In this document: positions 1-32,848 of the stretch, in pieces | How the letters are laid out: every line of letters begins with the position of its first letter | Numbering within the stretch: the first letter of the stretch is position 1 | Source of the DNA: Peduovirus P24A7b | Reading direction: 5' to 3' (one strand) | Sequence record: NC_049390.1 | Length of the DNA stretch: 32,848 nucleotides | Translations under genes and position numbers: made by a program | Notes under the pieces: model-generated | Database searches by the model: none | Told to the model about the DNA's origin: nothing | Seen by the model: the letters and a program-made list of their open reading frames with translations, nothing else

Positions 1-19
1 GGCGAGGCGGGGAAAGCAC
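1..19 (+). other. Putative cos cohesive end (19 nt, GGCGAGGCGGGGAAAGCAC)
   Basis: Matches the P2 cohesive-end sequence as I recall it; sits immediately outside portal gene Q, where cos lies in P2. Recalled from memory, not verified. Confidence 0.5.
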
Positions 20-161
20 TGCGCGCTGGCGGTGGTGCTGATTTTATTTTTTCAGCGTCTGAGCGCGTCGTGACGGCGTTTAGATTGTTCGCCGGGGCGT
101 TGGTGTGTCTGCGGGATGTTTTGTGCGGTGGTGAGCGTGTGAGGGCGTGATGGCGGGTTGT

Positions 162-183
162 AAAAAAGCCGCCCGCAGGCGGC
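162..183 (-). terminator. Intrinsic terminator downstream of Q (leftward transcript)
   Basis: On the minus strand, GCCGCC-tgcg-GGCGGC hairpin (plus 168-183) followed by a T6 run (plus A-run 162-167), directly after the Q stop codon at 189-191. Confidence 0.6.
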
Positions 184-188
184 GATGT

Positions 189-1223
189 TCAGCCGTTGTC
201 AGTGTCCAGTGAGTAGTTTTTAAAGCGGATGACCTCCTGACCGAGCCAGCCGTTTATCTCGCGGATCCTGTCCTGTAGCGGGATAAGCTCATTGCGGACA
301 AAGACCTTTGCCACTTTCTCAATATCACCCAGCGACCCGACGTTCTCCGGCTTGCCGCCCATCAACTGAAAGGGGATGCGGTGCGCGTCCAGCAGGTCAG
401 CGGCGCTGGCTTTTTTGATATTAAAAAAATCGTCCTTCGTTGCCACTTCACTGAGCGGGATAATTTTAATGCCGTCGGCTTTTCCCTGTGGGGCGTAGAG
501 AAACAGGTTTTTAAAGTTGTTGCGGCCTTTCGACTTCACCATGTTTTCGCGAAGCATTTCGATATCGTTGCGATCCTGCACGGCATCGGTGACGTACATG
601 ATATATCCGGCATGAGCGCCGTTTTCGTAATACTTGCGGCGGAACAGCGTGGCCGACTCATTCAGCCAGGCAGAGTTAAGGGCGCTGAGATATTCCGGCA
701 GGCCGTACAGCTCCTGATTAATATCCGGCTCCAGCAGGTGAAACACGGAGCCGGGCGTGAAAGCTGTCGGCTCGTTGAAGGACGGCACCCACCAGTAAAC
801 ATCCTCTTCCACACCACGGCGGGTATATTTTGCCGGTGAGGTTTCCAGTCTGATGACCTTACCGGTGGTGCTGTAACGCTTTTCCAGAAACGCATTACCG
901 AACACCAGAAAATCCAGCACAAAGCGGCTGAAATCCTGCTGGGAAAGCCACGGATGCGGGATAAATGTCGAGGCCAGAATATTGCGTTTGACGTAAATCG
1001 GGGAGCTGTGATGCACGGCAGCACGCAGGCTTTTTGCCAGACCGGTAAAGCTGACCGGTGGCTCATACCATCTGCCGTTACTGATGCACTCAACGTAATC
1101 CAGAATGTCACGGCGGTCGAGTACCGGCACCGGCTCACCAAAGGTGAATGCCGCCATTTTCGGGGCGCTGGCGGTCATTGTTTTTGCCGCAGGTTGCGGT
1201 GTTTTCCCTTTTTTCTTGCTCAT
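189..1223 (-). CDS. Q: Portal (capsid portal) protein
   Basis: 344-aa ORF; sequence and length match P2 gpQ as recalled; adjacent to and co-oriented with terminase P, overlapping it by 1 nt. Confidence 0.93.
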   Translation of the reverse strand: MSKKKGKTPQPAAKTMTASAPKMAAFTFGEPVPVLDRRDILDYVECISNGRWYEPPVSFTGLAKSLRAAVHHSSPIYVKRNILASTFIPHPWLSQQDFSRFVLDFLVFGNAFLEKRYSTTGKVIRLETSPAKYTRRGVEEDVYWWVPSFNEPTAFTPGSVFHLLEPDINQELYGLPEYLSALNSAWLNESATLFRRKYYENGAHAGYIMYVTDAVQDRNDIEMLRENMVKSKGRNNFKNLFLYAPQGKADGIKIIPLSEVATKDDFFNIKKASAADLLDAHRIPFQLMGGKPENVGSLGDIEKVAKVFVRNELIPLQDRIREINGWLGQEVIRFKNYSLDTDNG

Positions 1224-2995
1224 CAGTAAAACTCCAGAATGGTGGATGTCAGCGGGGTGCTGATACCGGCGGTGAGTGGCTCATTTAACAGGGCGTGCAT
1301 GGTCGCCCAGGCGAGGTCGGCATGGCTGGCTTCCTCGCTGCGGCTGGCCTCATAGGTGGCGCTGCGTCCGCTGCTGGTCATGGTCTTGCGGATAGCCATG
1401 AACGAGCTGGTGATGTCGGTGGCGCTGACGTCATATTCCAGACAGCCACGGCGGATAACGTCTTTTGCCTTGAGCACCATTGCGGTTTTCATTTCCGGCG
1501 TGTAGCGGATATCGCGCGCGGCGGGATAGAACGAGCGCACGAGCTGGAACACGCCGACACCGAGGCCGGTGGCATCAATTCCGATGTATTCAACGTTGTA
1601 TTTTTCGGTGAGTTTGCGGATGGATTCCGCCTGTGTGGCAAAGTCCATGCCTTTCCACTGGTGACGCTCAAGTATTCTGAATTTGCCACCGGCCACCACC
1701 GGCGGTGCCAGTACCACGCATCCGGCGCTGTCGCCACGGTGTGACGGGTCGTAACCAATCCAGACCGGGCGGGAGCCGAACGGATTAGCGGCAAACGGCG
1801 CATAGTCTTCCCATTCTTCCAGCGTGTCGACCATGCAGCGTTGCAGCTCCTCGAACGGGAACACCGACGCCTTGTCGTCAACAAATTCACACATGAACAG
1901 GTTTTTAAAATCGTCGGCGCTGTTTTCACGTTTGAGCTGCTCAATGTCGAACAGCGTGCAGCCGCCTTTCAGGGCGTCCTCAATGGTGACAATCTGCCGC
2001 CACTGGCCGTCCGCACAGAGAAGCCCACCGGCAAGGGCGTTATGACTGACGTCGATTTCCACGCGTTCAGCGGCGCTGGCGCGTCCCCGGTTAAACAGTT
2101 CACCCGACCAGAACGGGTAGGCGTCGTGCGCCAGCGTGGACGGGGTGGAGAAATAGGTCGAACGCAGGTGACTCTGTGAGGCCATACCTGATGCCACCTT
2201 ACGCAGTACCTGAAAATTCGGGATCCAGAAAATCTCATCGACGTACAGGTCGCCGTTATGGCTCTGTGCGGTGTTGGAGTTGGTGCCGAGAAAAATCAGT
2301 TTTGCGCCGTTATTGCCCAGGACAATCGGGTCACCGGTCAGGTCAACGTCAACCAGCCGGGCAAAGGCGATGATGTATTCACGGAACACATACGCCTGCG
2401 TTTTACTGGCCGACAGAAAAATCTGGTTATGGCCGGTTTTCAGGGCGCGCAGCAGCGCCTCGCGGGAAAAATAAAACGTCGCGCCAATCTGACGGGATTT
2501 CAGGATATCGCGGATGCGGTGCTCAAGCCCGGCGCGATACCAGTGCAACTGATATTCGAAAGACTGCTCAAAGAAAATCTGCTCCAGCTTTTCGATGGCC
2601 TCGTCACTGAAAAAATTCTTTTTCGGTTTGCGACGCCCGCCTTTGTTGCGGTTAGCGACGTTCGGATTAAGGTCTGCCTCGTTGCCGGTCTGGCTGTAGC
2701 GGTTGACCCGTGCCAGTCGTTCAATCTGGCGTCCCAGCAGGTCAATTTCCTTGAAGTCACTGCCGGTTTTCTGCGGTTTGATGATGAGCTGGGTCAGCCG
2801 CGCTTCCAGACTCATTTCGACACGGCTGATGGGGGCAACGCTGTCCCAGCCGTCGCGCTGTTTCCAGCTCTGCACCGTCGGGCGTTTCATCTGCAACATG
2901 GCGGCAATCTGCGGCACGGAAAACCCCTGCCAGTACAGCAGCGCCGCCTGACGACGCGGGTCGTGTAAAAGAGTGGTGTCTGTGGTGATGGTCAT
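1223..2995 (-). CDS. P: Terminase large (ATPase) subunit
   Basis: ORF-track start at 3025 is a TTG; trimmed to the ATG at 2995 (MTITTDTTLLHDPRRQ..., AGGT Shine-Dalgarno 5 nt upstream), giving 590 aa as for P2 gpP. Confidence 0.93.
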   Translation of the reverse strand: MTITTDTTLLHDPRRQAALLYWQGFSVPQIAAMLQMKRPTVQSWKQRDGWDSVAPISRVEMSLEARLTQLIIKPQKTGSDFKEIDLLGRQIERLARVNRYSQTGNEADLNPNVANRNKGGRRKPKKNFFSDEAIEKLEQIFFEQSFEYQLHWYRAGLEHRIRDILKSRQIGATFYFSREALLRALKTGHNQIFLSASKTQAYVFREYIIAFARLVDVDLTGDPIVLGNNGAKLIFLGTNSNTAQSHNGDLYVDEIFWIPNFQVLRKVASGMASQSHLRSTYFSTPSTLAHDAYPFWSGELFNRGRASAAERVEIDVSHNALAGGLLCADGQWRQIVTIEDALKGGCTLFDIEQLKRENSADDFKNLFMCEFVDDKASVFPFEELQRCMVDTLEEWEDYAPFAANPFGSRPVWIGYDPSHRGDSAGCVVLAPPVVAGGKFRILERHQWKGMDFATQAESIRKLTEKYNVEYIGIDATGLGVGVFQLVRSFYPAARDIRYTPEMKTAMVLKAKDVIRRGCLEYDVSATDITSSFMAIRKTMTSSGRSATYEASRSEEASHADLAWATMHALLNEPLTAGISTPLTSTILEFY

Positions 2996-3168
2996 GAATA
3001 CCTCGCCGTGATGAATACACGGCAAGGCTACTGAGTCGCGCCCCGCGATTCGCTAAGGTGCTGTTGTGTCAGTGATAAGCCATCCGGGACTGATGGCGGA
3101 GGATGCGCATCGTCGGGAAACTGATGCCGACATGTGACTCCTCTAATCACTATTCAGGACTCCTGACA
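2996..3168. promoter_or_regulatory. Divergent late-promoter region (P2 PP leftward / PO rightward equivalents)
   Basis: 173-bp intergenic region between divergent P and O genes; in P2 this interval carries the Ogr-dependent PP and PO promoters. Placed by synteny; exact elements not resolved (only a partial dyad TGTGA-N9-TCAC at 3133-3150). Confidence 0.45.
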
Positions 3169-4023
3169 ATGGCAAAAAAAGTCTCAAAATTCTTTCGTAT
3201 CGGCGTTGAGGGTGACACCTGTGACGGGCGTGTCATCAGTGCGCAGGATATTCAGGAAATGGCCGAAACCTTTGACCCGCGTGTCTATGGTTGCCGCATT
3301 AACCTGGAACATCTGCGCGGCATCCTGCCTGACGGTATTTTTAAACGTTATGGCGATGTGGCCGAACTGAAGGCCGAAAAGATTGACGATGATTCGGCGC
3401 TGAAAGGCAAATGGGCGCTGTTTGCGAAAATCACCCCGACCGATGACCTTATCGCGATGAACAAGGCCGCGCAGAAGGTCTACACCTCAATGGAAATTCA
3501 GCCGAACTTTGCCAACACCGGCAAATGTTATCTGGTGGGGCTGGCCGTCACCGATGACCCGGCAAGCCTCGGCACGGAATACCTGGAATTCTGCCGCACG
3601 GCAAAACACAACCCTCTGAACCGCTTCAAATTAAGCCCTGAAAACCTGATTTCAGTGGCAACGCCCGTTGAGCTGGAATTTGAAGACCTGCCTGAAACCG
3701 TGTTCACCGCCCTGACCGAAAAGGTGAAATCCATTTTTGGCCGCAAACAGGCCAGCGATGACGCCCGTCTGAATGACGTGCATGAAGCGGTGACCGCTGT
3801 CGCTGAACATGTGCAGGAAAAACTGAGTGCCACTGAGCAACGCCTTGCTGAGATGGAAACCGCCTTTTCCGCACTTAAGCAGGATGTAGCTGACAGGGCG
3901 GATGAAACCAGCCAGGCATTCACCCGCCTGAAAAACAGTCTCGACCACACCGAAAGTCTGACCCAGCAGCGCCGCAGCAAGGCCACCGGCGGTGGCGGTG
4001 ACGCCCTGATGACGAACTGCTGA
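3169..4023 (+). CDS. O: Capsid scaffolding protein
   Basis: Trimmed to ATG at 3169 (MAKKVSKFFRIGVEG...), 284 aa as for P2 gpO; followed by the major capsid gene. Confidence 0.92.
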   Translation: MAKKVSKFFRIGVEGDTCDGRVISAQDIQEMAETFDPRVYGCRINLEHLRGILPDGIFKRYGDVAELKAEKIDDDSALKGKWALFAKITPTDDLIAMNKAAQKVYTSMEIQPNFANTGKCYLVGLAVTDDPASLGTEYLEFCRTAKHNPLNRFKLSPENLISVATPVELEFEDLPETVFTALTEKVKSIFGRKQASDDARLNDVHEAVTAVAEHVQEKLSATEQRLAEMETAFSALKQDVADRADETSQAFTRLKNSLDHTESLTQQRRSKATGGGGDALMTNC

Positions 4024-4077
4024 CCGGCGTCAGTCCGGGAAAACCTTCACGATTAACCCTTAATTTCAGGAAAAACT

Positions 4078-5151
4078 ATGCGCCAGGAAACCCGCTTTAA
4101 ATTTAATGCCTATCTGTCCCGTGTTGCCGAACTGAACGGCATCGACGCCGGTGATGTGTCGAAAAAATTCACCGTTGAACCGTCGGTCACCCAGACCCTG
4201 ATGAACACCATGCAGGAGTCCTCTGATTTTCTGACCCGCATCAACATTGTGCCGGTCAGCGAAATGAAAGGGGAAAAAATTGGTATTGGTGTCACCGGCT
4301 CCATCGCCAGCACCACCGACACCGCCGGTGGCACCGAGCGTCAGCCGAAGGACTTCTCGAAGCTGGCGTCAAACAAGTACGAATGCGACCAGATTAACTT
4401 CGATTTTTATATCCGCTACAAAACGCTGGACCTGTGGGCGCGTTATCAGGATTTCCAGCTCCGTGTCCGTAACGCCATTATCAAACGCCAGTCCCTTGAT
4501 TTAATCATGGCCGGTTTTAACGGCGTGAGGCGTGCCGAAACCTCTGACCGCAGCAGCAATCCGATGCTGCAGGATGTGGCGGTCGGCTGGCTGCAGAAAT
4601 ACCGCAATGAAGCCCCGGCGCGCGTGATGAGCAAGGTCACTGACGAGGAAGGGCACACCACCTCTGAGGTTATCCGCGTGGGTAAGGGCGGTGATTATGT
4701 AAGCCTCGACGCACTGGTGATGGATGCGACCAACAACCTGATTGAACCGTGGTATCAGGAAGACCCTGACCTTGTGGTGATTGTGGGGCGTCAGCTACTG
4801 GCGGACAAGTATTTCCCCATCGTTAACAAGGAGCAGGACAACAGCGAAATGCTGGCCGCTGACGTCATCATCAGCCAGAAACGCATCGGTAACCTGCCAG
4901 CGGTACGCGTCCCGTACTTCCCGGCGGATGCGATGCTCATCACGAAGCTGGAAAACCTGTCCATCTACTACATGGATGACAGCCATCGCCGCGTGATTGT
5001 GGAAAACCCGAAACTCGACCGCGTGGAGAACTACGAGTCAATGAACATTGATTACGTGGTGGAAGACTACGCCGCCGGTTGTCTGGTGGAAAAAATCAAG
5101 GTCGGTGATTTCTCCACACCGGCTAAGGCGACTGCAGAGCCGGGAGCGTAA
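4078..5151 (+). CDS. N: Major capsid protein
   Basis: 357 aa, MRQETRFKFNAYLSRVAELNG...; matches P2 gpN in sequence, length and position. Confidence 0.95.
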   Translation: MRQETRFKFNAYLSRVAELNGIDAGDVSKKFTVEPSVTQTLMNTMQESSDFLTRINIVPVSEMKGEKIGIGVTGSIASTTDTAGGTERQPKDFSKLASNKYECDQINFDFYIRYKTLDLWARYQDFQLRVRNAIIKRQSLDLIMAGFNGVRRAETSDRSSNPMLQDVAVGWLQKYRNEAPARVMSKVTDEEGHTTSEVIRVGKGGDYVSLDALVMDATNNLIEPWYQEDPDLVVIVGRQLLADKYFPIVNKEQDNSEMLAADVIISQKRIGNLPAVRVPYFPADAMLITKLENLSIYYMDDSHRRVIVENPKLDRVENYESMNIDYVVEDYAAGCLVEKIKVGDFSTPAKATAEPGA

Positions 5152-5154
5152 CCG

Positions 5155-5898
5155 ATGACGAGTCCCGCACAGCGCCACATGATGCGGGTCTCGGCAGCGA
5201 TGACCGCGCAGCGGGAAGCCGCCCCGCTGCGACATGCAACTGTCTATGAGCAGATGCTGGTCAAGCTGGCCGCAGACCAGCGCACACTGAAAGCGATTTA
5301 TTCAAAAGAGCTTAAGGCCGCGAAAAAGCGCGAACTGCTGCCGTTCTGGTTGCCGTGGGTGAACGGTGTGCTGGAGCAGGGCAAAGGTGCACAGGATGAC
5401 ATTCTGATGACGGTCATGCTGTGGCGTCTGGATACCGGCGATATTGCCGGTGCGCTGGAGATTGCCCGTTATGCCCTGAAGTACGGTCTGACCATGCCGG
5501 GTAAACACCGCCGCACCCCGCCGTACATGTTCACCGAGGAGGTCGCACTCGCGGCCATGCGCGCTCACGCTGCCGGTGAATCTGTGGATATCCGCCTGCT
5601 GACGGAGACCCTTGAACTGACCGCCACGGCTGACATGCCTGATGAAGTGCGCGCAAAGCTGCACAAAATCACCGGTCTGTTTCTGCGTGACGCTGGTGAT
5701 GCCGCAGGGGCGCTGGCGCACCTGCAACGCGCGACACTGCTCGACTGTCAGGCAGGCGTCAAAAAAGAGATTGAACGACTGGAGCGGGAGCTGAAACCGA
5801 AGCCGGAGCCGCAGCCCAAAGCGGCCACCCGTACCCCGCGTAAGACCCGGAGCGTGACACCGGCAAAACGTGGACGCCCGAAAAAGAAAGCCAGTTAA
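5155..5898 (+). CDS. M: Terminase small (endonuclease) subunit
   Basis: 247 aa with basic K/R/P-rich C-terminus; matches P2 gpM length and position. Confidence 0.92.
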   Translation: MTSPAQRHMMRVSAAMTAQREAAPLRHATVYEQMLVKLAADQRTLKAIYSKELKAAKKRELLPFWLPWVNGVLEQGKGAQDDILMTVMLWRLDTGDIAGALEIARYALKYGLTMPGKHRRTPPYMFTEEVALAAMRAHAAGESVDIRLLTETLELTATADMPDEVRAKLHKITGLFLRDAGDAAGALAHLQRATLLDCQAGVKKEIERLERELKPKPEPQPKAATRTPRKTRSVTPAKRGRPKKKAS

Positions 5899-5997
5899 CA
5901 ACCGAATGCGCCCCGCGCCAGGGCGGCACGCCGGTCAGTGAGGGTGAATCACCTGACACTGTACCGGCGTCCACCGCCCGACTTTTCAGAGGTAGTC

Positions 5998-6507
5998 ATG
6001 ATGACGCTGATTATTCCGCGAAAGGAGGCTCCTGTATCCGGTGAGGGTACGGTGGTCATCCCGCAACCGGCAGGCGACGAGCCGGTGATTAAAAACACGT
6101 TCTTTTTTCCCGATATCGACCCGAAGCGCGTCCGGGAACGTATGCGCCTTGAGCAGACCGTCGCCCCCGCCCGTCTGCGTGAGGCCATCAAGTCAGGCAT
6201 GGCGGAGACGAATGCGGAGCTGTACGAGTACCGCGAACAGAAAATTGCCGCCGGTTTTACGCGTCTGGCGAACGTCCCGGCGGACGATATCGACGGTGAA
6301 AGCATCAAAGTTTTTTACTACGAGCGCGCCGTGTGTGCGATGGCGACCGCGTCGCTTTATGAGCGTTATCGCGGCGTGGATGCCAGTGCGAAAGGCGACA
6401 AGAAGGCCGACAGCATAGACAGCACCATTGATGAGCTGTGGCGGGATATGCGCTGGGCGGTGGCGCGTATCCAGGACAAGCCGCGCTGCATCGTGAGTCA
6501 AATCTGA
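5998..6507 (+). CDS. L: Head completion/stabilisation protein
   Basis: Trimmed to ATG at 5998 (MMTLIIPRKEAP...), 169 aa as for P2 gpL. Confidence 0.9.
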   Translation: MMTLIIPRKEAPVSGEGTVVIPQPAGDEPVIKNTFFFPDIDPKRVRERMRLEQTVAPARLREAIKSGMAETNAELYEYREQKIAAGFTRLANVPADDIDGESIKVFYYERAVCAMATASLYERYRGVDASAKGDKKADSIDSTIDELWRDMRWAVARIQDKPRCIVSQI

Positions 6508-6710
6508 TGAAGACCTTTGCGCTACAGGGCGACACGCTCGACGCCATTTGTGTCCGGTATTACGGGCGCACTGAGGGCGTGGTTGAGACTGTGCTCGCCG
6601 CAAATCCGGGACTGGCTGAACTGGGGGCGGTGCTGCCACACGGCACCGCCGTCGAACTGCCTGACGTTCAGACCGCGCCCGTGGCTGAAACTGTCAATCT
6701 GTGGGAGTAA
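6507..6710 (+). CDS. X: Tail protein X (LysM-like small protein)
   Basis: Trimmed to ATG at 6507 (MKTFALQGDTLDAICVRYYG...), 67 aa as for P2 gpX; TGATG overlap with the L stop. Confidence 0.85.
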   Translation: MKTFALQGDTLDAICVRYYGRTEGVVETVLAANPGLAELGAVLPHGTAVELPDVQTAPVAETVNLWE

Positions 6711-6713
6711 CGC

Positions 6714-6995
6714 ATGACAGCAGAAGAAAAAAGCGTCCTGTCGCTTTTCATGATTGGAGTGCTGATTGTTGTCGGCAAGGTGCTTGCCGGTGGTGAACCC
6801 ATCACCCCGCGTCTGTTTATCGGGCGCATGTTGCTCGGTGGTTTTGTCTCGATGGTTGCCGGTGTTGTTCTGGTGCAGTTTCCTGACCTGTCACTGCCTG
6901 CGGTGTGCGGCATCGGCTCCATGCTGGGTATCGCCGGTTATCAGGTGATTGAGATTGCCATTCAGCGCCGCTTTAAGGGCAGGGGGAAACAGTAA
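6714..6995 (+). CDS. Y: Holin
   Basis: 93 aa with hydrophobic segments and a charged C-terminus; position and length of P2 gpY. Confidence 0.9.
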   Translation: MTAEEKSVLSLFMIGVLIVVGKVLAGGEPITPRLFIGRMLLGGFVSMVAGVVLVQFPDLSLPAVCGIGSMLGIAGYQVIEIAIQRRFKGRGKQ

Positions 6996-7492
6996 TGCCG
7001 GTAATTAACACGCATCAGAATATCGCCGCCTTTCTCGACATGCTGGCCGTGTCCGAAGGGACGGCGAACCATCCGCTGACGAAAAACCGGGGCTATGACG
7101 TGATAGTCACCGGACTGGACGGGAAGCCGGAAATTTTCACCGACTACAGTGACCACCCGTTCGCACATGGCCGACCGGCGAAGGTGTTTAACCGTCGCGG
7201 TGAAAAATCCACGGCCTCCGGTCGCTATCAGCAGCTTTACCTGTTCTGGCCGCATTACCGCAAACAGCTTGCCCTGCCGGATTTCAGTCCGTTGTCACAG
7301 GACAGACTCGCCATTCATTTGATCCGCGAACGCGGTGCACTGGATGACATCCGGGCGGGACGCATTGAACGCGCCATTTCACGCTGTCGCAATATCTGGG
7401 CGTCCCTGCCGGGTGCCGGTTACGGTCAGCGTGAGCATTCACTGGAAAAACTGGTCACCGTCTGGCGTACCGCTGGCGGCGTACCGGCTTAA
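6995..7492 (+). CDS. K: Endolysin (lysozyme)
   Basis: 165 aa, MPVINTHQNIAAFLDMLAVSEGTANHP...; matches P2 gpK. Confidence 0.93.
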   Translation: MPVINTHQNIAAFLDMLAVSEGTANHPLTKNRGYDVIVTGLDGKPEIFTDYSDHPFAHGRPAKVFNRRGEKSTASGRYQQLYLFWPHYRKQLALPDFSPLSQDRLAIHLIRERGALDDIRAGRIERAISRCRNIWASLPGAGYGQREHSLEKLVTVWRTAGGVPA

Positions 7493-7506
7493 ACGGAGTA
7501 AACACC

Positions 7507-7932
7507 ATGAAGAAATTATCCCTTTCACTGATGCTGAACGTGTCGCTGGCGCTGATGCTGGCACTGTCCCTGATTTACCCGCAGAGCGTGGCCGTCAGTT
7601 TTGTCGCCACCTGGGCGATTCTGGCGACGGTTATCTGTGTGGTTGCCGGTGGTGTCGGCATGTATGCCACTGAGTATGTACTGGAACGCTACGGACGGGA
7701 GCTTCCGCCGGAATCGCTGGCCGTGAAGATTGTCACGTCGCTGTTTTTGCAGCCGGTGCCGTGGCGCAGGCGGGCAGCGGCTCTGGTGGTGATGGTGGCG
7801 ACGTTTATCTCGCTGGTCGCTGCCGGGTGGATTTTTACCGCACTGATTTATCTCGTGGCGTCGCTGTTCTTCCGGCTGATACGTACGGCCTGTCGTCAGC
7901 GTCTTGAGGGGCGGGAACTATGTCAAAGCTGA
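7507..7932 (+). CDS. lysA: Lysis-timing membrane protein LysA
   Basis: 141 aa, strongly hydrophobic, immediately after K as in P2. Confidence 0.8.
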   Translation: MKKLSLSLMLNVSLALMLALSLIYPQSVAVSFVATWAILATVICVVAGGVGMYATEYVLERYGRELPPESLAVKIVTSLFLQPVPWRRRAAALVVMVATFISLVAAGWIFTALIYLVASLFFRLIRTACRQRLEGRELCQS

Positions 7933-8345
7933 TGATTGTGCTGGTCGTGTTGCTATCGCTGGCGGTGGCCGGTCTGTTTCTGGCGAAGCATGAAAACGCC
8001 AGGCTGCGCGTCTCGCTGGACAGGGCGAACAACGTCGCCAGCGGGCAGCAGACGACCATCACCATGCTGAAAAACCAGCTTCATGTTGCCCTTACCAGGG
8101 CAGACAAAAACGAGCTGGCGCAGGTGGCACTGCGTCAGGAACTGGAGAACGCCGCGAAACGTGAAGCACAGCGCGAGAAAACCATCACGAGGTTACTTAA
8201 TGAAAACGAGGATTTTCGCCGCTGGTACGGCGCTGACCTGCCTGATGCTGTGCGCCGGTTGCACCAGCGTCCGGCCTGCACTGACGCCAGTGATTGTCCA
8301 CAACGCCTGCCCGAAAGTGAGCCTTTGCCCGATGCCGGGCAGTGA
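7920..8345 (+). CDS. lysB: Rz-like inner-membrane spanin LysB
   Basis: 141 aa, N-terminal TM helix followed by a charged coiled-coil-like region; P2 lysB position. Confidence 0.8.
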   Translation: MSKLMIVLVVLLSLAVAGLFLAKHENARLRVSLDRANNVASGQQTTITMLKNQLHVALTRADKNELAQVALRQELENAAKREAQREKTITRLLNENEDFRRWYGADLPDAVRRLHQRPACTDASDCPQRLPESEPLPDAGQ

Positions 8346-8490
8346 CCCGCAGACGAACGGCGATTTAAGTGCTGATATCCGGCAGCTTGAGAACGCGCTG
8401 GCGCGCTGTGCCAGCCAGGTAAAAATGATTAAACACTGTCAGGACGAAAACGATGCTCAAACCCGACAGCCTGCGCAGGGCGCTGACTGA
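8200..8490 (+). CDS. lysC: Rz1-like outer-membrane lipoprotein spanin LysC, nested in +1 frame of lysB
   Basis: ATG at 8200 inside lysB; signal peptide with lipobox LCAGC; Pro-rich; 96 aa as for P2 LysC; 3' end overlaps the R start. Confidence 0.75.
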   Translation: MKTRIFAAGTALTCLMLCAGCTSVRPALTPVIVHNACPKVSLCPMPGSDPQTNGDLSADIRQLENALARCASQVKMIKHCQDENDAQTRQPAQGAD

Positions 8491-8920
8491 TGCCGTCACG
8501 GTGCTGAAAACTAACCCCGATATGCTGCGGATATTCGTGGATAACGGGAGTATTGCCTCCACGCTGGCGGCGTCGTTGTCATTCGAAAAGCGTTACACGC
8601 TCAATGTGATTGTGACCGACTTTACCGGTGATTTTGACCTGCTCATCGTGCCGGTGCTGGCGTGGCTGCGGGAAAATCAGCCCGACATCATGACCACCGA
8701 CGAAGGCCAGAAAAAAGGTTTCACGTTTTATGCAGACATCAACAATGACAGCAGCTTTGATATCAGCATCAGCCTGATGCTGACCGAGCGCACGCTGGTC
8801 AGTGAGGTGGACGGCGCGCTGCATGTGAAGAATATCCCGGAACCCCCGCCGCCGGAGCCGGTCACTCGCCCGATGGAGCTTTATATCAATGGCGAACTGG
8901 TGAGTAAGTGGGATGAATGA
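8453..8920 (+). CDS. R: Tail completion protein R
   Basis: 155 aa, matches P2 gpR in sequence, length and position. Confidence 0.9.
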   Translation: MLKPDSLRRALTDAVTVLKTNPDMLRIFVDNGSIASTLAASLSFEKRYTLNVIVTDFTGDFDLLIVPVLAWLRENQPDIMTTDEGQKKGFTFYADINNDSSFDISISLMLTERTLVSEVDGALHVKNIPEPPPPEPVTRPMELYINGELVSKWDE

Positions 8921-9365
8921 GTTTAAGCGTTTTGAAGACCGGCTGACCGGACTGATTGAATCGCTGTCACCGTCAGGGCGTCGACGACTGAGCGCCGAAC
9001 TGGCGAAACGTCTGCGTCAGAGTCAGCAGCGTCGGGTGATGGCACAGAAAGCCCCGGACGGCACACCCTACGCGCCACGCCAGCAGCAGAGCGCCAGAAA
9101 AAAGACCGGTCGCGTTAAGCGAAAAATGTTTGCGAAACTTATCACCAGTCGTTTTTTGCATATCCGCGCCAGCCCGGAACAGGCATCAATGGAATTTTAC
9201 GGCGGGAAGTCGCCGAAAATCGCCAGTGTGCATCAGTTCGGTCTGTCGGAAGAAACCCGGAAAGACGGTAAGAAAATTGATTATCCGGCGCGTCCTCTGC
9301 TCGGCTTTACCGGTGAGGATGTGCAGATGATTGAAGAGATTATCCTGGCTCACCTTGAGCGTTAG
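8913..9365 (+). CDS. S: Tail completion protein S
   Basis: 150 aa, matches P2 gpS. Confidence 0.9.
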   Translation: MNEFKRFEDRLTGLIESLSPSGRRRLSAELAKRLRQSQQRRVMAQKAPDGTPYAPRQQQSARKKTGRVKRKMFAKLITSRFLHIRASPEQASMEFYGGKSPKIASVHQFGLSEETRKDGKKIDYPARPLLGFTGEDVQMIEEIILAHLER

Positions 9366-9394
9366 TTTTATCCAGGCAGAGGCTGATGCGCAAT

Positions 9395-9431
9395 TAAACA
9401 TTGAGCGGCCATGCTGGTCGCTCAATGTTTA
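9395..9431. terminator. Bidirectional hairpin between convergent S and moron genes
   Basis: Perfect 13-bp inverted repeat TAAACATTGAGCG / CGCTCAATGTTTA with an 11-nt loop, between the S stop (9365) and the minus-strand ORF stop (9437). U-tract is weak on both strands. Confidence 0.5.
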
Positions 9432-9436
9432 GAGGC

Positions 9437-10222
9437 TTATGAGTGATTTTTATTTGATGCTTTGTATTCTACAACCTTCTTATTGGCGTAAAGGAATTTT
9501 GTATATGACAGGAATATAACCAGACCTGAAATGAAATAGATGAGGGATATTATTAATAATGCTTTTTTTTGGCTGTTATTATCTTTAATTTCCTGACTTA
9601 ACCATTCCGAGTCCTCCTCGTTTAGCCGTAAGAGCTTATTGCAGGCGATCTCAGGAAGTGTGTCTTTTATAAATATGTTTCGTAGCCTCTTGCAATCGGC
9701 AAGGCTATAAGTTTTATTGAATTCAACTGTTTTATTGTTGAAGGATAAAAGAACTTTGTCACTATAAACATAGTACATCATATTTTTATATGGTATGCCT
9801 ATGGCATCTCTTACTATAGCGGATTGTTTGTTGTGTATATAACATGCGAAGAGAATATAAATAATGCTGGACAGAATTACAATTATTGTTTTAATTATGT
9901 GTGGTGGTTTTGTTATGTCACCCCAGAAGCGAGTAAGAAAAAAATACGATGTTTTTAGTTTTCCATCAATCAGCCCCTGCTGTATCATTCTCACATCTTC
10001 GATGCCTGATACATTGATTCCGTTAATTATTTTAAATAGTTGAATGTCGCGCCATTTTTTGTCGAGCATTTTTAACTTTCTGTCTGAATACTCAAAATTG
10101 AAATGATGTGCAATAAACCTCATAAGATTACTTTTACCAAAGGTAATAAATGTTAATGCTATTAATAAAAATAGATACAAAGAGATAAACCACCACGCAT
10201 TAGTCACATTATCACTGAACAT
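9437..10222 (-). CDS. Moron: hypothetical polytopic membrane protein (3 predicted TM helices), function unknown
   Basis: 261-aa ORF on the strand opposite the flanking late genes; visibly AT-rich; AGGAG Shine-Dalgarno 6 nt upstream of the ATG; hydrophobic segments near aa 9-29, 112-132 and 224-246; occupies the S-V position (orf30 in P2). Confidence 0.8.
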   Translation of the reverse strand: MFSDNVTNAWWFISLYLFLLIALTFITFGKSNLMRFIAHHFNFEYSDRKLKMLDKKWRDIQLFKIINGINVSGIEDVRMIQQGLIDGKLKTSYFFLTRFWGDITKPPHIIKTIIVILSSIIYILFACYIHNKQSAIVRDAIGIPYKNMMYYVYSDKVLLSFNNKTVEFNKTYSLADCKRLRNIFIKDTLPEIACNKLLRLNEEDSEWLSQEIKDNNSQKKALLIISLIYFISGLVIFLSYTKFLYANKKVVEYKASNKNHS

Positions 10223-10239
10223 TACGCTCTCCTCGAATG

Positions 10240-10258
10240 TTGTATGGTCGTTCTACAA
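10240..10258. promoter_or_regulatory. Dyad TTGTA-N9-TACAA in the V upstream region (candidate late-promoter activator site or operator)
   Basis: Perfect 5-bp inverted repeat in the 83-bp gap between the divergent moron and V; resembles, but is not identical in spacing to, the TGT-N12-ACA Ogr box as I recall it (here TGT-N11-ACA). Confidence 0.3.
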
Positions 10259-10305
10259 ATGAATCCAGATAGCATAACTTTTATATATTGTGCAATCTCA
10301 CACGC

Positions 10306-10941
10306 ATGAACACTCTCGCAAATATTCAGGAACTCGCGCGCGCACTGCGCAACATGATTCGTACCGGCCTTGTCGTCGAAACCAACCTTAAAGCCGGTCG
10401 CTGCCGTGTGCAGACCGGTGGCATGTGCACTGACTGGCTTCAGTGGCTGACCCATCGTGCCGGACGTTCGCGCACATGGTGGGCACCTTCCGTGGGGGAA
10501 CAGGTGCTGATTCTGGCTGTGGGCGGTGAACTCGACACGGCGTTCGTTCTGCCGGGGATTTATTCCGGCGATAACCCCGCGCCGTCTGCGTCGGCGGATG
10601 CCCTGCATATCCGTTTCCCTGACGGGGCGGTGATTGAGTATGAACCCGAAACCAGTGCACTCACGGTAAGCGGAATTAAAACGGCCAGCGTGACGGCTTC
10701 TGATTCTGTTACTGCCACGGTGCCGGTGGTCATGGTGAAAGCATCAACCCGCGTCACCCTGGACACACCGGAGGTGGTTTGCACCAACAGGCTGATTACC
10801 GGCACGCTGGAAGTGCAGAAGGGCGGGACGATGCGCGGCAACATTGAACACACCGGCGGTGAACTCTCATCAAACGGTAAGGTACTGCATACCCATAAAC
10901 ACCCCGGCGACAGCGGCGGCACAACCGGGAGCCCTCTATGA
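10306..10941 (+). CDS. V: Baseplate spike/assembly protein V
   Basis: Trimmed to ATG at 10306 (MNTLANIQELARALRNMIRTGLV...), 211 aa as for P2 gpV. Confidence 0.93.
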   Translation: MNTLANIQELARALRNMIRTGLVVETNLKAGRCRVQTGGMCTDWLQWLTHRAGRSRTWWAPSVGEQVLILAVGGELDTAFVLPGIYSGDNPAPSASADALHIRFPDGAVIEYEPETSALTVSGIKTASVTASDSVTATVPVVMVKASTRVTLDTPEVVCTNRLITGTLEVQKGGTMRGNIEHTGGELSSNGKVLHTHKHPGDSGGTTGSPL

Positions 10942-11285
10942 CAGCGCGTTATCTCGGAATGAATTGCAGTGATGGCCTGACTGTCACTGACCTTGAGCAT
11001 ATCAGCCAGAGTATCGGCGATATCCTGCGCACACCGGTCGGCTCGCGGGTGATGCGTCGTGATTACGGCTCGTTGCTGGCGTCAATGATTGACCAGCCGC
11101 AGACCCCGGCGCTTGAGTTGCAGATTAAGGTCGCCTGTTACATGGCGGTGCTGAAATGGGAACCCCGCGTCACCCTGTCATCCGTCACCACTGAGCGCAG
11201 TTTTGACGGGCGAATGACGGTCACCTTAACCGGCCAGCACAACGACACCGGCCAGCCACTTTCGTTAACCATCCCTGTGAGTTGA
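10938..11285 (+). CDS. W: Baseplate protein W
   Basis: 115 aa, matches P2 gpW; ATGA overlap with V. Confidence 0.93.
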   Translation: MTARYLGMNCSDGLTVTDLEHISQSIGDILRTPVGSRVMRRDYGSLLASMIDQPQTPALELQIKVACYMAVLKWEPRVTLSSVTTERSFDGRMTVTLTGQHNDTGQPLSLTIPVS

Positions 11286-11289
11286 AACC

Positions 11290-12198
11290 ATGCCGATTAT
11301 CGACCTGAACCAGCTACCCGCACCGGATGTGGTCGAGGAGCTGGACTTTGAAACCATTCTCGCCGAACGCAAGGCGACACTGATTTCCCTTTACCCGGAA
11401 GCCCAGCAGGAGGCGGTCGCCCGTACCCTGACGCTGGAATCCGAGCCTCTCGTCAAATTGCTGGAGGAAAATGCTTATCGTGAGCTTATCTGGCGTCAGC
11501 GTGTGAATGAGGCCGCACGGGCGGTGATGCTGGCCTGTGCCGCGGGTAATGACCTTGATGTGATTGGTGCCAATTACAACACCACGCGTCTGACTATCAC
11601 CCCGGCAGATGATTCGACTATCCCGCCGACACCGGCAGTGATGGAATCTGATACCGATTATCGTCTGCGTATTCAGCAGGCGTTTGAGGGTTTAAGCGTC
11701 GCCGGGTCGGTGGGTGCCTATCAGTATCATGGTCGCAGTGCTGACGGGCGTGTCGCGGATATCTCTGTCACCAGTCCGTCTCCGGCCTGCGTCACCATCT
11801 CTGTGCTGTCACGTGAGAATAACGGTGTCGCATCCGAAGACCTGCTGGCGGTGGTGCGTAACGCCCTGAATGGCGAGGACGTCAGACCGGTGGCCGACCG
11901 CGTGACCGTGCAGTCTGCCGCCATTGTTGAATACCAGATAAACGCCACGCTTTACCTTTACCCTGGTCCCGAAAGCGAACCCATCCGCGCTGCTGCCGTG
12001 AAAAAACTGGAAGCGTACATCACGGCACAGCACCGGCTGGGGCGCGACATCCGTCTGTCTGCCATTTATGCCGCTTTGCATGTGGAAGGCGTGCAGCGTG
12101 TCGAACTGGCTGCACCGCTGGCCGATATCGTGCTTAACAGCACGCAGGCGTCTTTCTGTACTGAATACCGCGTCGTGACCGGAGGCTCGGATGAGTGA
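11290..12198 (+). CDS. J: Baseplate assembly protein J
   Basis: 302 aa, matches P2 gpJ. Confidence 0.95.
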   Translation: MPIIDLNQLPAPDVVEELDFETILAERKATLISLYPEAQQEAVARTLTLESEPLVKLLEENAYRELIWRQRVNEAARAVMLACAAGNDLDVIGANYNTTRLTITPADDSTIPPTPAVMESDTDYRLRIQQAFEGLSVAGSVGAYQYHGRSADGRVADISVTSPSPACVTISVLSRENNGVASEDLLAVVRNALNGEDVRPVADRVTVQSAAIVEYQINATLYLYPGPESEPIRAAAVKKLEAYITAQHRLGRDIRLSAIYAALHVEGVQRVELAAPLADIVLNSTQASFCTEYRVVTGGSDE

Positions 12199-12721
12199 TT
12201 CGCGACTGCTGCCGACCGGCTCATCACCGCTTGAGGTCGCCGCCGCAAAAGCCTGTGCGGAAATTGAAAAAACACCGGTCAGTATTCGTGAGCTGTGGAA
12301 CCCGGACACCTGCCCGGCAAATCTGCTGCCGTGGCTGGCGTGGGCGTTTTCGGTCGACAGATGGGATGAAAAGTGGCCGGAAGCAACAAAACGCGCCGTT
12401 ATCCGCGATGCCTATTTCATCCACTGTCATAAAGGCACTATCGGCGCAATCCGGCGTGTGGTGGAGCCGCTCGGCTATCTCATTAACGTAAAGGAATGGT
12501 GGGAGACAAACGACCCGGCCGGAACCTTTCGCCTTGATATCGGTGTGCTGGAAAGCGGCATCACAGAGGAGATGTATCTGGAAATGGAACGGCTGATTGC
12601 CGATGCCAAACCCGCAAGTCGCCACCTTATCGGTCTGAACATTATCCAGGACATTCCCGGCTATCTGTATACAGGCGGTGTGGTCTGTGATGGTGATGTT
12701 ATTACTGTTTATCCCGGATAA
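12191..12721 (+). CDS. I: Baseplate protein I
   Basis: 176 aa, matches P2 gpI. Confidence 0.93.
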   Translation: MSDSRLLPTGSSPLEVAAAKACAEIEKTPVSIRELWNPDTCPANLLPWLAWAFSVDRWDEKWPEATKRAVIRDAYFIHCHKGTIGAIRRVVEPLGYLINVKEWWETNDPAGTFRLDIGVLESGITEEMYLEMERLIADAKPASRHLIGLNIIQDIPGYLYTGGVVCDGDVITVYPG

Positions 12722-12731
12722 GTGAGAAACA

Positions 12732-15356
12732 ATGAGCACGAAATTTAAAACCGTTATCACTACTGCCGGAGCCGCGAAGCTGGCAGCCGCCACTGTTCCC
12801 GGCGGGAAAAAAGTAAACCTGTCTGCAATGGCTGTGGGGGACGGTAATGGCCAATTGCCGGTGCCGGATGCCGGTCAGACGAAACTGGTGCATGAAGTCT
12901 GGCGTCACGCTCTGAATAAAGTCAGCGTGGATAATAAGAATAAAAACTATATCGTGGCTGAACTGGTTGTTCCGCCCGAAGTGGGCGGCTTCTGGATGCG
13001 TGAGCTTGGTCTGTATGATGATGCCGGAACACTGATTGCGGTATCCAACATGGCAGAAAGCTATAAGCCAGAACTGGCTGAAGGCTCCGGACGTGCGCAG
13101 ACCTGCCGCATGGTTATTATTCTCAGCAACGTGGCGTCCGTTGAGCTGAGTATTGATGCCAGCACAGTGATGGCGACGCAGGATTACGTCGATGACAAAA
13201 TCGCAGAGCATGAGCAGTCCCGCCGCCATCCTGACGCCACGCTGACAGAAAAAGGTTTTACTCAGTTAAGCAGTGCAACAAACAGCACCAGTGAAAAGCT
13301 GGCGGCAACGCCAAAGGCAGTAAAAGCAGCCTATGACAATGCTGAGAAACGTCTGCAGAAAGACCAGAACGGTGGCGATATTCCAGATAAGGGCGCTTTT
13401 CTGGACAATGTTGGCGTTACCAGCCTGACGTTTATGAAACACAATGGAATGATTCCAACCACTGACAATCTTGACTCCTATGGCCCAGAAGAAAAATATC
13501 TTGGAACGTGGTCATGCCCGTCACAATCCACTGCAAAACCAGAGTCTGGTTACCCTGAAGATAAAGGCAATGGGGTTCTGGAAGTATTCAATGCTGGTCG
13601 CTTTCACTGCACACAACGCTACACCACCCGAACCGGTAATATTTACATTCGGATGCTTGATGCAGAATGGAACCCTGTCAGTCCTGTATGGAGTGCATGG
13701 AGAGTTATTACAAGCGGGACTCGCCCATTAAGCACGTCAATTGACCTGAATTCTTTAGGTGGTGCGGAACACCTGGGAATATGGCGCAATAGCAGTACAT
13801 CAATAGCCTCATTTGACCGTCATTTCCCGGAGGAAGGGAGTTTTGGGCAGGGTATTCTGGAAGTCTTTGAAGGAGGTCTGTATGGGAGGATGCAACGTTA
13901 CACCACCCGTAGTGGGACTATGTACATTCGCGGACTGACTGCCTCATGGGATGCAGAAAATCCACAATGGGAGGACTGGATTGCTGTTGGGTATCAGTCC
14001 ACGGGATGGACTTATTCAGGGGATCTTGATGACCTTTTAAAGCCTGGTATTTATAGCGTTACGAAACAGGCCACAAATGCACCTGTCACCGACTCTAAAG
14101 ATCTTGCTGTTGGCTCAATAGTTGAAGTGAAAAAACGTTGTGATATTGAATCGTATATCCAGACATACACGACTGTTTCAGCAACGGATGCCTATAAAAA
14201 CCGGACATTTCAGCGAACCCGCGCCAGCGGTGAAACTGACTGGGGGGAATGGGCGGAAGTATACAACTCAAAATCATTACTCACTAAATTAGGTGTCGGC
14301 GGTGTTACCGACAGGTTATCCAGTCTGGACTGGCAGACCTACGACTTTATACCGGGCAGCATGATAACTGTCAGGCTTTCAGATATGACCAATATTCCCG
14401 ATGGGATGGAATGGGGCGTCATTGATACTAACCTGATAAATATCACTGTTGGCCCCAGTGAAGGCGGAGGTGTCGCCCGTTCAATGCAGGTATGGCGCAG
14501 CACTTCAAACAAAACCAACTATCGTTTTTTTACAGTCCGCTTATATGGCAATCCTGGGGAGCGTAGCTTCAATATTCGTCGGCTACCAATTATCGACGAA
14601 GCCCAGACATGGGAGGCAAAACAGACATTCAGTGCAGGCCTTTCTGGTGAACTGTCCGGCAATGCGGCTACAGCAACAAAGCTGAAAACGGCAAGGACAA
14701 TTAACGGCGTAAAATTTGACGGCTCGGCAAATATTGAAGCGTTTCCGCCTGGTGTTCCGCTGCCGTGGCCATCAGATACACCACCTGCAGGATATGCAAT
14801 CATGCAGGGGCAGACGTTTGATAAGACTGCATATCCGAAACTGGCTATTGCCTATCCTTCTGGTGTTATTCCAGATATGCGCGGCTGGACAATCAAGGGC
14901 AAACCCGCCAGTGGGCGTGCCGTATTGTCACAGGAACAGGACGGGATTAAATCGCATACTCACAGTGCCAGTGCGTCAAATACGGATTTGGGAACGAAAA
15001 CAACCAGTTCGTTTGATTACGGGACGAAGACAGTCAGTACGTTTAACTACGGAACAAAAACCACTAATACCACTGGTAACCATACACATACCATTTACAG
15101 AGGGAATGCCAATACTAATGGTGAAACCGGTAAAACAGGCTTTGACAACCCATCGTTTAATGGCACATCAGGAGCTGCCGGGAATCATGCCCACACGGTA
15201 GATATTGGCGCACATAATCATACGGTTGGTATTGGTGCACATTCACACACGGTTGCTATTGGCTCACACGGGCACTCTATTACCGTTAATGCTACAGGTA
15301 ATACAGAAAACACCGTCAAAAACATCGCATTCAACTATATTGTGAGGCTTGCATAA
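12732..15356 (+). CDS. H: Tail fibre protein H (enlarged, 874 aa)
   Basis: N-terminus ([25 protein letters not shown]...) is the conserved P2 H baseplate-attachment region; centre holds 3-4 tandem about 85-aa repeats; C-terminus is a variable receptor-binding region with His-x-His repeats. Confidence 0.92.
15174..15281 (+). repeat. Tandem about 27-bp coding repeats (about 4 units) at the 3' end of H
   Basis: Units 15201-15227, 15228-15254 and 15255-15281 plus a diverged unit upstream, encoding (G/A)HxHTV(D/G/A)IGA-type motifs. Confidence 0.6.
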
Positions 15357-15934
15357 TGGCTTTCAGAATGAGTGCAGAAGCACAAACTATCCGCGTTTTC
15401 AATTTACTTGATGGAACCAATGAATTTATTGGCGAAAGTGATGCATATATTCCACCGTATACTGGCCTGCCTGCAAACAGTACAGATATTGCACCACCTG
15501 ATATTCCTGCTGGTTATGCAGCCGTTTTCAATGCAGATGAAATGAAATGGGAGTTGATGGAAGATCATCGCGGAAAGACTGTCTACGAAACGAAAACGGG
15601 AGCAGCCATTTATATTTCTGAACTTGGCGCATTACCTCCAGACGTGACAGCCATTTCCCCGGATGGGGATTATCAGAAATGGAACGGAAATGCGTGGGTG
15701 AATGATGAGAATGCAGAGCGTGATGCACTTGTCAGAGCGGCGGAGTCTCAGAAGAAAGAGCAGATTGCATATGCCGGTGAAATTATTGCCACGCTGCAGG
15801 ATGCTGTCGATTTAGATATGGCTACCGAGGAAGAAAAGTTAAGTCTGACACACTGGAAAAAATACCGTGTGCTACTGAATCGCGTTCAGCCGGAAGATGC
15901 TCCGGATATAGAATGGCCGGAAATGCCGCGATAA
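15356..15934 (+). CDS. G: Tail fibre assembly chaperone G
   Basis: 192-aa ORF directly after H with ATGG overlap; conserved tail-fibre-assembly N-terminus; the variable C-terminus co-varies with the H tip. Confidence 0.88.
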
Positions 15935-16190
15935 ATTGTATTAGCTCGGATGTGAGTTTACACATCTATAGCACAGAGTAAAACCTAATCTGGCTGTCCG
16001 CTCTGTGCTAGGAGCGGACATTACCAAGTAACATGCCTTAATCAAAAGGAAATGGTTAATATATGCCATCATTGTTTGAAAAATACGCAGTCATATATTG
16101 CTATGAACATTGTTGGTGCATTAACTTGCTTAAGAAACTACAATTAAGCATCATAAAATACTCTTATGACTTTTAAGGCTCTACCGTATC

Positions 16191-16598
16191 ATGGCTAAGC
16201 GGATTCCTGGTGTTAGTAAAGAATGGTCTAACTATCTCCTTTGTTTATTATTACATATGTCTTTACCTCTCTTACCTTTGGGGTTCGAGACACTTGTGCG
16301 TTCCGATCACTTGCCATCAATACAAACATTAAACATTACAGCGGCGTTTTATGCGATCTCGATAGGGCTTTCTTCTAAGAACGTTGCTATGTTTGGTTTG
16401 GGTATATTCGTGAGCATTTGTTTCTCTGTTGTATTTGGGATTGTTTCTTCAAATCCTAATTCTGATCCTAATCTTAATTTTAATGATAACTTGTATTTTT
16501 ATTCTCCAATTGCGTGTATTGTTGCTATATTTGTTATACATGCATGTGAACGATATAACAGGCATGTTGCTGATTGTACACCATTTTTTGAGTTTTAA
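16191..16598 (+). CDS. Hotspot cargo gene 1: small polytopic membrane protein (135 aa), function unknown
   Basis: AT-rich ORF at the G-FI (P2 Z/fun) position; 3-4 hydrophobic helices; Asn/Pro-rich loop NPNSDPNLNFNDN; weak Shine-Dalgarno, so the exact start is uncertain (alternative ATG at 16255). Confidence 0.65.
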   Translation: MAKRIPGVSKEWSNYLLCLLLHMSLPLLPLGFETLVRSDHLPSIQTLNITAAFYAISIGLSSKNVAMFGLGIFVSICFSVVFGIVSSNPNSDPNLNFNDNLYFYSPIACIVAIFVIHACERYNRHVADCTPFFEF

Positions 16599-16607
16599 GG
16601 GGGTGCT

Positions 16608-17099
16608 ATGATTGATACAATTATCCCAGTAATACTATCAATTCTCCCGGCAATACTATCTATATTTAGCTTAGTAGCTGTTTCTATAGGTGCATTAGTA
16701 TCTATCAGGTCTGTTAAAAAAAGACGTGAAATAGAAGTTCAGCTTTTTAATGAGATAATAAATCAACAAATTAAACAAACTAAAAGCAACCGTAAAAAGG
16801 ATCTTGAAAATAGTGTTAATGAAATAGAAAATGAACTCAAGAGAAGAGTTGATATTTTGAATAAAATGCAAAAAGATCTAGAAGCAGTTTCAGAGAACAA
16901 ATACTATTTTGATAAAGCAAAATATCTTCGAAATGTCAAGTATGGAGAGTATTTATTAGAGATAAATGAAGCTGTGAATAATATTGATAATAAAAACAAA
17001 CACTTACTAAATAACGCTCTTAATCAAAGCTCTGAGATTGGAAAAGTAAGATATCTTGGAAGAATAACAAAGGAAGCACTGGAAAAAACAGTAGGCTGA
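16608..17099 (+). CDS. Hotspot cargo gene 2: membrane-anchored charged/coiled-coil protein (163 aa), function unknown
   Basis: Strong Shine-Dalgarno (AAGGGGG) 7 nt upstream of the ATG; 9-nt gap from gene 1; N-terminal hydrophobic helix (aa 4-32) then a K/E/N-rich heptad-like region; AT-rich. Confidence 0.8.
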   Translation: MIDTIIPVILSILPAILSIFSLVAVSIGALVSIRSVKKRREIEVQLFNEIINQQIKQTKSNRKKDLENSVNEIENELKRRVDILNKMQKDLEAVSENKYYFDKAKYLRNVKYGEYLLEINEAVNNIDNKNKHLLNNALNQSSEIGKVRYLGRITKEALEKTVG

Positions 17100-17125
17100 T
17101 CATTTTTTCCGCTCGTAATAGATAA

Positions 17126-17156
17126 ACTCAAAGGTTCTTTTTGAGAGCCTTTGAGT
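17126..17156 (+). terminator. Hairpin downstream of the cargo operon
   Basis: ACTCAAAGG / CCTTTGAGT 9-bp perfect stem with a 13-nt loop, 27 nt after the stop at 17099; only a short T-run follows. Confidence 0.4.
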
Positions 17157-17343
17157 TTCAATCTTACCAATATTACTCACCATTTCTTTAGCAGCAATTT
17201 GGGGACTATAACTTCTACTTCTTGCTGTGAGTTCAACCGATGGATACAACACATTGGCTAAAACGCCCTGTGGGTGATTCATAGTCTAGCGTTTGGACTC
17301 CGTAAATTCACAGTTGGAAACTGAGCGAGTACAAATCAAGGCC

Positions 17344-17370
17344 GGCGGGCTGATTGCCCGCCTTTTCTTT
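17344..17370 (+). terminator. Intrinsic terminator insulating the hotspot from the FI late operon
   Basis: GGCGGGC-tgatt-GCCCGCC stem-loop followed by TTTTCTTT. Confidence 0.7.
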
Positions 17371-17470
17371 ACCGGTGGTTGTGCTGTTGATTAGCCAACC
17401 GGGACAAATAGCCTGACATCTCCGGCACAACTGAAAATACCACTCACCCATTAACCACGGAGTTAAACGG

Positions 17471-18661
17471 ATGAGTGACTATCATCACGGCGTGCAGGTG
17501 CTGGAGATTAACGACGGCACCCGCGTCATTTCCACCGTATCCACGGCCATTGTCGGCATGGTCTGCACAGCCAGCGATGCGGATGCGGAAACCTTCCCCC
17601 TCAATAAACCGGTGCTGATTACCAATGTGCAGAGCGCAATTGCAAAGGCTGGTAAAAAAGGCACGCTGGCGGCGTCGTTGCAGGCCATCGCTGACCAGTC
17701 AAAACCGGTCACCGTTGTCGTGCGTGTTGAAGACGGCACAGGCGACGACGAAGAAACGAAACTCGCGCAGACCGTTTCCAATATCATCGGCACCACCGAC
17801 GAAAACGGTCAGTACACCGGACTGAAAGCCCTGATGGGGGCTGAGTCGGTTACCGGCGTTAAACCGCGCATTCTTGGTGTGCCGGGGCTGGACACCAAAG
17901 AGGTTGCCGTCGCACTGGCATCGGTATGCCAGGAACTGAATGCATTCGGGTATATCAGCGCATGGGGCTGTAAAACCATTTCCGAGGTGAAAGCCTACCG
18001 CCAGAATTTCAGCCAGCGTGAGCTGATGGTTATCTGGCCGGATTTCCTCGCATGGGATACGGTCACCAGTACCACCGCCACCGCGTATGCCACCGCCCGT
18101 GCGCTGGGGCTGCGCGCTAAAATCGACCAGGAGCAGGGCTGGCATAAAACGCTGTCCAACGTCGGGGTAAACGGTGTTACCGGCATCAGTGCATCTGTAT
18201 TCTGGGATTTGCAGAAGTCTGGCACTGATGCTGACCTGCTGAACGAGGCAGGCGTCACAACGCTGGTTCGCCGCGACGGTTTCCGTTTCTGGGGTAACCG
18301 TACCTGCTCCGATGACCCACTGTTCCTCTTTGAAAGCTACACACGCACTGCGCAGGTACTGGCCGACACGATGGCTGAGGCGCACATGTGGGCTATTGAT
18401 AAGCCCATCACCGCAACGCTGATTCGCGACATCATTGACGGCATCAATGCCAAATTCCGCGAACTGAAAAACAACGGTTATATCGTGGATGGCACATGCT
18501 GGTTCAGTGAAGAATCCAACGATGCGGAAACCCTCAAGGCCGGAAAACTGTATATCGACTACGACTATACCCCGGTGCCTCCCCTCGAAAACCTGACCCT
18601 GCGCCAGCGTATTACTTCAAGATACCTGGCAAGTCTGGTCACCTCGGTTAACAGCAATTAA
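17471..18661 (+). CDS. FI: Tail sheath protein
   Basis: 396 aa, MSDYHHGVQVLEINDGTRVISTVSTAIVGMV...; matches P2 gpFI. Confidence 0.95.
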   Translation: MSDYHHGVQVLEINDGTRVISTVSTAIVGMVCTASDADAETFPLNKPVLITNVQSAIAKAGKKGTLAASLQAIADQSKPVTVVVRVEDGTGDDEETKLAQTVSNIIGTTDENGQYTGLKALMGAESVTGVKPRILGVPGLDTKEVAVALASVCQELNAFGYISAWGCKTISEVKAYRQNFSQRELMVIWPDFLAWDTVTSTTATAYATARALGLRAKIDQEQGWHKTLSNVGVNGVTGISASVFWDLQKSGTDADLLNEAGVTTLVRRDGFRFWGNRTCSDDPLFLFESYTRTAQVLADTMAEAHMWAIDKPITATLIRDIIDGINAKFRELKNNGYIVDGTCWFSEESNDAETLKAGKLYIDYDYTPVPPLENLTLRQRITSRYLASLVTSVNSN

Positions 18662-18673
18662 GGAGCCTGACCG

Positions 18674-19192
18674 ATGGCAATGCCGCGCAAACTCAAGTTA
18701 ATGAACGTCTTTCTGAACGGCTACAGCTATCAGGGCGTTGCAAAGTCCGTCACGCTGCCAAAACTGACCCGTAAGCTCGAAAACTATCGCGGTGCGGGGA
18801 TGAACGGCAGCGCACCGGTAGACCTCGGCCTTGATGACGATGCGCTGTCAATGGAGTGGTCGCTCGGTGGCTTCCCGGATTCGGTTATCTGGGAGCTTTA
18901 CGCCGCAACCGGCGTGGATGCCGTGCCGATTCGGTTTGCAGGCTCTTACCAGCGTGATGATACCGGCGAAACGGTGGCCGTCGAAGTGGTCATGCGTGGA
19001 CGTCAGAAAGAAATCGACACCGGCGAGGGTAAACAGGGAGAAGACACCGAGTCGAAAATCTCCGTGGTCTGCACCTATTTCCGGCTGACGATGGACGGTA
19101 AGGAGCTGGTCGAAATCGACACCATCAACATGATTGAGAAGGTGAACGGCGTCGACCGGCTGGAGCAACACCGCCGCAATATCGGCCTGTGA
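18674..19192 (+). CDS. FII: Tail tube protein
   Basis: 172 aa, matches P2 gpFII. Confidence 0.95.
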   Translation: MAMPRKLKLMNVFLNGYSYQGVAKSVTLPKLTRKLENYRGAGMNGSAPVDLGLDDDALSMEWSLGGFPDSVIWELYAATGVDAVPIRFAGSYQRDDTGETVAVEVVMRGRQKEIDTGEGKQGEDTESKISVVCTYFRLTMDGKELVEIDTINMIEKVNGVDRLEQHRRNIGL

Positions 19193-19248
19193 TTTTCATC
19201 CGGTCAGCCAGGCTGACCGGTTAACCCCGATTCAGATGTGAGAAAACC

Positions 19249-19524
19249 ATGAACAAAGAAAATGTGATTACCCTGGAAAATCCGGTCAAACGTGGTGAGC
19301 AGGTTATCAAACAGGTCACGCTGATGAAACCTAATGCCGGGACGCTTCGCGGTGTCAGTCTGGCTTCGGTCGCACACTCCGAAGTCGATGCACTTATTAA
19401 GGTGCTGCCGCGCATGACGGCACCGATGCTGACCGAGCAGGAAGTCGCCGCGCTGGAACTGCCTGACCTTGTGGAACTGGCCGGTAAGGTGGTCGGTTTT
19501 TTGTCGCCGAACTCGGTGCAGTGA
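19249..19524 (+). CDS. E: Tail assembly chaperone E
   Basis: 91 aa, matches P2 gpE; contains a T6-G slippery run near the 3' end. Confidence 0.9.
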   Translation: MNKENVITLENPVKRGEQVIKQVTLMKPNAGTLRGVSLASVAHSEVDALIKVLPRMTAPMLTEQEVAALELPDLVELAGKVVGFLSPNSVQ

Positions 19525-19676
19525 CGTTTCCGAAAAATCTGTCGGTCGATGACCTGATGGCGGATGTGGCAGTGATATTTCACTGGCCGCCATCAGAACT
19601 GTATCCCATGAGTCTGAGCGAACTCATCACATGGCGCGAAAAGGCGCTCCGGCGAAGCGGAAACACGAATGAGTAA
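19249..19676 (+). CDS. E+E': Tail assembly chaperone E+E' (programmed -1 frameshift product)
   Basis: Slippery TTTTTTG at 19497-19503; the -1 frame is open from there to a TAA at 19674-19676, giving a product of about 142 aa as in P2; the extension overlaps the start of T. Confidence 0.7.
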
Positions 19677-22116
19677 CAATGTAAAATTAAAGGTATTGCT
19701 CAGGGCTGTTGACCAGGCATCCCGCCCGTTTAAATCCATCCGCACAGCGAGTAAGTCGCTGTCGGGGGACATCCGGGAAACACAAAAATCGCTGCGCGAG
19801 CTGAACGGTCACGCATCCCGTATTGAGGGATTCCGCAAGACCAGTGCACAGCTAGCCGTGACTGGTCAGGAACTGAAAAAAGCCAGACAGGAAGCCGCAG
19901 CTCTGGCTGTCCAGTTTACAAATACTGAACGACCGACAAATGCACAGGCAAAGGCAATGGAAGCCGCGCGTAAAAACGCGTCTGAGTTACAGGCGAAATA
20001 TAACAGCCTGAGATTGTCGGTACAGCGCCAGCGTCAGGAATTGAGTCAGGCGGGTATTAATACCCGTAATCTGGCGCATGATGAACGAGGGCTGAAAAAT
20101 CGTATCAGCGAAACCACCACACAGCTTAACCGTCAGCGTGATGCGCTGGCGCGTGTCAGTGCGCAACAGGCAAAACTTAATGCAGTAAAACAGCGTTATC
20201 AGGTCGGAAAGGAACTGGCCGGAAATATGGCCTCGGTGGGCGCTGCCGGTGTGGGTATTGCGGCGGCGGGAACGATGGCCGGAGTTAAGCTGCTGATGCC
20301 CGGTTATGAGTTTGCGCAGAAAAACTCAGAATTACAGGCCGTGCTCGGTGTGGAAAAAGACTCTGCCGAAATGGCCGCGCTACGCAAGCAGGCGCGCCAG
20401 CTCGGCGACAATACCGCCGCCTCGGCAGATGATGCAGCCGGTGCACAGATTATCATCGCGAAAGCGGGTGGGGATGTTGATGCCATTCAGGCGGCAACGC
20501 CGGTCACGCTGAATATGGCGCTGGCGAACCGTCGCACGATGGAAGAAAACGCCGCCCTGCTGATGGGGATGAAATCCGCCTTTCAGCTTTCAAACGATAA
20601 GGTCGCTCATATCGGGGATGTTCTCTCCATGACGATGAACAAAACCGCCGCCGATTTTGACGGTATGAGCGATGCGCTGACCTATGCCGCACCTGTGGCA
20701 AAAAATGCCGGTGTCAGCATTGAAGAAACCGCCGCAATGGTCGGGGCGCTGCATGATGCAAAAATTACCGGTTCAATGGCGGGGACGGGAAGCCGTGCCG
20801 TGTTAAGCCGTCTGCAGTCACCGACGGGAAAAGCATGGGATGCACTCAAAGAGCTTGGCGTGAAAACCTCAGACAGCAAGGGAAACACCCGGCCAGTATT
20901 TACCATTCTGAAAGAAATGCAGGCCAGTTTTGAGAAAAACCGACTCGGTACTGCCCAGCAGGCTGAATACATGAAAACCATTTTCGGGGAGGAGGCCAGC
21001 TCAGCCGCCGCTGTGCTGATGACTGCCGCCTCAACCGGAAAGCTGGACAAACTGACCGCTGCGTTTAAAGCCTCAGACGGGAAAACTGCAGAGCTGGTAA
21101 ATATCATGCAGGACAATCTCGGCGGTGACTTTAAGGAGTTTCAGTCCGCTTATGAGGCGGTGGGGACAGACCTGTTTGACCAGCAGGAAGGCGCACTGCG
21201 TAATCTCACGCAGACGGCCACAAAGTATGTGTTAAAACTCGACGGCTGGATCCAGAAAAACAAATCACTGGCGTCAACCATCGGCATCATTGCCGGTGGT
21301 GCACTGGCACTGACTGGTGTCATCGGTGCCATTGGCCTCGTAGCCTGGCCGGTTATCACCGGCATCAATGCCATCATCGCGGCAGCAGGCGCAATGGGGG
21401 CAATTTTCACGACGGTTGGCAGTGCTGTTATGGCCGCCATCGGGGCGATTAGCTGGCCGGTTGTGGCCGTGGTGGCCGCCATTGTCGCCGGGGCGTTGCT
21501 TATCCGTAAATACTGGGAGCCTGTCAGCGCATTCTTTGGCGGTGTGGTGGAAGGGCTGAAAGCGGCATTTGCGCCGGTGGGGGAACTGTTCACGCCACTG
21601 AAGCCGGTGTTTGACTGGCTGGGCGAAAAGTTACAGGCCGCGTGGCAGTGGTTTAAAAACCTGATTGCCCCGGTTAAAGCAACACAGGACACCCTGAACC
21701 GTTGCCGTGACACGGGCGTCATGTTCGGGCAGGCACTGGCTGACGCGTTGATGCTGCCGCTTAATGCGTTCAACAAACTGCGCAGCGGTATTGACTGGGT
21801 ACTGGAAAAGCTCGGGGTCATCAACAAAGAGTCAGACACACTTGACCAGACCGCCGCCAGAACTCATGCCGCCACGTATGGCACCGGTGGTTATATTCCG
21901 GCGACCAGCTCTTATGCAGGCTATCAGGCTTATCAGCCGGTTACGGCACCGGCTGGCCGCTCTTATGTAGACCAGAGTAAAAACGAATATCACATTAACC
22001 TGACGGGTGGTTCTGCGCCGGGAACACAGCTTGACCGCCAGTTACAGGATGCGCTCGAAAAATACGAGCGGGATAAACGTGCGCGCGCCCGTGCCAGCAT
22101 GATGCATGACGGTTAA
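19669..22116 (+). CDS. T: Tail tape-measure protein
   Basis: 815 aa, Ala/Gly-rich with hydrophobic central segments; matches P2 gpT length and position. Confidence 0.95.
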   Translation: MSNNVKLKVLLRAVDQASRPFKSIRTASKSLSGDIRETQKSLRELNGHASRIEGFRKTSAQLAVTGQELKKARQEAAALAVQFTNTERPTNAQAKAMEAARKNASELQAKYNSLRLSVQRQRQELSQAGINTRNLAHDERGLKNRISETTTQLNRQRDALARVSAQQAKLNAVKQRYQVGKELAGNMASVGAAGVGIAAAGTMAGVKLLMPGYEFAQKNSELQAVLGVEKDSAEMAALRKQARQLGDNTAASADDAAGAQIIIAKAGGDVDAIQAATPVTLNMALANRRTMEENAALLMGMKSAFQLSNDKVAHIGDVLSMTMNKTAADFDGMSDALTYAAPVAKNAGVSIEETAAMVGALHDAKITGSMAGTGSRAVLSRLQSPTGKAWDALKELGVKTSDSKGNTRPVFTILKEMQASFEKNRLGTAQQAEYMKTIFGEEASSAAAVLMTAASTGKLDKLTAAFKASDGKTAELVNIMQDNLGGDFKEFQSAYEAVGTDLFDQQEGALRNLTQTATKYVLKLDGWIQKNKSLASTIGIIAGGALALTGVIGAIGLVAWPVITGINAIIAAAGAMGAIFTTVGSAVMAAIGAISWPVVAVVAAIVAGALLIRKYWEPVSAFFGGVVEGLKAAFAPVGELFTPLKPVFDWLGEKLQAAWQWFKNLIAPVKATQDTLNRCRDTGVMFGQALADALMLPLNAFNKLRSGIDWVLEKLGVINKESDTLDQTAARTHAATYGTGGYIPATSSYAGYQAYQPVTAPAGRSYVDQSKNEYHINLTGGSAPGTQLDRQLQDALEKYERDKRARARASMMHDG

Positions 22117-22130
22117 GGAGGTGACGAAAA

Positions 22131-22610
22131 ATGATGCTCGCGTTAGGTATGTTTGTTTTTATGCGCCAGACGCTGCCACACCAGACCATGCAGCGTGAAT
22201 CAGATTATCGCTGGCCGTCAAATTCCCGTATCGGTAAACGGGATGCCTACCAGTTTCTCGGTGTTGGCGAGGAAAACATGACGCTTGCCGGTGTGCTTTA
22301 TCCCGAACTGACCGGCGGCAAGCTGACGATGACCACGCTCAGGATGATGGCTGAGGAAGGCCGGGCGTGGCCGTTGCTGGATGGCACCGGCATGATTTAC
22401 GGCATGTATGTCATCAGCAGGGTGAGTGAAACAGGGAGTATTTTCTTTGCAGACGGCACACCCCGAAAAATTGATTTTACGCTGTCGCTCACCCGCGTTG
22501 ATGAATCACTGGCCGCGCTTTATGGCGATATCGGTAAACAGGCGGAATCGCTCATCGGTAAGGCTGGCAGTATGGCGACCAGATTCACAGGTATGACGGG
22601 GGCGGGATAA
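22131..22610 (+). CDS. U: Tail protein U
   Basis: 159 aa, matches P2 gpU. Confidence 0.93.
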   Translation: MMLALGMFVFMRQTLPHQTMQRESDYRWPSNSRIGKRDAYQFLGVGEENMTLAGVLYPELTGGKLTMTTLRMMAEEGRAWPLLDGTGMIYGMYVISRVSETGSIFFADGTPRKIDFTLSLTRVDESLAALYGDIGKQAESLIGKAGSMATRFTGMTGAG

Positions 22611-23773
22611 TGCTGGATGCGCTGACATTTGATGCAGGCAGTACGCTGACGCCGGATTACATGCTGATGCTCGACAGCAGGGATATTACCGGCAATATCA
22701 GCGACCGTCTGATGAGCATGACCCTGACGGATAACCGGGGCTTTGAGGCTGACCAGCTTGATATTGAACTGAACGATGCCGACGGGCAGGTCGGGCTGCC
22801 GGTTCGTGGCGCTGTCCTGACGGTGTATATCGGCTGGAAAGGTTTTGCCCTGGTATGCAAAGGGGAATTTACCGTTGATGAGGTTGAACACCGGGGCGCA
22901 CCGGATGTGGTCACCATCCGCGCCCGGAGTGCAGATTTTCGCGGGACGCTCAATTCCCGCCGTGAAGGCTCCTGGCATGACACCACGCTCGGTGCGATTG
23001 TTGAAGCGATAGCCTCCCGTAACAGGCTGGAAGCCAGTGTCGCTCCGTCACTGGCCGGAATTAAAATTCCGCACATCGACCAGTCGCAGGAGTCTGATGC
23101 GAAATTCCTGACCCGCCTTGCTGAACGCAACGGCGGTGAGGTGTCGGTAAAAATGGGAAAACTGCTGTTTCTCAAAGCGGGGCAGGGGGTGACGGCCAGC
23201 GGTAAAAAAATCCCGCATATTACCATCACCCGCAGCGACGGCGACCGTCATCATTTTGCGATTGCTGACCGTGGAGCTTACACCGGCGTAACGGCAAAGT
23301 GGTTACACACCAAAGACCCGAAGCCGCAAAAGCAGAAGGTAAAACTGAAACGCAAAAAGAAAGAGAAACACCTGCGCGCACTGGAGCACCCGAAAGCGAA
23401 ACCGGTCACGCAGAAGAAAGCGCCAAAAGTACCGGAAGCGCGCGAAGGTGAATACATGGCCGGTGAGGCTGACAACGTTTTTGCCCTGACTACGGTATAT
23501 GCCACAAAAGCGCAGGCCATGCGTGCCGCTCAGGCGAAGTGGGATAAACTGCAACGGGGCGTTGCGGAGTTCTCCATCATCCTGGCTACCGGTCGTGCAG
23601 ATATTTACACGGAAACGCCGGTCAAAGTGTCAGGCTTTAAGCGCGTCATAGACGAGCAGGACTGGACAATCACTAAGGTGACACATTTTCTGAATAATAG
23701 CGGCTTCACGACGTCCTTAGAGCTTGAGGTCAGGCTTTCTGATGTGGAGTACGAAACAGAAGATAATGAGTAA
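22610..23773 (+). CDS. D: Tail protein D (late control gene D)
   Basis: 387 aa, matches P2 gpD. Confidence 0.93.
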   Translation: MLDALTFDAGSTLTPDYMLMLDSRDITGNISDRLMSMTLTDNRGFEADQLDIELNDADGQVGLPVRGAVLTVYIGWKGFALVCKGEFTVDEVEHRGAPDVVTIRARSADFRGTLNSRREGSWHDTTLGAIVEAIASRNRLEASVAPSLAGIKIPHIDQSQESDAKFLTRLAERNGGEVSVKMGKLLFLKAGQGVTASGKKIPHITITRSDGDRHHFAIADRGAYTGVTAKWLHTKDPKPQKQKVKLKRKKKEKHLRALEHPKAKPVTQKKAPKVPEAREGEYMAGEADNVFALTTVYATKAQAMRAAQAKWDKLQRGVAEFSIILATGRADIYTETPVKVSGFKRVIDEQDWTITKVTHFLNNSGFTTSLELEVRLSDVEYETEDNE

Positions 23774-23791
23774 TATGTTTTGTTTATCTGT

Positions 23792-23820
23792 TTGTTTTAT
23801 AAGGATAAATTAACTAAAAT
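23792..23820 (+). promoter_or_regulatory. Candidate sigma70 promoter for ogr
   Basis: TTGTTT (23792-23797) - 17 bp - TAAAAT (23815-23820), about 35 bp upstream of the ogr ATG. Confidence 0.35.
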
Positions 23821-23854
23821 GGCACCATCAACAAAACCGGAAGAGGTGCTCGCG

Positions 23855-24073
23855 ATGTTTCATTGTCCTTTATGCCAGCATGCCGCACATGCGCGTACAA
23901 GTCGCTATATCACTGACACGACAAAAGAGCGTTATCACCAGTGCCAGAACGTGAATTGCAGCGCCACGTTCATCACTTATGAGTCGGTACAGCGATACAT
24001 CGTGAAGCCGGGAGAAGTCCACGCCGTAAGGCCGCACCCGTTGCCGTCAGGGCAGCAAATTATGTGGATGTAA
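23855..24073 (+). CDS. ogr: Late-gene transcription activator Ogr (zinc-finger)
   Basis: Trimmed to ATG at 23855 (MFHCPLCQHAAHARTSRYITDT...CQNVNCSATF...), 72 aa with a Cys4 zinc-binding motif, as P2 Ogr. Confidence 0.93.
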   Translation: MFHCPLCQHAAHARTSRYITDTTKERYHQCQNVNCSATFITYESVQRYIVKPGEVHAVRPHPLPSGQQIMWM

Positions 24074-24083
24074 TTACAAACAG

Positions 24084-24111
24084 AAAGCCCCTCAGTTGAG
24101 GGGCTTTTTTT
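24084..24111 (+). terminator. Intrinsic terminator after ogr
   Basis: AAAGCCCCTC-agtt-GAGGGGCTTT hairpin followed by a T7 run. Confidence 0.8.
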
Positions 24112-24289
24112 GTCGATGTGGTCAATGTGTGGACGTGACCAGAAATAAATCCTTTTATTTCATGCAATTAGATATCAAAAAATGTCACCAATAACTGACT
24201 TGGTAGCCCCCGCCGTAGCGGTATTTTCTGTTGTATTACAATTAGTTAAATTACTCATATCGCTTCAATTGGCTCTAGTTAACTCTGGT
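24112..24289. other. attP region (core not resolved) with candidate Int arm-type repeats
   Basis: Lies between ogr and the 3' end of int, as attP does in P2; TGGAC-containing direct repeats on both sides (24114-24134; 24290-24308, the latter overlapping the int 3' end). Confidence 0.5.
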
Positions 24290-25285
24290 TTATGGACGCA
24301 TTATGGACATTCCTGACACCGGGTTAAGAGTCACAGCATCTTGTAAGAAATCCGGTGCAAAGTGTGCGTAGGTCATAGTTTGCTGAATGTTAGAATGACC
24401 CAGGATGCGCTGCAATGTGATTATGTTACCTCCATTCATTATAAAATGTGTGGCAAATGTATGCCTCAAAACATGTACTGCTTGTCCGTCAGGTAAATCG
24501 GGTTTTACTTCCCTGAGAGCGTTACGCACTTTGTAGTAACTGGCATTAAAAAGCCTGCCTGAATTTTTGGTCTTGATCCGTTTAATCAGGTCCTGCGAAA
24601 CGGGAATTGTCCTGCGTTTTCCGTTTTTAGTTTTCATAAACGTAACCATCTGGTTAATGATGTGTTCAGCTTTTAAATTAGACACTTCACTCCAGCGTCC
24701 ACCAGTAGAAAGGCAGACCAGAGTTGCATTTAATTCATCACCATCAAGCATGGATAACAGCCGCGTAATCTCTTCACTGGACAAAAAAGCCATTTCCGTA
24801 ACAGCTTCACGTAACCGTTTAATCTCACGGAACGGGTTGTGGGAGTGGTATTCACCGGCGTCAATTAACTTGGTGAACATCCCGCTCATTATTGCCAGAT
24901 GTCGATTTACGCTGGCTGGTTTTAGACCATCGTTCATCATTACAACGCGATAATCAGTTATCGTTTTCTTTGTTAGCTGGTCAGCTCTGGACACTCCCAT
25001 TTCTGCAAATTTGGCGATTATTGTCGTTAAACGCCCCCGTTCAATATCTCCACGCTCATGTGATTTTCCGTGATATATCCACCATCTACCTAACAACTCT
25101 GTAAGAGTTCGGCGGTCGGCTGGTTTCTCCAACCACTCTTTGTTGTGGTAGTTAACCAGTACATGACGTTCGAATGCCTGAGCTTCACCTTTAGTTTTAA
25201 ATTTCCGCCTGATACGTTTTCCATCTGCACCCTGCGGTCTGACGTCCACTTCATAACGACCATCATCGAGCTTTTTAATAGACAT
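24290..25285 (-). CDS. int: Tyrosine integrase
   Basis: 331 aa; N-terminus MSIKKLDDGRYEVDVRP... and C-terminal catalytic region ...HVLRHTFATHF...LGHSNIQQTMTYAHF... match P2 Int. Confidence 0.93.
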   Translation of the reverse strand: MSIKKLDDGRYEVDVRPQGADGKRIRRKFKTKGEAQAFERHVLVNYHNKEWLEKPADRRTLTELLGRWWIYHGKSHERGDIERGRLTTIIAKFAEMGVSRADQLTKKTITDYRVVMMNDGLKPASVNRHLAIMSGMFTKLIDAGEYHSHNPFREIKRLREAVTEMAFLSSEEITRLLSMLDGDELNATLVCLSTGGRWSEVSNLKAEHIINQMVTFMKTKNGKRRTIPVSQDLIKRIKTKNSGRLFNASYYKVRNALREVKPDLPDGQAVHVLRHTFATHFIMNGGNIITLQRILGHSNIQQTMTYAHFAPDFLQDAVTLNPVSGMSIMRP

Positions 25286-25378
25286 AAAGCCCTCCGATGA
25301 CGCTGTTTACTTCTACTACTTGAAAATTAATGCAATTTTCTTTCGTACATTTACTACACACATATGCTGAATAAATCG

Positions 25379-25678
25379 TCAGCCAGTCTTCTGGTCTGAG
25401 TGGTGCAAGGTTGTTGAGTCTTGCCCAATGTGTGCGAGAGCCGGGGCTATTTGTCCAGCTGCTGGATCTGTTTCATCAAACATGAACCAGTCACGATACT
25501 TGCGAAAGCGTGGATGCTTAAACAGCTTCATACCTGCTTCCATAGGCATTTTTGATTTTCCTGATTCATATCCATGATATGTGTAGTAATTAATTCCAAT
25601 TAATTCAGCAAGTTCCTTAGTTTTAAGGCGTTCGGATTCACGGATGAGCTTTAGTTTCTCACTTTGTTCACTTGACAT
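25379..25678 (-). CDS. C: Immunity repressor C
   Basis: Trimmed to ATG at 25678 (MSSEQSEKLKLIRESERL...), 99 aa; HTH N-terminus and C-terminal ...GQIAPALAH.GQ......HS.QKTG matching P2 C. Confidence 0.88.
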   Translation of the reverse strand: MSSEQSEKLKLIRESERLKTKELAELIGINYYTYHGYESGKSKMPMEAGMKLFKHPRFRKYRDWFMFDETDPAAGQIAPALAHIGQDSTTLHHSDQKTG

Positions 25679-25771
25679 AATTTTGCTAATCTCCAATTAT
25701 ATTGCTACTTGGCAATTTGTGACTCACTCAAAAAGGCTCTAGATGGCTCCAGTTGGTGAATCGCAAATCTT
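25679..25771. promoter_or_regulatory. Early transcriptional switch region (Pe/Pc equivalents with operator repeats)
   Basis: 93-bp interval between divergent C and cox; direct TTGCTA repeats at 25683-25688 and 25702-25707; TTGACA at 25672-25677 overlapping the C start codon. Exact promoters not resolved. Confidence 0.45.
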
Positions 25772-26143
25772 ATGGAGGATAGCAAAGTGACGACAAATGT
25801 AGAAATTTCTTGTCCAACTAGCGATGAGGCAAGTTTCGAAAATGAAGCCAAACGTAAAAGCATTCAGATTTCAGAGCGCCCATCTGATTTGCTGTCGAAA
25901 GAAGGTTTTGCTCTTTACATCGGTAAGACACCACGCGCGGTGGCTGAAATGGCTAAAGCAGGAAAGCTGCCAGCCTTCTACATGACAGACCCATTAAAAC
26001 CAAGAGGGAAAGCTGAATTATGGATTAATCGCTGTGAGTGGGACAAGTACGCAGCCCAACTGGTTGATGAAGCTCCGACAGAATGGCATGACTGGAAAAA
26101 TCGCATTAGTTACAGCAAATCAAGACATGGCCGTGCGGCTTAA
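25772..26143 (+). CDS. cox: Cox-like excisionase / early-switch repressor
   Basis: HTH-like segment FALYIGKTPRAVAEMAKAGKLPAFYMTDP; first gene rightward of C. Start uncertain: the ATG at 25772 has no Shine-Dalgarno, while a GTG at 25787 sits 7 nt after GGAGGA. Confidence 0.7.
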   Translation: MEDSKVTTNVEISCPTSDEASFENEAKRKSIQISERPSDLLSKEGFALYIGKTPRAVAEMAKAGKLPAFYMTDPLKPRGKAELWINRCEWDKYAAQLVDEAPTEWHDWKNRISYSKSRHGRAA

Positions 26144-26153
26144 GGTGGAAAGG

Positions 26154-26324
26154 ATGAACGAGCCTCGTTGTATTGCTCAGTTATTGCGTAACGAAAGCCC
26201 CAGGGCGATTGACTTTACCATCACCCACGGGAAGGGACGCAAGGGAATCATTATCCGCACCAAAAAACAGAGTCCGTTAAAAAAGGCTCTGACCTTTCTG
26301 AAAAGCCAGAGGGTATGGAAATGA
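26154..26324 (+). CDS. Small basic hypothetical protein (56 aa), P2 orf78 position
   Basis: ATG at 26154 preceded by AAGGTGGAAAGG; the ORF-track entry 26034..26324 was trimmed because its 5' part overlaps cox. Confidence 0.45.
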   Translation: MNEPRCIAQLLRNESPRAIDFTITHGKGRKGIIIRTKKQSPLKKALTFLKSQRVWK

Positions 26325-26821
26325 CAGTGATGACGCTCAATCTCGTTGAAAAACAGCCAGCAACTATGCGCCGGATAATTGGTAAGCATCTGGCCGTCCC
26401 TCGCTGGCAGGAGACATGCGATTATTATAATCAGATGATGGAACGTGAACGGCTAACGGTTTGCTTCCATGCGCAGTTAAAACAGCGTCACGCAACGATG
26501 CGTTTTGAAGAAATGAACGACGTCGAACGTGAACGACTGGTATGTGCAATTGATGAATTGCGTGGGGCATTCTCAAAACGCCGTCAGGTTGGCGCAAGTG
26601 AGTATGCATATATTAGTTTTTTAACAGTCAGTCAGCGTCGCACTTTATTTATGCACGCTCGACTGACAGAAAAAGAATTTAACCAGCCATACTGGCGAAT
26701 TAATGAAGAATCATGTTACTGGCGTGATGCTTTATTCCGTGCATTACGTGAATTATTCAGTCTGTTTGAGTATGCACCGACAATTCTGACGTCGGTAAAA
26801 CCAGAGCAATATCTGCATTAA
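26315..26821 (+). CDS. B: Replication protein B (helicase-loader-like)
   Basis: 168 aa, ...MTLNLVEKQPATMRRIIGKHLAVPRWQETCDYYNQMMERERL...; matches P2 gpB. Start could be the ATG at 26321. Confidence 0.88.
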   Translation: MEMTVMTLNLVEKQPATMRRIIGKHLAVPRWQETCDYYNQMMERERLTVCFHAQLKQRHATMRFEEMNDVERERLVCAIDELRGAFSKRRQVGASEYAYISFLTVSQRRTLFMHARLTEKEFNQPYWRINEESCYWRDALFRALRELFSLFEYAPTILTSVKPEQYLH

Positions 26822-26884
26822 GTAATTAACCAGAGTTTTCAACGCACTTAATTGTGCGGGGCTTCTTTTTGCCTGGAGAAAGTC

Positions 26885-27109
26885 ATGCATACAGTTTCTG
26901 AAAATCAGTGCGGTATATACGCATTACTGCTGCAACAGGCCAGAACCGAAGCACAGGCCGACGCTGCGACGCGCTTTTCTTCTCATCTTGACGCCATGAT
27001 TCGCCACATCACAAAGGCTGAGTTATCCCGCGTGGAGATAGTCGAGCTGCTCAGTCAGGAGTCGGAAAAATTTCACAATATCGGATTGTCTCGTGGGGAG
27101 GTGCTTTGA
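26885..27109 (+). CDS. Hypothetical early protein (P2 orf80 position)
   Basis: Trimmed to ATG at 26885 (MHTVSENQ...) with GGAGAAAG upstream; 74 aa. Confidence 0.6.
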
Positions 27110-27411
27110 TGTCCTGTTCTCGTTCAATTGTATTACTGAATAACGCCTTAAAAATCGCCGTTATGGAAAATGGCGATTTGTCTCTTATTCAACTTGGTCT
27201 TGATAAAGAAAAGCGCGACATAACTGAATCTGTTATCGCGATTTATCAGAGCGAATTAAACCTCCTGTCTGATGTGATCAATTTACTTGTGAAACGCGCT
27301 GTATTTCACAAGCAAATTTCCTCAGTGGATGAACTGACAAAATTAACGACAGAACTCGCCAGCTATTGCGCTGATGAATTTAAAAAACTTAACGACAAAA
27401 GGAGCTGGTAA
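27106..27411 (+). CDS. Hypothetical early protein (P2 orf81 position)
   Basis: 101-aa ORF, ATGA-coupled to its neighbours. Confidence 0.7.
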
Positions 27412-27635
27412 TGCCGGACAACGTAGATTTTATTCAGGAACAACAGGCTGAATTACTGGAGCGTCAGATTAACGCGGCAAGGGTAAAACATTGCGGTGCT
27501 TCTGCGCTGGTTTGCGAAGAGTGTGACGCGCCAATACCTGCTGCCCGTCGTGCGGCTTATCCGTCAGCCACGCGTTGTGTTTCCTGTCAGTCAGTCTTTG
27601 AAGCAAAAAACAAACATTACCGGAGAACGGCATGA
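27411..27635 (+). CDS. TraR/DksA-family C4 zinc-finger protein (P2 orf82 position)
   Basis: 74 aa with C-x2-C-x17-C-x2-C (CEECDAP...CVSCQ), typical of TraR/DksA-like proteins. Confidence 0.75.
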   Translation: MPDNVDFIQEQQAELLERQINAARVKHCGASALVCEECDAPIPAARRAAYPSATRCVSCQSVFEAKNKHYRRTA

Positions 27636-27907
27636 GTATTCGTATCGAAATTGACGAACGTTATGTCGTTACCAGTGACAGCTTTCAGTTTATTCTCCAC
27701 GAGAAAAAGAGAGCGGAAAGCGGTAAAAATGCCGGTCAGGAATGGCTGGCGGTGGTTGGTTATTACCCGAAATTAAGCCAGCTCGTTTCCGGCCTGATGC
27801 ATCACGATATTCTGACCGGAAGCGCAAAATCTTTTGCCGATTTAAACGCGCAGGTTGAGCAACTCAGCAAGCGTTGTTCAGAGGCTTTTGGCTCACATGG
27901 CCGTTAA
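27632..27907 (+). CDS. Hypothetical early protein (P2 orf83 position)
   Basis: 91-aa ORF directly upstream of and overlapping A. Confidence 0.7.
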   Translation: MSIRIEIDERYVVTSDSFQFILHEKKRAESGKNAGQEWLAVVGYYPKLSQLVSGLMHHDILTGSAKSFADLNAQVEQLSKRCSEAFGSHGR

Positions 27908-30182
27908 AGCCTCAGGGCGTTTTGTCCCTCCGTCAGCATTTGCTGCAGGCACCGGTAAGGCGTTTACTGGTGCTTATGCATGGAACGCGCCACGCGAGGC
28001 TGTCGGGCGCGAAAGACCTCTTACACGTGACGAGATGCGTCAGGTGCAAGGTGTTTTATCCACGATTAACCGCCTGCCTTACTTTTTGCGCTCGCTGTTT
28101 ACTTCACGCTATGACTACATCCGGCGCAATAAAAGCCCGGTGCACGGGTTTTATTTCCTCACATCCACTTTTCAGCGTCGTTTATGGCCGCGCATTGAGC
28201 GTGTGAATCAGCGCCATGAAATGAACACCGACGCGTCGTTGCTGTTTCTGGCAGAGCGTGACCACTATGCGCGCCTGCCGGGAATGAATGACAAGGAGCT
28301 GAAAAAGTTTGCTGCCCGTATCTCATCGCAGCTTTTCATGATGTATGAGGAACTCAGCGATGCCTGGGTGGATGCGCATGGCGAAAAAGAATCGCTGTTT
28401 ACGGATGAGGCGCAGGCTCACCTCTATGGTCATGTTGCTGGCGCTGCACGTGCTTTCAATATTTCCCCGCTCTACTGGAAAAAATACCGTAAAGGGCAGA
28501 TGACCACGAGGCAGGCATATTCTGCCATTGCCCGCCTGTTTAACGATGAGTGGTGGACTCATCAGCTTAAAGGCCAGCGTATGCGCTGGCATGAGGCGTT
28601 ACTGATTGCTGTCGGGGAGGTGAATAAAGACCGTTCTCCTTATGCCAGTAAACATGCCATTCGTGATGTGCGTGCACGCCGCCAGGCAAATCTGGAATTT
28701 CTTAAATCGTGTGACCTTGAAAACAGGGAAACCGGCGAGCGCATCGACCTTATCAGTAAGGTGATGGGCAGTATTTCTAATCCTGAAATTCGCCGGATGG
28801 AGCTGATGAACACCATTGCCGGTATTGAGCGTTACGCCGCCGCAGAGGGTGATGTGGGGATGTTTATCACGCTGACCACGCCGTCAAAGTATCACCCGAC
28901 ACGTCAGGTCGGAAAAGGCGAAAGTAAAACCGTCCAGCTTAATCACGGCTGGAATGATGAGGCATTTAATCCAAAGGATGCGCAGCGTTATCTCTGCCGT
29001 ATCTGGAGCCTGATGCGCACGGCATTCAAGGATAATGATTTACAGGCCTACGGTTTGCGTGTTGTTGAACCACACCACGACGGAACGCCGCACTGGCATA
29101 TGATGCTTTTTTGTAATCCACGCCAGCGTAACCAGATTATTGAAATCATGCGTCGCTATGCGCTCAAAGAGGATGGCGACGAAAGAGGAGCCGCGCGAAA
29201 CCGTTTTCAGGCAAAACACCTTAACCGGGGCGGTGCTGCGGGATATATCGCGAAATACATCTCAAAAAACATCGACGGCTATGCACTGGATGGTCAGCTC
29301 GATAATGATACCGGTAGGCCGCTGAAAGACACAGCTGCTGCTGTTACCGCATGGGCGTCAACGTGGCGCATTCCGCAATTTAAAACGGTTGGTCTGCCGA
29401 CAATGGGGGCTTACCGTGAACTACGCAAATTGCCTCGCGGCGTCAGCATTGCTGATGAGTTTGACGAGCGCGTCGAGGCTGCACGCGCCGCTGCAGACAG
29501 TGGTGATTTTGCGTTGTATATCAGCGCGCAGGGCGGGGCAAATGTCCCGCGCGATTGCCAGACTGTCAGGGTCGCCCGTAGCCCGTCGGATGACGTTAAC
29601 GAGTACGAGGAAGAAGTCGAGAGAGTGGTCGGCATTTACGCGCCGCATCTCGGCGCGCGTCATATTCATATCACCAGAACGACGGACTGGCGCATTGTTC
29701 CGAAAGTGCCGGTCGTTGAGCCTTTGACTTTAAAAAGCGGCATCGCCGCGCCTCGGAGTCCTGTCAATAACTGTGGAAAGCTCACCGGTGGTGATACTTC
29801 GTTACCGGCTCCCACACCTTCTGAGCACGCCGCAGCCGTGCTTAATCTGGTTGATGACGGAGTTATTGAATGGAATGAACCGGAGGTCGTGAGGGCGCTC
29901 AGGGGCGCATTAAAACACGACCTGCGAACGCCAAACCGTCAGCAGAGAAACGGAAGCCCGTTAAAACTACATGAAATTGCACCATCGGCCAGACTGACCC
30001 GGTCGGAAAGAATGCAAATTACCCGTATCCGCGTTGACCTTGCTCAGAACTGTATCAGGCCGCAGCGATGGGAGTTTGAGGCGCTGGCGCGTGGCGCGAC
30101 CGTAAATTATGACGGAAAAAAATTCACGTATCCGGTCGCTGATGAGTGGCCGGGATTCTCAACAGTAATGGAGTGGAAATGA
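27897..30182 (+). CDS. A: Rolling-circle replication initiator A
   Basis: Trimmed to ATG at 27897 (MAVKASGRFVPPSAFAAGTGK...), 761 aa as for P2 gpA; contains the twin-tyrosine motif GYIAKYISK (about 29244-29270). Confidence 0.95.
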   Translation: MAVKASGRFVPPSAFAAGTGKAFTGAYAWNAPREAVGRERPLTRDEMRQVQGVLSTINRLPYFLRSLFTSRYDYIRRNKSPVHGFYFLTSTFQRRLWPRIERVNQRHEMNTDASLLFLAERDHYARLPGMNDKELKKFAARISSQLFMMYEELSDAWVDAHGEKESLFTDEAQAHLYGHVAGAARAFNISPLYWKKYRKGQMTTRQAYSAIARLFNDEWWTHQLKGQRMRWHEALLIAVGEVNKDRSPYASKHAIRDVRARRQANLEFLKSCDLENRETGERIDLISKVMGSISNPEIRRMELMNTIAGIERYAAAEGDVGMFITLTTPSKYHPTRQVGKGESKTVQLNHGWNDEAFNPKDAQRYLCRIWSLMRTAFKDNDLQAYGLRVVEPHHDGTPHWHMMLFCNPRQRNQIIEIMRRYALKEDGDERGAARNRFQAKHLNRGGAAGYIAKYISKNIDGYALDGQLDNDTGRPLKDTAAAVTAWASTWRIPQFKTVGLPTMGAYRELRKLPRGVSIADEFDERVEAARAAADSGDFALYISAQGGANVPRDCQTVRVARSPSDDVNEYEEEVERVVGIYAPHLGARHIHITRTTDWRIVPKVPVVEPLTLKSGIAAPRSPVNNCGKLTGGDTSLPAPTPSEHAAAVLNLVDDGVIEWNEPEVVRALRGALKHDLRTPNRQQRNGSPLKLHEIAPSARLTRSERMQITRIRVDLAQNCIRPQRWEFEALARGATVNYDGKKFTYPVADEWPGFSTVMEWK

Positions 30183-30634
30183 TGGCAAAAATTCACGAGG
30201 TAAAGCTGCACGCCAAATATTTTGACCTTGTGCTGGAAGGAAAGAAACGCGCAGAGTTTCGGAAAAATGACCGTAATTATGAGCGCGGGGACACGTTGAT
30301 TTTGCATGAATGGGTACAGGGTGTGTATACGGGGCGAAAGGTTGAAGCCCGGATAACAGATGTTACTGACCTGTCAGACTGGCTGGAAGATTATGTCTTG
30401 CTAAGTATTGAGCTGCTTAATACAGGCGCATATGAGATTGTGAACTGGAAAGAACTTAGTGAGCGTGGTCTGGTATTCAGAATTAATCATGAAATTATGC
30501 ATCAGCTCGGCCTTTCTGTTATGTATGAACCAGAGACGGGGATGTCTGGCGGGGCAATGGTTGCCACGGATGGAGCATGGAACTATTCAGATGAACAGAT
30601 GGAGCGTGCACAGCAAAACGGGTGGCTTGGATAA
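30179..30634 (+). CDS. ASCH/DUF3850-like domain protein with a C-terminal extension (about 151 aa)
   Basis: N-terminal about 75 aa (MAKIHEVKLHAKYFDLVLEGKKRAEFRKNDRNYERGDTLILHEW...) carries the ASCH-type G-x-K-x-x-E-x-R motif; start overlaps the A stop (ATGATG, start at 30179 or 30182). Confidence 0.7.
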   Translation: MMAKIHEVKLHAKYFDLVLEGKKRAEFRKNDRNYERGDTLILHEWVQGVYTGRKVEARITDVTDLSDWLEDYVLLSIELLNTGAYEIVNWKELSERGLVFRINHEIMHQLGLSVMYEPETGMSGGAMVATDGAWNYSDEQMERAQQNGWLG

Positions 30635-30840
30635 TGCACAGAATACCAGGCGAGATACCGCAACATAAAACTAAAAATATCAAGCTGATGGCTATTGTTC
30701 ACCGTCTACAGCAGATTATGGTTAACGAAAATCTGACGCCTGACGAGCTGGTCGGGTGTGCCGAAATAGTCCGGGATAATTACGGGCGGTTTAACCATAT
30801 CGGTCAATCCAGAGTTATGCCACCACCACGCAGACGATAG
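30634..30840 (+). CDS. Small hypothetical protein (68 aa), translationally coupled to the ASCH-like gene
   Basis: TAATG stop/start overlap at 30632-30636; basic Pro/Arg-rich C-terminus. Confidence 0.45.
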   Translation: MHRIPGEIPQHKTKNIKLMAIVHRLQQIMVNENLTPDELVGCAEIVRDNYGRFNHIGQSRVMPPPRRR

Positions 30841-30964
30841 AGAACGCCGCCAGTCGTGAAACTTGTTTTCAGGGCTGGCGGGGTTGAACAACGAGCGAAG
30901 CGAGGCGTTAGTTGACAGTAATATTTTTACTGCGTTGGTGCTGGTTTTTGACGGTTGAAAGGAG

Positions 30965-30981
30965 TTAGCTCGGAGAGCTAA
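30965..30981. promoter_or_regulatory. Palindrome TTAGCTC-gga-GAGCTAA upstream of cargo gene 31070
   Basis: Perfect 7-bp inverted repeat about 90 bp upstream of the ATG at 31070; a GCTAACA direct repeat at 30983 and 31023. Confidence 0.3.
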
Positions 30982-31069
30982 AGCTAACAACTTACAAATA
31001 TTCAAAAGTAAGCTTCCTGTTGCTAACATAAGGTCGATTTTTTATGTGGATGATGCAAAAAGGATAGCT

Positions 31070-31801
31070 ATGGATACTGTAATCGCTTTTCTATCACTCG
31101 CTTTTTTCGTTGCTTTTTTCATCGGGTTAATCAAACCATCACTGGTGCGGATGCCAAACCGTAAACGTGCAAGTGCGGTTTATCTCGGAGGAGGTTTTGT
31201 ATTGAGCATAATTGGTTCAATACTCTATCCAACAGAAAAAAGCCAGCCAGTTGCTAAAACTGAAACATCAACCGTTGCAGAACACCAAGTCCAAAAAACA
31301 TTCGAATATGGTGGAAAAACACTCAAGGAATATCGGAACGAGCCAAAGAAAACTCGACACGATATTGTAAATAGTTACATTGATTTTAAGGAAGTGCCAG
31401 TCACCGCATCAGATGCATTTTATGCCTGCATGAGTGAATATACTTTTACCAAAGATGATGAGTTGAAACTCGGTGATGTTCTTGGATGGTGCTTTAATGA
31501 TTATGAAAAAGATCCGCAATCACTAAACAATAAAATCAACCTTGATACATTTCAGAGTAATTTTAGTGGTTGGGATGGTTCTTATCGACCATTGGAAAAG
31601 TTAATTAAAGAGAATATGAACGATGATTCATCTTATAAACATGTGTCAACAGTGTATCATTTAATCCTGAATAAAGACCCTCACGCCATTGTGAAAACCA
31701 CATTTCGCGGTACTAATGCCTATGGTGGTGTCGTGAAGCAAACAATAGCAGCGCGTGTTAATGTGAAAACGGGTGAAATAGTTTCGATACTAAATAATTG
31801 A
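31070..31801 (+). CDS. Hotspot cargo: two-TM membrane-anchored protein with about 190-aa soluble domain, function unknown
   Basis: Trimmed from the GTG at 31046 to the ATG at 31070 (AAGGA Shine-Dalgarno); hydrophobic helices at aa 3-22 and 36-52; AT-rich; at the A-to-cos position (tin/old in P2). Confidence 0.75.
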   Translation: MDTVIAFLSLAFFVAFFIGLIKPSLVRMPNRKRASAVYLGGGFVLSIIGSILYPTEKSQPVAKTETSTVAEHQVQKTFEYGGKTLKEYRNEPKKTRHDIVNSYIDFKEVPVTASDAFYACMSEYTFTKDDELKLGDVLGWCFNDYEKDPQSLNNKINLDTFQSNFSGWDGSYRPLEKLIKENMNDDSSYKHVSTVYHLILNKDPHAIVKTTFRGTNAYGGVVKQTIAARVNVKTGEIVSILNN

Positions 31802-31806
31802 TGGTG

Positions 31807-31846
31807 ATGCCACCGATACTGAAGTTTGATATTGTGTCGGTGGCAT
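31807..31846 (+). terminator. Stem-loop downstream of gene 31070..31801
   Basis: Perfect 10-bp inverted repeat ATGCCACCGA / TCGGTGGCAT with a 20-nt loop starting 6 nt after the stop; T-rich runs follow further downstream. Confidence 0.4.
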
Positions 31847-32007
31847 TGAAAGATGATCTTAAAGCATGTCTATTTTTTTGTTTTACATGATTTTTTTTTT
31901 TGATGTGTTGTGCGTTGTTTTGTTTGTAATTAGAGTGCTTGATGATTTAAATTTCGTTTAAATGTTGTGTGAAAATATTGTGATTTTCTATATCAAGGAT
32001 TTGTTTC

Positions 32008-32706
32008 ATGAAGTATTGTGGGATAGCTTTAATAATATGTCTTTGCTTGTTTATGTTCGCATTTGGTTTTGTGTTGGGTGGAGTTCAATGGGCATGGGGC
32101 GAGAGTGAAAATAATAGCAAGGTCGCATTTTGGACAATGCTAGGAGGGTGGGTGTCAGGATTGGCTACTCTCGCGGCTGTGGGGGTTTCATTATTTACAA
32201 GTTATTATGCGATGATTTCAGGCAAAGAGAAAGTTGACGTTGTTTTTGCGCCTATATATACGACCTCTACGGCAAAAAAAGCAGATAAGCTTTCATTGCA
32301 AGATTTGGCTAATATCAAAGTGACAAATTTACACGGTGTGAAGTGTACTATTGTTAATGTTTATATGAAGTTTAGTGATGTTAAGGAACCATTAAAGATT
32401 AATAACCTTAAACAGGGAGGTAAGCCAATACCTTATACGCTATGTAATATAAGCGATATGTGGGAGTTTGCATTTGGGATGGAGTCAAACCCTAGATTGA
32501 GATTTCTATTGTCAGGGTTGAAATATGAAGGTCGACCATCCTTTAAAAAAGGGCATTTCATCATTGAAACAGCAATGAAACAATACAAGTTAAAGATGCG
32601 GAAAGACTTTCTCTCAATATTACAGAGTGAGTATCAAAGCATAGAGGAAGAATCTAAACGTAACTCAGTTAAATCAGGGTGGTCACGGTATAAAAAACTG
32701 AATTAA
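32008..32706 (+). CDS. Hotspot cargo: two-TM membrane-anchored protein with about 165-aa soluble domain, function unknown
   Basis: ATG at 32008 with AAGGA Shine-Dalgarno; hydrophobic helices at aa 5-25 and 40-64; very AT-rich; last gene before the cos end. Confidence 0.75.
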   Translation: MKYCGIALIICLCLFMFAFGFVLGGVQWAWGESENNSKVAFWTMLGGWVSGLATLAAVGVSLFTSYYAMISGKEKVDVVFAPIYTTSTAKKADKLSLQDLANIKVTNLHGVKCTIVNVYMKFSDVKEPLKINNLKQGGKPIPYTLCNISDMWEFAFGMESNPRLRFLLSGLKYEGRPSFKKGHFIIETAMKQYKLKMRKDFLSILQSEYQSIEEESKRNSVKSGWSRYKKLN

Positions 32707-32722
32707 TTACCTAATCAGTTAT

Positions 32723-32743
32723 CATGCATACACAATATGCATG
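32723..32743. repeat. Inverted repeat CATGCATA-cacaa-TATGCATG within a cluster of ATGCA motifs near the right genome end
   Basis: Perfect 8-bp arms; further TGCATG/ATGCA copies at 32749-32756 and 32811-32825. Confidence 0.3.
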
Positions 32744-32848
32744 GATTTGCATGCGCAAGCAGCATTCACATTGGTTGTTTTAGTTCAGGACTGGTGCTGT
32801 TTCGACGTGTTCATGCAACTGCATTAAAACCGACCCATGAAGCGGGCG

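Follow-up and report, generated by a model that had tools for sequence, protein, structure and literature searches.

The orf30 gene between S and V of P2-like phages: a divergent DUF6216 family member and a possible superinfection exclusion factor

Results

The S-V cassette of P24A7b

The sequence studied was the complete P2-like genome of Peduovirus P24A7b (NC_049390.1); coordinates refer to the window, that is, the whole stretch of DNA analysed (32,848 nt). Between genes S and V lies a cassette that contains the O-operon terminator hairpin, the antisense gene orf30, and the promoter region of pV, which depends on Ogr. Its features are as follows:

9366..10305, no strand assigned: variable cassette, from the S stop codon to the V start codon (alignments of filled and empty loci)
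9395..9431, no strand assigned: hairpin formed by an inverted repeat, separating S from the convergent orf30; in P2 it is annotated as the putative rho-independent O-operon terminator
9437..10222, minus strand: orf30 coding sequence, ATG start, 261 aa; P2 Orf30 orthologue and, by profile comparison, a distant member of the DUF6216 superfamily
9440-9496, minus strand: lysine-rich tail, aa 243-261, predicted cytoplasmic
9497..9565, minus strand: codons of TM3, aa 220-242 (hydropathy, AF2)
9566..9832, minus strand: codons of loop 2, aa 131-219, which is predicted to form a domain in the periplasm with four beta strands and two helices
9833..9901, minus strand: codons of TM2, aa 108-130 (hydropathy, AF2)
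9902..10138, minus strand: codons of loop 1, aa 29-107, which is predicted to form a helical domain in the cytoplasm (AF2 helices 30-94)
10139..10198, minus strand: codons of TM1, aa 9-28 (hydropathy, AF2 helix 5-28, dN/dS of 1.2, entropy)
10229-10234, minus strand: Shine-Dalgarno sequence GAGGAG, 6 nt before the orf30 ATG, read from the sequence
10237..10264, plus strand: site bound by the activator Ogr at the late promoter pV, by correspondence with P2 10239-10266

The limits of the cassette were set by aligning P24A7b with an empty locus (L003) and with a locus holding alternative cargo (L004). In the alignment with L003, the "empty" P2-like prophages have a 66-bp spacer in place of the cassette, and the originally predicted limits, 9366-10305, coincide exactly with the stretch by which filled loci differ from empty ones. 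The antisense reading frame of 261 codons was likewise upheld, as was its strong Shine-Dalgarno sequence. The description of the gene as markedly AT-rich also proved correct, with a GC content of 32.2% (GC3 35%) versus 54-59% (GC3 58-72%) in the flanking genes R, S, V, W, and J. At the composition of orf30, 261 stop-free codons would arise by chance with a probability of ~8e-10; the stop-free run observed was 271 codons, as compared to 155 for the longest in 2000 shuffles of the cassette.

The product of 9437..10222 is 83.9% identical in amino acids to P2 Orf30 (AAD03281), aligned over 261/261 residues, and is matched over its full length (1-261 of 261) by the phrog_2407 profile (E = 6e-143). 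The P2 counterpart (AF063097, 9439..10224, annotated as "nonessential") has the same slot, strand, and length (261 aa), and the terminator hairpin and the spacer between orf30 and V match those of P2 with very few base differences. Nucleotide identity to P2 is 90.6% in orf30 and 91.8% across the whole cassette. The P24A7b gene is nonetheless a separate allele, with 42 of its 261 residues changed, mainly in TM1 and TM2; the nearest alleles (99.9-100% identical) are those of E. coli prophages, among them a remnant in a record labelled E. coli "strain B". We regard the identification as P2 orf30, and the anatomy given above, as nearly certain. The original prediction was thus right in placing the feature at the P2 orf30 position but not in taking it for a different gene there: this gene is P2 orf30 itself, already known and long on record. 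The S-V locus has been listed earlier as the third variable locus of P2 (PMC3091744).

The predicted hairpin of 13 perfect base pairs between S and orf30 is present; the P2 annotation had already assigned it to the O operon. The perfect pairs are followed by a G.T pair, three further pairs, and a 3-nt loop. The structure starts 5 nt past the orf30 stop codon and has a short TTTA tail on both strands, with folding energies of -29.4 kcal/mol on the plus strand (z = -6.4) and -22.9 kcal/mol on the minus strand (z = -5.3). A consensus terminator scan made no call on it because it has no run of T residues. The hairpin is nearly invariant across 12 alleles, and no clear compensatory changes were seen among its variants. 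It probably ends both the S-side and the orf30 transcripts; a terminator of its own is one of the marks of a moron, and the stability of the hairpin on the orf30 strand fits that description. A search of the cassette against Rfam returned no known RNA family; a sub-threshold match of a miRNA model to the hairpin was judged spurious.

The 83 bp upstream of orf30 correspond to the P2-annotated Ogr-binding site and pV promoter and are almost invariant across the 12 alleles. The Ogr site, although inside the cassette, acts for gene V and not for orf30. A promoter scan found no convincing sigma-70 promoter upstream of orf30; the best candidate (GTGAGA-19-TATGCT, 8/12) is weak and overlaps the pV core promoter.

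Protein architecture and selection

Hydropathy agreed with the original prediction of three membrane segments, placing them at aa 11-29, 109-127, and 221-239 (Kyte-Doolittle 2.1-2.6). Family-wide, the N-termini are almost without lysine or arginine and the C-termini are rich in both; the predicted topology is N-out, C-in, with three membrane helices. TM1 is the most variable part of the protein by dN/dS and entropy. Loop 1 is invariant at 59 of its 79 positions in 49 protein variants and carries the family motif D-x-Q-L-F-[KR]-x-x-N-G-I-N-V ... D ... G; across the family, G68 and G87 are invariant and Q61 and D76 nearly so. The AF2 model of loop 2 has strands at 141-173 and helices at 174-179 and 189-198, the helices bearing the conserved residues C177 and C194. 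Every family member has C194 and most have C177; both are invariant in the 49 orf30 variants. On this model, the periplasmic beta/alpha domain probably carries a disulfide bond. Searches for structural neighbours in PDB or BFVD gave nothing significant, and hmmsearch of the family profile against PDB sequences gave no match.

The soluble loops of the protein are under purifying selection: dN/dS was 0.33 in loop 1 and 0.29 in loop 2, as compared to 1.2 in TM1 and about 1 in the membrane helices generally. Phage-contact surfaces often show diversifying selection; for the soluble loops, at about 0.3, such selection was not supported, only the membrane helices being near 1. The gene is also rarely truncated, with 461 of 464 E. 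coli copies covering at least 80% of orf30 and 71 of 72 copies on viral contigs intact.

Kinship with DUF6216

Searches of Pfam, NCBIfam, and PADLOC with the orf30 protein returned nothing above threshold, and RefSeq labels its copies "hypothetical protein". The protein falls below the DUF6216 gathering threshold (27.3 bits), giving no DUF6216 match, and its sole Pfam match, to DUF6535 on TM1, scores 19.7 bits, under the cut-off of 23.9. The original reading recognized no motif; the protein nonetheless has a family. Profile comparisons place the orf30 protein in a divergent branch of the Pfam DUF6216 (PF19723) superfamily, a link that is new here. There are 40 remote relatives (250-270 aa), and 9 of the 27 members of the family alignment match DUF6216. 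One of the relatives, Erwinia P0051, is recovered by the orf30 profile (E = 6e-47) and also scores above threshold for DUF6216 (32.2 bits). When aligned by hhalign with the DUF6216 subfamily of BL21, orf30 gave 69.9% probability (E = 4e-5, C-terminal half) without a bridging sequence and 97.8% (E = 1e-12) with one. Pairwise BLASTP between the orf30 and BL21 DUF6216 proteins was not significant; the link therefore rests on profiles and bridging sequences.

The architecture is shared as well: both groups have about 260 aa, three membrane segments, and a domain with a Cys pair between TM2 and TM3. AF2 models of the two subfamilies follow the same order of a TM segment, four strands, a Cys helix, a second Cys helix, and a long TM helix, the model of the BL21-type protein being confident only for residues 80-220. 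The DUF6216 protein of the P2-like remnant in BL21(DE3) (WP_000115390) is, like orf30, encoded antisense in the S-V slot, at 33% GC, and has 268 aa with three TM segments; it differs in that the region from TM1 to TM2 is longer in orf30 and has its own conserved motif. Family genes all have 32-38% GC within surroundings of 45-58% GC.

Distribution and the S-V slot

The orf30 gene was found in 464 of 5426 E. coli genomes. Among the 1583 E. coli genomes with P2-type S/V, it was present in 460 (~29%), and most P2-like carriers free of orf30 show the 66-bp empty spacer at S-V. BL21-type members were found in 111 of the 5426 genomes; counting both types, about 10% of complete E. coli genomes have a member. 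In viral genomes the association with the slot is strict, the family gene adjoining S and/or V in all 99 of the 99 viral loci that carry one. Antisense S-V members down to ~25% identity occur in P2-family prophages of several enterobacterial genera. The DUF6216 superfamily is the habitual S-V occupant across Peduoviridae. The site had been called a known variable one; this is true of presence and absence, but an open hotspot it is not, the slot being mostly empty or filled by this one family. Rare S-V cargo of unrelated kinds also exists. The 347-aa protein of L004, ORF16 of R18C, and an extra 273-aa protein of L126 are unrelated to the orf30 family, and the small plus-strand ORFs of L005 and L006 have just sub-threshold Pfam matches to HNH and Endonuclease_1.

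Because the cassette is opposite-strand, AT-rich, and present or absent between S and V, it is moron-like, in line with the original reading, with filled and 66-bp empty loci supplying the present/absent DNA of deviant composition, 32% GC against 57%, by which such elements are recognized. It forms a self-contained accessory unit that was acquired horizontally. A structural or assembly role does not fit: about 70% of near-identical P2-like prophages are without the gene, the gene runs against the late operons, and the P2 annotation is "nonessential". Isolated phages such as R18C also lack orf30.

Copies outside intact prophages

Decayed prophages that retain the family gene were found in E. 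coli strain B, BL21, Serratia, and K. aerogenes, and the gene was intact in each decayed prophage examined. One Enterobacterales remnant has been reduced to GIY-YIG, DUF6216, CI, and an OLD-like ATPase. In a decayed prophage of Pantoea ARC270, the family gene is preceded by a 79-aa ORF, possibly what is left of an integrase. Family genes also lie at prophage ends, beside int in Pantoea and near putAbiC in Erwinia, and in a lone AT-rich islet in Enterobacter; a genome scan with the close-subfamily alignment yielded three loci only, all in Enterobacter. No recognizable defence islands surround the non-prophage relatives. The orf30 gene works as a single-gene module.

Regulation

In a 2026 preprint, the DUF6216 gene of BL21 bears an H-NS ChIP-seq peak and is up-regulated, together with retron Eco1, in a strain deleted for hns and stpA (bioRxiv 10.64898/2026.09.05.749240); these data concern the BL21 homologue rather than orf30. 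The literature searched contained no transcriptomics of P2 lysogens and no reported orf30 phenotype. The latter may be because H-NS silencing leaves wild-type lysogens barely expressing the gene.

Discussion

The relatives of orf30 keep one slot and are intact in every decayed prophage examined; for this reason the gene probably serves the host cell. We consider it likely that orf30 is non-structural, host-directed prophage cargo. What it does for the host is a more tentative matter. By analogy with known systems, the protein may act in superinfection exclusion at the inner membrane, a reading we favor while giving it somewhat less than an even chance. The evidence in this direction is indirect: a predicted periplasmic domain of disulfide type, the single-gene module, retention beside defence-type genes, and silencing in common with a retron in BL21. 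The proposed sequence of events is as follows: in the lysogen, H-NS and StpA would hold the cassette at low or conditional expression, on the model of the BL21 homologue, and the shared hairpin terminator would insulate orf30 from late transcription. The protein, placed in the inner membrane and needing no partner gene, would benefit the prophage-carrying cell. Its periplasmic domain would then hinder the genome-delivery machinery of a superinfecting phage as it crosses the inner membrane, in the manner of P22 SieA, HK97 gp15, or T4 Imm. Several results speak against exclusion: orf30 has no similarity to P22 SieA, no family member gives a PADLOC match above noise, structural searches of PDB and BFVD gave no significant neighbour, the soluble domains are under purifying selection, no convincing sigma-70 promoter precedes the gene, and the non-prophage relatives lie outside recognizable defence islands.

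Prophage products may also serve the host in ways unrelated to phages, as do Bor and Lom of lambda, and the periplasmic domain of orf30 could alter envelope physiology with respect to colicins, T6SS effectors, antimicrobial peptides, or stress. Such a host-fitness factor would be an accessory gene acting singly and retained in remnants, much as observed; where copies stand alone in the chromosome, in Enterobacter and other genomes, their neighbours are ordinary genes and not defence islands, and known defence proteins show no similarity to orf30 (PADLOC-DB v2 gave 0 matches for orf30 and, among 27 relatives, only isolated ones with E of 0.007 or weaker). The family is, however, found overwhelmingly in P2-type prophages and in a single slot by the tail and baseplate genes, its remnants pair it with defence-type genes (OLD-like ATPase, putAbiC, retron), and no virulence or stress domain is detectable; on balance we think this explanation unlikely. 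RexB exemplifies a single-protein membrane effector of abortive infection that acts otherwise than by blocking entry. If orf30 were of that type, its cytoplasmic loop would sense a phage product, the protein would oligomerize, the membrane potential would collapse, and the cell would die; we give this little credence.

A contribution to the lytic cycle, whether in lysis timing, holin activity, genome delivery, or tail assembly at the membrane, is suggested by the neighbouring genes (lysA, lysB, lysC, and those for tail completion and baseplate) and by the overlap of the orf30 upstream region with the Ogr-controlled pV promoter. Yet orf30 is antisense to both late operons, with a terminator in between, and the Ogr site is centred only ~27 bp from the ATG, from which we infer that a full-length orf30 mRNA would be impossible in the usual -55 geometry. 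The gene is also missing from the ~70% of near-identical prophages noted above, is annotated as nonessential in P2, and is intact in remnants from which capsid, lysis, or tail genes have disappeared, all of which make a lytic role improbable. At least as hard to credit is a selfish addiction module, in which a membrane toxin would be checked by antisense RNA or late-operon read-through and loss would be lethal. Persistence in heavily decayed prophages, convergent transcription of S and orf30 over a shared hairpin, and H-NS silencing would all suit such a module. The cassette, though, holds neither an antitoxin ORF nor a known RNA family, and orf30, whose 261 aa include two conserved soluble domains, does not resemble type I toxins. 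Moreover, the slot is cleanly empty in ~70% of P2-like prophages, and loss or absence of orf30 is therefore tolerated; we consider addiction very improbable.

Exclusion of superinfecting phages at the inner membrane thus remains our preferred, if tentative, reading. Its widest form is that orf30 and DUF6216 constitute a hitherto unrecognized single-gene inner-membrane anti-phage family, acting by entry exclusion or abortive infection, that S-V is a third, dedicated immunity slot of Peduoviridae, and that the gene is silenced by H-NS and domesticated by bacteria upon prophage decay; taken as a whole, we find this proposal rather doubtful. It bears on a textbook phage: three of the four AT-rich non-essential genes of P2, old, tin, and fun, have proved to be anti-phage systems. 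The fourth is orf30, at a locus absent from recent P2 hotspot papers and skipped by recent surveys of defence hotspots. Kinship with DUF6216, fidelity to S-V across genera, intactness in the remnants examined, and silencing in BL21 together with a retron now make the question testable. If orf30 does exclude phages, it would represent a new membrane-acting family in prophage-encoded immunity.

Comparison with known systems

The old/tin (TO) and Z/fun loci of P2 resemble S-V in holding low-GC, present/absent cargo in a conserved backbone; they differ in that many unrelated defence systems are found there, whereas S-V is mostly empty or occupied by one family. Homology between orf30 and P22 SieA was rejected (hhalign probability 0.2%, BLASTP E = 11; the comparison was with type A, of P22, only). 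The likeness lies in the design: SieA is a prophage-encoded, single-gene product predicted to be a 3-TM inner-membrane protein, its gene, separately regulated, converges from the opposite strand on a late virion gene, and its family is divided into types less than 30% identical (PMC10883804). SieA is shorter (162-164 aa) and has no large Cys domain in the periplasm; both its exclusion phenotype and the ejection proteins that it targets are proven, whereas the role of orf30 is proposed by analogy. HK97 gp15 is encoded by a moron within the tail operon, in the tail-gene region as orf30 is, with deviant GC and its own transcription signals; it is a YebO-like inner-membrane protein that keeps phage genomes from entering, and bacteria carry homologues of it outside prophages (PMC3594210). 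It is also, to judge by its description, a small and unrelated protein, and one for which expression from the prophage and a phenotype have been demonstrated.

Identity of the cassette

The window holds the whole genome of a P2-like phage, with its first base at cos; peduoviruses of Escherichia and Yersinia are about 96% identical to it. The features on which the original prediction was built (an AT-rich antisense ORF, its Shine-Dalgarno sequence, three hydrophobic segments, and a hairpin) were all recovered between the late genes S and V, where that prediction had placed them:

8913-9365, S (Pfam Phage_tail_S)
9395-9431, inverted repeat of 13 perfect pairs, a G.T pair, and 3 more pairs
9437-10222, minus strand, ORF with ATG start, 261 aa, antisense to both S and V
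GAGGAG, 6 nt 5' of the ATG, Shine-Dalgarno sequence of the ORF
aa 11-29, 109-127, and 221-239, the three hydrophobic segments of its product
10306-10941, V (Pfam Phage_base_V and Phage_spike)

The GC content of the ORF was 32.2% (GC3 35%), compared with 54-59% (GC3 58-72%) in the neighboring genes R, S, V, W, and J. At this composition the chance of a stop-free frame of 261 codons is about 8e-10, and stop-free runs in 2000 shuffles of the cassette reached at most 155 codons. The inverted repeat folded at -29.4 kcal/mol on the plus strand (z = -6.4) and -22.9 kcal/mol on the minus strand (z = -5.3).

The gene had been described before, as P2 orf30. The cassette (9366-10305) shared 91.8% nucleotide identity with P2 (AF063097) positions 9368-10304; its product was 83.9% identical to P2 Orf30, labeled 'nonessential' in the P2 record, and matched phrog_2407 ('unknown function') end to end. 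In the P2 annotation the hairpin is a 'putative rho-independent terminator for O operon', and the late promoter pV has its Ogr activator binding site 15-42 bp 5' of the start of orf30. Based on these matches, the ORF is orf30 itself: the original prediction had the place right, but there is no separate gene at the orf30 position. The locus was also correctly described as a known variable site, being one of three with horizontally acquired DNA in P2-like phages (PMC3091744); recent papers on P2 defense hotspots do not mention it. In the P2 record, the first nucleotide of the V start codon is also the pV transcription start; since gene V has no upstream Shine-Dalgarno sequence (window 10285-10310), the V operon mRNA may be leaderless.

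Family and predicted structure

Word-indexed searches retrieved only five 90%-identity clusters; an exhaustive phmmer search yielded 40 relatives, of which about 20 were full-length proteins (250-270 aa) with identities of 17-33%. No motif had been recognized in the product before; the family alignment retained three TM segments and, in loop 1 between TM1 and TM2, a motif D-x-Q-L-F-[KR]-x-x-N-G-I-N-V ... D ... G. G68, G87, C194, and I212 were invariant, Q61 and D76 nearly so, and C177 was present in most members.

Nine of 27 alignment members matched Pfam DUF6216, for which the window protein scored below threshold. An Erwinia 'DUF6216 family protein' (32.2 bits in Pfam, threshold 27.3) was found by the orf30 profile with E = 6e-47. 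An independent link came from the BL21(DE3) P2-like prophage remnant, where the gene for a RefSeq 'DUF6216 family protein' (268 aa, 44.5 bits; here BL21-type) lies antisense in the S-V slot, as orf30 does. Pairwise similarity between these two proteins was not significant; profile-profile comparison gave E = 4e-5 over the C-terminal 112 columns and, with the Erwinia sequence added as a bridge, E = 1e-12 (97.8% probability, 217 columns). The profiles thus point to membership of orf30 in the DUF6216 superfamily, an assignment new here.

The AlphaFold2 model of the orf30 protein (mean pLDDT 83, pTM 0.73) contained the following elements:

5-28, TM1
30-94, helical loop
109-133, TM2
141-173, four beta strands
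between the strands and the long helix, two helices with C177 and C194
202-260, one long helix including TM3

In the BL21-type model (pLDDT 69 overall), residues 80-220 (pLDDT 77-93) followed the same order of elements from TM2 on, with the two invariant cysteines in equivalent helices. Across the family, lysine and arginine were almost absent from N-termini and numerous in C-termini, which suggests that the N-terminus is out and the C-terminus in. Loop 1 would then be cytoplasmic, and the cysteine-pair domain would be periplasmic, where a disulfide can form. By computation, the protein is predicted to span the inner membrane with three TM helices, in N-out/C-in topology.

Distribution and the S-V slot

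P2-type S/V sequences were present in 1583 of 5426 complete E. coli genomes, and 460-464 of these carriers had orf30, in every case on the chromosome. Gene coverage was at least 80% in 461 of the 464 copies, at 86-100% nucleotide identity to the window. In most carriers without orf30, a clean spacer of 66 bp separated S from V and had a GC-rich hairpin of its own; in E. coli PBS4 (L003:754-819) this hairpin is GCCGCCGG-N6-CCGGCGGC, immediately 5' of V. The window and the spacer diverged from just past the S stop codon to the V start codon, so that the variable unit is exactly 9366-10305; no flanking repeats were found there. Given the distinct spacer and hairpin, the late-promoter architecture of V must differ between filled and empty phages.

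In 99 IMG/VR loci with an orf30-type or BL21-type gene, S and/or V adjoined it without exception (both in 93, the remaining loci being interrupted by contig ends). This set included members 34-39% identical to orf30, in phages with S only about 50% identical to that of the window, and complete P2-like prophages held a 25%-identical relative in the same slot. One family, the DUF6216 superfamily, dominates the S-V slot across Peduoviridae, a finding added by the present analysis.

A few genomes had other cargo in the slot: a minus-strand 347-aa protein (L004), small plus-strand ORFs with HNH-type Pfam matches, sub-threshold only (L005, L006), and the plus-strand ORF16 of phage R18C. The 347-aa protein and ORF16 were ruled out as orf30 relatives by comparison with the family profile. 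Some divergent P2-like phages (L126:4946-5767; also L127, L130, L131) had, between S and their orf30 homologue, an additional cargo gene; its 273-aa product, with two hydrophobic helices near the N-terminus, is unrelated to the orf30 family.

The other variable slots of the window were also filled. The Z/fun slot (16191-17099; AT-rich island 16200-17400) held two plus-strand ORFs of 135 and 163 aa (34-36% GC), without a match in Pfam or PADLOC; the pair is uncharacterized hotspot cargo. In the cos-proximal TO (old/tin) slot (30146-32706; AT-rich from around position 31200 onward) lay the genes for an ASCH/DUF3850/DUF7415 protein (30146-30634) and three ORFs of 107 aa (minus), 251 aa (plus), and 232 aa (plus), none with a match in Pfam or PADLOC.

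Selection and retention

Based on twelve diverse alleles, dN/dS was 0.46 for orf30 as a whole, compared with 0.08-0.14 for R, S, V, and W. The surplus lay in the membrane helices (N-terminus and TM1, 1.2; TM2, 0.68; TM3, 1.0); the soluble parts were under purifying selection (loop 1, 0.33; loop 2, between TM2 and TM3, 0.29; C-terminal tail, 0.23). The gene was intact in 71 of 72 IMG/VR copies. Across 49 distinct variants of the protein, no change was seen at 59 of 79 positions in loop 1, at 53 of 89 in loop 2, or at any of the three cysteines. Hence orf30 is a real, selected gene, constrained in its two soluble domains. The non-coding cassette ends were nearly invariant between alleles, as expected for parts that the phage requires as terminator and pV promoter.

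The family gene also outlasted its prophages. It was intact in the decayed prophages of BL21, Klebsiella aerogenes, and Serratia rubidaea (only Ogr, DUF6216, and S left), and in a record of E. coli 'strain B' (L027, NZ_CP115178, 15010-18699), a remnant with a portal-to-S deletion. In that remnant, orf30 was 99.9% identical, the deletion fused portal and S remnants, and the TO slot held an 'ABC-three component system' of three genes. An Enterobacterales remnant at the ybjL site (L029:4836-9849) retained only a GIY-YIG protein, intact DUF6216, a CI repressor, and an OLD/AAA_15-type (OLD-like) ATPase, and looks like a domesticated mini-island of defense-type genes. The BL21-type gene occurred in 111 of 5426 E. 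coli genomes, full length in all. Every family gene examined had 32-38% GC in surroundings of 45-58%.

Some relatives lay outside the slot: immediately after the integrase at the end of a P2/186-like prophage (Pantoea), preceded at the same chromosomal spot of a second Pantoea by a 79-aa ORF alone (maybe an integrase remnant), at a prophage end with a portal gene and putAbiC nearby (Erwinia), and as a lone 1.6-kb AT-rich islet amid housekeeping genes (Enterobacter). These varied positions suggest that the protein works without a dedicated partner gene. Pantoea and Erwinia members (L010 compared with L012 and L013) shared an acetyltransferase, aroF, tyrA, and pheA neighborhood with or without remaining prophage, which suggests a shared attachment site where only the family gene was left after prophage loss.

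Regulation

A promoter scan found no good sigma-70 promoter upstream of orf30; the best match (GTGAGA-19-TATGCT, 8/12) overlapped the pV core promoter. P2 late promoters usually have Ogr centered at -55; with that geometry, the Ogr site probably lies too near the orf30 start codon for a full-length transcript of the gene. In the BL21 P2-like prophage, three H-NS ChIP-seq peaks coincided with the lowest-GC regions (the retron RT, retron Ndt, and DUF6216 genes), all up-regulated in an hns/stpA deletion strain (bioRxiv 10.64898/2026.09.05.749240, a 2026 preprint). The direct evidence of H-NS silencing concerns the BL21 homologue alone; being equally AT-rich and placed in the same slot, orf30 may be silenced likewise. 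In the lysogen, orf30 transcription is likely low and H-NS-limited, with the shared hairpin as its end point; activation of pV and the O operon by Ogr would probably override it.

Possible function

The gene orf30 is an accessory, non-structural, single-gene unit, under purifying selection, tied to P2-type prophages and retained in their remnants. The lysogen presumably benefits from it, and its product presumably acts at the envelope. As a lytic-cycle helper, or as an addiction-type toxin, orf30 would fit poorly with a slot so often empty, with its insulation by antisense placement, and with its persistence in remnants devoid of lytic genes; both explanations are disfavored.

The mechanism we prefer is that the periplasmic domain would exclude superinfecting phages at the inner membrane. 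Counting against it, profile and BLASTP comparisons found no homology to P22 SieA, PADLOC gave no match above noise for orf30 or family members, dN/dS showed no diversifying selection in the soluble loops, and the published literature searched held no report of an orf30 phenotype. Alternatively, the protein may be a phage-unrelated envelope fitness factor or an abortive-infection membrane effector, the two standing rivals. With the superfamily assignment, the one-family slot, the pattern of remnant retention, and the connection to H-NS silencing, orf30 now comes with a specific hypothesis that can be tested.

Superinfection exclusion at the inner membrane has an analogue in T4 Imm. Exclusion by orf30 would also find likenesses in P22 SieA, a three-TM protein encoded antisense beside late gene 16, with types <30% identical (PMC10883804), and in HK97 gp15, a moron within the tail operon (PMC3594210).

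Follow-up and report, generated by a model that had tools for sequence, protein, structure and literature searches.

The stretch of DNA analysed here (the window; 32,848 nucleotides from Peduovirus P24A7b, NC_049390.1) was characterised around its tail fibre gene H. The open reading frames of the window are arranged as in P2, from Q/P to the replication gene A, and the source is apparently a complete P2-like (Peduovirus) genome. As the first-pass annotation had stated, the H reading frame occupies 12732–15356 (plus strand, beginning with ATG) and encodes 874 aa. The local gene order is J-I-H-G, with Tail_P2_I upstream of H and a TFA gene downstream. Pfam Phage_tail_fib, Phage_fiber_2 and Collar domains were detected in H, and its PHROG matches were tail fibre families; RefSeq E. 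coli genomes hold an identical protein labelled ‘phage tail protein’. GC content fell from 55–60% (backbone) to 47–49% (distal H) and 43% (G), and PADLOC and Pfam searches returned no assignment for the neighbouring low-GC cargo open reading frames. Homology, motif conservation, module boundaries and the pattern of variability were determined for H, and the following features were assigned (all on the plus strand):

12732–15356, plus strand: gene H, tail fibre, 874 aa, a very probable mosaic of three lineages (open reading frame, Pfam, PHROG, synteny)
12732–13361, plus strand: P2-type N-terminal module, aa 1–210 (PF12571, PF03406, identity to P2 gpH)
13452–14006, plus strand: two clear tandem domains, predicted knobs, aa 241–332 and 333–425 (Smith-Waterman, hhalign)
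14007–14291, plus strand: third, diverged knob-like repeat, aa 426–520 (hhalign; AF2 pLDDT 56–80)
14292–14651, plus strand: conserved beta-rich domain, aa 521–640 (the ‘fourth repeat’ of the first-pass annotation)
14652–14756, plus strand: ...FDG linker and recombination junction (alignments with L-413C, T4 gp37 and lambda Stf)
14736–14951, plus strand: collar domain (first part of T4 gp37 D10), completed by the last 17 aa at 15303–15353
14952–15089, plus strand: descending stem, with HxH motifs at aa 742–744 and 784–786 and a 30-bp ×2.3 repeat
15093–15176, plus strand: hypervariable tip loop, aa 788–815, predicted receptor-binding end (alignments)
15177–15302, plus strand: ascending stem, four HxH motifs at 9-aa spacing (aa 819, 828, 837 and 846)
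15356–15934, plus strand: gene G, tail-fibre assembly chaperone of the lambda Tfa type, 192 aa (PF02413, E 8.7e-40)

The N-terminal module comprises the baseplate-attachment domain (aa 1–151; PF12571, E 2.5e-57) and a Phage_fiber_2 repeat (aa 170–210; PF03406, E 2.8e-21). P2 gpH aa 1–207 were 83% identical to H, and no similarity was found past aa 207 in the alignment of the two proteins.

Internal repeats were detected by windowed Smith-Waterman and profile-profile comparison in place of whole-protein self-BLAST, which returned the identity match only. Segments aa 241–332 and 333–425 aligned with a Smith-Waterman score of 161 (shuffled null 32 ± 5) and an hhalign probability of 99.8% (E 4e-29). 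Segment aa 426–520 matched the first repeat at E 8e-6 (probability 84%) and the second at E 3e-4, and the three are mutually related by hhalign profile comparison. Three clear repeats and a diverged fourth had been proposed for this region; two clear copies and one diverged copy stand, and the supposed fourth, aa 521–640, had no similarity to repeats 1–3 detectable by hhalign and no fold match for its low-confidence predicted model. A borderline alignment was seen between aa 567–647 and the N-terminal aa 29–124 (score 57, null maximum 50).

The internal repeats are predicted to be knob domains of the R-pyocin/phi11 fibre type. This assignment was made by fold comparison: a monomer model (mean pLDDT 68, a moderate confidence) resembled the knobs of the R1/R2 pyocin fibres and the structural relatives known for them. 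No significant Pfam or NCBIfam match was obtained for any of the four repeat segments, and searching the PDB with a profile built from homologue alignment A2 did not reach the pyocin fibres. The only matches, Mu gpS and T4 gp34, traced to P2/Mu-type C-termini carried by other family members, not to the knob region; on the sequence side, the pointers to the knob type were only the source names of homologues. The 425-aa middle module was present in 237 phage records. Its identity was 98.6% with gpH of Yersinia phage L-413C, about 61% with the H proteins of many Peduoviruses and about 50% with the distal fibre subunits (gp37) of T-even phages. Within it, aa 521–640, common to P2-like and T-even fibres, may possibly be an undescribed fibre domain. 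The first-pass annotation had called H enlarged in comparison with the 669 aa of P2 gpH; the P2 length is correct, but H is not unusual given this distribution and the lengths of gpH in L-413C (913 aa) and of the fibre in vB_EcoM-613R2 (948 aa).

Alignment of L-413C gpH with the protein spans H aa 1–675 (96% identity), the DNA identity of 96.4% with L-413C stops at nt 1958 of the H gene, and H becomes homologous to T4 gp37 and lambda Stf from aa 655–660 onward. H is very probably a recombinant, in a Peduovirus genome, of a P2 anchor, a T-even-type knob module and a T4/lambda-type collar and needle. The P2 N-terminus (aa 1–210) would anchor the trimer to the baseplate, aa ~230–654 would form a shaft module common to L-413C and T-even gp37 with three knobs and one beta domain, and aa 655–874 would form the T4 gp37/lambda Stf-type collar plus needle. 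Module swaps were also seen in close relatives, one differing only in the tip and another only in the knob region. In E. coli strain 5-1 the tip is identical and the knob region is divergent over aa ~237–620 (79% identity overall).

Domain limits of T4 gp37 were taken from PMC6957217 and applied to H. The collar was recognised by PF07484 (E 2.4e-10, 40.7 bits, cut-off 24) and was 81% identical to T4 gp37 residues 811–881 plus 1010–1026. The first-pass annotation had described the T4 gp37 HxH repeats as comparable and had proposed an alignment with the T4 tip as a check; by phmmer, H aa 655–874 matched residues 16–242 of 2XGF at E 3.7e-76. The likeness was correctly seen, and the relation is closer than analogy: the C-terminus of H and the T4 gp37 tip solved by crystallography are directly homologous in sequence. 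Global alignment of the two tips gave 61% identity, distributed by subdomain as 81% in the collar, 68% in the stem and 14% in the receptor tip. At E ≤ 1e-10 the tip module had 1447 homologues.

Six HxH motifs were counted in H, starting at aa 742, 784, 819, 828, 837 and 846, where five had been claimed; the one missed was SHTHS at aa 742. In 20,000 shuffles of H the mean count was 0.44 and the maximum 5, so six were reached in none. The six align with T4 sites 883, 929, 966, 980, 989 and 998, the last four of these pairing with the motifs of the ascending stem. No counterpart of the T4 site at 915–917 was present in H in the alignment, and a duplicated F-x-Y-G-T-K-T segment lies in that region; the descending stem therefore cannot copy the T4 geometry exactly. 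Among 115 relatives, all 12 HxH histidines were at least 99% conserved, those of the descending stem 100%. By homology to 2XGF, three chains would run down the needle, make a small tip and return upward.

Downstream, G aa 1–191 were 65% identical to lambda Tfa. Proteins at the gp38 position of T4-like phages were ~28–33% identical over 94% of the length, and the likeness to P2 gpG was confined to the last 70 residues (aa 123–192, 44%). TFAs combine a variable fibre-binding N-terminal domain with a conserved C-terminal domain (PMC9608196). The C-terminal part of G would correspond to this conserved TFA domain, and its N-terminal part would track the tip type. Folding and trimerisation of H are expected to need the co-inherited Tfa-type chaperone G encoded directly downstream. 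T4 gp37 also depends on gp57A, of which an equivalent is not expected in a P2 genome.

The tip loop was 14% identical to the T4 tip subdomain (932–959). Among the 115 relatives its mean identity was 0.11 and its column entropy 2.6 bits, with flanks above 0.9 identity, and in a 96%-identical relative (FDAARGOS_1337) the differences clustered in this loop. Placed at the distal pole, the hypervariable loop (aa 788–815) would bind the host receptor, and a receptor specificity distinct from that of T4 is plausible because the tip is so little like that of T4 and hypervariable among relatives. The predicted receptor-determining variation would sit in a ~28-residue loop between invariant HxH sites, for which we infer iron.

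It is also conceivable, though unlikely, that the knob region is a main determinant of specificity, instead of or beside the tip, by binding surface glycans. The identical tip and exchanged knob module of strain 5-1 would fit such a role; glycan binding has already been proposed for Knob2 of R-type pyocin fibres, and in addition variability within R pyocin fibres is highest in Knob2 and the knob-like domains of K1F endosialidase bind saccharides (PMC6116203). However, genetic and biochemical data place the receptor contacts of T4 in the tip subdomain (PMC6957217), the sharpest variability peak in H is the tip loop, Salmonella phage STYP1 is functional with this tip type in the absence of a knob module, and no ligand site was identified in the knob region.

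The T4 needle contains seven iron atoms (PMC6957217), and three chains contributing one HxH each form an octahedral Fe site (PMC6116203). By homology, each HxH in the putative H trimer would supply six histidines to one buried, octahedrally coordinated metal ion (iron in T4), giving six sites as against seven in T4; lambda Stf has eight HxH motifs. The metal-stabilised needle proposed in the first-pass annotation is in this respect better supported than before, since the region is a T4 tip homologue with six of the seven ligand HxH pairs kept and near-invariant. That the HxH sites are occupied by zinc or some other metal, or by no metal at all, with the motif serving only as a folding register, is decidedly unlikely: the HxH site of T4 gp12 does contain zinc in its crystal structure, possibly as a preparation artefact, but all structurally characterised native HxH sites named in the same source hold iron (T4 gp37, P2 gpV, the phi92 spike, the R1/R2 fibres and the R2 spike; PMC6116203), and the H stem is 68% identical to the iron-containing T4 stem. 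Iron at the six sites of H is inferred from T4.

Tandem DNA repeats of about 27 bp had been reported in this region and do exist. TRF returned a 27-bp unit ×2.9 at 15192–15268 (78% matches), and a 27-bp repeat search gave three copies at 15186–15268, 76–83% identical, which encode the ascending-stem HxH motifs. A second array that had escaped the first-pass annotation (30 bp ×2.3, 14994–15061) lies within the descending stem, around the position that the 915–917 HxH site occupies in T4. Exactly one 9-aa unit (IGAHNHTVG) is missing from NZ_OZ040555 through a 27-bp in-frame deletion, which lies between perfect 13-nt direct repeats (TATTGGTGCACAT) found in the nearest relatives of NZ_OZ040555; in the window the 13-nt repeat is interrupted (TATTGGCGCACAT).

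Repeat number had been put forward as a route to host-range variation. The HxH array could be a tolerated length-variable element in which one-unit slippage yields functional needles with altered receptor reach or host range, and the stem would then be a second, repeat-driven layer of fibre diversification beside tip-loop replacement; we regard this as very doubtful. A contingency (slippage) locus, in which the number of 27-bp units sets needle length and thereby host range, is highly improbable, even though the NZ_OZ040555 deletion is a classic slippage signature and the HxH count varies by subfamily (six in H, seven in T4, eight in lambda Stf). The HxH spacing 42,N,9,9,9 was identical in 113 of the 120 closest cluster representatives, with no gain or loss of a 9-aa unit among the 120, and of the 65 E. 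coli genomes that the junction probe matched, a single one carried the deletion junction at full length. The units of the window are, moreover, just 76–83% identical in DNA, with the interrupted 13-nt repeat. Without one ascending unit the downward and upward strands of the needle would no longer be in register, and a one-unit deletion variant may for that reason be defective. The periodicity is kept at the protein level in T4 and lambda and so is structural. An invariant repeat number and a typical H length among close relatives, which the first-pass annotation had itself named as evidence against repeat variation, are largely what was observed, and the proposal of repeat-driven host-range variation is largely refuted. 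The fibre differences observed fall in the tip loop or come from the exchange of whole modules, not from changes in repeat number. An invertible segment of the Mu/P1 type and a diversity-generating retroelement were also considered as sources of fibre variation and dropped on the gene layout, which shows no alternative C-terminal cassette between G and FI.

That H is decaying within a cryptic prophage and its fibre has lost its function is extremely improbable: some copies of this prophage are damaged (in AR_0081 the tape-measure gene is split by ISEc12, and in strain LS4 the same element truncates G), but H, G and the tape-measure gene are all intact open reading frames in the window with the P2 gene order kept, H is 98–100% conserved at full length in at least 13 genomes, and its functional residues are conserved.

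H is a clear but ordinary case of phage fibre mosaicism. The fibre family, the metal sites, the chaperone and the mosaic evolution have already been described, and no new mechanism is revealed. What the gene offers is a display, in one reading frame, of the exact joints where P2, T-even and lambda-type fibre modules swap, at the ...FDG linker. This is of use, if of modest practical value, when the host range of prophages is annotated or chimeric delivery particles based on P2 or lambda are designed.

With P2 gpH, H shares the N-terminal baseplate-binding domain and the J-I-H-G gene order; the P2 protein is shorter (669 against 874 aa), has no HxH and carries a C-terminal receptor-binding region unlike that of H. 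In the T4 gp37 needle (PDB 2XGF, residues 785–1026) the last ~25 residues are nearly identical to those of H, and the tip insertion is similar in length (34 residues between the flanking HxH motifs, 32 in H). The T4 needle differs in having seven HxH motifs (six in H, with the duplicated FxYGTKT segment near the missing 915–917 site), an ascending stem 5 aa longer and a tip subdomain unrelated in sequence (14%). It sits on the gp34–gp36 fibre, whereas the H needle would sit on a P2 baseplate anchor, and T4-like gp38 is less like G (~30%) than is lambda Tfa (65%). Lambda Stf (Ur-lambda), a siphovirus side fibre with a different shaft and N-terminus, is 60% identical to H aa 660–874 over its aa 519–774 and shares the order of fibre then chaperone seen in H-G; its eight HxH motifs are spaced 42,14,48,14,9,9,9, and its needle is 41 aa longer than that of H.

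The R1/R2 pyocin fibres (PDB 6CL5, 6CL6 and 6CU2) have two knobs followed by an iron-containing shaft and a lectin domain, whereas H has three predicted copies followed by the gp37 needle; at the sequence level the H knobs matched neither PDB chains nor any Pfam/NCBIfam model. L-413C gpH shares the whole knob module with H, but beyond the ...FDG linker it carries a P2/Mu-type C-terminal receptor-binding domain without a gp37-type needle, and it is accompanied by a P2-type gpG of 175 aa instead of the 192-aa lambda Tfa type. Its mosaicism was described earlier (Garcia et al. 2008, summarised in PMC7460101). The gp37-type tip is likewise already present in the Peduoviruses STYP1 and vB_EcoM-613R2. 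STYP1 H (605 aa) has an N-terminus 85% identical to that of H, a tip 74% identical with the same six-HxH spacing (42,34,9,9,9) and a G 90% identical, but has no knob module and a different tip loop. The fibre of Escherichia phage vB_EcoM-613R2 (948 aa) has the H architecture from end to end at 55% identity, with a G 60% identical, a longer needle and a different tip loop.

The structural genes considered here are listed below.

12732..15356, + strand: H, ORF with ATG start, tail fibre of 874 aa
15356-15934, + strand: G, Tfa-type tail-fibre chaperone
10288-10941, + strand: gpV, baseplate spike (Pfam Phage_base_V, Phage_spike, Apex)

H was flanked by a Tail_P2_I gene on one side and a Caudo_TAP gene on the other (Pfam), and, with the annotated genes of a near-identical prophage as reference, the P2 cos-to-cos order was kept by the window ORFs (Q, P, O, N ... 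V, W, J, I, H, G, FI ... D, int, A). Named just 'phage tail protein' in RefSeq, H is well supported as a P2-family tail fibre of mosaic make-up, with six predicted iron sites in a tip of the gp37/Stf type and with a Tfa-type chaperone. H and G together were 100% identical in the E. coli AR_0081 prophage and one other chromosome, and ~98% identical over their full length in about a dozen further genomes, including several clinical isolates of O25:H4 type. Of 5426 complete E. coli genomes, 20 had 80% or more of H+G.

The first-pass annotation had likened the His-x-His (HxH) tip of H to that of T4 gp37. This was borne out by a sequence search of the PDB, in which aa 655-874 matched the T4 gp37 crystal tip (2XGF) with an E value of 3.7e-76, the match ending in a near-identical stretch of 24 residues; on sequence grounds, the C-terminus of H is a gp37 needle through homology, not analogy. 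Computed on published T4 gp37 domain limits (collar D10, 811-881 + 1010-1026; stem, 882-931 + 960-1009; tip, 932-959; PMC6957217), identity was 81% in the collar, 68% in the stem and 14% in the tip subdomain. The T4 needle contains seven iron atoms (PMC6957217), an octahedral site being formed by HxH from each of three chains (PMC6116203), and its seven motifs lie on a descending (883, 915, 929) and an ascending strand (966, 980, 989, 998). The array was present in H as claimed, with six motifs rather than five (starts at aa 742, 784, 819, 828, 837 and 846), a number never reached in 20,000 protein shuffles (mean 0.44). Six of the seven T4 motifs are retained; the 915-917 site is missing from H, in which a duplicated FxYGTKT sits in that region, and the ascending spacing is 9, 9, 9 instead of 14, 9, 9. 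Lambda Stf, of the same family (60% identical across aa 660-874), carries eight HxH compared with six in H.

With 1447 homologues at E <= 1e-10, the tip module is very widespread. Across 115 full C-termini, all 12 HxH histidines were 99-100% conserved and the tip loop (aa 788-815) had a mean identity of 0.11, the pattern that would be expected of structural metal ligands around a receptor-binding loop. The identity and occupancy of the metal at these sites are putative, as is the trimer geometry near the absent seventh site, and receptor binding by the loop is predicted. The gpV of the window has an HxH of its own near the C-terminus (LHTHKHPG), equivalent to the known apex iron site of P2 gpV. 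If the H sites are filled as in T4, HxH metal sites would occur in two different trimeric virion proteins, H and gpV.

At the DNA level, the reported 27-bp periodicity was recovered (TRF, 15192-15268, 2.9 copies, 78% matches), with three 29-nt copies at 15186-15268 (mutual identity 76-83%); the tandem repeat search gave another array with a 30-bp unit at 14994-15061, coding for 14 residues. The 27-bp repeats had been proposed as a slippage substrate for host-range variation, and H was aligned with close relatives (five sequences). Exactly one HxH unit (IGAHNHTVG) was missing from NZ_OZ040555; the 27 bp had been lost between perfect 13-nt direct repeats, both copies of which are found in its nearest relatives, so slippage happens, but rarely. 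The spacing 42,N,9,9,9 was kept in 113 of 120 cluster representatives, among which only N, the span over the tip, varied (33-42). Of the 65 genomes hit by an 81-nt probe for the deletion junction, one matched the junction from end to end. The deletion fibre may be defective, because the register of the descending and ascending strands would shift. These counts speak against host-range variation through repeat number. In FDAARGOS_1337 (96% identical to H) differences clustered in or beside the tip loop, and in strain 5-1 the tip was identical and the knob region divergent; given these differences and the rarity of slippage, host ranges in this family therefore appear to diversify as tip loops are replaced and modules exchanged, rather than through changes in repeat number.

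In the knob/shaft middle of H, 'three clear and one diverged' repeats had been claimed, and fewer were found. Two were clear (aa 241-332 and 333-425; alignment score 161, null 32 +/- 5; hhalign E 4e-29) and a third was diverged (aa 426-520; E 8e-6 with repeat 1 and 3e-4 with repeat 2). In aa 521-640, hhalign detected no relation to repeats 1-3 (E >= 0.5), and no fold could be assigned to this segment. A weak similarity linked aa 567-647, in the fourth shaft domain (nt ~14430-14672), to aa 29-124 of the N-terminal P2 fibre domain (nt ~12816-13103); its Smith-Waterman score (57, shuffled-null maximum 50) is borderline and may be due to chance. The middle region was covered by no curated HMM in Pfam and NCBIfam scans, and its homologues are named 'pyocin knob domain-containing' by NCBI. 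The tandem knobs of R pyocins have structural relatives including phi11 gp45 (5EFV) and phage K gp144 (5M9F) (PMC6116203), with which those of the H knob region appear to overlap; a glycan-binding role of the H knobs is putative.

G was 65% identical to lambda Tfa over the whole length, 90% to G of the Salmonella peduovirus STYP1 and ~28-33% to gp38-position proteins of T4-like phages, and resembled P2 gpG in the final 70 residues only. This fits the modular TFA model, with a variable N-terminal domain that binds the fibre and a conserved C-terminal domain (PMC9608196), and the chaperone moves together with the tip.

Further ORFs, and damage in sister prophages, were as follows.

9437-10222, - strand: 261-aa ORF, membrane-like segments (predicted), GC 32-40%
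16191-16598, + strand: 135-aa ORF, GC 31-35%, apparently multi-pass hydrophobic, phrog_22626 match (unknown function)
16608-17099, + strand: 163-aa ORF, GC 31-35%, hydrophobic N-terminal segment then charged region
31046-31801, + strand: 251-aa ORF, right genome end
32008-32706, + strand: 232-aa ORF, right genome end
NZ_CP027534 24938-29971 and NZ_CP024717 4125-5691: ISEc12 (IS21 family) damage in sister prophages

The 261-aa ORF lies between S and V, at the position of P2 orf30, and its GC compares with 55-60% in the flanks. In the otherwise near-identical AR_0081 prophage it is absent and V directly follows S. It had no PADLOC match and only a sub-threshold Pfam match (DUF6535), and has the look of cargo or a moron. 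The 135- and 163-aa ORFs, between G and FI at the Z/fun lysogenic-conversion site, received no assignment in Pfam and PADLOC searches and may form an uncharacterised cassette for superinfection exclusion or defence. Neither ORF at the right end, where P2 carries its tin/old cargo genes, was matched in Pfam or PADLOC, and the AR_0081 copies are labelled 'hypothetical protein'. Sister copies of the window prophage are undergoing inactivation by ISEc12: in AR_0081 the element sits within the tape-measure gene, and in strain LS4 it truncates G immediately behind H. Both genes are intact in the window.

H had been described as enlarged relative to P2 gpH, given as 669 aa. That length is correct, and the size and architecture of H are unexceptional beside Yersinia phage L-413C gpH (913 aa) and the vB_EcoM-613R2 fibre (948 aa). 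The P2 backbone has a GC content of 55-60%, compared with 47-49% for distal H and 43% for G, a drop that fits an import of modules. Over aa 230-654, the middle module was 98.6% identical to L-413C gpH, ~61% to many Peduovirus H proteins and ~50% to the T-even distal long-fibre subunit. The protein alignment with L-413C gpH spans aa 1-675 and DNA identity stops at gene nt 1958, just past a 15-residue linker motif, after which L-413C has a P2/Mu-type tip and H a gp37-type tip; that L-413C gpH is a mosaic has been published before (Garcia et al. 2008, as summarised in PMC7460101). STYP1, whose H is 605 aa long, shares the N-terminus, tip type and G of the window but lacks the knob module. The vB_EcoM-613R2 fibre has the same architecture as H end to end, at 55% identity. 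Fibres of this kind are already thoroughly described, and H adds one more example.

What the first reader, a model, noticed from the sequence alone, without database searches (positions are those of the whole stretch)
15935..17470. Two-gene membrane cassette at the G-FI (P2 Z/fun) hotspot: candidate novel defence or exclusion module
The conserved late operons are interrupted between tail-fibre chaperone G and sheath gene FI by about 1.5 kb of visibly AT-rich DNA. This is the Z/fun position in P2, a recognised integration point for anti-phage cargo in P2-like prophages. The insert carries a compact operon: a 135-aa polytopic membrane protein (16191..16598) and, 9 nt later behind a strong Shine-Dalgarno, a 163-aa protein with one N-terminal TM helix and a long charged heptad-like tail (16608..17099). 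A hairpin (17126-17156) and a canonical terminator (17344-17370) insulate the FI late promoter region. I recognise neither protein and see no catalytic motifs. A small integral-membrane protein paired with a membrane-anchored coiled-coil partner is an architecture typical of membrane-disrupting abortive-infection or superinfection-exclusion modules.
Basis: partly seen in the sequence, partly recalled or inferred. Interest (0 to 1): 0.85.

Follow-up and report, generated by a model that had tools for sequence, protein, structure and literature searches.

The report
Mobile two-gene membrane cassette in P2 phage
A P2-like E. coli phage carries, in the slot where P2 has its fun(Z) exclusion gene, a small self-contained pair of uncharacterised membrane-protein genes; the same pair turns up in defence islands, other prophages and integron cassettes across many bacteria, which makes it a good but untested candidate anti-phage module.

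Summary
Between tail-fibre assembly gene G (ends 15934) and sheath gene FI (starts 17471) lies about 1.35 kb of foreign AT-rich DNA (GC 0.29-0.40, flanks 0.52-0.58). This is the position of P2 fun(Z). The window appears to be the whole genome of Peduovirus P24A7b.

The insert holds two real, purifying-selected, tightly linked genes. A (16191-16598) is a 4-TM protein. B (16608-17099) has an N-terminal TM anchor and a cytoplasmic helical domain.

The pair, its ~230-nt upstream region and its downstream hairpin move together as a ~1.26-kb unit. I found it:
- beside Qat and CBASS genes in an E. coli island;
- in yejM-adjacent islands of Klebsiella (with Mrr) and Pectobacterium (with DarT);
- in a Morganella lambdoid prophage;
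- directly after a type III RM in a MAG;
- as a true attC-flanked integron cassette in two Vibrio species.

A-like proteins form 668 clusters at 50% identity across many phyla, nearly always followed by a B-like partner.

Nothing matches in Pfam, NCBIfam, PADLOC, PDB or BFVD. There is no detectable relation to RexAB, Fun(Z) or DS-13.

Verdict: a new protein-family pair of a familiar kind, membrane-acting cargo of defence hotspots. A defence role is plausible (about 0.5) but rests on context alone. The 17344-17370 terminator is P2 backbone, not cargo.

The parts
15940..16190 (+). Upstream non-coding region that travels with the cassette and is the likely promoter/regulatory region. It holds a 9-bp hairpin at 15996-16019. 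It also holds invariant GTGCAT (16116-16121), a 17-nt spacer, then invariant TACAAT (16139-16144), about 46 nt before the ATG.
   Evidence: The region aligns with the upstream regions of cassette copies from E. coli islands, Morganella, Klebsiella and Pectobacterium, and these blocks are invariant in 6 of 6. Hairpin z = -3.4. The generic sigma-70 scan gave only a weak site at 16130-16159, and the number of sites was not above shuffles. The promoter assignment is therefore inference.
16191..16598 (+). Gene A: a 135-aa four-helix inner-membrane protein, predicted N-in/C-in. Signature residues are PxxPxxxE in TM1 (P26, P29, E33), Y54, G59 and S62 in TM2, G83 in TM3, and H117-x-x-E120-R121...H125 at the cytoplasmic end of TM4.
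   Evidence: ORF. AlphaFold2 pLDDT 90.2 with 4 helices. 58 homologue clusters. 668 representatives at 50% identity with E<=1e-3. The signature residues are conserved in at least 88% of 148 diverse members. dN/dS is 0.05-0.15. Matches phrog_22626, a family of unknown function.
16455..16490 (+). Lineage-specific 6-aa insertion (NSDPNL-type, imperfect repeat) in the periplasmic TM3-TM4 loop of A.
   Evidence: It appears in the alignment against all other homologues, which are 129 aa. Coordinates are approximate.
16599..16607 (+). 9-nt intergenic spacer GGGGGTGCT carrying the Shine-Dalgarno sequence for B. In distant homologues the two genes instead overlap or abut, which suggests translational coupling.
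   Evidence: Window sequence. Gene spacing in L010-L012, L017 and L019-L021.
16608..17099 (+). Gene B: a 163-aa bitopic protein, predicted N-out/C-in. It has an N-terminal TM helix, a basic stop-transfer sequence (RSVKKRRE), a variable helical linker and a conserved C-terminal motif AL-x-Q-x-S-x-x-G-[KR]-x-x-Y (Q140, S142, G145, Y149).
   Evidence: ORF. Hydropathy. Motif invariant in 12 diverse partners and found next to A in most loci. dN/dS is 0.18-0.40. The AlphaFold2 model is all-helical but low confidence, pLDDT 52.8.
16618..16659 (+). In-frame 21-nt tandem duplication, adding 7 aa (ILSILPA) inside the TM helix of B. It is specific to this P2 lineage.
   Evidence: Repeat family D2. Absent from all other B homologues. 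The 163-aa variant sat only in this same P2 slot in all 10 places shown.
17115..17167 (+). Strong hairpin just after B, the cassette's own terminator-like element. It has no canonical T-run.
   Evidence: Inverted repeat I2. dG -23.9 kcal/mol, z = -5.1. Conserved in the E. coli island copies and partly in Morganella.
17201..17286 (.). Right junction: DNA shared neither with other cassette copies nor with the P2 backbone.
   Evidence: Cassette similarity ends at about 17200. P2 homology starts at 17287.
17287..17470 (+). Conserved P2 backbone, not cargo: intrinsic terminator 17344-17370, the Ogr activator site (about 17374-17402) and the pF transcription start (about 17445) ahead of FI.
   Evidence: 88-92% identical in the listed best hits among the 1030 E. 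coli genomes that match the insert query. Aligns with P2 17468-17651, where these features are annotated. Terminator scan and fold.

Best explanation
What it is (shown). The segment about 15940-17200 is a self-contained mobile unit of about 1.26 kb. It consists of a conserved upstream regulatory region, two tightly linked genes and its own terminator-like hairpin. It has landed in the fun(Z) slot of a P2-like phage.

What it encodes (shown and predicted). It encodes two inner-membrane proteins that are always inherited together. A is a 4-TM protein with a conserved polar site at its cytoplasmic face (HxxER...H) and a conserved PxxPxxxE motif in TM1. B is a single-pass protein whose helical domain and invariant Q-S-G-Y motif are predicted to face the cytoplasm.

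How it most likely works (inferred). The two proteins form a heteromeric membrane complex that protects the lysogen, or any host of the cassette, against incoming phages. I commit to a RexAB-like logic:
1. B acts as the faster-evolving cytoplasmic sensor or regulator.
2. An infection cue releases or opens oligomeric A.
3. A dissipates the membrane potential and aborts the infection.

The module being real and mobile is shown. The topology is predicted. The defence role and the gating mechanism are inferred from context and architecture only.
For: Real, co-inherited genes:
- Purifying selection on both (dN/dS 0.05-0.15 for A, 0.18-0.40 for B).
- The A family has 668 representatives, all small stand-alone proteins.
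- A B-like, TM-anchored partner with the Q-S-G-Y motif lies directly downstream in Gamma-, Beta- and Alphaproteobacteria, Chloroflexi, cyanobacteria and a Stahlbacteria MAG.

Mobility as one unit:
- The flanking non-coding DNA is conserved between copies in unrelated sites.
- The Vibrio cholerae and V. anguillarum copies are attC-flanked integron cassettes.

Defence-type context:
- P2 fun(Z) slot.
- E. coli island directly upstream of KAP-NTPase/QatB/QueC/TatD (Qat) and SMODS+SLATT (CBASS) genes, or near NERD-UvrD and PLD-helicase genes.
- Morganella lambdoid prophage between Dam and the NinB/Q region.
- Klebsiella island with DUF4760 and Mrr_cat, and Pectobacterium integrase island with DarT plus an ADP-ribosylglycohydrolase.
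- Directly after a type III RM mod/res pair in a MAG.
- Next to a PIN gene and near GAAD/GASH genes.
- PADLOC census of neighbours: PDC-S21, AbiEi, NsnA, PD-T4-2, type II/III RM.

Other points:
- Rare and patchy in E. coli, 2 of 5426 complete genomes, as expected for fast-turnover cargo.
- Two-gene membrane defence modules with similar logic are experimentally known: RexAB, Sucellos (10.1101/2024.07.02.601686) and DS-13 (PMC13092281).
- B evolves 2-3 times faster than A and has a variable linker. In cyanobacteria it is fused to DUF1822, a putative protein-binding module seen in conflict systems (PMC8195603). This fits a sensor or adaptor role.
Against: - There are no experimental data, and no known defence, nuclease, NTPase or toxin domain. 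PADLOC, Pfam and NCBIfam are all negative. Fold searches return only generic helical bundles.
- Many copies sit between ordinary housekeeping genes. The island association is not universal and was not tested statistically against a background.
- The promoter is not securely identified, so expression in the lysogen is unproven.
- The genes point the same way as the late operon and no T-run terminator follows G. They could be expressed late by read-through instead.
- The window's copy carries in-frame duplications, including 7 extra residues in B's TM helix. These could alter or impair function.
- B's structure model is unreliable. No complex model could be made, so the A-B interaction is itself an inference from linkage.
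Confidence: 0.45

Rival explanations
1. Superinfection exclusion at the entry step. The A/B complex sits in the inner membrane and blocks genome injection of incoming phages without killing the cell, as T4 Imm/Sp, P22 SieA or the integron-borne Deva do.
For: - Both proteins are small inner-membrane proteins.
- The pair is carried by temperate phages in moron slots.
- The slot's original occupant, fun(Z), is itself an exclusion gene against T5 (annotation).
- About a third of integron-borne resistance cassettes have TM helices, and Deva is proposed to block injection (10.1101/2024.07.02.601719).
Against: - Entry blockers are usually narrow, phage-lineage-specific and poorly conserved. This pair is conserved with invariant cytoplasm-facing motifs across many phyla. 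It also sits in chromosomal defence islands beside abortive systems.
- The periplasmic loops, which would meet the injection machinery, are the least conserved parts.
Confidence: 0.15
2. Addiction or stabilisation module: a membrane toxin (A) held in check by a membrane-anchored antitoxin (B), or the reverse. Its primary role is to stabilise the mobile elements, integron arrays and islands that carry it. Any phage defence would be incidental.
For: - Strict two-gene linkage with overlapping or abutting genes.
- Presence as cassettes in Vibrio chromosomal integrons, which are rich in toxin-antitoxin cassettes (10.1101/2024.07.02.601686).
- A neighbouring PIN toxin gene in one locus.
- Residence on prophages and islands.
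Against: - No similarity to any toxin or antitoxin family.
- Known membrane toxins are mostly very short single-helix peptides. A is a 4-TM protein with about 11 near-invariant residues.
- Neither protein has a DNA-binding domain for autoregulation.
- A frameshifted A next to an intact B exists (L039), so loss of A is tolerated. That says nothing about loss of B.
Confidence: 0.15
3. A non-defence accessory function: a small membrane transporter, channel or envelope-homeostasis factor (ion, metal or stress related) that benefits the host. It would be carried as a generic fitness moron, or be a late-expressed phage accessory acting during P2 lytic growth.
For: - Conserved His/Glu/Arg residues at the membrane face could bind a metal or conduct ions.
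- Many copies lie among metabolic and transport genes rather than defence genes.
- The orientation is the same as the late operon, with no canonical terminator after G.
Against: - Patchy, horizontally scattered distribution and extreme rarity within E. coli, 2 of 5426 complete genomes.
- Repeated placement in defence islands, prophage moron slots and integron cassettes.
- No match to any transporter or channel family or fold.
- It lies outside the phage lysis cassette, which is annotated about 7.6-9.4 kb in window coordinates.
Confidence: 0.15
4. The ORFs are chance reading frames in AT-rich junk DNA left by recombination at the hotspot.
For: - AT-rich DNA throws up many ORFs.
- Gene A is missed by gene callers in half of the contexts, and a 69-aa hypothetical protein attributed to Peduovirus P24A7b sits in A's cluster, which suggests A is only partly annotated there.
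Against: - Strong purifying selection.
- Hundreds of homologues across phyla with conserved motifs and conserved gene order.
- A confident 4-helix model.
Confidence: 0.01

Closest known systems
Lambda RexAB, and the RexAB-like Sucellos (SclAB) cassette of the Vibrio cholerae chromosomal integron
   Same: - A prophage- or integron-borne two-gene module.
- One partner is a small (about 135-145 aa) four-helix inner-membrane protein.
- It is constitutive lysogen cargo in a moron position.
- The proposed logic is the same: a sensor partner triggers a membrane effector.
   Different: - No sequence relation. hhalign probability is below 1% for A against RexB and for B against RexA. There is no Pfam RexA/RexB hit.
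- The partner here is a 117-163-aa membrane-anchored helical protein, not a soluble 279-aa RexA.
- The gene order is reversed, with the membrane protein first.
P2 Fun(Z)
   Same: It occupies exactly the same slot between G and the pF/FI region. It is AT-rich, non-essential lysogenic-conversion cargo. Fun(Z) blocks T5 (annotation).
   Different: Fun(Z) is a single 528-aa protein on the opposite strand. hhalign probability against A and B is below 1%, and there is no DNA similarity.
DS-13 ('TMO1') and DS-43 of the DefensePredictor screen (PMC13092281), and Csx28-type membrane-anchored helical effectors
   Same: DS-13 is a validated E. coli two-gene system made only of TM proteins, one with an N-terminal TM helix plus a helical cytoplasmic domain like B. 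DS-43 is a single protein with an N-terminal TM helix and a coiled coil.
   Different: hhalign probability is below 1% for all pairs tested. The DS-13 partner has 2 TM helices and 233 aa, not a 4-TM protein of about 130 aa. None of the conserved motifs is shared.
Kiwa (KwaA 4-TM + KwaB)
   Same: A four-helix membrane protein is paired with a second protein. Defence is triggered at the membrane.
   Different: PADLOC gave no hit for A or B; I assume from memory that PADLOC-DB v2 includes KwaA/KwaB models. From my knowledge of the family, KwaB is a large soluble DUF4868 protein. The size and architecture of the partner differ.
Integron gene cassettes encoding phage resistance (BRiCs; V. cholerae SCI systems)
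   Same: The Vibrio copies of this pair are genuine attC-flanked cassettes of about 1 kb. This is the size class in which many minimal defence systems were recently found.
   Different: The window copy has no attC sites.

Membership tests
RexAB-type exclusion system | RexB-family 4-TM protein (sequence or profile similarity to lambda RexB) | tested here: not met
   hhalign of the A family profile against lambda RexB gives probability 0.45%. No Pfam RexB hit at E<=1.
RexAB-type exclusion system | RexA-family soluble sensor partner | tested here: not met
   hhalign of the B profile against lambda RexA gives probability 0.15%. B is membrane-anchored and about half the size.
RexAB-type exclusion system | Infection-triggered loss of membrane potential that needs both genes | not testable with these tools
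   Needs infection assays with membrane-potential dyes.
P2 Fun(Z) | Homology to the 528-aa Fun(Z) protein | tested here: not met
   hhalign probability 0.08% for A and 0.24% for B. Only the genomic slot is shared.
Any system in PADLOC-DB v2.0.0 (which, from memory, covers Kiwa, Zorya, CBASS/Pycsar effectors, the PD-T4/T7/Lambda systems and the PDC candidates) | Significant match to a system protein HMM | tested here: not met
   A: no family at E<=1. B: only E about 0.3 noise hits to DpdH and LeoBC.
DefenseFinder systems newer than 2023 and unpublished catalogues | Match to their HMMs | not testable with these tools
   DefenseFinder models are not available here. Accession searches of the paper library (WP_071598983, WP_048266375) found nothing.
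DS-13 / DS-43 (DefensePredictor) | Sequence or profile similarity to WP_000387046.1, WP_001022716.1 or WP_001057122.1 | tested here: not met
   hhalign probabilities 0.82%, 0.03% and 0.82%.
Integron gene cassette | Promoterless ORF(s) bounded by attC recombination sites | tested here: not met
   The feature is met for the Vibrio cholerae (L019) and V. anguillarum (L020) copies, which have VCR-type attC ends at both sides. I saw no attC-like site around the window copy on reading the sequence and the repeat output; no pattern search was run on the window. The enterobacterial unit carries about 230 nt of its own upstream region.
Phage holin / antiholin or lysis accessory | Match to a holin family and location in the lysis cassette | tested here: not met
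   No holin family in Pfam or PHROGs. A matches phrog_22626, unknown function. The best BFVD holin match has E = 0.7. The P2 lysis genes lie about 7 kb upstream.
Toxin-antitoxin module | Similarity to a known toxin or antitoxin family; toxicity of one partner relieved by the other | tested here: inconclusive
   No family match. Toxicity and neutralisation cannot be tested with these tools.

The most novel reading that the evidence does not exclude
The pair defines a widespread, previously unnamed minimal immune system of about 0.9 kb built entirely of two small membrane proteins. A is a new kind of gated membrane effector with a conserved PxxPxxxE / HxxER...H site. B is a membrane-tethered cytoplasmic sensor. 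The module works across Proteobacteria, cyanobacteria, Chloroflexi and others, and is spread by P2-like and lambdoid phages, defence islands and integrons.
Probability: 0.3. Interest if true: 0.75.

Novelty: new variant of a known kind. Interest (0 to 1): 0.55.

Why it matters
If the pair is shown to protect against phages, it would add one of the smallest two-component defence systems known. It would be made only of membrane proteins with no recognisable domain. It would give a function to an unnamed family of several hundred sequence clusters that current tools (Pfam, NCBIfam, PADLOC) do not see and that gene callers often miss.

Its presence in a viable P2-like phage, in integron cassettes and in islands beside Qat, CBASS, DarT and RM genes also makes it a convenient case for studying how very small defence units move between element types with their own regulatory DNA.

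If it has no phenotype, it is one more hypothetical moron in a known hotspot.

Tried and rejected
- Family scans of A and B against PADLOC, Pfam, NCBIfam and PHROGs gave nothing informative. A hits phrog_22626, unknown function; all other hits are noise.
- PDB sequence profiles for both families gave nothing.
- The B model was too poor (pLDDT 52.8) to search with.
- hhalign against RexB, RexA, Fun(Z), DS-13 and DS-43 was negative in every case.
- Rfam on 15850-17480 gave no match.
- tblastn of A against the phage and plasmid collections gave no match. The source phage itself appears to be absent from that phage collection.
- Literature: the accession search found nothing. The integron and prophage defence papers I read describe no system with this architecture.
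- The generic promoter scan was not enriched over shuffles, so I rely on cross-copy conservation instead.
- The profile search with a wider B alignment added only 5 proteins, because the word index limits it.
- Considered and dropped: GtrA-like O-antigen flippase, SMR, CrcB and LrgA. These are small 4-TM families recalled from memory, and none appeared in the Pfam scan at E<=1.
Full report
**1. What is in the sequence**

- ORF listing confirms the two genes at the stated coordinates: A at 16191..16598 (135 aa) and B at 16608..17099 (163 aa), both on the + strand.
- A ends at TAA 16596-16598. The nine bases GGGGGTGCT then precede the B start codon.
- GC content drops to 0.29-0.40 between about 15800 and 17300. 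It is 0.52-0.58 in the sheath and tube genes and 0.46-0.52 in the fibre genes.
- The hairpin after B is real and strong: arms 17115-17138/17144-17167, dG -23.9 kcal/mol, z = -5.1 against shuffles.
- A terminator-like GC stem plus T-run lies at 17344-17370.

**2. Where the window comes from and where the insert ends**

- Exact-sequence look-ups place both proteins in "Peduovirus P24A7b". Its record length equals the window length of 32,848 bp.
- A 69-aa hypothetical protein of that phage sits in A's cluster, which suggests gene A is only partly annotated there. Gene callers miss A in half of the other contigs.
- The identical prophage sits next to pflB/focA in E. coli AR_0081.
- In phage P2 the order is G, a terminator, fun(Z) (528 aa, minus strand), the Ogr activator site, the pF start and FI. 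The insert therefore occupies the fun(Z) slot.
- Similarity to P2, and to the P2-like prophages of about a thousand E. coli genomes, resumes at window 17287.
- It follows that the terminator at 17344-17370, the activator site and pF are backbone. The foreign DNA is 15935-17286.
- Only 2 of 5426 complete E. coli genomes carry the cassette at any detectable similarity.
- The exact 163-aa B variant was in the same G-FI slot, with the same fibre genes, in all 10 places shown of the 25 contigs read. This points to one acquisition spreading with one phage lineage.

**3. The two genes are real and belong together**

- Selection: against copies from an E. coli island, Morganella, Klebsiella and Pectobacterium, dN/dS is 0.05-0.15 for A and 0.18-0.40 for B.
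- Structure of A: AlphaFold2 gives a confident four-helix model (pLDDT 90.2; helices 10-36, 44-61, 65-87, 99-127).
- Topology of A (prediction, not a result): the basic N-terminus, the SSKN turn and the basic C-tail suggest N-in/C-in.
- Size of the A family: a full HMM scan of 1.84 billion representatives finds 668 members at E<=1e-3 and 461 at 1e-10. The 150 listed are all small stand-alone proteins of 97-223 aa.
- Conserved residues in A: across 148 diverse members the near-invariant positions are P26, P29, E33, Y54, G59, S62, G83, H117, E120, R121 and H125.
- Architecture of B: a hydrophobic N-terminus, a basic RSVKKRRE stretch and a helical tail that is 36% charged.
- Structure of B: the model is all-helical but unreliable (pLDDT 52.8). 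A crude heptad test supports only residues about 64-98. That stretch is absent from most non-enterobacterial homologues.
- Conserved core of B: the TM anchor and the C-terminal motif AL-x-Q-x-S-x-x-G-[KR]-x-x-Y.
- Linkage: a partner of this type lies immediately downstream of A, often overlapping it by 1-4 nt. This holds in Pseudoalteromonas, Luteimonas, Photobacterium, Vibrio, Shewanella, Acinetobacter (degenerate motif), Duganella/Rugamonas, an Odyssella MAG, Dehalococcoidia, Prochloron and a Stahlbacteria MAG.
- Variants: in a cyanobacterium-like contig the B-like protein is fused to DUF1822. In a Verrucomicrobia and a Saprospiraceae contig the partner is less clearly related.

**4. It moves as a unit**

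- About 230 nt upstream of A and about 100 nt downstream of B, including the hairpin, are conserved between copies in unrelated sites.
- Invariant blocks include GTGCAT (16116-16121) and, 17 nt later, TACAAT (16139-16144), about 46 nt before the ATG. I read these as a promoter. This is inference, because the generic scan was not enriched.
- In V. cholerae and V. anguillarum the pair lies between VCR-type attC sites on about 1.2-kb contigs. It is a true integron cassette there.
- Around the window copy I saw no attC-like site or flanking repeat on reading the sequence and the repeat output; no pattern search was run on the window.
- The mechanism of movement in Enterobacterales is unknown.

**5. 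Context**

Copies with defence-type neighbours:
- E. coli island, directly upstream of KAP-NTPase/QatB/QueC/TatD and next to SMODS+SLATT genes (L003).
- E. coli island near NERD-UvrD and T5orf172 (L004), or near a PLD-helicase (L002).
- Morganella lambdoid prophages, between Dam and the NinB/antiterminator-Q region.
- A Klebsiella yejM-adjacent island with DUF4760 and Mrr_cat, and a Pectobacterium integrase island with DarT plus an ADP-ribosylglycohydrolase.
- Immediately after a type III mod/res pair in a MAG.
- Next to a PIN gene, and among IS elements near GAAD/GASH genes.

A PADLOC census of 80 neighbouring ORFs also hit PDC-S21, AbiEi, NsnA, PD-T4-2 and RM components.

Other copies lie between housekeeping genes. 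I did not test the enrichment against a background.

**6. What it is not**

- PADLOC, Pfam and NCBIfam give no significant hit. PHROGs gives phrog_22626, unknown function, for A.
- PDB sequence profiles are negative.
- hhalign probabilities are below 1% against lambda RexB and RexA, P2 Fun(Z), and the two-TM-protein system DS-13 and DS-43 of the DefensePredictor study.
- Rfam finds nothing.
- The papers on P2/P4 hotspots, integron defence cassettes and E. coli screens that I could read describe no system with this architecture. The RefSeq accessions appear in none of them.

**7. Most likely mechanism**

- Shown: a mobile, conserved, two-gene membrane module.
- Predicted: A is N-in/C-in with a conserved polar cluster at the cytoplasmic face. 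B is N-out/C-in, so its conserved motif faces the same compartment.
- Inferred: the two form a complex. B evolves faster, has a variable linker and is occasionally fused to a putative binding module, so it is the sensor or regulator. A is the effector, and it compromises the membrane barrier on infection.
- I give about 0.45 to this membrane-acting abortive defence model and about 0.6 to defence of any kind.
- Rivals: injection blocking (0.15), an addiction/toxin-antitoxin role (0.15), a non-defence membrane function or late phage accessory (0.15), and spurious ORFs (0.01, refuted by conservation).

**8. Caveats specific to this copy**

- The P24A7b lineage has a 21-nt in-frame duplication that adds 7 residues to B's TM helix (16618-16659).
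- It also has a 6-residue insertion in A's periplasmic loop.
- Both are fixed in the lineage, so they are probably tolerated. The cleaner test article may be the 129/156-aa island version.

**9. Novelty and score**

- The kind of object is familiar: small membrane-protein cargo in a prophage hotspot, probably protective.
- The protein families, their motifs and their breadth are not described in any resource I could query.
- I rate it a new variant of a known kind, interest 0.55. It is a solid, cheap-to-test candidate, not a surprise.

Noticed in passing
window 9437..10222 (minus strand): A second AT-rich insert (GC 0.33) lies between the S-like virion morphogenesis gene (8913..9365) and baseplate gene V (10288..10941). 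From memory this is the P2 orf30 slot. It encodes a 261-aa protein with about three hydrophobic segments and no PADLOC or Pfam match.
   Followed up: partly
window 31046..31801 and 32008..32706 (+ strand): Two AT-rich ORFs (251 and 232 aa, GC about 0.36) follow the replication gene and a DUF3850/ASCH gene (30146..30634). This is the classical old/tin defence hotspot of P2-like phages. Neither matches PADLOC or Pfam, so this phage carries three unannotated cargo loci.
   Followed up: partly
window 16618-16659 and about 16455-16490: Lineage-specific in-frame duplications lie inside both cassette genes: 7 aa within the TM helix of B and 6 aa in the TM3-TM4 loop of A. They are absent from every other homologue.
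   Followed up: yes
whole window; gene A 16191..16598: The window length equals the record length of Peduovirus P24A7b. A 69-aa hypothetical protein of that phage clusters with gene A, suggesting A is only partly annotated there. Gene callers missed A in about half of the related contigs, so this family is under-annotated.
   Followed up: yes
L001 21735..26768 (E. coli AR_0081 prophage copy): In strain AR_0081 the otherwise identical prophage has its tape-measure gene split by an IS21-family element (ISEc12 istAB). That copy is probably defective, although the cassette is intact.
   Followed up: no
L014 7462..8229; proteins P0075, P0076: In cyanobacterium-like contigs the B-type anchor and motif are fused to a DUF1822 domain, next to a PIN gene. 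DUF1822 is mentioned with ECF-sigma/caspase conflict systems in PMC8195603.
   Followed up: partly
L039 2842..3478: One Klebsiella-type metagenomic copy has gene A split into 90-aa and 107-aa ORFs, an apparent frameshift, next to an intact B.
   Followed up: no
L037/L038 and L040/L041: The Klebsiella and Pectobacterium copies sit in different islands inserted at the same chromosomal site, downstream of the NA37/DUF1414/DUF3413-sulfatase (yejM-like) genes. This suggests a shared integration hotspot.
   Followed up: no

What the first reader, a model, noticed from the sequence alone, without database searches (positions are those of the whole stretch)
30179..30840. ASCH/DUF3850-like protein with C-terminal extension plus a coupled small ORF directly after A
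The first gene after A has an ASCH-like N-terminal domain (motif G-K-K-R-A-E-F-R fitting G-x-K-x-x-E-x-R) followed by about 75 extra residues. Its stop overlaps the start of a 68-aa basic ORF (TAATG). ASCH/PUA-like domains bind RNA or modified nucleic acid and recur in defence and counter-defence contexts. The tight coupling suggests a two-component unit. P2 carries a small ORF at this position; whether it is ASCH-like I cannot confirm from memory.
Basis: partly seen in the sequence, partly recalled or inferred. Interest (0 to 1): 0.55.

Follow-up and report, generated by a model that had tools for sequence, protein, structure and literature searches.

The report
P2 Orf91-type ASCH gene pair
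Right after the replication gene of this P2-like prophage lie two overlapping, truly coding genes: a small ASCH-domain protein carrying a widespread phage add-on domain (DUF7415), and a 68-residue basic partner; both are already catalogued as hypothetical proteins, related phages do without them, and their function is untested.

The parts
30170..30182 (+). Junction of gene A and gene 1: GGAG (30170-30173), ATG at 30179 overlapping the gpA stop TGA (30180-30182), and a second ATG at 30182
   Evidence: Read directly from the sequence. RefSeq starts the CDS at 30182.
30179..30634 (+). Gene 1: 151-aa acidic protein (pI 5.1), the full-length homologue of P2 orf91, with ASCH/DUF3850 and DUF7415 domains
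   Evidence: phrog_1812 matches over the full length (E 3e-82). Pfam finds both domains. The sequence is 100% identical to a RefSeq 'DUF3850 domain-containing protein' in E. coli AR_0081. The AlphaFold2 model has pLDDT 89.7.
30191..30409 (+). Minimal ASCH/DUF3850 beta-barrel (aa 5-77) with G21-x-K23-x-x-E26-x-R28 and R28-K29-N30-D31
30437..30616 (+). DUF7415 domain (Pfam aa 87-129; modelled as helix-helix-strand-strand-helix over aa 90-146); acidic, net charge -6
   Evidence: PF24187 E 1.4e-13. pLDDT is 94-97 when modelled with an 83-sequence alignment. Net charge is at most 0 in all 49 family members tested, mean -3.7. The profile finds no PDB sequence.
30620..30636 (+). Junction of gene 1 and gene 2: GGGTGG (Shine-Dalgarno-like, within the conserved G-W codons of the C-terminal N-G-W motif) followed by TAATG, the stop/start overlap
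   Evidence: Read directly from the sequence. The same GGGTGG with an ATGA overlap is found in the lineage about 55% identical.
30634..30840 (+). Gene 2: 68-aa basic protein with the conserved core KLMAIVHRLQQIMVNENLTPDELVGCAEIVRDN (aa 17-49) and the C-terminal tail PPPRRR
   Evidence: phrog_11386 E 2.9e-41. pN/pS is 0.16-0.26 in frame. Alignments show the conserved core and tail. The family has 233 clusters and no Pfam domain.
30843..30911 (+). Adjacent conserved structured element: a 19-pair imperfect hairpin (30843-30861 with 30867-30885), then GTTGAACAACGAGC-N-GCGAGGCGTTAG. Similarity between phages ends at 30911. Its link to the two genes is uncertain.
   Evidence: Breakpoints of similarity, extracted copies, covariation and a fold of -35.2 kcal/mol with z -4.7. 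It is also present in 186 and PsP3, which lack gene 1.

Best explanation
This is the complete form of the P2 orf91 locus. It is a dispensable two-gene accessory module at the 3' end of the early (replication) operon of a P2-like prophage. Shown: gene 1 encodes a minimal ASCH/PUA-like barrel joined to the acidic DUF7415 domain. Gene 2 encodes a small basic helical protein. Both are real genes, joined to gene A and to each other by overlapping stop and start codons. Inferred: ribosomes pass from A to gene 1 to gene 2, so the three proteins are made together early in lytic growth. Gene 2's conserved core docks on DUF7415. The ASCH barrel is a non-catalytic head that binds a base or nucleic acid, because it lacks the C-terminal third of the ASCH profile that carries catalytic residues in YqfB and ZmASCH. 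DUF7415 is an interchangeable adaptor that places different small effector domains in the replication or nucleotide-metabolism setting. The module therefore modulates handling of replication-associated nucleic acid and is not essential.
For: Identity: Pfam, PHROG, PDB sequence and fold matches agree. Orthology: 97% identity to P2 Orf91 over aa 1-75, in the same position after A. Coding status of gene 2. Coupling: the overlaps and the GGGTGG embedded in codons are conserved across lineages. The 186 record documents translational coupling into gene A in the same operon type. Partnership of DUF7415 and gene 2: 71 of 75 loci with full-length gene 1 carry gene 2 directly downstream, and the five IMG/VR loci with only ASCH aa 1-75/80, like P2 itself, lack both DUF7415 and gene 2. 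In L118/L120, a stand-alone 78-aa DUF7415 gene after gpA is again accompanied by a gene-2 relative (E 1e-12 to 2e-16). P0050 fuses a gene-2-like N-terminus (E 8e-8 and 2e-8), a ClpX-like zinc finger and DUF7415. The charges are complementary. Replication context: 44 of 80 DUF7415 loci have the gene directly abutting gpA. The partner domain is ASCH, the P2 Orf83-type DUF5405, an N-terminal segment that resembles a MazG-like domain by eye (Pfam found no match for it), or nothing; an Rv2179c-like exonuclease fusion lies near gpA but not adjacent to it. Gene-2 relatives carrying a ClpX zinc finger sit directly after a Toprim primase-helicase. Dispensability: P2 lacks DUF7415 and gene 2, 186 lacks all three parts, and PsP3 has gene 2 only.
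Against: No experiment bears on any step. PsP3 carries gene 2 with no DUF7415 anywhere in its genome, so a complex cannot be obligate. DUF7415 is also common in T4-like and T5-like phages that have no gpA (759 records), so it does not dock specifically on gpA. The 80-locus sample was ranked by similarity to this window and is biased towards P2-like phages. Gene 1 is acidic overall (pI 5.1; ASCH part net -2), which is unusual for a nucleic-acid binder. The motif glutamate E26 is replaced in some orthologues. The Rosetta fusion rests on one 3.5-kb metagenomic contig. The locus lies inside the gpA-gpQ interval known as a defence hotspot. One relative fuses DUF7415 to a Lar-like restriction-alleviation domain, barely above the Pfam cut-off.
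Confidence: 0.45

Rival explanations
1. Counter-defence (or defence) module. The early-made pair neutralises a host or prophage immunity system. The ASCH barrel would bind or sequester a modified base or a nucleotide signal, and DUF7415 would be a shared adaptor of anti-defence effectors.
For: The pair lies in the gpA-gpQ interval described as a hotspot of antiviral systems, and the table of that study lists it among the hotspot arrangements. DUF7415 is fused elsewhere to enzymes of kinds used in counter-defence: a dATP/dGTP pyrophosphohydrolase, an Rv2179c-like exonuclease and a Lar-like restriction-alleviation domain. PUA-like readers occur in modification-dependent defence systems. The module is variably present.
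Against: PADLOC gives no hit. The papers read assign it no defence or anti-defence function. It lies on the operon side of the conserved hairpin where cargo swapping begins, on the early lytic strand, and is coupled to gene A rather than having its own promoter. The Lar match is marginal (28.9 bits against a cut-off of 28.6).
Confidence: 0.25
2. Two unrelated genes that are merely packed together. Gene 2 is an independent small cassette, and its overlap with gene 1 reflects genome compaction rather than joint function.
For: PsP3 has gene 2 (81% identical) flanked by two copies of the hairpin element and has no ASCH or DUF7415. L080-L083 keep gene 1 after deletion of gene 2. Overlapping stops and starts are common throughout this operon.
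Against: DUF7415 and gene 2 are lost together in P2-type loci. They co-occur again where DUF7415 is a stand-alone gene. P0050 fuses them. The ribosome-binding sequence for gene 2 is embedded in conserved gene 1 codons in both lineages.
Confidence: 0.2
3. Gene 1 is an enzyme: an N4-acylcytidine amidohydrolase like YqfB/EOLA1, or a ribonuclease like ZmASCH, acting in nucleotide salvage or RNA turnover for the phage.
Against: Only positions 2-67 of the 103-position ASCH profile are matched. The barrel ends at about aa 80, so the C-terminal segment is missing. From my own knowledge of those papers, that segment carries YqfB Glu74 and ZmASCH Ser128. The motif position that is Thr in YqfB is Glu here. 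Identity to YqfB is 11-14%. The closest relative, 3iuw, is an uncharacterised 83-aa structural-genomics protein.
Confidence: 0.08

Closest known systems
Bacteriophage P2 Orf91 (NP_046796, DUF3850 domain-containing protein; function listed as unknown)
   Same: It is the first gene after A, overlaps the stop of A, and is 97% identical over aa 1-75, the ASCH barrel.
   Different: P2 Orf91 has 109 aa. After about aa 75 it reads into unrelated sequence next to the tin-old cassette. It lacks DUF7415, gene 2 and the hairpin element. The window carries the complete form.
PDB 3iuw, 'activating signal cointegrator' from Enterococcus faecalis (83 aa, structural genomics)
   Different: It is a single-domain bacterial protein without DUF7415 or a partner gene, and its function is also unknown.
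YqfB / EOLA1 ASCH-type N4-acetylcytidine amidohydrolases and the ZmASCH ribonuclease
   Same: They share the PUA-like ASCH fold and the N-terminal G-x-K motif region.
   Different: The window protein lacks the C-terminal third of the ASCH profile and is 11-14% identical to YqfB and 9-12% to ZmASCH. The catalytic residues are not all present (own knowledge of those enzymes).
Phage T5 T5p104 and other stand-alone or fused DUF7415 proteins of T4-like and T5-like phages
   Same: They share the DUF7415 domain. T5p104 has two tandem copies (E 3e-33), and its record already notes similarity to L-413C orf91.
   Different: They have no ASCH domain, no gene-2 relative and no gpA neighbour. All are uncharacterised.
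ParB-CTPase-DUF3850 fusion proteins of prophages (bioRxiv 10.1101/2025.10.10.680097)
   Same: DUF3850 is used as an add-on domain in phage proteins that bind DNA or nucleotides. phrog_986 'RNA-binding protein' matches aa 1-85.
   Different: Their partner domain is a ParB CTPase and their operon partner is parA. Here the partner domain is DUF7415 and the neighbours are gpA and gene 2.

Membership tests
ASCH / DUF3850 (Pfam PF04266 / PF12961, PUA-like clan) | Profile match above the curated gathering score | tested here: met
   DUF3850 scores 65.1 bits (cut-off 22.9) and ASCH 43 bits (cut-off 21.2).
ASCH / DUF3850 (Pfam PF04266 / PF12961, PUA-like clan) | PUA-like beta-barrel fold | tested here: met
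ASCH / DUF3850 (Pfam PF04266 / PF12961, PUA-like clan) | N-terminal G-x-K-x-x-E-x-R motif (the family description is from my own knowledge) | tested here: met
   G21, K23, E26 and R28 are present. K23 and R28 are invariant among eight orthologues, but E26 is Leu in two of them.
YqfB-type N4-acylcytidine amidohydrolase | Catalytic Lys/Thr/Glu set, including a Glu on the C-terminal helical segment (residue identities from own knowledge) | tested here: not met
   The ASCH profile is matched only at positions 2-67 of 103, and the barrel ends at aa 80. The motif position equivalent to the Thr is Glu here. Identity to YqfB is 11-14%.
DUF7415 (Pfam PF24187) | Profile match above the gathering score; conserved G-L-x-x-R-I-N-x-E-I-L-H-P-L-G-L and G-x-S-x-G motifs | tested here: met
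   The score is 51.2 bits (cut-off 27). N103 and G111 are invariant, and G97, L98, I102, H108, L112 and S123 match the nearly invariant columns (this protein has Q109 and M121 where the family has nearly invariant P and G) among 83 sequences.
P2 orf91 orthologue | First gene downstream of gpA in the early operon, with sequence identity to P2 Orf91 | tested here: met
   The asch profile hits P2 30283-30642 with E 9.5e-38.
Known anti-phage defence or anti-defence systems (PADLOC-DB) | Match to a model of a known or candidate system | tested here: not met
   Gene 1 has only a 12.6-bit match (E 0.024) and gene 2 has none. Anti-defence libraries were not available.
Translationally coupled operon pair | Overlapping stop/start, with the ribosome-binding site inside the upstream gene | tested here: met
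   ATGA lies at 30179-30182. TAATG lies at 30632-36 with GGGTGG at 30620-25, and this arrangement is conserved in a lineage about 55% identical. Actual coupling of translation is not testable with these tools.
Physically interacting protein pair (Rosetta-stone criterion) | The two components occur fused in one polypeptide elsewhere | tested here: met
   In P0050, aa 1-57 resemble gene 2 (E 8e-8 and 2e-8) and aa 118-155 are DUF7415. This is a single metagenomic contig. The interaction itself is not tested.

The most novel reading that the evidence does not exclude
DUF7415 together with the gene-2 family forms a previously unrecognised plug-in adaptor system of phage replication modules. DUF7415 would let P2-like, T4-like and T5-like phages attach interchangeable small effector domains to a common replication-associated or host partner. 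Those domains include an ASCH reader, an Orf83-type DUF5405, a dNTP pyrophosphohydrolase, a 3'-5' exonuclease and a Lar-like zinc ribbon. The gene-2 protein would bridge to that partner. Its relatives carry a ClpX-type zinc finger, and its own tail is a conserved basic PPPRRR, so the partner could be ClpX. Alongside this, the conserved RNA hairpin that ends the module would be the recurring junction at which cassettes are exchanged at the right end of Peduoviridae genomes.
Probability: 0.2. Interest if true: 0.6.

Novelty: new member of a known kind. Interest (0 to 1): 0.35.

Why it matters
P2 is a classical model phage, yet orf91 is still listed as 'unknown'. This work shows that the reference P2 gene is a truncated remnant and that the complete locus is a two-gene module. 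That gives a concrete hypothesis to test: an ASCH head, a DUF7415 adaptor and a small partner. It also points to isolates that carry the full module. DUF7415 occurs in hundreds of T4-like, T5-like and P2-like phages with no function assigned. Its repeated fusion to small enzymes, and its position beside replication initiators, is the first contextual clue to its role. The practical value is modest: the genes are already annotated, related phages do without them, and no defence or anti-defence role is supported. The adjacent hairpin may be of more general interest, because the mechanism that swaps defence cargo in the P2 hotspot is stated to be unknown.

Tried and rejected
(1) Defence annotation: PADLOC and NCBIfam gave nothing for either gene or for the two downstream genes.
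(2) Known RNA family for the downstream element: Rfam gave only a chance hit.
(3) Intrinsic terminator after gene 2: none was found by the scan, and no U-run follows the hairpin. In 186 the annotated terminator t95b lies downstream of the element.
(4) HExxH metalloprotease reading of 'NHEIMH' in DUF7415: rejected because the first His is not conserved in the family.
(5) DUF7415 as a nucleic-acid-binding winged-helix-like domain, suggested by its helix-helix-hairpin layout: disfavoured because the domain is acidic throughout the family.
(7) Word-index protein searches with the domain alone returned only close E. coli fragments, many of them chimeras from decayed prophages.
(8) The species-level genome collection gave only 7 loci.
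(9) Wphi 'gp92' as the partner gene: rejected. The Wphi record has seven single-base insertions that split both genes, and gp92 is a piece of DUF7415.
(10) The remark that orf91 is 'an essential protein' is unreferenced and hard to reconcile with its absence from 186. It is also absent, at megablast sensitivity, from about 1000 E. coli genomes that match the gpA 3' end.
(11) The classic papers on the P2 variable region (Odegrip 2006; Nilsson 2004) could not be read.
Full report
WHAT THE WINDOW IS. The window is a complete P2-like (Peduovirus) genome in mature orientation. It starts with the P2 cohesive end GGCGAGGCGGGGAAAGCAC. Over the 1.2-kb stretch compared (29900-31100) it is 100% identical to a prophage beside pflA in E. 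coli AR_0081. The finding lies at the end of the early operon, directly after replication gene A (27855-30182).

THE OBSERVATION. It is confirmed. Gene A stops at TGA 30180-30182. ATG codons at 30179 and 30182 overlap that stop, and GGAG lies at 30170-30173. The ORF ends at TAA 30632-30634 and has 151 aa; the RefSeq version has 150 aa. The next ORF starts at ATG 30634-30636, inside TAATG, and ends at 30840. It has 68 aa and pI 10.4.

GENE 1. Pfam finds DUF3850 (aa 5-77, E 6.6e-18), ASCH (aa 9-74, E 7.8e-11, profile positions 2-67 of 103) and DUF7415 (aa 87-129, E 1.4e-13). phrog_1812 matches the whole protein (E 3e-82). The only solved relative by sequence is the 83-aa E. faecalis protein 3iuw (E 1.3e-13).

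An AlphaFold2 model built on an 83-sequence alignment reaches pLDDT 89.7. It shows a barrel over aa 5-80 and a helix-helix-strand-strand-helix domain over aa 90-146. A first model built on eight sequences left the C-terminal domain unresolved.

DUF7415. The domain found no solved relative, either by profile search or in the fold-search lists. It is acidic throughout the family: mean net charge is -3.7 and it is never positive in 49 members.

RELATION TO P2. Nucleotide similarity to reference P2 stops at window position 30402, about aa 75. P2 Orf91 (109 aa) keeps the ASCH barrel and then reads into unrelated sequence next to the tin-old cassette. HMM scans of whole genomes give this picture:
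- P2 has ASCH only.
- 186 has none of the three parts.
- PsP3 has gene 2 only.
- The window has all three.

So the window carries the complete form, and every part is dispensable for a P2-type life cycle. An unreferenced methods remark calls orf91 essential. Another paper lists its function as unknown. The Wphi record splits both genes through seven single-base insertions.

In 5426 complete E. coli genomes, the following counts match at megablast sensitivity, which misses divergent versions:
- the gpA 3' end (within the 1.2-kb query 29900-31100): 1385 genomes;
- the ASCH part: 380 genomes;
- the DUF7415 part: 351 genomes;
- gene 2: 375 genomes.

GENE 2. It is a real gene. Compared with nine relatives from a lineage whose gene 1 is about 55% identical, pN/pS is 0.16-0.26 in its own frame with pS 0.6-0.8. 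In the other two frames pN/pS is 0.7-3.5. It matches phrog_11386 over its full length. Its family has 233 clusters of 67-81 aa from Escherichia, Salmonella, Enterobacter, Citrobacter, Klebsiella and related genera. All are 'hypothetical' and none has a Pfam domain. Among phage records it occurs in 32, all from Escherichia, Yersinia or Salmonella phages (those examined are Peduoviridae). The conserved parts are the core KLMA[IV]V.RLQ.IM[VI]NENLTP.EL[VI]GCA..VRDN and a C-terminal PPRR[RP]. A variable linker lies between them. The tail is conserved at the protein level, because hairpin copies that do not follow gene 2 lack the coding motif upstream.

ARE THE TWO GENES A UNIT? Evidence for:
- Of 75 IMG/VR loci with a full-length gene 1 after gpA, 71 have gene 2 directly downstream. 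The four exceptions are deletions that keep its start or its last codons.
- The five loci with only ASCH aa 1-75/80 lack both DUF7415 and gene 2.
- In the divergent lineage the overlap is ATGA instead of TAATG. The same GGGTGG precedes it, formed by the conserved G-W codons near the end of gene 1.
- In L118/L120, gpA is followed by a stand-alone 78-aa DUF7415 gene, and a gene-2 relative follows within 0.2-0.6 kb. In L118 a separate ORF carrying a G-x-K-x-x-E-x-R motif lies between them; it looks ASCH-like by eye, but Pfam gave no match.
- One protein, P0050, combines a gene-2-like N-terminus (E 8e-8 by BLASTP, 2e-8 by HMM), a ClpX-like zinc finger and a C-terminal DUF7415.
- Shorter relatives, with the gene-2-like core plus a true ClpX-type zinc finger (39 bits, cut-off 27), lie directly after a Toprim primase-helicase in other P2-like contigs. 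P0050 does too.

Evidence against:
- PsP3 keeps gene 2 (81% identical) with no DUF7415 in its genome.
- The fusion is known from a single 3.5-kb contig.

CONTEXT OF DUF7415. An exhaustive profile search found 184 cluster representatives. Of the 143 scanned, most are stand-alone or have unassigned extensions. A few are fused to a dATP/dGTP pyrophosphohydrolase, an Rv2179c-like exonuclease, thymidylate kinase or ASCH. The domain occurs in 759 phage records, mostly T4-like Klebsiella phages and T5-like phages. T5p104 has two copies.

In the 80 IMG/VR loci most similar to the window's domain, 44 have the DUF7415 gene directly abutting gpA: 32 downstream and 12 upstream. In the upstream cases the domain is fused to DUF5405, the family of P2 Orf83. 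This sample is biased towards P2-like phages. The presence of the domain in phages without gpA means it cannot be a gpA-specific docking domain.

DEFENCE OR COUNTER-DEFENCE? No PADLOC model matches. Rousset et al. 2022 define the hotspot as everything between gpA and gpQ. Their table lists 'DUF3850/ASCH + hypothetical + hypothetical + hypothetical' with the accessions of this window's proteins, but reports no test of them. A 2026 survey found almost no anti-defence genes in P2-like prophages and does not mention this gene. A marginal DUF7415-Lar fusion and the enzyme fusions keep the counter-defence reading open.

THE ADJACENT ELEMENT. Directly after gene 2 lies a conserved 69-nt element (30843-30911).
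- Similarity between the window and about 40 loci ends within 30911-30915, exactly after GTTAG. More than 20 unrelated sequences follow.
- The element is 84-87% identical in the lineage whose flanking genes are 65-67% identical.
- Its 19-pair hairpin is supported by covariation: 91.9% of cells are paired against 33-55% in slid controls. Six pairs show compensatory changes, and 0 of 500 shuffles reach the observed score (RNAalifold agrees).
- Many pairs are G-U, so the structure works only on the + strand. The fold is -35.2 kcal/mol with z -4.7.
- No Rfam family matches.
- It occurs in 65 phage records, including 186, PsP3, Erwinia EtG and Klebsiella phages, and in 518 E. coli genomes.
- In 186 it lies between orf97 and the annotated terminator t95b.
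- In PsP3 two copies flank gene 2. In L025, L027, L037 and L046 two copies flank an orf97-like gene.

The element is therefore independent of gene 1 and marks junctions between cassettes at the right end of these genomes.

VERDICT. The module is real, conserved and already annotated as hypothetical. Its most likely role is as a dispensable accessory of the early replication operon, in which gene 2 partners with DUF7415. A counter-defence role remains the main rival. Function is untested throughout.

Noticed in passing
window 30843-30911: A conserved 69-nt structured element directly follows gene 2: a 19-pair hairpin with compensatory changes and many G-U pairs, then an invariant tail ending in GTTAG. 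Similarity between P2-like phages stops exactly after GTTAG, with more than 20 different downstream sequences. Copies separate gene cassettes in 186, PsP3 and several IMG/VR loci. It occurs in 65 phage records and 518 of 5426 E. coli genomes. It has no Rfam family and is not mentioned in the hotspot papers read. It may be an mRNA 3' or processing element, or the recombination junction of the gpA-gpQ hotspot.
   Followed up: partly
window 31070-31801: The first cargo gene after the hairpin (243 aa, hydrophobic N-terminal stretch, phrog_3403, no Pfam or PADLOC hit) is 79% identical to phage 186 Orf97. The 186 record says that expressing Orf97 from a plasmid blocks 186 infection, so this gene is a likely superinfection-exclusion gene. 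In 186 and in L025/L027/L037/L046 a hairpin copy follows it; in this window none does.
   Followed up: partly
window 32008-32706: The second cargo gene of the hotspot has 232 aa, a hydrophobic N-terminus and a match to phrog_16957. Pfam, NCBIfam and PADLOC give no significant hit. Its function is unknown.
   Followed up: partly
window 27632-27907 (orf83 homologue); loci L129-L135, L147, L150, L153, L174, L175: The gene just upstream of A (DUF5405, P2 Orf83 family) has no DUF7415 here. In another lineage of P2-like phages the same DUF5405 protein carries a C-terminal DUF7415 and overlaps the start of gpA. The adaptor domain therefore moves between the two small genes that flank gpA.
   Followed up: partly
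loci L199-L201 and L093 (P0050): Relatives of the 68-aa protein carry a true ClpX-type C4 zinc finger, and P0050 also carries DUF7415. They sit directly after a Toprim primase-helicase in P2-like contigs that lack gpA. With the conserved basic PPPRRR tail of the window protein, this hints at a link to ClpX. That link is an own-knowledge lead and was not tested.
   Followed up: partly
locus L002 (phage Wphi NC_005056, 28508-29150): Relative to the window, the Wphi record has seven single-base insertions across these two genes. Its annotated orf91 (93 aa) and orf92 (64 aa) are therefore fragments of gene 1, and the small gene is unannotated. This is probably sequencing error in the 2003 record.
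   Followed up: yes
window 15934-17471 (ORFs 16191-16598 and 16608-17099) and 9437-10608 (minus-strand ORFs): At the position of the second P2 variable region (Z/fun) lie two ORFs of 135 and 163 aa with no Pfam or PADLOC hit. Two minus-strand ORFs (261 and 128 aa) lie at the position of P2 orf30, also without hits.
   Followed up: partly
proteins P0014, P0017, P0035, P0038, P0040 (E. coli genomes): Several database 'homologues' of gene 1 are chimeras in which part of gene 1 is joined in frame to Cox, tail or other P2 proteins. They look like deletion scars of decaying P2-like prophages, not real domain architectures.
   Followed up: no

What the first reader, a model, noticed from the sequence alone, without database searches (positions are those of the whole stretch)
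30841..31846. tin/old-position cargo gene 1: two-TM membrane protein with its own palindromic upstream element
After replication gene A, where P2 carries tin and old, this genome has an AT-rich gene (31070..31801) with two N-terminal TM helices and an about 190-aa soluble domain without recognisable motifs. It has its own upstream region containing the perfect palindrome TTAGCTC-gga-GAGCTAA (30965-30981), a possible repressor or activator site, and is followed by a 10-bp-stem hairpin (31807-31846). It is an independent transcription unit acquired horizontally and a candidate exclusion or defence protein.
Basis: partly seen in the sequence, partly recalled or inferred. Interest (0 to 1): 0.72.

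Follow-up and report, generated by a model that had tools for sequence, protein, structure and literature searches.

The report
Phage 186 Orf97 homologue in P2
The gene is a P2-type copy of coliphage 186 orf97, a membrane-anchored, periplasm-facing protein whose 186 version is recorded as blocking phage infection, so it is a named but mechanistically unstudied exclusion candidate, not a new kind of gene.

Summary
The gene is not an orphan. It is the full-length orthologue of coliphage 186 orf97 (79% aa identity, PHROG 3403). The 186 GenBank record annotates that gene as "expression from plasmid blocks 186 infection". In 186-type phages orf97 is the distal gene of the LexA-controlled tum-orf97 SOS operon. 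Here it sits in a P2-type backbone with no tum and no LexA box.

Topology is well supported. There are two TM helices with a +5 cytoplasmic loop and a flexible linker. The well-modelled periplasmic domain carries a co-varying Cys pair. It belongs to a large extracytoplasmic domain family that Pfam and NCBIfam lack and for which no solved structure was found.

The palindrome is at chance level (P about 0.11). It is absent or imperfect in sister alleles and depends partly on a 6-bp duplication. The downstream hairpin has no U-tract. It is probably a decayed second copy of a 75-nt hairpin element that marks the left edge of the P2/186 variable region.

The exclusion reading is supported by homology. 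The regulatory-site and independent-transcription-unit readings are not. Mechanism and expression here remain unknown. Interest is modest.

The parts
30841..30915 (+). 75-nt conserved hairpin element, upstream copy. A 17-bp interrupted stem (AAC.GCCGCCAGTC.TGAAA / TTTCA.GGCTGGCGG.GTT) plus the tail GTTGAACAACGAG..GAGGCGTTAG. It is the landmark at the left edge of the P2/186 variable region.
   Evidence: Matches P2-like phages such as Wphi and Yersinia phages at 93-99%. Covariance model R1 scores it 98 bits. 6 of 17 pairs show compensatory changes. No Rfam family matches.
30916..31069 (+). Leader of the P2-type orf97 allele.
   Evidence: Sequence. Allele alignment. Only 31020-31064 is detectably homologous to 186, local score 26 against shuffles of 16.2 +/- 2.3. 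The promoter scan finds nothing at 9 of 12 or better here. Divergence of the leader equals that of the 5' half of the gene, so there is no extra constraint.
30965..30981 (.). Perfect palindrome TTAGCTC-gga-GAGCTAA. Judged incidental.
   Evidence: Present. Shuffle P(>=1) = 0.11. Absent or imperfect in 6 of 9 E. coli sister loci; the right arm overlaps a 6-bp tandem duplication AGCTAA-AGCTAA.
31070..31801 (+). orf97 orthologue, 243 aa. Layout: TM1 residues ~2-21 (31073-31132); cytoplasmic loop 22-35 (net +5); TM2 ~34-53 (31169-31228); disordered linker ~54-78; helical subdomain ~79-160 with Cys120/Cys141; C-terminal alpha+beta module ~161-243 (31550-31798; motif NFSGWDGSYRPLEKLIK..MNDDSSYKHV.T..FRGTNAYGG).
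   Evidence: 79% aa identity over 243/243 residues to 186 Orf97. PHROG 3403 at E 2.7e-145. AlphaFold pLDDT is 83 overall and mostly above 90 in the soluble domain. dN/dS is 0.08-0.11. Cys-pair covariation and membrane anchors across the family.
31804..31877 (+). Probable decayed second copy of the 75-nt element.
   Evidence: R1 gives 20.2 bits, E about 0.0015, full-length alignment. It is the best hit in the 32.8-kb window after the true copy and its reverse complement. Strong second copies sit at the same position after orf97 in L002/L004, L006, L008, 186, Klebsiella and Serratia. Fold z = -5.3.

Best explanation
The gene is the P2-type allele of coliphage 186 orf97.

Product. It is an inner-membrane protein held by an N-terminal hairpin of two TM helices. 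The short N-terminus faces out and the basic loop faces the cytoplasm. A flexible linker of about 25 residues tethers a disulfide-stapled globular domain of about 165 residues in the periplasm.

Most likely function. It acts alone as a superinfection-exclusion protein. I infer that the periplasmic domain interferes with an envelope step of infection by P2/186-type phages. The likeliest step is genome delivery across the periplasm and inner membrane, after adsorption. It could do this by binding the incoming tail-tip or ejection machinery, or a host component that the machinery needs.

Timing. In relatives the gene is switched on when the phage commits to lytic growth: the LexA-controlled tum-orf97 operon in 186 types, or directly behind A in the early operon of Serratia, Yersinia and Rahnella P2 types. 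That suggests exclusion from cells already producing phage.

This window. The SOS control is gone. Expression would come from read-through of the early operon across the upstream hairpin element, from a weak extended -10 promoter (31001-31029), or from both.

Shown versus inferred. Shown: orthology, purifying selection, architecture, and the genomic and regulatory contexts in relatives. Taken from a database annotation, not from a paper I could read: the 186 exclusion phenotype. Inferred: periplasmic site of action, the step blocked, timing, and the promoter.
For: Orthology:
- tblastn gives 79% identity over 243/243 aa, E 1e-120, to 186 orf97. The RAST label 'Orf97' on the P22H4 copy agrees.
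- PHROG 3403 matches full length.

Phenotype:
- The NC_001317 feature note for orf97 reads 'expression from plasmid blocks 186 infection'. The same record annotates p95, a LexA site, tum, t95a and t95b around it.

Topology:
- Hydropathy segments 1-19 and 34-52; loop charge +5 against -1 on each flank.
- AlphaFold helices 2-21 and 31-52, disordered 57-72, soluble domain pLDDT mostly above 90.
- Of 97 family representatives with residues at both Cys columns, 72 have both Cys, 23 have neither and 2 have one.
- 132 of 149 representatives carry TM anchors, a Zn-ribbon plus TM, or lipoprotein signal peptides such as P0128 and P0133.

Functional constraint:
- dN/dS is 0.08-0.18.

Acts alone:
- 186 and several other phages have no gene between orf97 and cos/Q.
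- Downstream partners in E. coli are unrelated to one another in about half of the arrangements.

Regulatory context in relatives:
- Nine species-level loci have a LexA box (CTGT-N8-ACAG; CTGTATGTTTATACAG or a close variant) 537-559 nt upstream, then tum or a tum-like ORF, then orf97.
- Serratia, Y. rohdei and Rahnella have a P2-type A followed directly by orf97.
Against: - The exclusion phenotype rests on one GenBank note for a 79%-identical protein. The primary paper (I recall Brumby et al. 1996, Virology 219:105) is not in the library, so neither the assay nor the step blocked could be checked.
- Plasmid over-expression of a membrane protein can block infection non-specifically.
- There is no similarity to any known exclusion family. 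PHROG hits are all 'unknown function', PADLOC gives none, and Foldseek against the PDB gives nothing better than E 0.07.
- Most members of the wider domain family are ordinary bacterial lipoproteins or membrane proteins. The domain's basic activity may therefore have nothing to do with phages.
- Expression in this P2-type context is unknown. There is no LexA box and no consensus promoter.
Confidence: 0.55

Rival explanations
1. The protein serves the phage's own lytic cycle or the host envelope. It might tune lysis timing, peptidoglycan or envelope stress through its periplasmic domain. On this view the reported block of 186 infection is a side effect of over-expression, and the gene is an accessory envelope factor rather than a defence or exclusion gene.
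For: - In relatives it is co-expressed with entry into lytic growth, in the SOS operon or behind A. That is also when lysis-related functions are needed.
- The C-terminal module occurs in about 3,000 protein clusters (representatives at 50% identity), many of them plain bacterial lipoproteins or TM proteins with no phage context visible.
- The gene is far more conserved (52-100% across Enterobacterales, constant length) than typical hotspot defence cargo.
- In 186-type phages it lies on the backbone side of the boundary element.
Against: - The only recorded phenotype is a block of infection.
- It is dispensable: most P2-like phages lack it. The window-type allele is in 84 and the 186-type in about 5 of 5,426 complete E. 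coli genomes.
- There is no similarity to holins, antiholins, spanins or lysis regulators in PHROGs or Pfam.
Confidence: 0.2
2. It is an abortive-infection or membrane-toxin effector. The two TM helices depolarise or permeabilise the inner membrane when triggered, killing or arresting the infected cell.
For: - Small TM proteins are common effectors in hotspot defence systems, as discussed for P4/P2 hotspots in Rousset et al. 2022.
- The gene sits in the P2 defence hotspot.
Against: - Most of the conserved sequence, with high AlphaFold confidence, is a folded periplasmic domain with a disulfide, not the TM part.
- Homologues replace the TM hairpin with a lipoprotein signal or a single anchor, so the helices look like a tether.
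- The phage expresses it during its own induction or early phase in relatives. That would be self-defeating for a suicide effector.
- There are no PADLOC matches.
Confidence: 0.1
3. Gene 1 and the downstream 2-TM gene (32008-32706, PHROG 16957) form an obligate two-gene membrane system.
For: - A member of the same downstream family follows orf97 in the window, L002/L004, L006 and L010, and in 6 of 19 P2-type IMG/VR loci.
- Both genes are AT-rich and on the same strand.
Against: - 186 and other phages have orf97 with no partner, and the 186 phenotype was obtained with orf97.
- In other E. coli loci the next gene is unrelated: a 198-aa protein plus an FRG protein, or proteins of 224, 260 or 429 aa.
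- The partners share only 27-39% identity while orf97 stays 92-97% identical at the DNA level. Sequence divergence also rises sharply in the last 180 nt of orf97. Both fit a recombination boundary, not a co-evolving pair.
Confidence: 0.08
4. The palindrome at 30965-30981 is an operator or activator site that gives the gene its own regulated promoter.
For: - It is a perfect 7+7 palindrome with a 3-nt spacer.
- It would be centred near -63 relative to the candidate extended -10 promoter. That is a position used by class I activators (inference from the sequence).
Against: - It is at chance level, P = 0.11.
- It is not conserved: four alleles lack 6 bp of it and differ at two arm positions, and two alleles carry a mismatch, while their genes are intact and under selection.
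- Homologues in other genera have unrelated upstream sequence.
- It matches no LexA box.
Confidence: 0.05

Closest known systems
Coliphage 186 Orf97 (NP_052294.1; second gene of the p95 tum-orf97 SOS operon); PHROG 3403
   Same: - 79% aa identity over the full 243 residues.
- Same 2-TM plus periplasmic-domain architecture.
- Same place between replication gene A and cos/Q.
- Followed by the same 75-nt hairpin element, here decayed.
- The last ~45 nt of the leader (t95a loop to Shine-Dalgarno) are still alignable.
   Different: - No tum, no p95 promoter and no LexA box; the t95a terminator stem is degraded.
- The gene is embedded in a P2-type backbone behind DUF3850/ASCH, a 72-aa ORF and a resident copy of the element.
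- GC is lower (0.378 against 0.462).
- A variable cargo gene follows it, whereas in 186 the element, t95b and cos follow directly.
Membrane-anchored superinfection-exclusion proteins that block DNA entry (HK97 gp15, P22 SieA, T4 Imm, lactococcal Sie2009, TP-J34 Ltp). This comparison is from general knowledge and the reviews seen.
   Same: - A small phage-encoded protein tethered to the cytoplasmic membrane with its functional part outside the cytoplasm.
- Acts without partners.
- Encoded in an accessory region.
- The homologue's phenotype is a block of infection.
   Different: - No detectable sequence or fold relationship.
- The step blocked is unknown.
- In relatives it is controlled by SOS or the early lytic operon rather than expressed constitutively from the prophage.
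P2 tin and old (the cargo at the same position in P2)
   Same: - Same hotspot between A and Q/cos.
- AT-rich accessory cargo.
- Phage-exclusion role.
   Different: - No homology. Old is a cytoplasmic ATPase/TOPRIM nuclease and Tin a soluble protein acting on T-even replication (general knowledge).
- Here there are no Pfam or PADLOC matches, and the protein is a membrane protein facing the periplasm.

Membership tests
186 Orf97 family (PHROG 3403) | Full-length sequence similarity to 186 Orf97 and the PHROG 3403 profile | tested here: met
   tblastn gives 79% identity, 243/243 aa, E 1e-120. hmmscan against phrog_3403 gives E 2.7e-145 over profile positions 1-243/243.
186 Orf97 family (PHROG 3403) | Architecture: N-terminal 2-TM hairpin, linker, conserved domain of about 165 aa, total about 243 aa | tested here: met
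   48-sequence alignment with near-constant length and 30 invariant columns. AlphaFold model. Hydropathy.
186 Orf97 family (PHROG 3403) | Position between replication gene A and cos/portal gene Q of a P2/186-family phage | tested here: met
   Window ORFs. RefSeq annotation of the near-identical (99.9% DNA identity) locus in E. coli AR_0081. Same position in Serratia, Klebsiella and 186.
186 Orf97 family (PHROG 3403) | Membership of the LexA-controlled SOS operon (p95, tum, t95a upstream) | tested here: not met
   There is no tum homologue and no LexA box near the gene in the window. This is a feature of the 186-type context rather than of the protein family. Serratia, Yersinia and Rahnella P2-type copies lack it too.
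186 Orf97 family (PHROG 3403) | Expression blocks phage infection | not testable with these tools
   Known only from the GenBank note on 186 orf97. It needs plating assays with the window allele.
P2 Old / Tin exclusion proteins | Sequence similarity to Old (ATPase + TOPRIM) or Tin | tested here: not met
   No Pfam domains at E <= 1. No PADLOC model, a library of known and candidate defence proteins, at E <= 1.
Known superinfection-exclusion families (Imm, Sp, SieA, gp15, Cor, Llp) | Sequence or fold similarity to a characterised Sie protein | tested here: not met
Known superinfection-exclusion families (Imm, Sp, SieA, gp15, Cor, Llp) | Envelope location with the functional part outside the cytoplasm | tested here: met
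   Positive-inside rule, both-or-neither Cys pair, and lipoprotein- or TM-anchored homologues. This is a prediction, not an experiment.
Intrinsic (Rho-independent) terminator, for the 31807-31846 hairpin | GC-rich stem with a short loop, followed immediately by a U-tract | tested here: not met
   The stem is present, but the loop is 14 nt and the tail reads TGAAAGATGA. The terminator scan does not list it. Sister loci L005 and L009 have true stem-plus-T-run terminators at this position.
Transcription-factor operator, for the 30965-30981 palindrome | Conservation across alleles and occurrence beyond chance | tested here: not met
   P = 0.11 by shuffling. Absent or imperfect in 6 of 9 sister loci.

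The most novel reading that the evidence does not exclude
The C-terminal module of about 85 residues has the motif WDGS[YH]..LE..IK..MND..SY.H..T, then FRG.NA.GG. With its helical partner it defines a large, uncatalogued extracytoplasmic domain family. The profile search found 2,958 representatives (one per 50%-identity cluster). The family is absent from Pfam and NCBIfam, and no solved structure was found. On the novel reading, the phage-borne members are a new and widespread class of entry-blocking exclusion proteins. They would be switched on at the onset of lytic growth, under SOS or early-operon control, to protect a producing cell from superinfection. They would recognise the tail-tip or ejection apparatus of P2/186-type phages.
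Probability: 0.25. Interest if true: 0.6.

Novelty: new member of a known kind. Interest (0 to 1): 0.35.

Why it matters
The finding links an unannotated 'hypothetical protein' to a named phage 186 gene with a recorded exclusion phenotype. That protein sits in the P2 defence hotspot of about 1.5% of complete E. coli genomes and in many other Enterobacterales. The link gives it a testable topology and a testable mode of action.

Orf97 was not mentioned in the superinfection-exclusion review I checked. It is absent from PADLOC, the only defence-system library searched. Its periplasmic domain belongs to a large family with no Pfam entry and no solved structure found. A modest amount of bench work could therefore add a new exclusion family and give a first function to that domain.

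The work also shows that the palindrome is incidental and the hairpin is not a terminator. It describes a conserved 75-nt hairpin landmark at the edge of the P2/186 variable region.

Tried and rejected
1. Domain libraries. Pfam, NCBIfam and PADLOC scans of gene 1 gave nothing. Scans of distant family members also gave no domain name, apart from a faint PepSY hint at E 0.059 that I do not rely on.

3. LexA control in the window. No box lies near the gene.

4. Selection on the leader. The 156-nt leader diverges less than synonymous sites. This was rejected as evidence of constraint. Divergence is equally low in the 5' half of the gene and concentrated in the last 180 nt, so it is a recombination gradient.

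5. The right arm of the palindrome as a relic of the tum 3' end. This was suggested by a MAFFT alignment. Only 31020-31064 is significantly similar to 186, so it stays speculation.

6. The 75-nt element as a general, integron-like repeat bracketing cassettes. This was rejected. About 66 IMG/VR loci have one strong copy. Only four have two, always about 973 nt apart around orf97.

7. An Rfam family for the element. None was found.

8. Literature. Odegrip et al. 2006 is not held by the library, and full-text searches did not find Brumby et al. 1996. Rousset et al. 2022 lists the protein only as 'hypothetical' in Table S5A. Only part 1 of 4 of their Table S2 (tested systems) was read, and the gene was not in it.
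Full report
**Setting**

The window ends in ...GCAACTGCATTAAAACCGACCCATGAAGCGGGCG. This matches the right end of the phage 186 record, so the window looks like a complete P2-family genome cut at cos. A locus with 99.9% DNA identity lies in E. coli AR_0081. RefSeq annotates it as Cox..., replication endonuclease (A), DUF3850 protein, small hypothetical, hypothetical (gene 1), hypothetical (gene 2), then portal and terminase on the other strand. The finding therefore lies in the A-to-Q/cos variable region. Rousset et al. 2022 describe this region as a hotspot with 1,650 gene arrangements in E. coli.

**Checking the observation**

- The ORF runs 31070-31801 (243 aa) with an AGGA Shine-Dalgarno five bases upstream.
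- GC is 0.378 against 0.509 for the window.
- Hydropathy gives two TM segments (1-19, 34-52). AlphaFold gives helices 2-21 and 31-52.
- The palindrome TTAGCTC-gga-GAGCTAA is at 30965-30981. The inverted repeat ATGCCACCGATAC/GTGTCGGTGGCAT is at 31807-31846.
- The hairpin region folds far better than shuffles, z = -5.3.
- The palindrome is not unusual. 11% of shuffles of the 229-nt upstream region contain a perfect 7-nt inverted repeat with a spacer of 10 nt or less. Four such repeats occur within 1.5 kb.

**Identity of the gene**

Pfam, NCBIfam and PADLOC give nothing. PHROG 3403 (unknown function) matches end to end at E = 2.7e-145. The copy in Peduovirus P22H4 is labelled 'Orf97'. A paper on Salmonella prophage BTP5 pointed to the tum-orf97 SOS operon of coliphage 186. 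tblastn then showed 79% identity over all 243 residues to 186 orf97, E 1e-120.

The 186 RefSeq record annotates, in order:
- promoter p95 with a LexA site;
- tum;
- the partial terminator t95a;
- terminator t95b.

This note is the only functional evidence I could reach. I recall the primary paper as Brumby et al. 1996. Full-text searches did not find it, and an id look-up for Odegrip et al. 2006 showed it is not held. Rousset et al. list this protein (WP_048266360) and its alleles only as 'hypothetical' inside 'DUF3850/ASCH + hypothetical...' loci. Only part 1 of 4 of their table of tested systems was read, and the gene does not appear there.

**Distribution and selection**

- More than 150 close homologues (52-100% identity, almost all 239-249 aa) occur across Enterobacterales.
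- The window-type allele is in 84 of 5,426 complete E. coli genomes, always chromosomal. The 186-type allele is in about five.
- dN/dS is 0.08-0.18.

A species-level scan plus context look-ups show two settings.
- Type I (186, Klebsiella, Kluyvera, Citrobacter, Erwinia, Enterobacter, Chimaeribacter, Scandinavium): a 186-type A, a LexA box (CTGT-N8-ACAG; CTGTATGTTTATACAG or a close variant) 537-559 nt upstream, tum or a tum-like ORF, then orf97.
- Type II (Serratia, Yersinia rohdei, Rahnella): a P2-type A followed directly by orf97. In E. coli, including the window, the order is A, DUF3850/ASCH, a small ORF, a hairpin element, a leader, then orf97.

In most relatives, then, the gene is the distal member of an operon that fires on entry into lytic growth. 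It is not a self-contained unit.

**The protein**

The AlphaFold model has mean pLDDT 83, mostly above 90 in the soluble domain. It shows:
- the TM hairpin;
- a disordered linker (57-72);
- a helical subdomain (about 85-163);
- a helix plus four-stranded sheet (173-241).

The loop between the TM helices carries +5 net charge and both flanks carry -1. The loop should therefore be cytoplasmic and the large domain periplasmic.

A profile search of 1.84 billion representative proteins finds 2,958 relatives, 66 of them at E <= 1e-30. The C-terminal module recurs behind lipoprotein signal peptides, single TM anchors, Zn-ribbon plus TM, or bPH domains. Of 149 representatives, 132 have such an anchor.

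The invariant Cys120 and Cys141 sit seven residues from either end of a helix-loop-helix. Across the wider family they are present together in 72 representatives, absent together in 23, and present singly in only 2. That pattern is what a disulfide would give.

No solved structure or named domain matches.

**The upstream region**

The first 75 nt (30841-30915) are a conserved hairpin element. P2-like phages such as Wphi and Yersinia phages share it at 93-99%. It has 17 base pairs, six of them with compensatory changes, and no Rfam match.

The rest of the leader (30916-31069) is specific to the P2-type allele. Only 31020-31064 still aligns with 186, where that stretch covers the t95a loop, the T-run and the Shine-Dalgarno. 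The t95a stem is degraded here. The decayed sequence happens to read as an extended -10 (TG-C-TAACAT, 31021-31029) with a TTCAAA 17 nt upstream. This is only a candidate promoter, below the scan threshold.

The palindrome is not conserved. P22H4, L008, L009 and L010 read GTTAGGTTGGAG------AGCTAAC. They lack a 6-bp AGCTAA tandem duplication and differ at two arm positions. S164 and L004 have one mismatch. Other genera have unrelated sequence here. The leader's low divergence (0-0.055) merely equals that of the 5' half of the gene.

**The downstream hairpin**

Several sister loci carry a second clear copy of the 75-nt element at this position: L002/L004, L006, L008, 186, Klebsiella and Serratia. 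A covariance model of the element hits window 31804-31877 over its full length (20.2 bits, E about 0.0015). This is the best hit in the window after the true copy and its reverse complement. The stem changes are compensated: CCGCCAG/CTGGCGG becomes CCACCGA/TCGGTGG. No U-tract follows the stem. Loci L005 and L009 have ordinary stem-plus-T-run terminators there instead.

In IMG/VR, about 66 loci carry one strong copy of the element. Only four carry two, always about 973 nt apart around orf97.

My reading is as follows. The element is a single-copy landmark at the left edge of the variable region. In 186-type phages orf97 lies on the backbone side of it. The P2-type allele arose when orf97 was imported together with its own downstream copy. 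In the window that copy has decayed. This supports horizontal acquisition, but not a terminator role.

**Relation to the next gene**

Divergence between orf97 alleles jumps in the last 180 nt, to 10-21 mismatches per 61 nt against 0-4 earlier. The sequence downstream is different in nearly every locus. It is a PHROG 16957 2-TM protein in the window, L002/L004, L006 and L010, with only 27-39% identity among them. Elsewhere it is an unrelated protein of 198 aa (plus an FRG protein), 224 aa, 260 aa or 429 aa. 186 has nothing there. The two genes are therefore neighbours across a recombination boundary, not an obligate pair.

**Mechanism**

Best supported (about 0.55): a periplasm-facing, membrane-tethered exclusion protein that acts alone on an envelope step of P2/186-type infection, most likely genome delivery. 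In relatives it is expressed at the onset of lytic growth.

Rivals:
- an envelope or lysis helper whose exclusion effect is an over-expression artefact (0.2);
- an abortive membrane toxin (0.1);
- an obligate pair with gene 2 (0.08);
- palindrome-controlled regulation (0.05).

The grounds for each are given in their own sections of this report.

**Novelty and score**

The gene is a new member, in a new regulatory context, of a family named in the 186 genome annotation. The mechanism is unknown and the domain family is uncatalogued. That leaves some room for discovery, but a specialist would not be surprised by what is here. Interest is 0.35.

Noticed in passing
window 30841-30915 and 31804-31877; L021 (186) 4239-4313; L006 3745-3819; L016 6745-6819; L012 6724-6807: A 75-nt hairpin element is conserved at 93-99% across P2-like phages (Wphi, Yersinia) and is also present in 186. 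It has 17 bp, six pairs with compensatory changes, is palindromic enough to score on both strands, and has no Rfam match. It marks the left edge of the A-to-cos variable region. It is normally single-copy and is duplicated only around orf97. It is not annotated in the 186 record, and its function is unknown; a protein-binding site, an RNA structure or a recombination anchor are all possible.
   Followed up: partly
window 32008-32706 (+): The second cargo gene encodes 232 aa with two N-terminal TM helices (PHROG 16957, unknown function; no Pfam or PADLOC match). Members of the same family follow orf97 in several E. coli loci. They share only 27-39% identity there, although the adjacent orf97 is 92-97% identical at the DNA level. 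This is a fast-diverging hotspot cargo family worth its own look.
   Followed up: partly
window 31620-31801 (3' end of orf97): Mismatches to all other E. coli alleles are concentrated in the last ~180 nt of the gene: 10-21 per 61 nt against 0-4 in the 5' half. Recombination junctions that swap the downstream cargo therefore seem to fall inside the 3' end of orf97.
   Followed up: partly
window 30975-30986: A 6-bp tandem duplication AGCTAA-AGCTAA is present in the window, L005, L006, L011, S164 and L004. It is absent from P22H4, L008, L009 and L010.
   Followed up: yes
window 30146-30634 (+) and 30622-30840 (+): A DUF3850/ASCH plus DUF7415 protein (PHROG 1812) has its longest ORF, with a GTG start, beginning inside the 3' end of gene A. 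A 72-aa ORF (PHROG 11386) overlaps its end. This pair precedes the hairpin element in many P2-type phages, whatever cargo follows. In locus L025 an orf92-like copy appears downstream of orf97.
   Followed up: no
L013 (Photorhabdus) 5783-5798, 272 nt upstream of the orf97 homologue: A good LexA-like box (CTGGTTATATAACCAG) precedes an orf97 homologue. That homologue sits alone between chromosomal pgsA and the ogr/D end of a P2-like tail cluster. SOS control of orf97 may therefore persist without tum.
   Followed up: no
E. coli E92/E94 (hits H36, H37) and bR_120_Kylling (H38): IS5- and IS3-family transposases are inserted within the gene 1 / gene 2 region of otherwise near-identical loci.
   Followed up: no
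window 32700-32848: The window ends at the same position as the right end of the 186 record (...GCAACTGCATTAAAACCGACCCA...). It therefore appears to be a whole phage genome linearised at cos.
   Followed up: partly

Follow-up and report, generated by a model that had tools for sequence, protein, structure and literature searches.

Many new anti-phage systems have come from the cos-proximal hotspots of P2 and P4. The P2 hotspot holds old and tin, as well as many validated defence genes, and such hotspots also hold non-defence cargo like partition systems and cytolethal distending toxin (PMC9122126); furthermore, around one fifth of P2-like elements show only genes of no known function at this site (PMC13586616). 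The window analyzed here is the whole 32,848-nucleotide stretch of Peduovirus P24A7b (NC_049390.1), which carries the cargo genes 31070-31801 (gene 1) and 32008-32706 (gene 2) near its right end. In the survey of the P2 gpA-gpQ hotspot by Rousset et al. 2022, Table S5B lists system #30 as "2 TM" in 119 loci, and the family of gene 1 is listed as system #12, also "2 TM", in 210 loci. System #30 belongs to the same family as gene 2 (L052-type allele, motif MLGGWLSAIATL), is found in the same hotspot and is also a single gene. Where the catalogue lists #30, it stands without function, fold, topology or family analysis; neither #12 nor #30 has a match among the tested constructs of Table S2, and the window allele (WP_048266361) was not found among the table rows examined. 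The present analysis gives one such "2 TM hypothetical" the status of a defined family, for which a fold, a probable topology and a diagnostic transmembrane (TM) motif can be stated, and it lists the contexts of this family in temperate phages of at least three unrelated groups.

Cap15 and the "2TM" CBASS effectors show two N-terminal TM helices and a small all-beta cytoplasmic domain. Cap15 shares with the gene-2 protein the TM pair and the beta domain, as well as the proposed logic in which binding of a trigger leads to membrane disruption by the TM helices. However, gene 2 is a single-gene cassette that matches none of the defence models of PADLOC-DB 2.0 (2023), and it was not placed among the CBASS/Pycsar 2TM effectors; one of 58 relatives matches 2TM_IV at chance level (E = 0.0068). 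Pinholins, such as S68 of phage 21, have a glycine/small-residue zipper TM helix beside a dispensable TM1, and form small depolarising pores. They resemble the gene-2 protein in the conserved small-residue helix next to a dispensable first TM, but have no 160-residue cytoplasmic domain and are located in lysis cassettes. Gene 2 was not classed as a holin, as no holin Pfam match was found for it or its 58 relatives and it is about 24 kb from the window ORFs at ~6.7-8.3 kb, which we take to be the P2 lysis genes Y, K, lysA and lysB.

SieA of P22, like the gene-2 product, is a small prophage-encoded inner-membrane protein with highly diverged types, some of which have one more TM helix at the N-terminus than others, and identity between the types is only ~24% (PMC10883804). 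However, it crosses the membrane with 3-4 TM helices and lacks a large soluble domain, and the hhalign probability was 0.13%. SieB of lambda and P22 and RexB are also prophage membrane proteins, and they abort superinfection; SieB is furthermore listed in this hotspot in its 186-type form, as "hypothetical + SieB + DinI" (Rousset et al. 2022, Table S5A). The hhalign probabilities were 0.14 and 0.32% against SieB of lambda and P22, with no Pfam SieB match at E <= 1 for gene 2 and none in the 58 relatives, and 0.16% against RexB, with no rexA-like gene adjacent to gene 2. Finally, Orf97 of phage 186 and the gene-2 protein are both 2-TM proteins encoded as cargo near cos in P2/186-like phages, but Orf97 belongs to an unrelated family (hhalign 0.3%) with another fold and a probably periplasmic domain.

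Gene 2 and the limits of its cassette

As a complete P2-like genome that is cut at cos, the window has cos at both ends and begins with the P2 cos end GGCGAGGCGGGGAAAGCAC. It shows the portal gene at 189-1223 on the minus strand, gpA at 27855-30182 and a DUF3850/ASCH gene, orf91, at 30146-30634. As originally predicted, gene 2 is in the tin/old cargo position beside cos: it comes after gpA and orf91 as the final gene on the cos side and ends 142 bp from the right end of the window. With gpA/orf91 on one side and cos and the portal gene Q on the other, it belongs by position to the P2-like gpA-gpQ hotspot, and the content of this site differs between otherwise near-identical phages, a case of cassette replacement. 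The features of the region are:

31070..31801, plus strand: neighbouring cargo gene (gene 1), homologue of phage 186 Orf97 (79% identity), outside the gene-2 unit
31807..31846, plus strand: stem-loop with 13-nt arms and a 14-nt loop, directly 3' of the upstream gene's stop (repeat search, RNA fold)
31847..32007, plus strand: AT-rich upstream region, presumed own promoter region (composition, T-runs)
31995..31999, plus strand: Shine-Dalgarno AAGGA, 8 nt upstream of the ATG
32008..32706, plus strand: CDS of gene 2, member of PHROG 16957, function not assigned (ORF call, PHROG match, RefSeq)
32723..32743, plus strand: short perfect hairpin with an 8-bp stem, 3' of the gene-2 stop, non-canonical as a terminator (repeat search, RNA fold)
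32783..32848, plus strand: cos-proximal sequence, right edge of the variable cassette, common to most of 187 matching E. coli genomes

Gene 2 has 699 nt, starts with ATG and encodes a product of 232 aa, the length given in the original prediction; an identical CDS is annotated by RefSeq in E. coli AR_0081 (WP_048266361.1, "hypothetical protein"). Residues 6-216 align with positions 18-221 of the 223 positions of the PHROG 16957 profile (E = 1e-51), which is a full-length match, and an exhaustive HMMER search of 1.84 billion proteins found 131 cluster representatives of the family at E < 1e-3. A 699-nt ORF in DNA of 37% GC, together with this profile match and these representatives, is beyond chance; gene 2 is real, a self-contained accessory gene located at the end where this P2-like genome is variable. 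The AAGGA Shine-Dalgarno that had been proposed is present, and the T-runs placed at 31880-31905 also exist, although their exact coordinates are slightly different (T7 at 31873-31879 and T11 at 31891-31901). In contrast, gene 2 is not the most AT-rich gene of the window, as had been claimed: its GC fraction is 0.373, and three other ORFs have lower values (16608-17099, 0.291; 9437-10222, 0.322; 16191-16598, 0.353).

On the left side, homology to other phages ends at ~31791, and the stem-loop 31807-31846 (RNA fold of -25.2 kcal/mol, z = -3.85) is the edge of the gene-2 cassette; it is a diverged copy of the conserved hairpin 30846-30885, and other loci show a conserved hairpin in the equivalent position. 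The spacer 31847-32007 has 25.5% GC and 52% T. Since no consensus sigma-70 site or promoter-like match was found in it, we only infer that gene 2 is expressed in the lysogen. No Rfam family was found in the regions upstream or downstream of gene 2. On the right side, matches of the cos-proximal flank start at query positions 1004-1007 in 187 E. coli genomes, whereas the window allele of gene 2 is present in seven of 5426 complete E. coli genomes; tblastn found no plasmid copies. Behind gene 1, the slot contains at least four diverged alleles of the gene-2 family or unrelated genes, the latter in the E. coli prophages L050, L051, L053 and L055. Across loci, gene 1 is 80-100% identical, whereas the gene behind it falls to 28-40% identity or is replaced by an unrelated one, and one locus adds an FRG/PDC-S15 defence-candidate gene in the hotspot. 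Taken as a whole, the locus is best explained as an autonomous one-gene cargo cassette of ~31.80-32.78 kb.

Architecture and conservation of the gene-2 family

The AlphaFold model of the gene-2 protein (pLDDT 81.7) shows two N-terminal TM helices, a beta-sandwich and a C-terminal helix. Hydropathy and the model (helices 2-30 and 38-71) agree with the original prediction in the TM pair, and the soluble part is as lysine-rich as had been stated: Lys accounts for 14.3% of it, and for 25 of the 232 residues (10.8%) of the whole protein, which has a pI of 9.7. The gene is divided as follows:

32011..32097, plus strand: TM helix 1, aa 2-30 (hydropathy, AlphaFold), poorly conserved, 1.87 bits per column
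32137..32205, plus strand: core of TM helix 2, aa 44-66, best-conserved part of the family, 2.80 bits per column
32221..32601, plus strand: soluble beta-sandwich, aa 72-198, predicted cytoplasmic, highly variable between alleles
32602..32700, plus strand: C-terminal helix, aa 199-231 (AlphaFold)

Around half of the family are one-TM forms in which TM helix 1 is missing. TM helix 2 carries the motif G46-x-W48-x-[SA]50-G51-x-[GA]53-T54-x-x-A57-V58-x-x-S61-L62-x-x-A65, in which W48 is invariant (58/58 members) and small residues reach at least 97% at positions 46, 50, 51, 53, 54, 57, 61 and 65. This small-residue stripe is helical, with a conservation periodicity peak at 95-100 degrees, and it does not serve merely for packing against TM1, since the one-TM members retain it. 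Conservation falls to 1.42 bits per column in the soluble domain, versus 2.80 in TM2, and the sole conserved spots there are LP..L..GE (P142, G149, E150) and T188; no enzyme-like or catalytic-looking conserved residues were found in the family alignment. In 26 one-TM members, K+R residues average 3.7 after the TM and 0.6 before it, and from this charge bias the soluble domain is predicted to be cytoplasmic. The modeled topology is thus probably an N-terminus in the cytoplasm, a TM hairpin, and a basic beta-sandwich and C-terminal helix on the cytoplasmic side, with a predicted periplasmic exposure limited to a loop of 7-14 residues, or to a tail of 5-20 residues in the one-TM forms.

Scans of Pfam, NCBIfam and PADLOC with gene 2 and 58 relatives, and of PDB sequences with the family profile, gave chance-level matches only. 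Literature searches by accession and PHROG identifier returned nothing, and no published anti-phage assay of the family was found in them. According to source names, 51 relatives are unnamed or "hypothetical" and one from Pseudomonas is an "Asp23/Gls24 family envelope stress response protein"; this name was set aside because the other 51 lack it and no NCBIfam model matches. A nucleic-acid-binding hypothesis based on the basic domain was also dropped, as basicity is common but not universal in the family (soluble domain pI > 8 in 69%).

Relationship between gene 1 and gene 2

The two neighbours had been described as having the same overall architecture without obvious sequence similarity. The lack of similarity holds (BLASTP best E = 1.4, hhalign probability 0.3%), and so does the architecture at the level of two TM plus a C-terminal domain; however, the folds differ and the predicted topologies are opposite. 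In its AlphaFold model, gene 1 shows two TM, HdeA-like helices and a four-stranded sheet. Two cysteines are invariant in it and the loop between its TM helices is strongly basic, by which its domain is probably periplasmic, versus the predicted cytoplasmic domain of gene 2, and gene 1 is far better conserved than gene 2. Structural paralogy of the soluble domains, which had been suggested as a check, was rejected on the same BLASTP and hhalign values and on the differing models (beta-sandwich versus helical plus four-stranded sheet).

Both genes encode 2-TM membrane proteins, a gene-2 family member is found directly behind gene 1 in 17 examined loci, and a conserved gene 1 followed by a variable gene 2 recalls some sensor/effector pairs, so that the two could work jointly as conserved and variable partners of a two-component system. 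Their distribution largely refutes an obligate pair and makes this reading very improbable. Gene-2 relatives occur without gene 1 in 11 P2/186-type loci, some directly after gpA (L005-L009, L024/L025), and in all non-P2 contexts; conversely, phage 186 and a Yersinia 186-like phage have gene 1 but no gene 2, and in E. coli gene 1 can precede unrelated genes. Each gene is thus found without the other, and we conclude that they are separate modules. Furthermore, the phage 186 record states for Orf97 that "expression from plasmid blocks 186 infection", that is, when expressed alone; in Rousset et al. 2022 the two families are scored separately (#12 and #30); the genes are kept apart by a stem-loop together with an AT-rich spacer of 206 bp; and the predictions place one soluble domain on each side of the membrane. 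Of the two options originally offered, joint action or separate exclusion functions, the separate one is favoured, its exclusion part being suggested for gene 2 by genomic context. The original prediction had also taken the occurrence of each protein alone, with an annotated unrelated function, as evidence against it; each is indeed found alone, and one of the two has an annotated function, Orf97 as blocking 186 and gene 2 being unannotated.

Contexts of the relatives and candidate functions

The P2/186-like, lambdoid and Pseudomonas phages with gene-2 relatives carry them at classic moron sites, and other relatives are found in TIR/toxin-antitoxin islands. In six loci (L035/36/38/40/45/48), representing at least two subfamilies, they are found after the spanin and before the terminase, co-oriented with the holin-endolysin-spanin genes, and in lambdoid phages they are additional to the normal holin. 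In the L033 group and L061/62 (Pseudomonas and 58-kb siphophages) the relative lies between portal or Mu-F and scaffold/capsid, in late-gene orientation. Three relatives are counter-oriented to their neighbours: that of L063, near the integrase; that of L022, divergent from an S24 repressor; and that of L046, which together with L015-18 belongs to the non-phage loci, among TIR, ParE/Phd and ParD genes. In the 186-like hotspot of L023 the relative is paired with an AIPR/AbiU-like gene, and in L010 it is beside a SocA/Panacea-domain gene and a 191-aa gene.

Our best guess is that gene 2 may have a single-protein, membrane-acting exclusion or abortive-infection function. Some anti-phage role appears slightly probable overall. 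The position last before cos in the hotspot, the cassette swapping, the moron and defence-island contexts, the TM conservation and the lack of enzyme-like residues speak for it. In the proposed mechanism, the gene-2 protein would guard the lysogen against other phages through an action on the membrane: the variable cytoplasmic domain would be the sensor and recognise a product of the phage, self-association of the conserved small-residue TM helix would form a pinholin-like or Cap15-like pore, and this pore would collapse the membrane potential and abort the infection. We hold the overall explanation, a one-gene cassette whose membrane protein guards the lysogen, with slightly less than even confidence, and regard this specific sensor-pore abortive mechanism as a tentative possibility. 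More doubtful is its broadest form, a widespread, self-contained single-protein immunity module of temperate phages in which the fast-evolving beta-sandwich would directly recognise a phage protein and release a glycine-zipper-like TM helix to build a depolarising pore. Such a module would be Cap15-like without cyclase or second messenger, and P2/186-like, lambdoid and Pseudomonas phages would exchange its alleles as cassettes, both next to cos and at other moron sites. Late-gene co-orientation in many phages would also be compatible with a function in the lytic cycle of the phage itself, and the conserved TM helix equally fits binding to a conserved host membrane protein instead of self-assembly. 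No PADLOC model matches the gene, and such hotspots carry non-defence cargo as well.

A block of entry is a related alternative: from the inner membrane, the gene-2 protein might obstruct the ejection or tape-measure conduit of incoming phages, or a host inner-membrane factor required by these phages, and would then resemble P22 SieA, HK97 gp15 or DicB and perhaps Orf97. A predicted inner-membrane protein at a prophage cargo site, next to a gene whose homologue in phage 186 carries the annotation that it blocks infection by 186, would suit such a function; a conserved membrane protein of the host could be the binding partner of its conserved TM helix, and the one-TM and two-TM forms parallel the extra-TM types of SieA (PMC10883804). 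However, periplasmic exposure is near nil (a loop of 7-14 or a tail of 5-20 residues), there is no SieA homology (hhalign 0.13%) and the variable, presumably specificity-bearing domain is predicted to be cytoplasmic, which better suits sensing after entry, and we consider this block of entry unlikely. The product could instead be an accessory membrane protein for the phage's own lytic cycle (lysis timing, antiholin/holin modulation or exclusion in lytic growth) or for host envelope physiology. Holins and pinholins typically have TM stripes of small residues, which the stripe of gene 2 resembles. This reading also accounts for the six co-oriented loci immediately after holin-endolysin-spanin and for the fixed, late-oriented place beside the capsid genes, and hotspots also carry non-defence cargo (PMC9122126). 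It is nonetheless somewhat unlikely: gene 2 is distant from Y, K, lysA and lysB in P2-like phages, has no holin Pfam match and is counter-oriented in L063, L022 and L046. Furthermore, the great majority of prophages that are nearly identical in other respects lack it, and it is freely swapped for unrelated genes, which indicates that it is not required for lysis or assembly.

The independence of gene 2 from its neighbour makes it testable as a 1-kb single-gene construct. If no anti-phage phenotype is observed, it will be a useful reminder that hotspot position does not prove defence. If gene 2 encodes a direct sensor-pore protein, this would be among the smallest self-contained abortive-infection modules, and the natural diversity of its alleles would offer a ready system to map specificity.

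Genome context and sequence features of gene 2

The window starts with GGCGAGGCGGGGAAAGCAC, which we take to be the P2 cohesive end, and shows the P2 gene order, with minus-strand portal and terminase genes at the left, followed by capsid, lysis and tail genes and the integrase. According to megablast, Peduovirus genomes match it at 94-97% identity up to approximately 31791, and no match to these genomes was found beyond this position. Of 5426 complete E. coli genomes, 7 carry the 1.07-kb right end (98-100% identity), within P2-like prophages. On the basis of the cohesive end, the gene order and the prophage matches, we identify the window as an entire P2-like genome opened at cos.

Features of the window
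9437-10222, minus strand: AT-rich ORF, GC 0.322
16191-16598, plus strand: AT-rich ORF, GC 0.353
16608-17099, plus strand: AT-rich ORF, GC 0.291
27855-30182, right part of the window: gpA
30146-30634, plus strand: orf91 homologue, DUF3850/ASCH plus C-terminal DUF7415 domain
30622-30840, plus strand: small conserved ORF after the orf91 homologue, 68-72 aa, in all P2-type loci examined
30846-30912, plus strand: conserved hairpin, 5' of gene 1
31070-31801, plus strand: gene 1
31807-31846, plus strand: diverged hairpin at the second position, 3' of gene 1
31847-32007: spacer, 161 bp, 25.5% GC
32008-32706, plus strand: gene 2

Both the orf91 homologue and the 68-72-aa ORF are located between gpA and the variable cargo. 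Gene 2, the gene under study, is the last gene of the window, with its stop codon 142 bp from the right end, and forms an autonomous cargo cassette at a site where anti-phage genes are known to occur. The predicted ORF was confirmed: it starts with ATG, encodes 232 aa and is the same CDS as RefSeq WP_048266361.1. The proposed Shine-Dalgarno (AAGGA at 31995-31999, 8 nt 5' of the ATG) and upstream T-runs (T7 at 31873-31879 and T11 at 31891-31901) were also found. Gene 2 had been described as the most AT-rich gene of the window; however, its GC is 0.373 and three ORFs are lower. These three lie inside the 55-60% GC late region, at positions where P2 carries orf30 and fun(Z), and are probably further morons.

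Family, distribution and association with gene 1

The gene 2 protein matches PHROG 16957 over its full length (E = 1e-51). Nineteen enterobacterial relatives with 28-51% identity came from a word-indexed search. When 1.84 billion cluster representatives were searched exhaustively with an HMMER profile, 131 family representatives scored E < 1e-3, 29 of them E < 1e-10. A second large profile search added many Pseudomonas genomes; all names were "hypothetical protein", save one isolated "Asp23/Gls24" label which is probably spurious. No Pfam, NCBIfam or PADLOC model matched any of 58 family members beyond chance, and the family profile matched no PDB sequence. Since no match to lambda SieB, P22 SieB, P22 SieA or RexB was found, gene 2 is not assignable to those families. 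The family is unnamed, having been catalogued before but not studied.

Outside P2-like phages, family genes were found in several settings among the compared loci (L-numbers). Lambdoid-type prophages (L035/36/38/40/45 and L048) show the gene between the lysis cassette (holin, endolysin, DUF2514 spanin) and the small/large terminase, a bor-type moron site next to cos. In 58-kb siphophages and Pseudomonas prophages, it is located between portal or Mu-F and scaffold or capsid genes (L033/L034/L039/L041/L044, the L033 group, and L061/L062, at 7001-7609 in Pseudomonas veronii prophages). This head-module place is fixed and co-oriented, which is unusual for a membrane protein. Furthermore, there are single cases of a gene in counter-orientation inside an early operon close to the integrase (L063), of one transcribed divergently from an S24 repressor (L022) and of one with a lambda-type integrase and a cytosine methylase nearby (L037). 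In non-phage loci, it is found among TIR, nucleoside 2-deoxyribosyltransferase-like and ParE/Phd genes (L015-18) or has ParD antitoxins and a pentapeptide-repeat gene in its vicinity (L046). Such a sporadic occurrence, at several unrelated sites and sometimes in an orientation of its own, is what a moron would be expected to show.

Gene 1 and gene 2 travel together in part, not obligatorily. Among the loci examined, 17 show a gene 2 family member directly 3' of gene 1 (L001-4, L013-14, L026-32, L049, L052, L054, L056); in these, gene 1 is 80-100% identical to the window copy and the next gene only 28-40%. Relatives of gene 2 without gene 1 are found directly after gpA (L005-9, L024/25), after two genes that may form a toxin-antitoxin pair, one with a SocA/Panacea domain and one of 191 aa (L010-12), and, in a 186-like phage, adjoining an AIPR/AbiU-like gene (L023). 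Phage 186 and a Yersinia 186-like phage have gene 1 as their last gene, and other E. coli P2-like prophages carry unrelated genes in the slot behind it.

Genes in the slot behind gene 1
L050 4392-5066: 224-aa soluble protein
L051 4315-4911: 198-aa protein
L051 5328-6683, minus strand: FRG-domain gene, matching PADLOC candidate PDC-S15
L053 4344-5126: 260-aa protein with a C-terminal TM anchor
L055 4345-5634: 429-aa protein

The AT-rich genes of the 224-, 198-, 260- and 429-aa proteins showed no Pfam or PADLOC match. The slot genes of these four loci are additional candidate hotspot cargo.

In the curated hotspot table of Rousset et al. 2022 (PMC9122126), the two families are separate single-gene systems, #12 (gene 1; 210 loci) and #30 (gene 2; 119 loci), both given as "2 TM", and neither sequence is in its table of tested constructs. 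We conclude that gene 1 and gene 2 are independent cassettes, often adjacent because both occupy the cos-proximal end. The original prediction was mostly correct as an observation and partly as an interpretation: it had allowed joint or separate exclusion functions, and separate functions stand while joint action does not, since each gene occurs without the other; exclusion itself we infer.

Structure, topology and proposed function

An AlphaFold model of the gene 2 protein, built with a 16-sequence alignment, had a mean pLDDT of 81.7 (84-94 across the soluble domain).

Elements of the gene 2 model
aa 2-30: helix
aa 38-71: helix
aa 76-196: seven-stranded beta-rich domain
aa 199-231: long C-terminal helix

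Hydropathy and the model each show the two N-terminal transmembrane (TM) helices that had been proposed, and the soluble part is indeed K-rich (14.3% lysine; 10.8% in the whole protein, pI 9.7). The first helix, TM1, is absent from about half of the aligned sample (n=58); these one-TM members have 175-190 aa and start a few residues before the conserved helix, TM2. Topology was assessed by the positive-inside rule, using 26 one-TM members. The 15-residue stretch N-terminal to the conserved helix contains a mean of 0.6 K+R and 1.4 D+E, and the 15-residue stretch C-terminal to it 3.7 K+R; because of this enrichment, the soluble domain is predicted to be cytoplasmic and the short N-tail outside. 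In two-TM members, the extra helix would place both ends inside, with only a 7-14-residue acidic loop predicted to be periplasmic.

The most conserved region of the family is TM2, not the soluble domain (2.80 bits per column in TM2, 1.87 in TM1, 1.42 in the domain and 1.35 in the C-terminal helix). TM2 shows the motif G46-x-W48-x-[SA]50-G51-x-[GA]53-T54-x-x-A57-V58-x-x-S61-L62-x-x-A65, with W48 invariant (58/58 sequences) and small residues in at least 97% at positions 46, 50, 51, 53, 54, 57, 61 and 65. Conservation and smallness are both periodic at approximately 100 degrees, which corresponds to one helix face. As one-TM members retain this stripe, packing against TM1 cannot be its only role; packing between molecules is suggested instead, with the helix either self-associating or binding another membrane protein. 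In the domain, only the turn motif LP..L..GE and some hydrophobic or threonine positions are conserved, and the conserved residues include nothing like a catalytic site.

Gene 1 is 79% identical to coliphage 186 Orf97, and RefSeq places its start at 31070 (ATG) rather than 31046 (GTG). According to the 186 record, orf97 is the last gene of the LexA-controlled tum operon and its "expression from plasmid blocks 186 infection"; this remark probably goes back to Brumby et al. 1996, a paper that PMC5322425 cites. The Orf97 family is large and well conserved (>157 clusters, mean column identity 65%). The gene 1 model (pLDDT 78.9) shows two TM helices, a disordered linker and a four-stranded sheet, whereas gene 2 has the seven-stranded domain and long C-terminal helix. 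The translated inter-TM loop of gene 1, KPSLVRMPNRKRAS, is strongly basic, and its only cysteines, C120 and C141, are invariant; these features suggest a periplasmic, disulfide-bonded domain. The soluble domains of both proteins probably face opposite membrane sides, and the "same overall architecture" proposed for them is a superficial resemblance. Their lack of obvious sequence similarity was upheld: the profile-profile probability of the two families is 0.3%, and paralogy was rejected.

As a hotspot moron, gene 2 is nothing out of the ordinary. Anatomy and distribution are what is demonstrated here, and they are best fitted by a single-protein exclusion function acting on the membrane. The variable cytoplasmic domain, presumably the specificity part, would meet phage products only after entry, and the small-residue TM2 would then act at the membrane, leading to abortive infection. 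Small-residue helices of this pore-building kind are known from pinholins and the TM segments of Cap15-type CBASS effectors, which build small pores. We favour abortive infection because the variable domain is predicted to be cytoplasmic and the invariant part resembles such a helix. A block of phage entry is less likely: types of P22 SieA likewise differ by one N-terminal TM helix (PMC10883804), but the gene 2 protein is predicted to be nearly without periplasmic exposure, which speaks against such a block.

The main non-defence alternative is that gene 2 serves late functions of the phage itself. It draws on the recurrent post-spanin and head-module positions, and the fixed, co-oriented head-module place in Pseudomonas prophages and 58-kb siphophages is its best argument; however, gene 2 is dispensable and replaceable in P2-like phages. 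The family is now clearly defined.

Elements at the cassette edges

In P2-type loci, gene 1 is preceded by a strong, conserved hairpin (GCCGCCAGTnnTGAAACTTGTTTTCAGnGCTGGCGGGG, then TTGAACAACGAGC..CGAGGCGTTAG; -35 kcal/mol, z = -4.7). A second copy lies between gene 1 and the next gene in L026/28/29/30/49 and L002, and 3' of gene 1 (Orf97) in phage 186 (L057 3838-3906). The hairpin flanks the Orf97 cassette and may serve to stop transcription, to stabilise RNA or to provide a joint at which cassettes are exchanged by recombination. It is distinct from t95b, the terminator annotated in 186, and has no match in Rfam.

Finally, insertion sequences cluster in the cargo region (L014, L049, L056): IS3 is found upstream of gene 1 in strain bR_120, IS1 inside gene 1 in strain E1, and IS5 approximately 25 bp 5' of the gene 2 start codon in E. 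coli E94/E92 (L014), where the ORF is intact with 97% identity. IS5 insertion can activate H-NS-silenced promoters, and in E94 it might alter gene 2 expression.
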